Of a DNA stretch of 28,285 nucleotides, positions 1 to 28,285 are shown piece after piece (positions within the stretch are counted from its first letter, which is position 1; each line of letters begins with the position of its first letter). Source of the stretch: a virus (lineage: Duplodnaviria; Caudoviricetes). The stretch is taken from positions 1 through 28,285 of IMG/VR virus record IMGVR_UViG_3300020045_007939. One strand, written 5' to 3'. The translations under genes and the position numbers were made by a program. The notes under the pieces are model-generated. The model ran no database searches, was not told the DNA's origin, and was given only the letters and a program-made list of their open reading frames with translations.

Positions 1-34
1 CCGGCAAGTTGCCCCCACTCAATAGCGGCAACCG

Positions 35-445
35 TCATTTGCGGCCTCGGATAGCTGAAGCCACGGCCTGCACGCCGGCAGCGCCCGCGCCGGTATAAAA
101 GATATTCTCAAAAACCACGTCTGCGTATTCCTTTAGCTGCGTCGGCAACGCAGCTACATCAGGCAACGCACCGTTAAAAAGACTGTCTGCCATTCCCCAG
201 CCAAACCATGCGGCGGTCGGAACGGCGGCAATAAGCCACGGTATCCAGAATGCCTTATGCTGCATTCCTTCCCGCACCGTGGCTGCGGACTCCCGATCGG
301 ACGCAATCTGCCGCTCGATGTCCTTGATTACGCCGTCGGCAACGATGCGGTCTGCATCGTTTGCCGCGGCAAGTTTGGCTTTGTAGGCATTTGTTAAAGC
401 GGCGGCCAGCGGGCCGCCTAACCACTTCAAAATCAGCGCGAACAT
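35..445 (-). CDS. Membrane protein of lysis cassette (holin/spanin-like)
   Basis: ATG at 445 overlaps upstream stop (TAATG); hydrophobic segments (FWIPWLIAAVPTAAWFGW); follows endolysin and holin-like gene. Confidence 0.6.
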   Translation of the reverse strand: MFALILKWLGGPLAAALTNAYKAKLAAANDADRIVADGVIKDIERQIASDRESAATVREGMQHKAFWIPWLIAAVPTAAWFGWGMADSLFNGALPDVAALPTQLKEYADVVFENIFYTGAGAAGVQAVASAIRGRK

Positions 446-684
446 TATTTTGACCAGCCCCAGCGCCGTGCAAGCGCATAGCAGCCCTCGACGCCAATCA
501 TAATCGCCAGGCCGCACGTAGCCGCTATTTCAGGGTCGTTGGCCAGCATGTCGGCAATTTCTTGCGGCAACAGCCCTTTGGCAAGTAGGATGCCGGCGCC
601 ATATCGAAGCACAATGCGAATAATCGGCATTAGCGCTGACGTTCCGGATGGATTCGGTTCCGGCTGATAATTCGTATATGTCAT
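445..684 (-). CDS. Putative holin (small membrane protein)
   Basis: 79 aa, two hydrophobic stretches, basic C-terminus (ARRWGWSK), directly after endolysin with ATGA overlap. Confidence 0.6.
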   Translation of the reverse strand: MTYTNYQPEPNPSGTSALMPIIRIVLRYGAGILLAKGLLPQEIADMLANDPEIAATCGLAIMIGVEGCYALARRWGWSK

Positions 685-1457
685 TTCACGCCAACCTCCG
701 CAGGCTTTGCCGCACCGAGCGCGCGCAGGATGGCCATAAACGCCCCAAACAGCCCCACCGACGCGCTTGGTGCGGCAGGCGGCACCGTTGGCGCAACCGG
801 CATCACATCGGGCGCTGGTGCGGCTGCCTGCGGCGCGGACGGCGCGACGGTCCAGGCGCCACGGAACGCCTTTTCGAAAATCACGGCATAGGCCGCAATG
901 GTCGACGCCTTGTCCGTCCCGTTAACAATCCGGCGCGCGTTAACGTAATCGGTTTTTGCGCCGATATAGTCCTTCAGCGCCTTGCCCGTAAACCAACCGT
1001 CAAGCATGCCGCGCACGATAATTGCGGCCGCATATTTGGCGACCATTGCCAACGAGGGATTGCCGACGAAATCAATGCCGGTCTTGTCCTTGGCCTTCTG
1101 ATAATTGTATTTGTGCGTCAACTGCACAAAGCCGCGGCCAAGCCACGTCTTGCCGTCCGCATCAAAACGCCAGTAGGGAGTCTTAACCCATTTAAGCTGG
1201 CCTTTGGCAAATGCCGAATCCAGAATGGACACGGACTTTGCATCGCTAGACGCAAGCGTTTCGCGCACCGGCTGCATCGTTTTTGCCGTCTCATGAAACG
1301 CCGTAGCCATGATATACGCGCCATAGCGCGGGTCGCTAACCTTGCAAGTGTCAAGCTGGTCAAGAATGGACTCGATACCGTCAACCTGTAGCGATGTGAA
1401 GCCCTTCGGAAACATCGACGTTCCGCGCAGCTTGTCATAGAATGCACTTCTATTCAT
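681..1457 (-). CDS. Endolysin, glycoside hydrolase family 19 / lysozyme-like
   Basis: Motifs YIMATAFHET, GRGFVQLT..NY, NARRIVNGTDKA; Pro/Ala linker and amphipathic tail; AAGGA RBS before ATG 1457. Confidence 0.85.
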   Translation of the reverse strand: MNRSAFYDKLRGTSMFPKGFTSLQVDGIESILDQLDTCKVSDPRYGAYIMATAFHETAKTMQPVRETLASSDAKSVSILDSAFAKGQLKWVKTPYWRFDADGKTWLGRGFVQLTHKYNYQKAKDKTGIDFVGNPSLAMVAKYAAAIIVRGMLDGWFTGKALKDYIGAKTDYVNARRIVNGTDKASTIAAYAVIFEKAFRGAWTVAPSAPQAAAPAPDVMPVAPTVPPAAPSASVGLFGAFMAILRALGAAKPAEVGVK

Positions 1458-1469
1458 GCCGTTATCCTT

Positions 1470-1499
1470 AAAAGAAAAAGCCCGCGCATGGCGGGCTTT
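1470..1499 (-). terminator. Rho-independent terminator upstream of endolysin
   Basis: AAAGCCCGC-5nt-GCGGGCTTT hairpin followed by T-rich run on minus strand. Confidence 0.7.
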
Positions 1500-1547
1500 G
1501 TGTTGACGGTTATGGCGCCCCAATTGATGAAGGGGTGGGGGTGATGA

Positions 1548-1814
1548 TTACTCCGGCGGTGGCGGCACAAACAGCGTGTCGCTATCCATGACGGAGATCG
1601 GCAGAGAGCCGAGCGTCGATACCCAGCGGACGTAATCAGGGTCATTGAGCAGACGCGCTGGCGCGGCCCACTTGCCCACTAGAGTTCCTTGGCCGAGATT
1701 GTTGGCGAGGGAGTTGTCAATGCGTCGAGCGCCAACCATTGCATCTTCGTCATCCAAAAGAGTGGCGGAATTCTTTTCGGCTGACGTCATGATGATCCAT
1801 GCTTGCACCGTCAT
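1548..1814 (-). CDS. Hypothetical phage protein
   Basis: 88 aa ORF with GGAG RBS, 1 nt after upstream stop. Confidence 0.7.
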   Translation of the reverse strand: MTVQAWIIMTSAEKNSATLLDDEDAMVGARRIDNSLANNLGQGTLVGKWAAPARLLNDPDYVRWVSTLGSLPISVMDSDTLFVPPPPE

Positions 1815-1815
1815 T

Positions 1816-2667
1816 TTAAGCTCCTATCGCTGCCATGTATGTGTTAAGTGCGCTGTAAAGGTTAGCTATTTCCGGTCCAGATAATCCTGATCCAATGAAG
1901 GCAGCAGCATACTGTCGAGAAGAAAATGAGTTTGGGGTTCCCCCCTCATTTCGTGCCGCTAAAAATAAGGGCAAAGATGAGGCCGCTACTGACGCCACCG
2001 CGCCTGCGCCTATAGACGACCCATTGACGTAGGCTATCAGGTTGGCCGCATCAGGGCGGATAGCAGCAAACATCCCCGATGAAATGAGGTTTACTGGGCC
2101 TAGACCACCCACTGACGCTGCATTTAAGCGGGCAAGGAATTGATTACCAGCATTACGAATGAAGGCTGTTGAGTCTTGTGAAATTGAGACACGCGCCCCA
2201 ATATCGCAAACATCCGCAGCTACATCAGTGCGCGACCAAACGCCAAGTGTGGCGCTGTTCTGGCTGAATTTTGGTGATGTTGCTGTCGATGGGGTAAACC
2301 CAGTGCTTAAGTAGCTGGCCGATCCATCACCAGCATACCCGCGATCAGCAACAAAAGATGGGCTAGATACTGCCGTGAGGTTATACTGGTCAGCCAACCA
2401 ATTGCGGCGAGCCGCCTGGCTATCCGCAGCAGCAGTCAGATACAGAGCATCAAGTTTAGACCATATCCCTGCCGTCTTCAGTGTTTTGATCAGCGCGTTG
2501 ATCAGCCCCTTGCGCTGTACTGTCGGCGGTGTGGTGAACCGCGCGAACAGCGCCGTCGCCTCGGCCTCGTAGACCACACCCCCGCCCGTGTCTATGGTCC
2601 CGGTGCCCGATGGCCAGCCTCGTCTTAGAATCGACCGACATATCGGCCGTAAAATCGGCTTAAGCAC
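1816..2667 (-). CDS. Putative tail-associated / LamG-like beta-sandwich protein
   Basis: Gly/Ser/Ala/Thr-rich; GTG at 2667 overlaps upstream stop (alternative start 2727); fold call is inference. Confidence 0.5.
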   Translation of the reverse strand: MLKPILRPICRSILRRGWPSGTGTIDTGGGVVYEAEATALFARFTTPPTVQRKGLINALIKTLKTAGIWSKLDALYLTAAADSQAARRNWLADQYNLTAVSSPSFVADRGYAGDGSASYLSTGFTPSTATSPKFSQNSATLGVWSRTDVAADVCDIGARVSISQDSTAFIRNAGNQFLARLNAASVGGLGPVNLISSGMFAAIRPDAANLIAYVNGSSIGAGAVASVAASSLPLFLAARNEGGTPNSFSSRQYAAAFIGSGLSGPEIANLYSALNTYMAAIGA

Positions 2668-2926
2668 TGAACACCCCGCACGCCCCACCAGCCACGCGGC
2701 TGAATCGATAAACGCCAGGCGCTTCAATCATCGCGGCCGGCTGCCCGGAAGCAAGGGAGCCAACGACGTTGTATGCGCCAGCGTCGTCCTTTAGTTTGAT
2801 GATTACCAGTGCGGCGCCGTCGGCGACGCCCTTAAGGCCAACCGTAAGCGGTGTGCCGGCGGCGATTGTGATATCCGCGGAATCGACCGCTGTGCTGCCG
2901 GTAGATAGAATTTGTGCGGCTGCCAT
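2660..2926 (-). CDS. Hypothetical small beta-rich protein
   Basis: CAGGAG RBS before ATG 2926; 88 aa. Confidence 0.7.
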   Translation of the reverse strand: MAAAQILSTGSTAVDSADITIAAGTPLTVGLKGVADGAALVIIKLKDDAGAYNVVGSLASGQPAAMIEAPGVYRFSRVAGGACGVFSA

Positions 2927-2993
2927 ATTGGCTCCTGTGGTTGTATGTTTTGATGACGTGCGATATTTAAGTGTAGTTGACGCGCAAAATACG

Positions 2994-3020
2994 CTTGACA
3001 AATTTGTCAAGATGGTTATT
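2994..3020 (-). promoter_or_regulatory. Palindromic operator/promoter element copy 1 (TGACAAATTTGTCA)
   Basis: CTTGACAAATTTGTCAAG with the AATAACCAT flank in minus orientation, pointing at the 2926 operon. Confidence 0.75.
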
Positions 3021-3044
3021 TTGCTGATGCGGATTGGCCGCTAG

Positions 3045-3302
3045 AGGAGAATTGAAGGCAAGGTAGAGCGCGCCGGACGCGACGCAGCCGTTAAGGCGGA
3101 TATTGCCGCGGCAATGGCGCAAGCCACCCGCGACGAGCTTGCCGCACACAAGCTGCATATCGCGGAAACATATGTTACAAAAGCCGGCCTCCAGGAGCAA
3201 ACGTCGCAAATCATGCGGGCCATTGAAGGCGTAGGAACGCGCATCGAGGCGTTGAATGGGCGCCTTGATAGGGCGTTTGAACATGGTGGACCACCGCATT
3301 GA
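3045..3302 (+). pseudogene. Probably 5'-truncated phage coiled-coil protein (or 62 aa CDS from ATG 3114)
   Basis: Frame open from 3045 (RRIEGKVE...HKLHIAETYVTKAGL) after in-frame TAG at 3042; no RBS at 3114; followed by terminator. Confidence 0.4.
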
Positions 3303-3307
3303 ACTTT

Positions 3308-3343
3308 ATCCCCCACTGGCGAAAGCTGGTGGGGGATTTTTTT
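3308..3343 (+). terminator. Rho-independent terminator
   Basis: ATCCCCCACTGGC-GAAA-GCTGGTGGGGGAT then T run. Confidence 0.8.
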
Positions 3344-3378
3344 GTGTCTTTTTTCGGGGTTGCGTTGCGCGGGTGGTG

Positions 3379-3406
3379 TTGACAAATTTGTCAAGCTGGC
3401 TATTGT
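3379..3406 (+). promoter_or_regulatory. Palindromic operator/promoter element copy 2
   Basis: TTGACAAATTTGTCAA with TATTGT downstream; precedes gene at 3442. Confidence 0.75.
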
Positions 3407-3441
3407 GGTGGAAGGAATAGTAACGATAAGGAGACTTTAGG

Positions 3442-3633
3442 ATGGCTATGGAAAGCGGTGATTTGCTTCTTGGTGTTCCCGCGATTGCTGAACACCTTGG
3501 GTTGACCATTAGACAAGCTAGGCACCTGATATACGACAGGCGGGCCATCCCAACATTCAAACTTGCTGGAAGCGTTGCCGCTCGTAAATCAACACTTCAA
3601 AGCTGGCTGGTTGGGCTGGAGCGGAGGGCGTAA
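3442..3633 (+). CDS. Excisionase-like HTH DNA-binding protein
   Basis: AIAEHLG...IPTFKLAGSVAARKSTL; similar to 18254..18445. Confidence 0.75.
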   Translation: MAMESGDLLLGVPAIAEHLGLTIRQARHLIYDRRAIPTFKLAGSVAARKSTLQSWLVGLERRA

Positions 3634-4142
3634 TGCATTTCATATACGCCATTGGCACATCAGACCCGAAATATCCTTCCATAAAGATAGGCACAACATC
3701 GGACATCAAGCATAGGCTTAGCAATCTGCAAAGCGGATCTCCAATTGAGCTTTCAGTTCTTTCAGCGTGGGAATTCCCATGCTCCGCAAGCGCGCGAGTA
3801 ACCGAGCAGCTTGCGCACAGCGTTTTCAGTACAGCCAACCATTACGGGGAGTGGTTTAATGTTTCCATTGAAGAAATTGACAAGTTTATAACCAGGGATT
3901 CGCAGTATGATTTGGCGGCATACGGGGTGCAAGCTCACGCAGGTAAAAGGCTCGAAGTCAATATAACAGCTCATAGGCTGCAATCAAACGGGATAAGAAG
4001 ATACTTTCACCACGTTGCTAGGTTGCGCGACATAGAAAAGGCCAGGATCGCAAAGGAGGCCGCAGATAAAAAGGAACGCGATTTTATGGCGCCATTTGTG
4101 GCAACGATGGTTGCCCACCGCGATTCCGCACGAGTGAAATAA
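3633..4142 (+). CDS. GIY-YIG superfamily (T5orf172-like) nuclease domain protein
   Basis: FIYAIG, IKIGTT, RLSNLQSGSP, EQLAH, GEWF motifs. Confidence 0.8.
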   Translation: MHFIYAIGTSDPKYPSIKIGTTSDIKHRLSNLQSGSPIELSVLSAWEFPCSASARVTEQLAHSVFSTANHYGEWFNVSIEEIDKFITRDSQYDLAAYGVQAHAGKRLEVNITAHRLQSNGIRRYFHHVARLRDIEKARIAKEAADKKERDFMAPFVATMVAHRDSARVK

Positions 4143-4143
4143 C

Positions 4144-4176
4144 CATCTTGACAAATTTGTCAAGATGTGGTATTGA
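4144..4176 (+). promoter_or_regulatory. Palindromic operator/promoter element copy 3
   Basis: Perfect 24-bp palindrome CATCTTGACAAATTTGTCAAGATG; TTGACA-N17-TATTGA. Confidence 0.8.
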
Positions 4177-4224
4177 TTGAGTGGCGTTAGGAGAATTAAA
4201 TCAACACAAACAACAGGATTTCTC

Positions 4225-4671
4225 ATGAAAAACGAAACAATATCTAGGCATGGCTACATACGTTTTCTGATGGAAACTCAGAAAGCGTATCATGATTTGG
4301 TAGAATCTGCTCAAATTGTGCTTTACGGAGCCAAGAAAGCGAAAGAAGCCTTTAGCAAGCGAAAGGAATGGATGGACACTGGCCTTGGCATCGGTGAATT
4401 CACCTATGACCGGGCCGTAGATATCGAGGTCAGCGCGTCGCAAGGTGTCGCTAGGAAGGAATGGGCATTGTCGTCTTGGCAGACACCAGAAAAGAAGGTT
4501 GGCCCCGCTGAAACCGGCTCAATTGTAGTCGATACTCTTGTCGTCAACGTTGATATCGAGGAATCCTCAGCGCAAGAGAAGCGTTCTAGGCGTGATTACA
4601 TTAATCACGGTGTAGAAAATGGACTAATCAGTGCGCTTGAGGCAAACACGCTGCATTTCCGACCAATGTAG
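4225..4671 (+). CDS. Hypothetical protein
   Basis: ATG 4225 with AGGA RBS, 148 aa, own promoter element upstream. Confidence 0.7.
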   Translation: MKNETISRHGYIRFLMETQKAYHDLVESAQIVLYGAKKAKEAFSKRKEWMDTGLGIGEFTYDRAVDIEVSASQGVARKEWALSSWQTPEKKVGPAETGSIVVDTLVVNVDIEESSAQEKRSRRDYINHGVENGLISALEANTLHFRPM

Positions 4672-4681
4672 TCATTCTAAT

Positions 4682-4711
4682 ACAACGACCGGCATTCAAG
4701 CCGGCCGTTGT
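4682..4711 (+). terminator. Possible terminator hairpin
   Basis: ACAACGACCGGC-ATTCAA-GCCGGCCGTTGT after stop; weak U tract. Confidence 0.4.
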
Positions 4712-4729
4712 CATTCTTGACCTAAGTAT

Positions 4730-4763
4730 CCATCTTGACAAATTTGTCATTATGGATTAGACC
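4730..4763 (+). promoter_or_regulatory. Palindromic operator/promoter element copy 4
   Basis: CCATCTTGACAAATTTGTCATT; TTGACA-N17-TAGACC. Confidence 0.75.
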
Positions 4764-4797
4764 AAACATAATTACCGAAACCAGAAAAGGAGCGCGC

Positions 4798-5019
4798 ATG
4801 AAAACTGTTGTTGGATATGTAGACGAACTGAGGACTGAGAAATCTAGAAATAGCATTTCATCTTCGGCGGAATCGTTGGCTTCGGAGTTTGGTTTATCAT
4901 ACGCGCAAAAGATTGCGCGTGCAGCAATTGGCGACGAGAGGAACAGGTGCGCGATTATTGCGAAGCGCAATGGATGTGAAACGTGCTTTTCAGAAATTGT
5001 TTCTGGAGTTTTGGCATGA
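4798..5019 (+). CDS. Hypothetical protein
   Basis: AAGGAG RBS before ATG 4798; 73 aa. Confidence 0.65.
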   Translation: MKTVVGYVDELRTEKSRNSISSSAESLASEFGLSYAQKIARAAIGDERNRCAIIAKRNGCETCFSEIVSGVLA

Positions 5020-5540
5020 AAAACAGCAGACGAATATTCTATGGAATTGGCGTTGTTGCGGCATTGGCCGCCGTGTGCGCGGTTTCTGTTTCGGCGATTG
5101 GTCCGGAAAGCGTGAAGTCGGGCCGGCTGCCCGCTTCCGAAATCTCGGTGCCTGACATCGCGGCGCCGGACCTTGACGCGGTTTACATGTCGGCGATTGA
5201 CGCGGCAATTCATGACAGCGTTTCGGCGCCGGTAAGGTTTGCTGCCCGCACCAATCCATCCGACGTTGAAATCAGACGCGACGACGGAATCGGTTCCGGC
5301 GTGCATATTGGCGGCGGCCTGTTTTTGACCGCGGCGCATGTTGTTCGTGGCGTGAAGCCCGGCGGGCGCCTTGATATCAAGTTGCGCGACAAGTCGCTTC
5401 GCAAGGCGACAATTCTTTGGATGTCGCCGCAAAACGACACGGCTTTGATTTCGGCGGACGGCGCAGACGTTGAGGCTTCAAAGATTAGTTGCAAGCCAGT
5501 GACTGTCGGCGAGCCAATCAACCTTCCGGCTTCCGCATGA
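5016..5540 (+). CDS. Trypsin-like serine protease, C-terminally truncated
   Basis: Signal/TM segment, GSGVHIG and LTAAHVV (catalytic His), DTALI (Asp); no G.SGG serine motif before stop. Confidence 0.7.
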   Translation: MKNSRRIFYGIGVVAALAAVCAVSVSAIGPESVKSGRLPASEISVPDIAAPDLDAVYMSAIDAAIHDSVSAPVRFAARTNPSDVEIRRDDGIGSGVHIGGGLFLTAAHVVRGVKPGGRLDIKLRDKSLRKATILWMSPQNDTALISADGADVEASKISCKPVTVGEPINLPASA

Positions 5541-5740
5541 CCTGGCAAACAGACTTCACCGACGCGCCGAAAGACAATCCAATATGGCTGGCCACCACGT
5601 GCAAAAAGGTCATCCAGTCATATTGGATTGAGCCTGCTAAGCCAGGCCAAGCAGGCCGTTGGGCTTTTATCGGCACAAAGGAAACGCCGCGCGCATGGCA
5701 TGAGTTTTTCAAGCCAATCCATCCGGACGCAGGAGCATAA
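5537..5740 (+). CDS. Hypothetical phage protein (DUF551-like)
   Basis: ATGA overlap; MTWQ..APKD..IWL...PRAW pattern. Confidence 0.6.
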   Translation: MTWQTDFTDAPKDNPIWLATTCKKVIQSYWIEPAKPGQAGRWAFIGTKETPRAWHEFFKPIHPDAGA

Positions 5741-7000
5741 ATGCCAACACCAAAACTTAGCGACGAACTAGCACATCAGGCGGCAGCGGCATTCCGCGAA
5801 CACGGCAATAAGTCTGTTGCGGCCGCTGCGCTTGACTTGAAGCGCAACACGTTTTGCGACCGTCTGCGCATTGCGGCCGAGCGCGGCATGATGGGCTTTA
5901 AGCCTGTGTTGCCCGGATTTCGCATCAGCCAGATTAGCAGCGGCCCGAACGGCGACCACGTACAGCAAAAGCCCGAACGTGGTCCGGAATGGGAAATGCC
6001 CGCCGGTCACGCAATCAAGGGCATCAGCGCGCTTGTCGATGCGGACGGCCGGACGGTGCAGCAGTGGGTTAAGACAAACCAGCGGGCGGAAGACCAGCTT
6101 GCGCTAATGCGGGTGGCTGTTGACGAGCTTAAAAAGGACTTGCCGCGCATCACGATTATGCCGGCGCCGGCAAGTGTGCGCGCCGAACTGCTTAACCAGT
6201 TCGTTGTGACTGACAATCATTTCGGCATGTTGTCATGGCACGAGGAAACCGGAAGCGATTACGACCTGCGGATTGCCGAGCAGCTTTTGCTTGACTGGTT
6301 TTCCGCGGCAATCGACATATCGCCGGACGCACACACGGCCGTCCTGGCGCAGCTTGGCGACATGATGCACCATGACGCGCATGAATCCGTAACTCCAGCG
6401 CATAGGCATGTGCTTGACGCGGACAGCCGGCTGCAGAAGGTAATCCGGCTTGTTATCCGGACCATCCGCCGCATCATCGATATGCTGCTGCAGAAGCACC
6501 ACCACGTACATGTTGTTATGGCAAGCGGCAATCACGACCCGGCGTCGTCCGCCTGGCTGCGTGAAATGCTGGCCGCGATGTACGAGGACGAGCCGCGCAT
6601 TACGGTGGATAATAGCCCGTCGCTTTATTACGCCTATGAGTGGGGAAGCACGGCGCTATTTTATCACCACGGCCACAAGCGCGGAATTGCCAACGTCGAC
6701 GCCACACTTGCCGGCATGTTTCGCGAGCTTTACGGCCGCAGCAAATACGCATTCGCGCATATCGGCCACCTGCATTCCGACGAAGGGAAGAAAAGCGGCC
6801 TGATGTATGTCGAGCGTCACGAAACGCTTGCCGCGCCGGATGCTTACGCCGCTGGCGGTGGTTGGCTGTCCGGTCGTTCCGCGAAGGTCATCACGTATTC
6901 AAAGACTGGCGGCGAGGTGTTCAGATCGACGCTGCGGCCCGAAATGGTGGCCGGCCGGATGGCGGCAAACGACAACAATGAACAAAGGAGAGTTGCATGA
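5741..7000 (+). CDS. Calcineurin-like metallophosphoesterase with N-terminal HTH-like segment
   Basis: DNHFG, LGD..H, GNHD, HHGH, GHLH motifs. Confidence 0.85.
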   Translation: MPTPKLSDELAHQAAAAFREHGNKSVAAAALDLKRNTFCDRLRIAAERGMMGFKPVLPGFRISQISSGPNGDHVQQKPERGPEWEMPAGHAIKGISALVDADGRTVQQWVKTNQRAEDQLALMRVAVDELKKDLPRITIMPAPASVRAELLNQFVVTDNHFGMLSWHEETGSDYDLRIAEQLLLDWFSAAIDISPDAHTAVLAQLGDMMHHDAHESVTPAHRHVLDADSRLQKVIRLVIRTIRRIIDMLLQKHHHVHVVMASGNHDPASSAWLREMLAAMYEDEPRITVDNSPSLYYAYEWGSTALFYHHGHKRGIANVDATLAGMFRELYGRSKYAFAHIGHLHSDEGKKSGLMYVERHETLAAPDAYAAGGGWLSGRSAKVITYSKTGGEVFRSTLRPEMVAGRMAANDNNEQRRVA

Positions 7001-7695
7001 CTTTTAACATTGGCGAAGTTCCGAAGGATGTTGCAGATTGCGTCCGAGCAATCGGACCTGTTGAGTGGGGCTGCACGTACACGCAAGACGATGAAGCGCA
7101 TATCAAAGAGTTTGCAGATACGTTGCGCCTAACGCGCGAATTTTCCGGCATAGAAGGCGACACCAAAGTGTCTGGTGTTTATCTTGACGGAACGCATGTA
7201 GTTTTAGCGCACACAGGAACAAGCCCAAACTCGCCACAGCATGCACGAATTCTAACTAGCTTGTGGAACTGGTTCCACGGAATCGTTACGTCTCCGCTGG
7301 CTGCAAATGATAACATCATGGCCGCCGCGCGAGCGGCCCAAATAAATGATCTGGTTTCTTACTTCCACACGAAATCAAGCGAGGCCGGATGGTGGGACGA
7401 AAACGGGCGCAGTTTGCGCGACGACAAATACGTTCACGCAACAAAGCTGATGCTTGTCGTTACCGAGCTTGCCGAGGCCATGGAAGGGCTGCGCAAAGGG
7501 CTGCAGGATGACAAGCTTTCACATCGTAAAATGGCTGAAGTTGAGCTTGCAGACGCGCTTATCAGGATTTTCGATCTGGCCGGTGTGCTTGGTTATGACC
7601 TTGGTGGGGCTGTTGTTGAGAAGGACGCGTTCAATTCAATCCGGCCTGACCACAAGATTGAAAACAGGGTCGCCGCTGGCGGCAAGGCTTATTGA
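6997..7695 (+). CDS. MazG-like nucleotide pyrophosphohydrolase with extra N-terminal domain
   Basis: KLMLVVTELAEAMEGLRK...EVELADALIRIFDLAG. Confidence 0.8.
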   Translation: MTFNIGEVPKDVADCVRAIGPVEWGCTYTQDDEAHIKEFADTLRLTREFSGIEGDTKVSGVYLDGTHVVLAHTGTSPNSPQHARILTSLWNWFHGIVTSPLAANDNIMAAARAAQINDLVSYFHTKSSEAGWWDENGRSLRDDKYVHATKLMLVVTELAEAMEGLRKGLQDDKLSHRKMAEVELADALIRIFDLAGVLGYDLGGAVVEKDAFNSIRPDHKIENRVAAGGKAY

Positions 7696-8234
7696 TGATG
7701 AACCACCATTATCAAATCTACGAAGGCTTCGGCGCGGTTGCGTCGGAGCCGGCCAACGACAACACCATCGGCAAGCCGGACGCGCTGAATAGCTACCTTT
7801 ACAATCTTGGTGGCAAGGTCGACGCGGAACTTGCCACAACAACGTTTGCGGAACTGCACCGCCTTGGCCTTGCCGAAGTCGCCAGCTACCCGCGTCGGCG
7901 CAAGCGGTTGGTTATCATCGAAAGCCCGTATGCCGGCGCAACGCCGGAAGACACGGCGCGCAATGTTGAATATGCGCGCCGCTGCCTACTGGATAGCCTG
8001 ATGCGTGGCGAGGCGCCAATTGCGAGCCACCTGCTTTATACGCAGGCGCTTGACGACAACAAGCCGGAAGAGCGGATGCTTGGCATTGAAGCCGGCGTGG
8101 CCTGGCGCATCGCGGCGGATGCGTCGGTTGCATACACCGACTTCGGGATTAGCGCGGGCATGCGGTACGGGATTAACGCCGCGCATTCATCGTGCATGCA
8201 TGTCGAGTTTCGAACGATTGGGGCGGGGGAATGA
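7695..8234 (+). CDS. Nucleoside deoxyribosyltransferase-like (DUF4406-like) phage protein
   Basis: VIIESPYAG, GEAPIASHLLY, GISAGM..GI motifs. Confidence 0.6.
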   Translation: MMNHHYQIYEGFGAVASEPANDNTIGKPDALNSYLYNLGGKVDAELATTTFAELHRLGLAEVASYPRRRKRLVIIESPYAGATPEDTARNVEYARRCLLDSLMRGEAPIASHLLYTQALDDNKPEERMLGIEAGVAWRIAADASVAYTDFGISAGMRYGINAAHSSCMHVEFRTIGAGE

Positions 8235-8503
8235 AGCACGGCGATAAAATAGTTTGCATCAACGCGAAGTTCAACCACGTGGCCAATGACCAGGGTTTGC
8301 GCGAAGGCGAGGTTTACACCGTGCGCTGGTACGGCCCGCATTCGCACTACATCGACGGCGATTATTACGGCGTACAGCTTGAAGAAATCGTGCGTGGCGA
8401 AGACCCTGCCGGCTATTGCGACGCCGACTTGCCGTTTAATGCTGCGCGCTTTCGTCCGGTTGTTTCGCCAAAGGTTGTGACCAAAATTGCGGAAAGGGTA
8501 TAG
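8231..8503 (+). CDS. Hypothetical phage protein (SH3-like)
   Basis: ATGA overlap; GDKIVCI...GEVYTV...RFRPV. Confidence 0.7.
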   Translation: MKHGDKIVCINAKFNHVANDQGLREGEVYTVRWYGPHSHYIDGDYYGVQLEEIVRGEDPAGYCDADLPFNAARFRPVVSPKVVTKIAERV

Positions 8504-8505
8504 CA

Positions 8506-8739
8506 GTGACAACGATGATTGAAATACTTGATGCCAACTGTCCACCAGCAATCAAGTCGGAAGAGCGCTTCTTTATTGGCCGCGACAATGACTATCGCTG
8601 CTACATAATTCCTGTGCTTAGGCAAGAAGAATGGCTGTTTTGGCGTCGCGATGGCGACGAAGACATCGTGCCTGACTTTGCAACTCGTATTGACGGATCG
8701 CCTTCATACGTAACATTTACCGACCCGAGGACCACATGA
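8506..8739 (+). CDS. Hypothetical protein
   Basis: Fills gap in operon; stop overlaps next ATG. Confidence 0.6.
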   Translation: MTTMIEILDANCPPAIKSEERFFIGRDNDYRCYIIPVLRQEEWLFWRRDGDEDIVPDFATRIDGSPSYVTFTDPRTT

Positions 8740-9467
8740 ACGCAGCGCAAATCATTGAAAACCAGCCGGTGCCAGCATTGACGGCAAGTGGCGAATTGAC
8801 CGCGGTTCCGGCGCGCGTGGCGAATGATAACGGATACTGGCCTGCGGTAGGTCTTGTACGCGACCCGCTTGGTTTTGAGGTTGTCGGGTTGCCGCGCGTC
8901 TATCCCTGCCTTGCGCGTGGCGCGCCTGGCGATACGCGTCCGTTAACCAACATGCCGCCCGTCATCGCTGTAACCGGGCCGGCTGGCAGCGGCAAGTCAA
9001 CTGTGTCGGATTACCTGGCGACGCGGTACGGCTACACCAAGACGAAGTTCGCCGAGCCGTTGAAAAGCATGATGCGCGCGCTGGGTTTGACGGACGCGCA
9101 AATAGAGGGGGATTTCAAAGAGACGCCAGCGCCACAGCTTGGGATGAAAACCCCGCGCTACGCTATGCAGACGCTTGGCACCGAATGGGGCCGCAAATGC
9201 ATGGGGGAAGACTTTTGGCTTGACCTTTGGGCTATCAACGCCAGCATGTTCAATCGCGTAATCGTTGATGACTGCCGCTTTCCAAATGAAGCCGCCGCAG
9301 TGCGCCGCATGGGCGGTCGCGTTATCAGGTTGGACGGTAGGGGCGGAATTGCCGGAAGTCACGTCAGCGAGGCTGGCTGCGGCATTGCCGACGAAGTTAT
9401 TTGCAATGATGGGTCTGTTGCCGACCTGCATACGCGGGTGCGGCAGGTTTTGGAGGGCTGGGCGTGA
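8736..9467 (+). CDS. Deoxynucleoside monophosphate kinase
   Basis: P-loop GPAGSGKST, FAEPLK, TPRYAMQTLGTEWGR, DDCRFPNE. Confidence 0.9.
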   Translation: MNAAQIIENQPVPALTASGELTAVPARVANDNGYWPAVGLVRDPLGFEVVGLPRVYPCLARGAPGDTRPLTNMPPVIAVTGPAGSGKSTVSDYLATRYGYTKTKFAEPLKSMMRALGLTDAQIEGDFKETPAPQLGMKTPRYAMQTLGTEWGRKCMGEDFWLDLWAINASMFNRVIVDDCRFPNEAAAVRRMGGRVIRLDGRGGIAGSHVSEAGCGIADEVICNDGSVADLHTRVRQVLEGWA

Positions 9468-9679
9468 TTGAGGTAGCAGAAGCCTACGAAATAGCGGCGA
9501 AGTGGCACGACAAATGTGCAGTTGGTTGTCGCGAAATCTCGCTAGATGACCCGCGAATAGCCGTGCAGATGCGCAACCAAGCAGCAGACGCCGCCAAGCA
9601 CCATCTGGCTAGCGCCGCCGGCCTACGTCTTGCCGCCATCAACATCCGTCGCCGAGACATGGAAAGTCCCAAAACATGA
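9464..9679 (+). CDS. Hypothetical protein
   Basis: GTGA overlap, GGAGG RBS. Confidence 0.65.
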   Translation: MIEVAEAYEIAAKWHDKCAVGCREISLDDPRIAVQMRNQAADAAKHHLASAAGLRLAAINIRRRDMESPKT

Positions 9680-9918
9680 CCCTAGTTAGGCAAGTGGTCC
9701 GTGGGTGCGGAAACCTACCGCACGTCGGCAGTCACCCTGGCACAGTTTGGTTTGCGGCGCTTGTTGGCGTCGCATGTCTGCAGGGTCTAAATCACGGAAT
9801 GGCCGGCGCCGCACTTGCTGGAGGGATGATGTTTGTCGCAATGGGTGCCATCTACTTCAGCGGCGCATACAGCCGTGCATGCCTTAGTGACCGGCTATCC
9901 GCGAAGGTGAAAACATGA
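9676..9918 (+). CDS. Hypothetical membrane protein
   Basis: ATGA overlaps both ends; two hydrophobic segments. Confidence 0.65.
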   Translation: MTLVRQVVRGCGNLPHVGSHPGTVWFAALVGVACLQGLNHGMAGAALAGGMMFVAMGAIYFSGAYSRACLSDRLSAKVKT

Positions 9919-10262
9919 CCCTAACGCCAGCCAACGACAACAATGCGGCCGTCATTCTTGACGGCCTTTTGACTCCGGAAGCAATCGCCGATCGCATATC
10001 GACGGCGTGCGGCAAGCAGGTTTCGGCGCGTGCCATTTGGGAAAAGGCGCGCCGGCTTGGCGTGTCGAGAAAGATAGGGCGCGTGATGCTCATATCAGTC
10101 AACGACATTCCCAATCTCCTAAAGGAGGAAAACAAAAAATGGCACTCTACAAGCGTGGGAAAATCTACCACTTCAGCGTCAGTCGGCCCGACGGACTCCA
10201 CCGCGAAAGTACAAAGCTTACTTCGAAAAAAGAAGCGCTCGAATATGCGGAAATCCGCATAG
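9915..10262 (+). CDS. Putative excisionase / recombination directionality factor
   Basis: wHTH-like LLTPEAIA...RKIGRVMLIS; basic tail overlaps integrase start. Confidence 0.6.
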   Translation: MTLTPANDNNAAVILDGLLTPEAIADRISTACGKQVSARAIWEKARRLGVSRKIGRVMLISVNDIPNLLKEENKKWHSTSVGKSTTSASVGPTDSTAKVQSLLRKKKRSNMRKSA

Positions 10263-11245
10263 CCCAAATCAAGCTTGCCGACCAACGCGGCTACGATGCC
10301 GATAAGACGGTTAGCGATGCCGCGCTTGCGTATCTGTCCGCTGGCAAGGATTCGCGGTTCGTCGGAAAGATTGTTGACGCGTGGGGAAAAAAGCCGCTGC
10401 GGACGCTCAAGCCGGAGTGGGTGCGCAAGCATGCGAAGGACATCTATCCGGACGCCGGCAATGCAACGCTAAACCGCCAGGTGATAACGCCGCTGCAGGC
10501 GATTATTAATTTCGCCTATCAGGACGAGGACGGCCGGCAAATCAAAATCAAGCGCTTTGAGGTGGACCCTAAGAAGAAAAGCGCCGTCGATGCGGCTTGG
10601 CACCAGAAGTTTGCAGAACACGCGCTGTCGCCCGGAATGGCGGCAATGGCGCGCTTTATGTTTGAGACGGCCGCCCGCATTAGCGAGGCTTGCCGGGTGC
10701 AGCCGGAAGACATCGACTTCGATGCGCGCACCGTCCAGTTAACCAAGACGAAGACAAAGCCGCGCCTGACCTATGTGTCACCGATTATGATTGAGATGAT
10801 GCGCGAGCTTATCGCCTCGGCGCCCAAGGCCAATCGCCAGGACAAGCGCAAGGTAAACGGCGTGTTTGGGTACGCCAGTCGGCACGCTGTCTATAACGGC
10901 TGGAAGACGGTATGCGATCGCGCCGGGATTTCTTACGCGCCGCCTCACTCGTCGGGCCGCGTTTCATTTGCGACTGAGCTTGTCGTGCGGCGTGGCATCG
11001 ACCCGGTTACGGCGGCCAAGTTAGGCGGCTGGGCAAGCCCTAAAGTGATGATGGACACCTATGCAAAAGCCGACGGGAGCCATAAAATCATTGATGACGT
11101 GTTCGGCGCGCAAGAAGCACAACAGAAAAGCGCCGTTGAAATCGTTGCACAAAATGCACCACAAACCACTTTGACCAATGGTCAAGCTGATTTACATAAT
11201 GATTTCAATAAGTTAGACGGAAAAAATCTCAAGGCCCGCCCTTAG
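10139..11245 (+). CDS. int: Tyrosine recombinase (phage integrase)
   Basis: GGAGG RBS before ATG 10139; arm-binding-like N-terminus; AARISE (R), TKT (K), HSSGR, LGGW, DTYA (Y). Confidence 0.92.
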   Translation: MALYKRGKIYHFSVSRPDGLHRESTKLTSKKEALEYAEIRIAQIKLADQRGYDADKTVSDAALAYLSAGKDSRFVGKIVDAWGKKPLRTLKPEWVRKHAKDIYPDAGNATLNRQVITPLQAIINFAYQDEDGRQIKIKRFEVDPKKKSAVDAAWHQKFAEHALSPGMAAMARFMFETAARISEACRVQPEDIDFDARTVQLTKTKTKPRLTYVSPIMIEMMRELIASAPKANRQDKRKVNGVFGYASRHAVYNGWKTVCDRAGISYAPPHSSGRVSFATELVVRRGIDPVTAAKLGGWASPKVMMDTYAKADGSHKIIDDVFGAQEAQQKSAVEIVAQNAPQTTLTNGQADLHNDFNKLDGKNLKARP

Positions 11246-11280
11246 CAGGGGAGCGCCTTCGACCACTCGGCCACCTCTCC
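11239..11280 (-). other. attP: attP core: 5' half of tRNA-Ser(GCT), not a complete tRNA
   Basis: Minus strand GGAGAGGTGGCCGAGTGGTCGAAGGCGCTCCCCTGCTAAGGG covers acceptor 5' strand, D arm and GCT anticodon loop, then diverges; overlaps int stop. Confidence 0.85.
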
Positions 11281-11291
11281 GTTGCGGCTCT

Positions 11292-11320
11292 GAATAGACG
11301 ATAAGCCCTTGCGCTGCAAG
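11292..11320 (-). promoter_or_regulatory. Sigma70-type promoter for the tRNA-Ser restored after integration
   Basis: CTTGCA-N17-CTATTC, 11 nt upstream of tRNA nucleotide 1. Confidence 0.6.
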
Positions 11321-11329
11321 GGCTTTTTT
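11303..11329 (+). terminator. Rho-independent terminator after int
   Basis: AAGCCCTTGC-GCT-GCAAGGGCTT then TTTT. Confidence 0.8.
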
Positions 11330-11549
11330 GTGTTTGTTCTACTTTTTATTCATATGGGCTTCGATACGCGAAAACACGTGAACAAACGGGAACTTACAGC
11401 ACAATACGCTCAAAAACTGCACAAATTATACACAATGGCGTTTTCGCTATGTTCGCCGGTTGTTCTTTTTGTATGGTGCAACTGAGTTAGCTGTCGGGGT
11501 GTCAATATGCTATATCGCGAAGCTTTTCGCGCATCTCTAATCCTCCCGG

Positions 11550-11789
11550 CTAACGCGGTGGATCGCCAACGACAATCTCAAAGTGCGGTGGGCTAGCCGT
11601 ACCCAAAAGTTCCGTCAAGCGGGGGTGCTGGACGCGGCCTTCGGCAATTAGGCCGTCGAGAATTGAGCGCCATGCGGCAATCTCCATCGCCGCAGTCATG
11701 AGTTCAACATCAACCCTCCTGCCTAGGTCCTTAATCGCCCAGTACTGCGCAGGCGTCACATATAGTTTACCGCAATCCGATTCACTCAT
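11550..11789 (-). CDS. Hypothetical protein
   Basis: MSESDCGK..., last gene of leftward operon; AAGGATGG upstream. Confidence 0.55.
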   Translation of the reverse strand: MSESDCGKLYVTPAQYWAIKDLGRRVDVELMTAAMEIAAWRSILDGLIAEGRVQHPRLTELLGTASPPHFEIVVGDPPR

Positions 11790-11805
11790 CAGCGCACCAT
11801 CCTTT

Positions 11806-12243
11806 CTAGTAAACACGCACGACCGCCGGAACGGCGATTGTCTTGATGGTCCTAGGGTCCACGCAGTTATACCACGGGCCACATTTCTTCGCGCACAGCA
11901 GGGCGTCGTCGTACCTGCGACCGCTTGGAGCATCGAACCGCTCGGCCCATCCTTCGCAACCCCACTGCCACCAGCCTCCGCCTTCCTTGCTGAAATAGAT
12001 GAACACGCGTTGGCCTTTGCTCTCTCCAGCCGCAACGACGCCAGTGATGACATATTTGTCAGGGTGTTTCCTATCTATCGCTCCCCTGATCTCTGGTTCA
12101 CTCGTTAGCCTGGCGTTCTCCTCCTCAAGCTCCTTGATTGCTGTGGCCGCGTCAATCATCACTGCAATGCTGTCGTTGTCGTCGCGGTCATATCGCGAAT
12201 ATCCATCGGTATGCCGTTCAAGCCTTTTAATGATGTCAGTCAT
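11806..12243 (-). CDS. Hypothetical phage early protein
   Basis: MTDIIKRL start overlapping upstream stop; coiled coil. Confidence 0.7.
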   Translation of the reverse strand: MTDIIKRLERHTDGYSRYDRDDNDSIAVMIDAATAIKELEEENARLTSEPEIRGAIDRKHPDKYVITGVVAAGESKGQRVFIYFSKEGGGWWQWGCEGWAERFDAPSGRRYDDALLCAKKCGPWYNCVDPRTIKTIAVPAVVRVY

Positions 12244-12652
12244 GCGCCGCCCCTTCGTCAATTATCTTTTGCTTCCTCAAATCAGGGTGCAGTTCATTCG
12301 CATCTGCGTTTGTACGGATAAATTCAATTGCCTCATCGCGTCCAAGCCCGTAACGCATGCGGACGGCGCGCAACCAGTCGTCACGCATGCGGCTATCAGC
12401 AAACGCGCGCTGCCGGTCAATTTCAGCCAACCTTGCCGATTTCTCGGCCTGCGTCATCTCCCGCACATATGAGACGCATGAACCTTCCCAATCGTATGCC
12501 CATATTTCGACTTCGGCGGACGCTCGATTTTCTTCCGGTATCTTTTCAAGCTCGGCCTGCAGGGCGGATATCAGACCTACCAGGCTGTGCACGTTGTTGC
12601 CAACAACATCGTCTTTGCCGATGACAACCTTTACAGTATCAACTGCGCTCAT
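12236..12652 (-). CDS. Hypothetical protein
   Basis: ATGA overlap at 12649-12652. Confidence 0.7.
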   Translation of the reverse strand: MSAVDTVKVVIGKDDVVGNNVHSLVGLISALQAELEKIPEENRASAEVEIWAYDWEGSCVSYVREMTQAEKSARLAEIDRQRAFADSRMRDDWLRAVRMRYGLGRDEAIEFIRTNADANELHPDLRKQKIIDEGAAHD

Positions 12653-12966
12653 GCCTTCACCTTCCTGATGATGTCGCGGGCGCGGCGGAGGTGGCGGATT
12701 CTCAAGCAAGATCTCCTGTCCCACACTGTATCGTCCCCGTCACCTGTATCTGGGTCATACGCATGAGCCTCTAACGAAAAAGGCTCTAGCGCTTCCACTG
12801 CCTCGGCAAGCTGCTGGCGTAGCGCGTCACGCTCGGCGGTGAGCGCGGCGATGGTGTCGGCGGCTTCTGTGGAAAGTTCCGCATCATATTTAGTTGTAAC
12901 CGTTTGACGCGTTACGGACTGTAACGCTAACACGCGCAGTTTAAGCCTTTTAAGGATATCAGTCAT
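12649..12966 (-). CDS. Hypothetical phage early protein (coiled coil)
   Basis: MTDILKRL...AADTIAALTAERDALR; ATGA overlap. Confidence 0.7.
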   Translation of the reverse strand: MTDILKRLKLRVLALQSVTRQTVTTKYDAELSTEAADTIAALTAERDALRQQLAEAVEALEPFSLEAHAYDPDTGDGDDTVWDRRSCLRIRHLRRARDIIRKVKA

Positions 12967-13145
12967 CCTTGCTTCTCCTGTCTTGCAGCACGCTGCGCGG
13001 CGCGGAAATCGCGCATGTACGCATCTGCCAATGAATACCCGTTGATGTCATGTAATGGGCGCTGTACAAGCCACGAGACAGATTGCGAAGGCTCTTTGTA
13101 CAGCATTTCCCGCACATCGATCTTGTAGTTCTCGTCAATCTCCAT
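12963..13145 (-). CDS. Hypothetical protein
   Basis: GGAGAGG RBS; overlaps neighbours. Confidence 0.6.
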   Translation of the reverse strand: MEIDENYKIDVREMLYKEPSQSVSWLVQRPLHDINGYSLADAYMRDFRAAQRAARQEKQG

Positions 13146-13278
13146 CGCGCCTCTCCTTCTCGGCCAAGTCCAGCCACGTCGGCAGTCTGGCGGTTAGTCT
13201 CGACTTGTGCGGCTCAGGGCAAACCCACCAGCAAAATTCAGATAGTCGCCTGAACAGCCACCAGCGGAAAGCGGTCAT
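13135..13278 (-). CDS. Hypothetical small protein
   Basis: AAGGAG RBS, ATGA overlap; 47 aa. Confidence 0.55.
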   Translation of the reverse strand: MTAFRWWLFRRLSEFCWWVCPEPHKSRLTARLPTWLDLAEKERRDGD

Positions 13279-13499
13279 GGTGTCTGCTCCTTTGCGATGC
13301 GGTAGGCGATGATGTCGCTGGGTTTTTGGATATGGTTCCATGTCCACCAGTCAGCGTCAGTCATTCCATCAATGGATTGGAAGCAGCGCGCTCTATATCC
13401 TTCCACGGTGCGTCCGGATGCACGCCGCACCTCAACCATCGTCTCCGGCTCAACAGGGCACGGACCACCATTCCATTCAATCCAGTCTGCATCGGTCAT
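13275..13499 (-). CDS. Conserved-type phage hypothetical protein
   Basis: WIEWNGGPCPV...VEVR...DIIAYRI pattern. Confidence 0.75.
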   Translation of the reverse strand: MTDADWIEWNGGPCPVEPETMVEVRRASGRTVEGYRARCFQSIDGMTDADWWTWNHIQKPSDIIAYRIAKEQTP

Positions 13500-13858
13500 G
13501 GTGTTGTCTCCAGAATAGCGCGGGCCTCTATCAGAGCCTGTTCAGCAACATAACTTCCGTGGTCAACTGGACCGTGACCGGAGAACATAGAATGGTTGTC
13601 CATGCTATCACCGCAGCAGCAAACGCCTTCGGTTACGGAGCAATGCTCGATGATAGCGCACATATGCTCCAGTGACGACCGTATGCGCCTACCATCGTCA
13701 GCGCACCGTTGGCGCTCGGCAAGGATGGCTGCTGAAATGAACGGCATAAGCCGTTCCGCAAGTTCCCCAGCTCCGCAATTGTGCCCACCGTCAACCCTGC
13801 GTATCTCTTGCGCTAGGCTATCTGCCAGCTTCATGATGTCCTCTGGAATGTCAGCCAT
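13496..13858 (-). CDS. Hypothetical protein, Cys/His cluster
   Basis: MADIPEDIM...AAILAERQRCA...GVCCCGD..H...H. Confidence 0.7.
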   Translation of the reverse strand: MADIPEDIMKLADSLAQEIRRVDGGHNCGAGELAERLMPFISAAILAERQRCADDGRRIRSSLEHMCAIIEHCSVTEGVCCCGDSMDNHSMFSGHGPVDHGSYVAEQALIEARAILETTP

Positions 13859-14099
13859 CTTCGTCATCCTGCTCATCTGTTGAAAACGTCCAGCTAGAAT
13901 GAGACACAACCTGGAATTCGTTATCGCATCTCGGGCATTCTACCGTGTGATTATCGTTGTCATTGTAAAGCCACCAAGCCTCATTCTCTGAAACGTCAAA
14001 GTCTTCGCCGCAGTGAGGGCACTTAGGGCTCTTGTTCCCCAAAAAGTCATAGCGGTCGCCACTTTTCAGTGCTGCCAGTTTTTCTCCTGGCATCACCAT
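13851..14099 (-). CDS. Zinc-ribbon protein
   Basis: CPHC...CPRC; GGAGG RBS. Confidence 0.75.
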   Translation of the reverse strand: MVMPGEKLAALKSGDRYDFLGNKSPKCPHCGEDFDVSENEAWWLYNDNDNHTVECPRCDNEFQVVSHSSWTFSTDEQDDEDG

Positions 14100-14284
14100 C
14101 CCCTATCCTCCCGCGCCTTGGTGGCCAACGCGCGAAGATTGGCACGTTGCGCACGACCGCGCGCATGGCCCTTCTGCGACTCCGCAACGTCAAGCAGTCG
14201 TTCGGCCGGAATGTTTTCGCGCAGCACCTGGCGGTAAGTAAGAACGTCGGGCTTCTGTGCGGTGGTCTGTGTAATGGTCTGCAT
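14093..14284 (-). CDS. Hypothetical protein
   Basis: AAGGAG RBS before ATG 14284. Confidence 0.65.
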   Translation of the reverse strand: MQTITQTTAQKPDVLTYRQVLRENIPAERLLDVAESQKGHARGRAQRANLRALATKAREDRGW

Positions 14285-14301
14285 GTTTGTCTCCTTGCGA
14301 A

Positions 14302-14451
14302 TTATTGAATGATGACGAGAAAGCCGGTGAACGCGGCAAGTAGGACAATCAAGCCGGCCGCAGCGGCTATGTCCTTCACCATTTCGGCAATGATTGTCTC
14401 GGCGCGGACTGGCGGGAATGGGGTAATCGTGTAGCGCGGGGCGGGCTTCAT
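14302..14451 (-). CDS. Small membrane protein (49 aa, not in ORF track)
   Basis: ATGA overlap; MKPAPRY...AAAAGLIVLLAAFTGFLVIIQ. Confidence 0.6.
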   Translation of the reverse strand: MKPAPRYTITPFPPVRAETIIAEMVKDIAAAAGLIVLLAAFTGFLVIIQ

Positions 14452-14798
14452 TCGTCACCGCCTTCCGCACCATCGCCAATCACGGCAACGCGCTCGTACA
14501 CCTCGAACGTGCCGCCAAACTTCGCAAGGCGTTCAGCCTCGCGGCGGGCGGCGCTAACGCTGCCATGTTCGAAAGGAATGCGGCGGGGCAAAACGCGACC
14601 GTGGTCGGCGCGCTTGAACACGAAATGCCCGGCGCCAATGCGCTCGCCTTCGCGGGCGGCGACATTGCGGGGCTTGGTGCGCTTCTTGGCGCGATAGTCG
14701 GGGCGGAAAAGCGGTTCTGCGTTGCAGGCGACAACGGCGGCCGGCACATGCTCGTCATCAATAATGATGGTCTGCGGTCTGATGTTCATTTTTTGCAT
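14448..14798 (-). CDS. Hypothetical protein, first gene of leftward operon
   Basis: GAAGGGGA RBS; PFEHGSVSAARREAERLA motif. Confidence 0.7.
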   Translation of the reverse strand: MQKMNIRPQTIIIDDEHVPAAVVACNAEPLFRPDYRAKKRTKPRNVAAREGERIGAGHFVFKRADHGRVLPRRIPFEHGSVSAARREAERLAKFGGTFEVYERVAVIGDGAEGGDE

Positions 14799-14838
14799 TC
14801 CCCTTCAAAATGGCGCAATGCGCCGGTTGATGGGGATA

Positions 14839-14891
14839 GCTATAAATGTTGGTACGTTGCGCGTCAACAATAAAGTGCGCAACATACCAAC
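14839..14891 (-). promoter_or_regulatory. PL-like promoter with two operator copies
   Basis: Minus strand TTGACG-N17-TATAGC; GTTGGTACGTTGCGC at 14848 and inverted GTTGGTATGTTGCGC at 14877-14891. Confidence 0.7.
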
Positions 14892-14900
14892 TATTTTAAA

Positions 14901-15602
14901 TCAAAGCTCGCCTTGGTATGACACGGCTACTCCGAGTATTTCAACGATGGTGTCTTCGTCGCCGTGATTTAGGGGTATCGATGTTTGTTCGGTCAATTCC
15001 CGGCTATCCGTCATAAGGCGGTCGCCGGCAAAAACCTTGACGCTATACTCATAGAAACCCGCACGCGTCCTGCGGCAGTCAACAAGTTTTCCTGGCTGCA
15101 GTTGCCACCCGTATGATTCTAACGGCACAAAAACAGCAAAGGCACCATCAGGGATGCGGTTACTGACACTGTTGCCGACCACCCGCCGCGCATATAGATT
15201 CTTGGGGCTATATCCGTTTATGGGTGCAATCAATATGTGTTCTAGCTCGGTGGAATCTCCAGACTGCTGCAATTCTCCCTCCAGCCACACGCCGCCGGCC
15301 GCCTGGCCATAAACAGGGATTGAATATGTAGGCAACTCGGCATCTGGTTGTAGTGTGGCCGGCGTCTTATTGACAACGAGCAAATCTAAACAAAGTAAAT
15401 GGGCGACGTTTGTGCGGAATGCTTGCGCATATTTCGCGGCATCTTCGGAATAGAATTCATTTTTCCCGTATTCGTGCGATTTATACGTGTCGTAATTTAT
15501 GTGCAGTGCATCAACGGCGGCCCGACGTGATTTAAATACGGCCTTTCGAGCGGCGAAAAGGCGCGCTGCTTTTTCCTGTTTAATATCAACTTTAATTTTC
15601 AT
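14901..15602 (-). CDS. CI/LexA-like repressor (HTH + S24 autopeptidase)
   Basis: N-terminal HTH; PVYGQAAGG cleavage region, VGNSV (Ser), YSVK (Lys); no clear RBS, possibly leaderless. Confidence 0.85.
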   Translation of the reverse strand: MKIKVDIKQEKAARLFAARKAVFKSRRAAVDALHINYDTYKSHEYGKNEFYSEDAAKYAQAFRTNVAHLLCLDLLVVNKTPATLQPDAELPTYSIPVYGQAAGGVWLEGELQQSGDSTELEHILIAPINGYSPKNLYARRVVGNSVSNRIPDGAFAVFVPLESYGWQLQPGKLVDCRRTRAGFYEYSVKVFAGDRLMTDSRELTEQTSIPLNHGDEDTIVEILGVAVSYQGEL

Positions 15603-15624
15603 GCCGCGCCCATAGCATAAAAAA

Positions 15625-15678
15625 TTGGTACGTTGCGCGCTTTTTTTATTTGACAAGTTGGTATGATACGCATACAAA
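15625..15678 (+). promoter_or_regulatory. PR-like promoter with two operator copies
   Basis: TTGGTACGTTGCGC (15625) and TTGGTATGATACGC (15658) flank TTGACA (15650); candidate -10 TACAAA at 17 nt. Confidence 0.65.
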
Positions 15679-15759
15679 CGTAATTGCAAGACGACGACAT
15701 ATTAAATAAGCAACCACTAAAACGGCAACATACTACAGCGCATTTGAAGGGACGAAAAA

Positions 15760-15843
15760 ATGAAAGACGAACGTAAGGCCCAGAGAAGAAGACGGAATAT
15801 GCAGCGGCCGCGTGGGCCGCCTAACCAAAGCCGCCCGGCATGA
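15760..15843 (+). CDS. Possible 27 aa arginine-rich leader peptide
   Basis: GAAGGGA RBS; MKDERKAQRRRRNMQRPRGPPNQSRPA. Confidence 0.3.
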   Translation: MKDERKAQRRRRNMQRPRGPPNQSRPA

Positions 15844-15895
15844 AAGGACCGGGCGGAACGTTCCGCAGACCTAGCTAGGGCTAGGTGTACGGAAC

Positions 15896-16138
15896 AGGCG
15901 ATGCGGCCACCCAAAACCCGAAACCCATTGGTGCCGCGCTGCGTCGTCTAACTTATTTTGCAGGGGTGGCCACTCGATGACCGAAATCCAGCGCCCTGGC
16001 GCCGCTCCTGCAAAAACTAATTTCCTGTTGTGCCATTGACAACGCGTAATCCAATGCACCACCGCGCAGCAGGAAACCACCATTGACCAGCCGGCCACGA
16101 CTGCCCCGTAACCCTTCGTGAAGCCGCTGGTTGATCAA
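15896..16138 (+). ncRNA. Stem-loop TIGR-like guide RNA array, cluster 1 (4 units)
   Basis: (G/T)GCCA at 15905, 15968, 16031, 16093 (period 62-63); each is followed by N9-CG(A/T)AAnCCn-N9-CG and enclosed in an 11-14 bp stem. Confidence 0.88.
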
Positions 16139-16164
16139 CCCCACAACGCACAAAGGAGAATAGC

Positions 16165-16770
16165 GTGACAACAACCGAAACAGTAGGCCAGACACCATCG
16201 CCGCAAGGCCGCCGCGCAACCGGCGTCAAGCCGATGTCGGCCGCCGAACTTGCGCGCTACTATTACGACCGCAATCCGGATGACCCGGAAGAGGCAATCG
16301 AGGAATATTCCGAGGCAATCGCAAAGCGTCCGGACCTGATGTATGAGGCCGCCGTTCTGTATGGCCGAAGCCTTATCAAGTCCTATATCCCGCTTCGCGA
16401 CAACAAGGAAATCCGGCAGGGCAAAGACCCGAAGCAGGGCTTGCCGCCGCGCCCGCCCGGCACCGCACACCCGGACTTCATGAAGCACCAGGCGGCGTCC
16501 ATCCTTGCTCTAGGCGAGCAAACGCGTGACCTGCTTTATGACATCACATACGGCATCGACGGCACCCGCGTGCGGCTCGGCGATTTGACCGGCGCGCAGA
16601 TTGACATCGTTGTTTCCGAAAAGCGCGGCCGCATTTCATCGGAATATCGCGACATGAAGTTCCTGCAGCTGTTGCGTGACCGAGTTCCGGACAACAAGAC
16701 GGTCGCCGAGTGCCTGGATGTTAACGCCGCGCAACAGTTGCGCGCACAGGCCGACGAACTACCCGTTTAA
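16165..16770 (+). CDS. Hypothetical protein embedded in guide array (candidate accessory factor)
   Basis: AAGGAG RBS, GTG start, 201 aa; no family recognised. Confidence 0.85.
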   Translation: MTTTETVGQTPSPQGRRATGVKPMSAAELARYYYDRNPDDPEEAIEEYSEAIAKRPDLMYEAAVLYGRSLIKSYIPLRDNKEIRQGKDPKQGLPPRPPGTAHPDFMKHQAASILALGEQTRDLLYDITYGIDGTRVRLGDLTGAQIDIVVSEKRGRISSEYRDMKFLQLLRDRVPDNKTVAECLDVNAAQQLRAQADELPV

Positions 16771-16773
16771 GAA

Positions 16774-16895
16774 TTGACGATGTGCGGCCAAAGCCTGGCC
16801 GAAAACCGTTTAACCCGCGCTGCGCATCGTCAAACTACATTGCAGGGGCGGCCACTTGAGGGGCGAAACCCACCCACTACACGCTGCTCCTGCAA
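16774..16895 (+). ncRNA. Stem-loop TIGR-like guide RNA array, cluster 2 (2 units)
   Basis: GGCCA at 16786 and 16850, same N9-loop-N9 layout and closing stems. Confidence 0.88.
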
Positions 16896-16940
16896 CCCTA
16901 ATTCAAACGCGGCCAAGTGCTGCCAAAAAAGGAGATTACC

Positions 16941-17906
16941 ATGTTTCTTGATTCAGCCGCACTCGCGCAACCGTCCGCACTCGCACAACCAACAACGCCG
17001 GCCGATATTTGTGCCGCCATCGCACGCGACCAGCGGGACTTCGGAACCGAAAAGTTCGCAACAAAGCCGGAATATTTCGAAGTGCTTATGCGGCTCCGCG
17101 ACGCGCACCGCACGCAGCAACGGTTTATCGTCGCCAGCACCAAACTCACCAATGCACAAAAAGCTGCCGTTCGGTCGGCGCTCGGCATTGAGAAGTTTGA
17201 AGACCGCGACTCCAAGTCGGCCAAGTCGGCCGAAAAAATGGTCGACAGCATGCTGAAAGCGGCGCTTGAAGACCCGATGCACAGCCTGCACGGCGCGGTT
17301 ATTTCCTATTCCTTGGCACGCGCACCGCTGGAGGCCGCAATCAGCAAATCCGACAAGCTACTGGTGAGCATCCTGAAGGAACTGCCAATCTATCAGTTTT
17401 GTCTCGAAACAAAGTTCCTCGGCGAGAAGACGCTTGCCCGCATTATAGGCGAAACATCAGGAATATCGCGCGTTACCGGAAAGCGCTACGGCATGGGCGA
17501 CTTCAGGTCGGTTTCCGCCGTATGGAAGCGCATGGGCCTGGCCGTCATTGACGGACACCGCCAGGGCAACCCAGGGAAGGGCGCGACGGCGCAAGACTGG
17601 ATTGACGAGGGCTACAACAAAAAGCGCCGGTCAGTCGCCTATGTCGGCCTGCAATACATGATTGGCAAGATGGGCAACTGGCGTCCGCAGTTCGGCGCCG
17701 ATGTCGAAAACGACGAAACGCTCAGCGAATATCAGAAGCTTTTCGCCCGCCGTGCGCGCCTTGAAATGGTGAATGCCGGGATTCCTATCGAGAATAAGAA
17801 TGGACAGGAAAGCTACAAGGCGCACCAAACGCGCCGTGCAATGCGTGTTGTAGAAAAGCACGCGCTGAAAAGGATTTACGTCGCCTATCGCGCATGCATG
17901 GGCTGA
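16941..17906 (+). CDS. IS110/Nop-domain RNA-binding protein without nuclease domain (TasA-like)
   Basis: Coiled coil, then LPIY...KFLGEKTLARIIGE, GDFRSVSAVWKRMGLAV, GYNKKRRS, RRAMRVVEK.ALKRIY match the IS110 C-terminal/Nop pattern; no DEDD RuvC or HNH seen; GGAG RBS; flanked by array units. Confidence 0.8.
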   Translation: MFLDSAALAQPSALAQPTTPADICAAIARDQRDFGTEKFATKPEYFEVLMRLRDAHRTQQRFIVASTKLTNAQKAAVRSALGIEKFEDRDSKSAKSAEKMVDSMLKAALEDPMHSLHGAVISYSLARAPLEAAISKSDKLLVSILKELPIYQFCLETKFLGEKTLARIIGETSGISRVTGKRYGMGDFRSVSAVWKRMGLAVIDGHRQGNPGKGATAQDWIDEGYNKKRRSVAYVGLQYMIGKMGNWRPQFGADVENDETLSEYQKLFARRARLEMVNAGIPIENKNGQESYKAHQTRRAMRVVEKHALKRIYVAYRACMG

Positions 17907-17913
17907 CATGAAA

Positions 17914-18034
17914 TTGCAGGTGGTGGCCAAAGGTTAACCGAAAACCTCCAAAGCCGCGCTGCTACCTGCAACACCAATTGAACTGGCGGCCAAATGCGGT
18001 TCGAAAACCATTGTATGCGCGCTGCTCGTTCAAT
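17914..18034 (+). ncRNA. Stem-loop TIGR-like guide RNA array, cluster 3 (2 units)
   Basis: GGCCA at 17925 and 17988, same layout. Confidence 0.88.
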
Positions 18035-18054
18035 ACCCAATGAAAGGAAACCAC

Positions 18055-18264
18055 ATGGCGCACATGCTCACAACCAAGCAAGCCGCAGACGCAATCGGCC
18101 TGTCAAAAAGCTGGCTGGACAAGTCACGCATGACCGGAACCGGGCCGGAATACCACAAGCTTGGCGGCTTGGTTCGCTACGCGCCGGAAGCTATCGCCGC
18201 ATGGGTTTTCAGCAACCGGCGCACAGCAGTCTATGATTTCGCGGAGCGCCGTGATGCACGATAA
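18055..18264 (+). CDS. AlpA/Xis-like HTH DNA-binding protein
   Basis: MLTTKQAA..IGLSKSWL...GPEYHKLGGLVRY. Confidence 0.85.
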   Translation: MAHMLTTKQAADAIGLSKSWLDKSRMTGTGPEYHKLGGLVRYAPEAIAAWVFSNRRTAVYDFAERRDAR

Positions 18265-18445
18265 ACAACCGGGAGAGCTTCTTATCGGTGCGCATGCAAT
18301 CGCTGAATTTCTCGGGTGTTCGCAGCGCCAGGTTTACAGGCTGTCATCCGAAAAAATCATCCCAACGTTCAAGCTTGGCGGTGCAATCGCAGCCCGCCGC
18401 ACCACGATAGAAAAGTGCATTGACGAAATGGAAGCAAAAGCATGA
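18254..18445 (+). CDS. Excisionase-like HTH DNA-binding protein
   Basis: LLIGAHAIAEFLG...IPTFKLGGAIAAR; GGAG RBS. Confidence 0.75.
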   Translation: MHDKQPGELLIGAHAIAEFLGCSQRQVYRLSSEKIIPTFKLGGAIAARRTTIEKCIDEMEAKA

Positions 18446-18636
18446 CCATCGATAAACCCCGCCTTATGTCTCTCAAAGAAGCCAGCACGACAACAAGCCT
18501 TAGCCGCACAATGCTGTCAATTCTGCACCGCGCCGACATGTTCCCCAAGCCCGTTAGCCTCGGCGAGCGCCGCATTGCCTTTGTCCGCGCCGAAGTAGAG
18601 GCGTGGATTGACCAGCGGATAGCGGCGCGCAAATGA
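18442..18636 (+). CDS. AlpA family regulator
   Basis: TSLSRTML...FPKPVSLGERRIAFVRAEVEAWI. Confidence 0.9.
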   Translation: MTIDKPRLMSLKEASTTTSLSRTMLSILHRADMFPKPVSLGERRIAFVRAEVEAWIDQRIAARK

Positions 18637-18662
18637 CTGCCGCACCACACATCCCCATGACA

Positions 18663-19175
18663 TCAAACCATCTCCCTCAACACTACAACCCCGGCAACAT
18701 CTCCGTCGGCAGGCCAGGCAACCAAGCGGCCGGCACGCAGCAGCACGGTGTTGCCATCAACGGGCCGCATGCGCGGATTAACCCACATATGCATTCCATC
18801 AACGCGGATAGCAAAACAGCCATCAACGGCGGGCCGCGCGTATCCGCTGGCGAATTCCTCCAGTACGACGAAATCACCAGTTCCGCGACCCATTATGGGC
18901 GCACCAAGGTCGGGAAGCTTTGTTTTGCCGGTACTAATAACCGCCTCGCTTGCAAGGTCGGCCAAGTCCTCAACGGATATCCGCAGAAACTTTGCCAAGT
19001 CGGCGTACATCTGCCGGCGCGGCACAACGCCGGATTTCCACGAGTTGAAAGCCTGTTTTGACCAGCCGTAACGGCTGCCGATTTCCGCCTCGCTTAGTCC
19101 GAGCTTGATTTGTTCGTTTAGTAGCATCTGCGCCAGGCGTGTTTTCTTCACCGGCTTTTCTTTTGGACGGGCCAT
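18663..19175 (-). CDS. XRE-family repressor with degenerate S24-like C-terminus
   Basis: HTH (LSEAEIG..YGWSKQAFNSWKSG..P); FAIRVDG without catalytic Ser; GGAG RBS. Confidence 0.75.
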   Translation of the reverse strand: MARPKEKPVKKTRLAQMLLNEQIKLGLSEAEIGSRYGWSKQAFNSWKSGVVPRRQMYADLAKFLRISVEDLADLASEAVISTGKTKLPDLGAPIMGRGTGDFVVLEEFASGYARPAVDGCFAIRVDGMHMWVNPRMRPVDGNTVLLRAGRLVAWPADGDVAGVVVLREMV

Positions 19176-19193
19176 TCATAACTCCATTCTTGG

Positions 19194-19233
19194 CAATAAC
19201 CATCTTGACAAATTTGTCATTGTGGTTTACACC
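19194..19233 (+). promoter_or_regulatory. Palindromic operator/promoter element copy 5, between divergent regulators
   Basis: AATAACCATCTTGACAAATTTGTCATT; TTGACA-N17-TACACC; half-site ATTTGTCAA at 19244. Confidence 0.8.
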
Positions 19234-19276
19234 AAAATACCCGATTTGTCAACGTAATGAAAAGGAGACTGCCAAC

Positions 19277-19594
19277 GTGAGCATGCAGAGCAATGAAACA
19301 GGCGCGCCGGGAGGCGACGTTGCGCCATCCGAGCTATCGACCGAAACGACAAGAAATCGCATCCGCGCTTTGCGCGCCGCCGGCCTGACGGTTCGGCAGA
19401 TTGCCGACGTTACGAAGGTCGGAAACGTGCAGGTCATGGAGACACTTAACGGCCAGCTTCGCGGCCAGAAGGCGCCGCCTATTGCGGCAAACGACAATAA
19501 GAAAGTCGTTCTTTCCGCGCACAACGGTGGATGCTCCACCACGTCCGGAATGGTTGAAGTAAGTTTGGCACGGTCTGCCGGCGGTGTCGCATGA
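19277..19594 (+). CDS. Cro-like HTH protein
   Basis: AAGGAG RBS, GTG start (or ATG 19283); IRALRAAGLTVRQIADVT. Confidence 0.65.
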   Translation: MSMQSNETGAPGGDVAPSELSTETTRNRIRALRAAGLTVRQIADVTKVGNVQVMETLNGQLRGQKAPPIAANDNKKVVLSAHNGGCSTTSGMVEVSLARSAGGVA

Positions 19595-19887
19595 TTGTTT
19601 GTGAAGATTGCGGCGAAGTACACGAATACGAATATGGCGACCGTGTGCGGCTGGTGCAAAACAATATGCTGACCGGCCAGGTCATCGATGAGCAGGGATG
19701 GGGCGGAAAGTATCACGTTCGCCTAGGCGCCACAGTGTCGGCAATCTGGTTTGATGCGTGCGAGCTTGAGCCGGACCCGGATTTTGTAGACCCGGCCGCA
19801 TCAAAGACGCCGCCAGATGGTGGCGATTCCCCCGACGACAACATCATTAATCTAGCGGCGGTACGCGCCAAGGGAGGTGTGCATTGA
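19591..19887 (+). CDS. Hypothetical protein (CxxC, SH3-like)
   Basis: ATGA overlap; GDRVRL...GQVI. Confidence 0.7.
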   Translation: MIVCEDCGEVHEYEYGDRVRLVQNNMLTGQVIDEQGWGGKYHVRLGATVSAIWFDACELEPDPDFVDPAASKTPPDGGDSPDDNIINLAAVRAKGGVH

Positions 19888-20990
19888 CATACAATGTTGG
19901 TGATAAAGTGCGCGTGAACCACGGAACAAATTGGGACGGGGTTGGAACCGTTTACAAGATTGGCCGCTCTTATGTTTCTGTGAAGATGGAGACAGGCGGA
20001 TATGCCGGCAAGATCGGTGGTTTTGCTTTCAATGAGGTGGAGCCAGTATGGGCGCCGAAGGTCGGTGAGCGTGTTGCAGTTGTTAGCAACGAAGGCAACC
20101 GGATGTCTTTCGTCGGGCGCACTGGAATCGTTGTCATGGAGAAAGGCGACGGCAGATTTGTTGTCGGCGTTGACGGTGACTTTGATCGTCTGTTCTCAGC
20201 ATCGGAACTTGCGCCGGCACCGCTCCGCATCGAAGCCGGCAAGTTCTACAAGACACGTGACGGTCGCAAGGTCGGGCCGATGGTGGCAGGAAACATGCCG
20301 GACGAAGAATATGACTTTGTGGCGAGGATTGACGGTGACGACTTACGCCGAATTTTCCAAAAAGATGGAAAGCACGGCGGTAAGTACATCGAAAATGAAC
20401 CTGCAAACGACCTAATCGCCGAATGGCCGGCGGAAGCTACCAAGCCGCCCGTTGCCGCGGAAGTCGACACGCTGGCCGAAGAATACGGCCCGTCCGTTAC
20501 ATCTAAGCCGAAGTTCAAGGTCGGCGATAGGGTTGTGGCGCTTGTAGACTGGCTGGGCATCAAGAAGGGCGAAACGTACACGGTGAAGCGCCTTGAGTGT
20601 GACGGAGTGTATCTTCTCGATGTAAAAAAAGGGTACATGGATTTCGAGGAAATCGCGCTTGTCTCCTCAACCACACCACCAACAACCGCAATCGTTTGTC
20701 TTATCGAAAACGGCCAGCCGCTGCCGGCAAGCAAGCCGTTCGTGCATCCTGACGCGGCATCCGCACAGCGCGAAGCCAAGCGCATGGCGGAAGTGCACAA
20801 AGGACAGATGTTCGGCGCCTATGTGCTGGCCGGCGCGCCGGCTGTTGTAGCCAAGGTGTATGAACACGAATGGCAGCGGTTGGCGGCCGCAAACCAGAAA
20901 ATTAACGCGATTAAGGAATTGCGCCGCATTACCGGAATGCAGTTGAAACCGGCAAAAGACGCCGTCGAGTACTGGCTTAACGCCGCCTAA
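19884..20990 (+). CDS. Multidomain KOW/SH3-like repeat protein with C-terminal ribosomal bL12-like motif
   Basis: Three (K/N)VG(D/E)(K/R)V repeats; C-terminal KINAIKELRRITGMQLKPAKDAVE; GGAGG RBS with TTG start. Confidence 0.75.
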   Translation: MTYNVGDKVRVNHGTNWDGVGTVYKIGRSYVSVKMETGGYAGKIGGFAFNEVEPVWAPKVGERVAVVSNEGNRMSFVGRTGIVVMEKGDGRFVVGVDGDFDRLFSASELAPAPLRIEAGKFYKTRDGRKVGPMVAGNMPDEEYDFVARIDGDDLRRIFQKDGKHGGKYIENEPANDLIAEWPAEATKPPVAAEVDTLAEEYGPSVTSKPKFKVGDRVVALVDWLGIKKGETYTVKRLECDGVYLLDVKKGYMDFEEIALVSSTTPPTTAIVCLIENGQPLPASKPFVHPDAASAQREAKRMAEVHKGQMFGAYVLAGAPAVVAKVYEHEWQRLAAANQKINAIKELRRITGMQLKPAKDAVEYWLNAA

Positions 20991-21045
20991 TCATCACAAA
21001 ATCCCCAACACCAAAGCCCGGCGCGAGCCGGGCAAAGGAGAAGTT

Positions 21046-21261
21046 ATGTCTTTTCGCGAAAGAAACGGCTGGTCGGACCCGCCGCTTACCGAGCCGCCCA
21101 TTGACCATGAACCGGCGCCAAAACGCAAACGCCTAAACCCACTGAAGAAAGGCGCAGCAGCGGCATTGGTGTTCATCGCGCTGGTCACGCTTTCGCCGCT
21201 CATCATCGTTGGCGTCCTTATCTGGCTTTGGTGGGAGGCGCTACTATGGGCAACTTCCTGA
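21046..21261 (+). CDS. Small membrane protein
   Basis: AAGGAG RBS; long hydrophobic C-terminus. Confidence 0.7.
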   Translation: MSFRERNGWSDPPLTEPPIDHEPAPKRKRLNPLKKGAAAALVFIALVTLSPLIIVGVLIWLWWEALLWATS

Positions 21262-21362
21262 ACAACGCAATGGCCTGGCTGTCATGGCATTGGTCAAGTT
21301 TGATTTTGTTGCTGATTGGTGCGGCGCTTGTCTTTGACGCGCTTTACCGGCTTTCGGTTTAG
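21246..21362 (+). CDS. Small membrane protein (38 aa, not in ORF track)
   Basis: GGGAGG RBS; MGNFLNNAMAWLSWHWSSLILLLIGAALVFDALYRLSV. Confidence 0.55.
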   Translation: MGNFLNNAMAWLSWHWSSLILLLIGAALVFDALYRLSV

Positions 21363-21374
21363 GGGGGAAAACAC

Positions 21375-22148
21375 GTGGCGATTGAACTTGGCGCGCTAAA
21401 CAGCACGCGCAACAATAAGCCGCCGTTTGGCATCTTTTACGGCGTGCATGGCATCGGAAAGACCGAACTGGCTTCGGAATTTCCGGACCCTTATTACCTT
21501 CCAACGCCGGGCGAAGAACCGCCGGACCAAATCGAAATGCCAACACCTGGCACCGCCGAAACGCTGGACGACATTTACGACGTTATCGGCTGGCTGCTTT
21601 CCGTAGACCACGACCGAAAAACGTTCATTCTCGATAGCGTCGACGGCGTTGAGCCGCTGATTTGGGCGGCAACGTGCAAGCGCCTTGGCGTGTCCAGCAT
21701 CGAAGACCCTGGCTATGGAAAGGGCTATATTGAGGCAGACACGGAATGGCGTGAATTGCTTTCCGGTCTACAGGCTTTGCGCGCCGCCGGCATCGCGGTT
21801 GTTTTGCTGGCGCATACCGAAATCACGCGCTTTGATAGCCCGACCAGCGACCCGTATAGCCGATACGGAATCAAGCTCAACAAGCGCGCATCGGCGCTTG
21901 TGCAAGAGGCCGTACAGTTCGTTGGCTTCCTGAACTTCCGACACACGCTGAAGGAAAAGGATGTCGGCTTTAACAAAAAGGTTGGCCACGCCGAGGGCAG
22001 CGGCGAGCGCCAAATCCACCTTGAGGAGCGGCCCGGCTTTCTTGCCAAGTCGCGCTATGGCACGCCGTCCTCAATCACGTTCAAGCGCGGCCACGGCTGG
22101 GCCGAGCTTTCCAAGTACATGCCGACGCCAACTGGCATCGCGTCCTAA
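21375..22148 (+). CDS. Sak4-like AAA ATPase (recombination)
   Basis: YGVHGIGKT, FILDSVD, GYGKGY, LLAH, AKSRY. Confidence 0.88.
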   Translation: MAIELGALNSTRNNKPPFGIFYGVHGIGKTELASEFPDPYYLPTPGEEPPDQIEMPTPGTAETLDDIYDVIGWLLSVDHDRKTFILDSVDGVEPLIWAATCKRLGVSSIEDPGYGKGYIEADTEWRELLSGLQALRAAGIAVVLLAHTEITRFDSPTSDPYSRYGIKLNKRASALVQEAVQFVGFLNFRHTLKEKDVGFNKKVGHAEGSGERQIHLEERPGFLAKSRYGTPSSITFKRGHGWAELSKYMPTPTGIAS

Positions 22149-22171
22149 TCCAAAACAACAAGGAGTAACAC

Positions 22172-22726
22172 ATGGCTGCACTAGGTCAGAAATTTGATGC
22201 ATCTTCCGTCGACACCGAACAGCGCGACTATGCCGAGCTTCCAAACGGCACATACATTCTTGAAATGACGGCCGGCGATGTCGTCGCAACGAAGGACGGC
22301 AAGGGAACGCTGCTTAAAACAACGTTCGACGTTATCGAGCCGGAACAGTTTAAGGGCAGAAAGCTGTTCAATAATTACAACCTTGTCAACGGCAGCGCCG
22401 AGGCGCAACGCATCGGGCTGCAGCAGTTTGCCAGCCTTTGCCGCGCGGTCGGCGTGTCGGAAGTCGAAGACAGCGACGAACTGCTGTTCAAGTCCTTCAC
22501 GGCCAAGATTGGGTTGGGCAAGCCATCCAAGGACGGCCAGTACCCGGCGCGCGCCGAAATCAAGACTTACTATTTCCCCGACGCCGGCAACGTGCCGGAG
22601 CCTTCCATTGATGCTGGCCAGGCGCCCGCGCCAGCCAACGACAATCGCGCGCCGGCTGCCAATGATAATCGCCAGGCACAACAGGCTGCGGCGGCTCCCA
22701 AGAAAAATCCCTGGTCTAAAGGCTAA
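22172..22726 (+). CDS. DUF669-like single-stranded DNA-binding protein
   Basis: LPNGTY...GRKLF...NL; low-complexity tail ending NPW; follows Sak4-like gene. Confidence 0.8.
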   Translation: MAALGQKFDASSVDTEQRDYAELPNGTYILEMTAGDVVATKDGKGTLLKTTFDVIEPEQFKGRKLFNNYNLVNGSAEAQRIGLQQFASLCRAVGVSEVEDSDELLFKSFTAKIGLGKPSKDGQYPARAEIKTYYFPDAGNVPEPSIDAGQAPAPANDNRAPAANDNRQAQQAAAAPKKNPWSKG

Positions 22727-22778
22727 CGCGCCGGGCGGGCTTCGGCCCGCCTAACCACCACAAAAGAAGGAGCAACAT

Positions 22779-23834
22779 ATGGAACTTGCTATTGGCAAGG
22801 CCGACTTCGCGCGCGCGCTTTCCAGCGTCGTCAAAGCGGTTGAAACACGAAATACAATGCCAATCCTGTCTAGCGTTCGGCTGGCCACGGCGCCGGACGG
22901 ACTGCATATTACGGCAACAGACCTTGACGTTATCGTAACGGACATTGCGCGCGCCGACATCGCGACGCAAGGCGCCGTTTGCGTTGATGCCAAGCTGCTT
23001 TCGGCAATCGTTACCAAGTCTGGCGGCGATATCAGCCTTGCGCTGAAAGACGGTACGCTTACCGTCAAATCTGGCCGCTCGAAGTTCACGCTTCAGACAC
23101 TGCCGGCGGACGATTTTCCGGATTTTCCTGACGCCAAGTATGATGCAACGTTTGACCTCGATATTGCCGCGCTGTTTGCGCCTGTCCTGTTTGCTATGTC
23201 GCAGGAGGAAACTAGATATTATCTAAATGGCGTGTTTTTCCGCGGCGGCGAAATCCCGGTTGCGGCGGCAACGGACGGCCATCGCCTGGCGCGCAATTCC
23301 GCCGACAGCCTGCCAGAATTTGCCGGCGTTATCGTGCCACGCAAAGTTGCCGGCATGCTTCCGAAGGGCGCTTGCACGGTTTCCGTCTCGGAATCCAAAA
23401 TCCGCATTGCGCAGGCAGGAATGACGCTAACGTCAAAGCTAGTAGATGGCACGTTTCCGGACTATGAACGCGTTATCCCGAAGTCAAACGATAAGCTCAT
23501 CACGTTTAACGCCGACGAAATGCGCGCCGCTGCCGGCCGCGTTTCTGTTGTGTCATCCGAACGCGGCCGCGCCGTGCGGCTGGCTTTTGCCGGTGGCGCC
23601 GTGACGCTTGACGTTAGCAATCCGGACGGCGGGTCCGCAACCGACGAAATCGCCGTCGGCTATACCGGCGAGCCAATCACTATCGGATTCAATAGCGCGT
23701 ACCTGGCCGAGCTTGTCGGGCAATTCCCGGCCGGCGAAGTCATGCTTGCGCTTGCCGACAGTGGTTCGCCGGCAATCTTCACGTCGCCGTCCGCCGATGG
23801 GCTGCTGGCTGTTTTGATGCCGATGCGGACGTAG
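22779..23834 (+). CDS. dnaN: DNA polymerase III beta sliding clamp (phage copy)
   Basis: PILS, ATDLD, ETRYYLNGV, ATDGHRLA, SKLVDGTFPDYERVIP, IGFNSAYL, LMPMR. Confidence 0.95.
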   Translation: MELAIGKADFARALSSVVKAVETRNTMPILSSVRLATAPDGLHITATDLDVIVTDIARADIATQGAVCVDAKLLSAIVTKSGGDISLALKDGTLTVKSGRSKFTLQTLPADDFPDFPDAKYDATFDLDIAALFAPVLFAMSQEETRYYLNGVFFRGGEIPVAAATDGHRLARNSADSLPEFAGVIVPRKVAGMLPKGACTVSVSESKIRIAQAGMTLTSKLVDGTFPDYERVIPKSNDKLITFNADEMRAAAGRVSVVSSERGRAVRLAFAGGAVTLDVSNPDGGSATDEIAVGYTGEPITIGFNSAYLAELVGQFPAGEVMLALADSGSPAIFTSPSADGLLAVLMPMRT

Positions 23835-23842
23835 GGGGGAAT

Positions 23843-24130
23843 ATGATGAAAAAATTTAGCGTTAATTACACGATTTCCGGCCGCGCATCCGCAATTATCA
23901 TGGCGGAATCCAAGGAGGAAGCGGAGGCCAAGGTTGATGCCGAAGTCAATGCAGACGATTTCGACATGGACCTTGACGAGATTTATTCTGTTGACACCCA
24001 CATTCAGGAAATGCACCCAGTAACGCGCGGCGGAAAAGAAATCTGGACTACTTACATAATGCCGGACGACGTTCGCGGGCATCGTTCCGCGCTCGATACG
24101 GCGCCGCTGTTTGCGGCGGCAGCCAAATGA
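23843..24130 (+). CDS. Hypothetical protein
   Basis: GGGGGA RBS; 95 aa. Confidence 0.7.
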   Translation: MMKKFSVNYTISGRASAIIMAESKEEAEAKVDAEVNADDFDMDLDEIYSVDTHIQEMHPVTRGGKEIWTTYIMPDDVRGHRSALDTAPLFAAAAK

Positions 24131-24279
24131 GCAACCTAACTGGATCGACCCGCTTCAAGACGTTGTTTCTTGAGGGAACCATGTACGTCGTTCTGGAGGT
24201 TGAAACGTCTGATGGTTGGCGTCTTGCCACCCCATCAGACGTTCGACAGAAGCCGGTAATCATCGGGAACATAGCATGA
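24127..24279 (+). CDS. Hypothetical small protein (50 aa, not in ORF track)
   Basis: ATGA overlaps at both ends; MSNLTGSTRF...GWRLATPSDV. Confidence 0.6.
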   Translation: MSNLTGSTRFKTLFLEGTMYVVLEVETSDGWRLATPSDVRQKPVIIGNIA

Positions 24280-25217
24280 CACCCATCCCGCGCGCGACAA
24301 CGCCAACCCTGGCCGCCATTCAGGCGGCCATAGAAGACCACGCCGAAGATTGGGAATCCGTAGGCGTGGCGGCCGGCGATATCGGCACGGAATGCGACCG
24401 CGCAATATGGTTGGCTTTCCGCCGCGCGTCCGTTCCGGAGAAAATAGACTGGCGCAAGCGGCGGATATTCGAGCGCGGTAACATCGAGGAAGAGCGCCTG
24501 CTTGACCTGTTGCGCGCTATCGGCTGCGAAGTTTGGGGCCAGCAAGACCGCGTGCGCGCCGGCGGCGGACATCTGCGCGGCAAGATCGACGGACTAACCG
24601 TCGGGCTGCCGGAAGCGCCCGTTGCGCACCATGTCGTAGAATGCAAGTCATCCAATGCGGCCGGCTTTCGCGATATGGTCAAAAACGGCGTCAAGGAATC
24701 CAAGCCGCCGCATTACGCAACGATGCAGTTTTACATGCATCAAAAAGGCTTGGACCGCGCACTTTACATGATGTCGTGCAAGGATACCGAAGACTTGCAC
24801 ATCGAAAGGGTGCGCCTTGACATAGAGGCGGCCACACGCGCGGAAATGCGTATCGAGCGCATCATTGCGTCACCGGAGCCGCCATCGCGCTTGTGCGGCA
24901 AGCGTGACGATTTCCGCGGCAAGTTTTGCCGCCAGGCGGAAGTCTGTTGGGGCGAGGTTCTGCCGCGGTCACATTGCCGGTCTTGTCTTCACGCAACGCC
25001 GCTACTTGACGGGAACGCTGGCTGGGATTGCGCACGCTGGAATAAGCCGCTGTCGTTGTCCGAGCAGGACGCGGGCTGTGAAGCCCATTTGTACATCCCG
25101 CCAATGCTTGCCGACCGCGACCAAATTGAAGTCGATGAAGAAAACGAGACAGTCACGTATAGGCTTGCCGATGGCAGCTTGTGGGTTGATGGCGCAAAGA
25201 ATGGAGCAACTACATGA
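24276..25217 (+). CDS. Cas4-like PD-(D/E)XK exonuclease
   Basis: IGTECDRAIW, FERG, GKIDG, VECKS, QFYM, C-terminal Cys cluster. Confidence 0.88.
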   Translation: MTPIPRATTPTLAAIQAAIEDHAEDWESVGVAAGDIGTECDRAIWLAFRRASVPEKIDWRKRRIFERGNIEEERLLDLLRAIGCEVWGQQDRVRAGGGHLRGKIDGLTVGLPEAPVAHHVVECKSSNAAGFRDMVKNGVKESKPPHYATMQFYMHQKGLDRALYMMSCKDTEDLHIERVRLDIEAATRAEMRIERIIASPEPPSRLCGKRDDFRGKFCRQAEVCWGEVLPRSHCRSCLHATPLLDGNAGWDCARWNKPLSLSEQDAGCEAHLYIPPMLADRDQIEVDEENETVTYRLADGSLWVDGAKNGATT

Positions 25218-25765
25218 CACCAGACAACGACAACCGGCCGCAATGGTACGACTACGAGATTTCCGCGCGCATGCCGTTCATGCGCAAGATGGCGAACCGC
25301 ATGACAACGCCGGACAAGGCAGACGAACTTATCGGCGACACATATGTGCTCGCGTTGAGCCAGTGGAAAAAATACAATCAAGAATTTAAAATAGGTACAT
25401 GGCTTGTTGTTCTGATGCGCCACGCGAGGCGCGACACGCAACAGAAGGCTGGGCGCAAAATGCGATCCGCTCGCATGGTGTCTATTGATGATTTTGACCG
25501 CGGAGTTCCTGCCACGCAAGAAGACTATGTGGAGTTGTCGCAAACAATATCAGCTATCCAAAAAGGACGCGGTGGTGATGTGCTTTTGCGCTACGCGATG
25601 GGGGATGAGCTTAAGGAAATTGGAGACGAAACAGGGCTAAGTCGGGAACGCGTCAGGCAGATTAAACAGGCGGCGCTTTCCAAGCTTAACGCGGCGCTTG
25701 TGCCGCTTCGCGACCGGGTGGCTGACAATGACAACGAGGCCGCGCGTGAACGGGTGGAGGCGTGA
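25214..25765 (+). CDS. Sigma-70/ECF-like transcription factor
   Basis: Region 2-like ADELIGDTY...GTWL; region 4 ELKEIGDETGLSRERVRQI. Confidence 0.8.
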   Translation: MTPDNDNRPQWYDYEISARMPFMRKMANRMTTPDKADELIGDTYVLALSQWKKYNQEFKIGTWLVVLMRHARRDTQQKAGRKMRSARMVSIDDFDRGVPATQEDYVELSQTISAIQKGRGGDVLLRYAMGDELKEIGDETGLSRERVRQIKQAALSKLNAALVPLRDRVADNDNEAARERVEA

Positions 25766-26169
25766 TGCGGCTAGTGGTTACTGGCGGGAGGAACTTCACT
25801 GACACAAGGCGCATATTTTCGGCGCTTGACGAACTGCATTCCCGCCTTCACATCGCCTTGCTGATTGAGGGAGAGGCGCCAGGTCTTGACACTCGCGCTA
25901 GAGTTTGGGCCGTTAGAAACGGAGTCACAGTGCAGCCTTGCCCAGCGCCATGGGACGAAGTTGACCATCCTGATGCTGTAGTGCGCTATACGCGCGGCGG
26001 TAAGCCATACGATGCAAGAGCAGGAACGCGCCGCAACCAACAAATGATAGACGACCACAAGCCGGATTATGGTCTCGTGTTTCCGGGTGGATCTGGAACT
26101 GCTGACATGCGGTCGCGCATAGTCGCAGCCGGAATCCCATTTGAGGATGTTGAAAATGCTCCAGCTTAG
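25762..26169 (+). CDS. SLOG family (DUF2493/YspA-like) protein
   Basis: LVVTGGRNF, IEGEAPGLD, AGTRRNQQM, FPGGSGTADM. Confidence 0.85.
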   Translation: MMRLVVTGGRNFTDTRRIFSALDELHSRLHIALLIEGEAPGLDTRARVWAVRNGVTVQPCPAPWDEVDHPDAVVRYTRGGKPYDARAGTRRNQQMIDDHKPDYGLVFPGGSGTADMRSRIVAAGIPFEDVENAPA

Positions 26170-27865
26170 AGATTATCAACGTGCCAGCCTAGACGAGCTT
26201 TACGCCTACTGGTCCGAAGGCGGTGGCAACGGCTTGATTGTGCTGCCGACCGGCGCAGGCAAAGCCCTCGTTATTGCCAAGCTTATCGAAGAACTGCTTG
26301 CCGACTATCCTGATATGCGGATTGCCAACATTACGCACAGCAAAACGCTAGTCGAGCAAAACTACAGGGAATTTATCGGGCTGGCGCCGTTCGCGCCGGC
26401 CGGCATTTATTCTGCTGGGCTTGGTCGACGCGACCACAATGCGCAGGTGCTGTTTGGGGGTATCCAGTCAATCTACAACAAGACTGACGTTCTCGGCCAC
26501 ATTGACCTTGTGATTGTTGACGAGGCACAGGCCATAAGCCGCAAGTCAGACAGCCAGTACGGCGCGTTCTTTGAGGGAGTGCGCGCCGTCAATCCGGACA
26601 GCCGTGTTATCGGCCTTACCGCCACAGATTACCGGCTGGATAGCGGCCGACTGACCGAAGGCGACGACCGTCTGTTTGATGATGTGGTCTATGAAATCGG
26701 CATCGGTGAGCTTATCGAAAAAGGCTATTTGTCGCCGCTTTCCAGCAAGACCGGAAGCGTGGTTATTGACACCGGAAGCGTCGGAAAGCGCGGCGGCGAG
26801 TTCATTGCCGGAGAGCTTGAGCGCGCCGCCGATAAAGATGAAATCACTATCGGCGCGGTGTCGGAAGCCATTTCGCGCGGAGGCGACCGGCGAGCGGCGC
26901 TGTTCTTCTGCTCCGGCCAGGACCATAGCGAACACGTCCGCGATGAAATCCGCCGGCAGGGCAGAACGGCGGAAAGTTTGACGAGCCGCGTGCCGCCCGG
27001 CGAGCAAGCGCGGATTATACGCGATTTCAAGGCCGGCAATGTTTGGGCGCTGTGTTCGGCCAACATGCTTACGACCGGATTCAATACACCGCACGTTGAC
27101 CTTATTTCGCTTTTGCGGCCGACAGCGTCAACCGGCTTATATGTCCAGATGCTAGGTCGCGGCACACGCTTGGCGCCAGGCAAAGCCGATTGCCTAGTGC
27201 TTGACCATAGCGGCAACGTCGCCCGCCATGGCCCGGTTGACATGGTGCGGCCAAAAATACCGGGCAAAGGCGACGGCACGCCACCGCAAAAGATTTGCCC
27301 GCCAGATATCGCCGATATTACGGGAAAGTTTGGGTGCGAAGAAATCCTGCTGATTTCATGCATGACGTGCACATGCTGCGGCTATGTCTTCCCGCCAAAC
27401 GAGGAGGAAAAAATAACAGCGCGCGCCGACGATGCGCCTGTGCTTTCGACCGAAAAACCGTGGTCCACCGTTACCGGCCGCCGGTTCTGGCATCATCCCG
27501 GCAAGCCGGACGCGGCAGGCAAGATGAAGCCGGACACGGTTAAGGTTGCATACACGGTCGGCCTTGGGCGGGTGGTAAATTCGTGGCTTTGCCCGGCGCA
27601 TCCGGCGGGCGGATTTGCAAAGACAAATGCCGATCGCTGGTGGATATCGCATGGCGGCGCGAGGCCAGCGCCGGCCGATGTGCTTGAGTGGCTTGGCCGC
27701 GCTGGCGAACTGCAGGACACGGCCGAAGTGCAACTTAACTACGGGAGAAACCCAAAGTACCCAGATGTGCGTCAATATCGCGTTGCGCCTGTTACGTCGG
27801 CGCCGGTTGCTGTAACGACGCGTGCGTCGTTGTCCGCGGCAATGCGCGACGAAGTACCGTTTTAA
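26156..27865 (+). CDS. SF2 DNA helicase (RadD/YejH-like) with Zn finger
   Basis: LRDYQ, PTGAGK, DEAQ, LTAT, LTTGFN, QMLGRGTR, Cys cluster. Confidence 0.92.
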   Translation: MLQLRDYQRASLDELYAYWSEGGGNGLIVLPTGAGKALVIAKLIEELLADYPDMRIANITHSKTLVEQNYREFIGLAPFAPAGIYSAGLGRRDHNAQVLFGGIQSIYNKTDVLGHIDLVIVDEAQAISRKSDSQYGAFFEGVRAVNPDSRVIGLTATDYRLDSGRLTEGDDRLFDDVVYEIGIGELIEKGYLSPLSSKTGSVVIDTGSVGKRGGEFIAGELERAADKDEITIGAVSEAISRGGDRRAALFFCSGQDHSEHVRDEIRRQGRTAESLTSRVPPGEQARIIRDFKAGNVWALCSANMLTTGFNTPHVDLISLLRPTASTGLYVQMLGRGTRLAPGKADCLVLDHSGNVARHGPVDMVRPKIPGKGDGTPPQKICPPDIADITGKFGCEEILLISCMTCTCCGYVFPPNEEEKITARADDAPVLSTEKPWSTVTGRRFWHHPGKPDAAGKMKPDTVKVAYTVGLGRVVNSWLCPAHPAGGFAKTNADRWWISHGGARPAPADVLEWLGRAGELQDTAEVQLNYGRNPKYPDVRQYRVAPVTSAPVAVTTRASLSAAMRDEVPF

Positions 27866-27869
27866 CCTA

Positions 27870-27898
27870 AATAACCATCTTGACAAATTTGTCATTGT
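27870..27898 (+). promoter_or_regulatory. Palindromic operator/promoter element copy 6
   Basis: AATAACCATCTTGACAAATTTGTCATTGT directly after helicase stop. Confidence 0.75.
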
Positions 27899-27939
27899 GT
27901 GGGAAAAGGTTGGCAGGAAAACTAAAAAGGAGATTATGC

Positions 27940-28194
27940 ATGGAAAGAAGAAGTGATGAACCGGCGTTTCCGAATAAGTACAACAAGGGAATGACGCTGC
28001 GTGACTATCTCGCGGCGCATGCCGATATCGCCGGCTTGGAGTTCCCATCCGTAGCAAGCGCGGCTCGCACTCTTGGGATAGATGTCGTTGATGAAACAGA
28101 CACCAGAGAGATGGTTTATTTTGCAGCTAAAGTGTCGGCCAAGTTGAGCTACATCTACGCCGACGCCATGCTTGCCGCGCGTGGTGCACAATGA
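27940..28194 (+). CDS. Conserved-type phage hypothetical protein
   Basis: PAFP...GMTLRDYLAA...ADAMLAAR; AGGAG RBS. Confidence 0.8.
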   Translation: MERRSDEPAFPNKYNKGMTLRDYLAAHADIAGLEFPSVASAARTLGIDVVDETDTREMVYFAAKVSAKLSYIYADAMLAARGAQ

Positions 28195-28285
28195 CCGCCA
28201 ACCCGCGCGCCGTAATTGGCGGCAACCTGCCGCCGCACCTTGCTGCATTTCAAGCCATCGATGACCTGCTTGACGCGGCCAAAAA
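28191..28285 (+). CDS. Phage protein, partial (runs off window)
   Basis: ATGA overlap; MTANPRAVIGGNLPP, open to window end. Confidence 0.6.
   Translation, partial: MTANPRAVIGGNLPPHLAAFQAIDDLLDAAK

Follow-up and report, generated by a model that had tools for sequence, protein, structure and literature searches.

Between positions 15907 and 18021 of the window, by which we mean the whole 28,285-nt stretch of viral DNA analysed here, short repeated units surround a gene for a putative RNA-guided protein, and the question that this locus raises is which DNA its guides read, and whose. The earlier note had taken the region for a TIGR array with a non-cutting effector, and both halves of that claim were borne out. 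A scan of both strands of the window for the unit motif CCA-N9-CG-N4-CCN-N9-CG found eight units at 15907-18021, where 100 dinucleotide simulations give a mean of 0.53 and a maximum of 3 per window. One isolated match at 1736-1767, among the left-hand genes, is within this chance count. The eight units form sub-arrays of four (15907-16126), two (16788-16883) and two (17927-18021). Folding predicts a flanking stem for all eight (-19 to -29 kcal/mol), with 9-10 of 10 flanking pairs formed in stem-loop units, and every unit keeps its boxes, loop and stem intact. The locus is a stem-loop TIGR array with TasA (Table 1). The 201-aa ORF between the sub-arrays has no assigned family and no homolog among 133 related loci, and its slot is filled by unrelated genes in other phages. 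Neither Rfam matches nor tRNA genes were found in the window.

Table 1. Features of the TIGR-TasA locus and of the repressor-promoter region to its left (window coordinates).
Feature	Position	Strand	Details
CI-like repressor gene	14901..15689	-	phrog_4, E = 8.8e-11
Likely rightward promoter	15625..15678	+	TTGACA at 15650, weak -10 17 nt later; operator-like repeats 15625-15638, 15658-15671
tigRNA unit 1 core	15907..15938	+	Box C CCA, spacer A 15910-15918, loop, spacer B 15928-15936, box D CG, within stem; A9/B9 complementary
tigRNA unit 2	15970..16001	+	A 15973-15981, B 15991-15999; A9/B9 complementary
tigRNA unit 3	16033..16064	+	A 16036-16044, B 16054-16062; A9/B9 complementary
tigRNA unit 4	16095..16126	+	A 16098-16106, B 16116-16124; A9/B9 not complementary
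201-aa ORF between sub-arrays	16165..16770	+	
tigRNA unit 5	16788..16819	+	A 16791-16799, B 16809-16817; A9/B9 complementary; stem as in L006 unit, spacers unrelated
tigRNA unit 6	16852..16883	+	A 16855-16863, B 16873-16881; A9/B9 not complementary
tasA, 321 aa	16941..17906	+	Coiled coil + Nop domain, without nuclease domain; AGGAG at 16930
tigRNA unit 7	17927..17958	+	A 17930-17938, B 17948-17956; A9/B9 complementary
tigRNA unit 8	17990..18021	+	A 17993-18001, B 18011-18019; A9/B9 = U-G wobble

As a single sequence the tasA product matched nothing in PDB or Pfam; a profile built from 49 homologs matches TIGR-TasR (9MTY, E = 4.6e-15) and TasH (E = 7e-4). Its predicted structure (pLDDT 88) is helical and without sheet, with a disordered N-terminus, a coiled coil and a Nop domain, and TasR and TasH occupy the top ten matches when this model is used in a fold search. 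Family searches and the predicted structure revealed no RuvC or HNH nuclease domain. Because of the profile match to 9MTY, the nuclease-free combination of coiled coil and Nop domain, and the leading fold matches, the modelled product is assigned as TasA, a nuclease-less member of the Tas family. A TasA scan of metagenomes found no relatives.

The published stem-loop TIGR-TasA systems (PlTasA, BlTasA and MbTasA; PMC12045711; 10.64898/2026.09.09.750476; 10.64898/2026.08.11.744272), as described in the accessible parts of these papers, share with the window two 9-nt spacers, box C (CCA), box D (CG), a 9-nt loop and palindromic flanks, as well as a Nop-only protein that is flanked by sub-arrays and whose chain stops at the last helix. 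The dual-repeat TIGR-TasR and TasH systems (9MTY, 9W04) likewise feature a Nop domain, a coiled coil and tandem reading of both strands, but the RuvC and HNH domains are absent from the window's TasA, and stems replace the edge repeats. RNA-guided binding without cleavage is also used by mobile elements in the non-cutting CRISPR systems of phages and plasmids (type IV and V-M; accessible text of PMC12045711) and in phage TldR repressors; in the accounts available to us, both differ from the window's TasA by a single spacer and a different effector. TldR is described there as acting on host genes, whereas no host-gene evidence was found for the window's guides.

Family searches identified an integrase, a CI-like repressor, Sak4, a clamp, a Cas4-like nuclease, a sigma factor and a helicase among the window's genes, and the nearest phages are RHph_X2_25 and Rhizobium phage 16-3; the window is a 16-3-like temperate phage of Rhizobiales. 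All three share the gene order repressor - XRE - Sak4 - clamp - Cas4 - sigma - helicase, with helicases 58-59% identical. Unlike the window, phage 16-3 has no tas gene here, only a short ORF in place of the TIGR locus; RHph_X2_25, like the window, possesses a tas gene (annotated as hypothetical) with seven guide units, and among 50,697 phage records this tas gene was found in RHph_X2_25 only. This cultured phage (L001; MW960032.1) features an unannotated stem-loop TIGR-TasA locus at about 24260-25770. Relatives were located in Rhizobium, Shinella, Ochrobactrum-type Brucella and Aquamicrobium genomes. Among 400 Rhizobiaceae-family genomes there was no close prophage, the best being about 71%, and over most aligned patches the nearest relative compared has a likeness of only about 66-76%; in the TIGR region the closest likeness is to L006. 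Near relatives of the window phage are represented by fragments alone, spread over four runs from two studies, with pieces 87-98% alike in X1-X3. One such contig (run X1) has indels inside the unit 6 spacers (window 16855 and 16878), and another keeps 15790-16097 with only seven letters changed.

The TIGR locus lies directly behind the likely rightward promoter, whose position matches Pr of phage 16-3; the consensus promoter scan did not call it. We infer that transcription from this promoter would place the locus in the early lytic phase under CI control. Operator-like 14-bp repeats lie to both sides of the repressor gene: the pair at the promoter, of repeat family D3, and a second pair at 14849-14862 and 14877-14890. 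Elsewhere in the window, the motif TTGACAAATTTGTCA is repeated at 2995, 3379 and 19205 with promoter-like spacing, and occurs also in L180; these repeats are candidate operators of the XRE protein encoded at 18663-19175.

To ask what such guides read, the array must be set among its relatives. The earlier note had predicted eight 18-bp targets by joining spacer A to the reverse complement of spacer B, in line with the published rule; all eight strings agree with the units, and the region it gave, 15910-18019, runs from the first spacer A to the last spacer B. The order it assumed, A followed by the reverse complement of B, stood up to comparison across the clade, but the fixed length of 18 bp mostly did not. 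Units of the TIGR type are present in 107 of the 134 related loci, from which 671 (560 distinct) were extracted, with 550 guides near tas. Within these 550 distinct guides, position A9 is complementary to B9 in 237 (expected 26%), and in five of the window's eight. Over 545 guides this covariation reaches z = 10.2, with the next highest position pair at 2.8, and it would be expected if both spacers read one common middle base pair, which A and B would then contact from opposite strands. The two positions are not complementary in 139 of 248 close-clade guides.

Searches of DNA point to the same register. The 560 guides, searched against the 134 loci in four orders with gaps of 0-2, gave no perfect 18-mer and one-mismatch counts equal to those of controls; guide units were masked in this search, which hid one true match recovered later. 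With a middle of one base, 25 of the 248 close-clade guides have a site with 0-1 mismatch in 1.58 Mb of DNA from clade phages (12.5 +/- 2.9 for re-paired controls), and middles of 0, 2 or 3 bases, or the reverse order, remain at control level. A fresh 0.99 Mb taken alone gave 12 guides against 8.8 +/- 2.9 (p = 0.18) and one perfect match against 0.16 (p = 0.15), neither being significant. When the 248 guides were pooled against 2.65 Mb (50 phages or prophage regions), three perfect 17-mers were found where controls give 0.13 +/- 0.37 (at most 2 in 100), and perfect 18-mers numbered zero. At 0-1 mismatch the pooled 17-mers number 19, level with the control maximum of 19.4, and about half of these matches are accordingly due to chance. 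A last 0.28 Mb, which was added after one guide had matches there, contains a perfect site for another guide, in a second prophage of the very genome from which that guide comes, and two matches that are perfect over 9+9 letters and overlap by 2 bp.

A close relative, defined as a phage sharing 10-80% of 14-mers, was available for 79 of the 248 guides. Six of these match their own phage's close relative at 0-1 mismatch, with an overlap of one letter in three cases, of two in two and of none in one. The same 79 guides gave no match in each of 25 control rounds, nor in their own genomes. These data suggest that the clade's site usually spans 16-18 bp, most often 17, with halves that share one letter.

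The covariation could also arise if A9 and B9 paired with each other within the guide RNA, leaving a DNA site of 8+8 letters around a free middle base, with sister phages still as the targets. G-U combinations are more frequent than chance predicts (65 of 248, where about 50 would be expected), and in two of the four perfect 8+8 matches only A9 matches the middle base, as such a pair would allow. However, RNA-DNA pairs permit wobble just as well, copying of the site from DNA accounts for the covariation with no RNA pair at all, and the two matches with a 2-bp overlap use all 9+9 letters. We regard pairing within the RNA as improbable.

The geometry of this clade departs from the published one. 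Faure et al. (PMC12045711), in the text accessible to us, report 18-bp sites with gaps of 1-2 bp tolerated, no obvious covariation between spacers, and genuine targets that are difficult to identify, and sites of 18 bp are also those of the solved Tas structures (PMC12045711; 10.64898/2026.09.09.750476, as far as accessible). The A9/B9 covariation and the overlap of 1 bp (sometimes 2 or 0 bp) in the window's clade set it apart from the stem-loop TIGR-TasA systems as described in those portions. A word search of the available text of Guan et al. (10.64898/2026.08.11.744272) and of PMC13421893 returned neither 'overlap' nor '17-bp', and neither overlapping spacers nor the natural targets of TIGR systems are the subject of any paper listed by literature searches of openly available texts.

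The sites that relatives' guides match lie mostly within phage genes. Two guides of G017 match its sister G026 at 17/17 and 16/17, in the tape measure and major tail genes, and G017's own homologous sites differ by five and three letters within flanks that are 90% identical. In prophage G175 (17/17) and in phage 16-3 (16/17), one RHph_X2_25 guide has its site where the capsid gene ends. Other sites in sister phages fall in a primase gene, in the tas gene of G011 and in the first guide stem of G010 and G005. Guides of one phage were seen to match the first guide stem or tas gene of others at L011:4281, L006:1610 and L012:3887 (17/17, 16/17), a pattern that suggests TIGR-against-TIGR competition. 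In one case, a guide of G016, the match is to the guide's own genome, with one mismatch plus the centre. Judged from these sequences, most relatives' sites are inside genes and a minority are regulatory, and some of the one-mismatch matches named here are chance.

The regulatory minority bears on the proposal of the earlier note that guides read 18-bp sites, mainly promoters (sigma-70 -35 boxes and CtrA sites) of the host, a plasmid or a rival phage. Two unrelated guides, of G006 and G027, cover the -10-like TATAGT/TATAAA box of an element that most of the 18 listed 16-3-like phages conserve roughly 30 nt past the phrog_36072 gene, and one guide of G025 falls between TTGACA and TATGAT in AP-16-3 (one mismatch plus the centre). 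The phrog_36072-linked element looks like a lambdoid late promoter in its sequence; at L185:13015, L271:7517 and L191:11348 a TATAGT-like box is followed by GAAGGGG and then a hairpin. Guide 17-mers as a set score midway between coding and intergenic DNA, implying an intergenic share of 0.51 where 7% is intergenic; random sequence likewise scores as intergenic (-0.41), and the midway score could equally be explained by drift and self-avoidance. One 17/18 match to a close relative also fits the 18-bp register. The proposal of rival-phage targets thus held for guides of related phages, and that of promoter targets for a minority of them, two being on one late-promoter-like element; among the window's own eight guides there is neither a confirmed target nor a promoter match.

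The promoter proposal had been drawn from short words in the predicted targets: TTGACA opens target 3, and GGTTAA is present in targets 5 and 7, as stated. Had the words been named beforehand, at least one TTGACA in eight guides would have P = 0.04 and two GGTTAA P = 0.001; some 6-mer is common to two of the eight targets in 85% of simulations. Across the 550 guides near tas, TTGACA occurs twice (expected 2.5), GGTTAA four times (2.6) and TATAAT four times (1.7; p = 0.09), and because the counts of the first two are near expectation these promoter words constitute no signal of the clade. A CtrA binding site comprises two TTAA half-sites 7 bp apart (TTAA-N7-TTAA). Targets 5 and 7 have one TTAA each and lack the second half-site, and TTAA in the 550 guides is below the shuffled level (12 vs 21). 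Chance is the probable source of the promoter-like words that targets 3, 5 and 7 contain.

Searches with the eight guides themselves gave the same picture. As the earlier note had seen by eye, the window holds no full match to any target, in either order and with gaps of 0-2, the best sites outside the array having three mismatches; in the 17-bp register only four-mismatch sites are found. A self-like site with at most one amino-acid change exists for two of the eight guides (control 16% per guide). Half-sites at 15370 and 15669 were considered and rejected as within chance, since about three are expected for 16 halves and five occur outside the array. Exact 18-mers of guides 3 and 8 occur nowhere in the viral contigs (0 and 0), and the 134 related loci showed no excess in any order, so within this scope the 18-mer search that the earlier note had proposed lent it no support. 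Scans of viral contigs at 17 bp matched 19 stretches for guide 3, 14 for guide 8, 10 for guide 7, 14 for guide 5 and 6 for guide 4, and the metagenome scan with guide 1 as a 17-mer covered 119 of about 240; none of these matches (guides 1, 3, 4, 5, 7 and 8) is in a close relative, and they are at chance level. Proteins at or near the matches bear distant likenesses (L240 group 33-35%, L255 43%, L330/L355 40%, L157/L163 helicase 28-39%).

Host genomes did not support host targets either: guide 3 has no exact match there (its 18-mer at two mismatches, 0 of 5), and guide 4 is at chance level (1 of 401, against 2 for its control). At one mismatch guide 3 was found in 1 of 50 records. Of 151 Rhizobium-genus genomes, 5 hold such a one-mismatch site and the control scored 1, which favours promoters of the host; but none of the five matches is exact, two of them are homologous, and every one overlaps a stop-free frame (129-855 codons). 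An 8+8 search with the eight guides through 2.9 Mb of DNA from related phages gave no site below two mismatches. The best lead, again for guide 3, is a 16/18 match at L006:7038 that fits the 18-bp register (chance for eight guides about 0.05). This site is coding, in the ortholog of the window gene at 19884-20990 (41% identical), where one mismatch is synonymous and one terminal and TTGACA reads as Ile-Asp-Asn codons; the N-terminus of the L006 gene that holds it has no homolog but itself. Guide 4 is two mismatches from the motif encoding DCRF of a dNMP kinase in three related phages, which is chance level. On this balance we consider a promoter-directed, 18-bp reading unlikely.

The lack of any credible match in the viral, metagenome and related-phage scans might instead mean that the eight guides have decayed, or are aimed elsewhere (unrelated phages, plasmids or host genes), so that the behaviour of the clade would not apply to them. 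Against this, no unit has lost its boxes, loop or stem, and most guides of the clade likewise have no match when a close relative is absent. Moreover, the window phage's near relatives exist only as fragments, so the targets of these eight guides are not at hand. We judge decay or another aim very unlikely, and the window's guides would behave as those of the clade.

We therefore return to overlapping sites in related phages as the preferred reading. In this model, which we think likely, a non-cutting TasA dimer is guided to sites of 16-18 bp, mostly 17, in closely related rival phages and would block transcription there. Such repression would follow the precedent of other Tas proteins of this type: in the accessible part of Xu et al. 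(10.64898/2026.09.09.750476), MbTasA represses transcription, also from inside a gene, and its natural targets are stated to be undetermined.

The arrays also bear marks of how guides may change. The stems of units 5, 7 and 8 recur in L006 with 1-2 differences in 24, yet 10-13 of the 18 spacer letters differ. Among 128 stem-matched pairs across phages, some of which are copies of one phage, 110 differ by at least eight spacer letters and 16 by at most three. This pattern suggests that spacers are replaced in place within fixed stems. A broader proposal, to which we give slightly better than even credence, is that 16-3-like phages silence their own kin, with guides copied from sister phages as overlapping halves, swapped within fixed stems, and aimed at virion genes, the late promoter and the rival's TIGR array or tas gene.

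Both Zhang-lab papers, in their accessible text, describe natural TIGR targets as unknown, and the literature available to us says the same of spacer acquisition. If the kin-silencing proposal is true, it names natural targets of TIGR systems and hints at how spacers are acquired. Within this clade the published 18-bp rule misses most matches, and an overlap of 1-2 bp finds them in sister phages; among cultured phages, the RHph_X2_25 guide and phage 16-3 provide a natural test pair. Shorter sites with overlapping halves may thus be acceptable to TasA, a point of relevance to guide design and to the prediction of off-targets.
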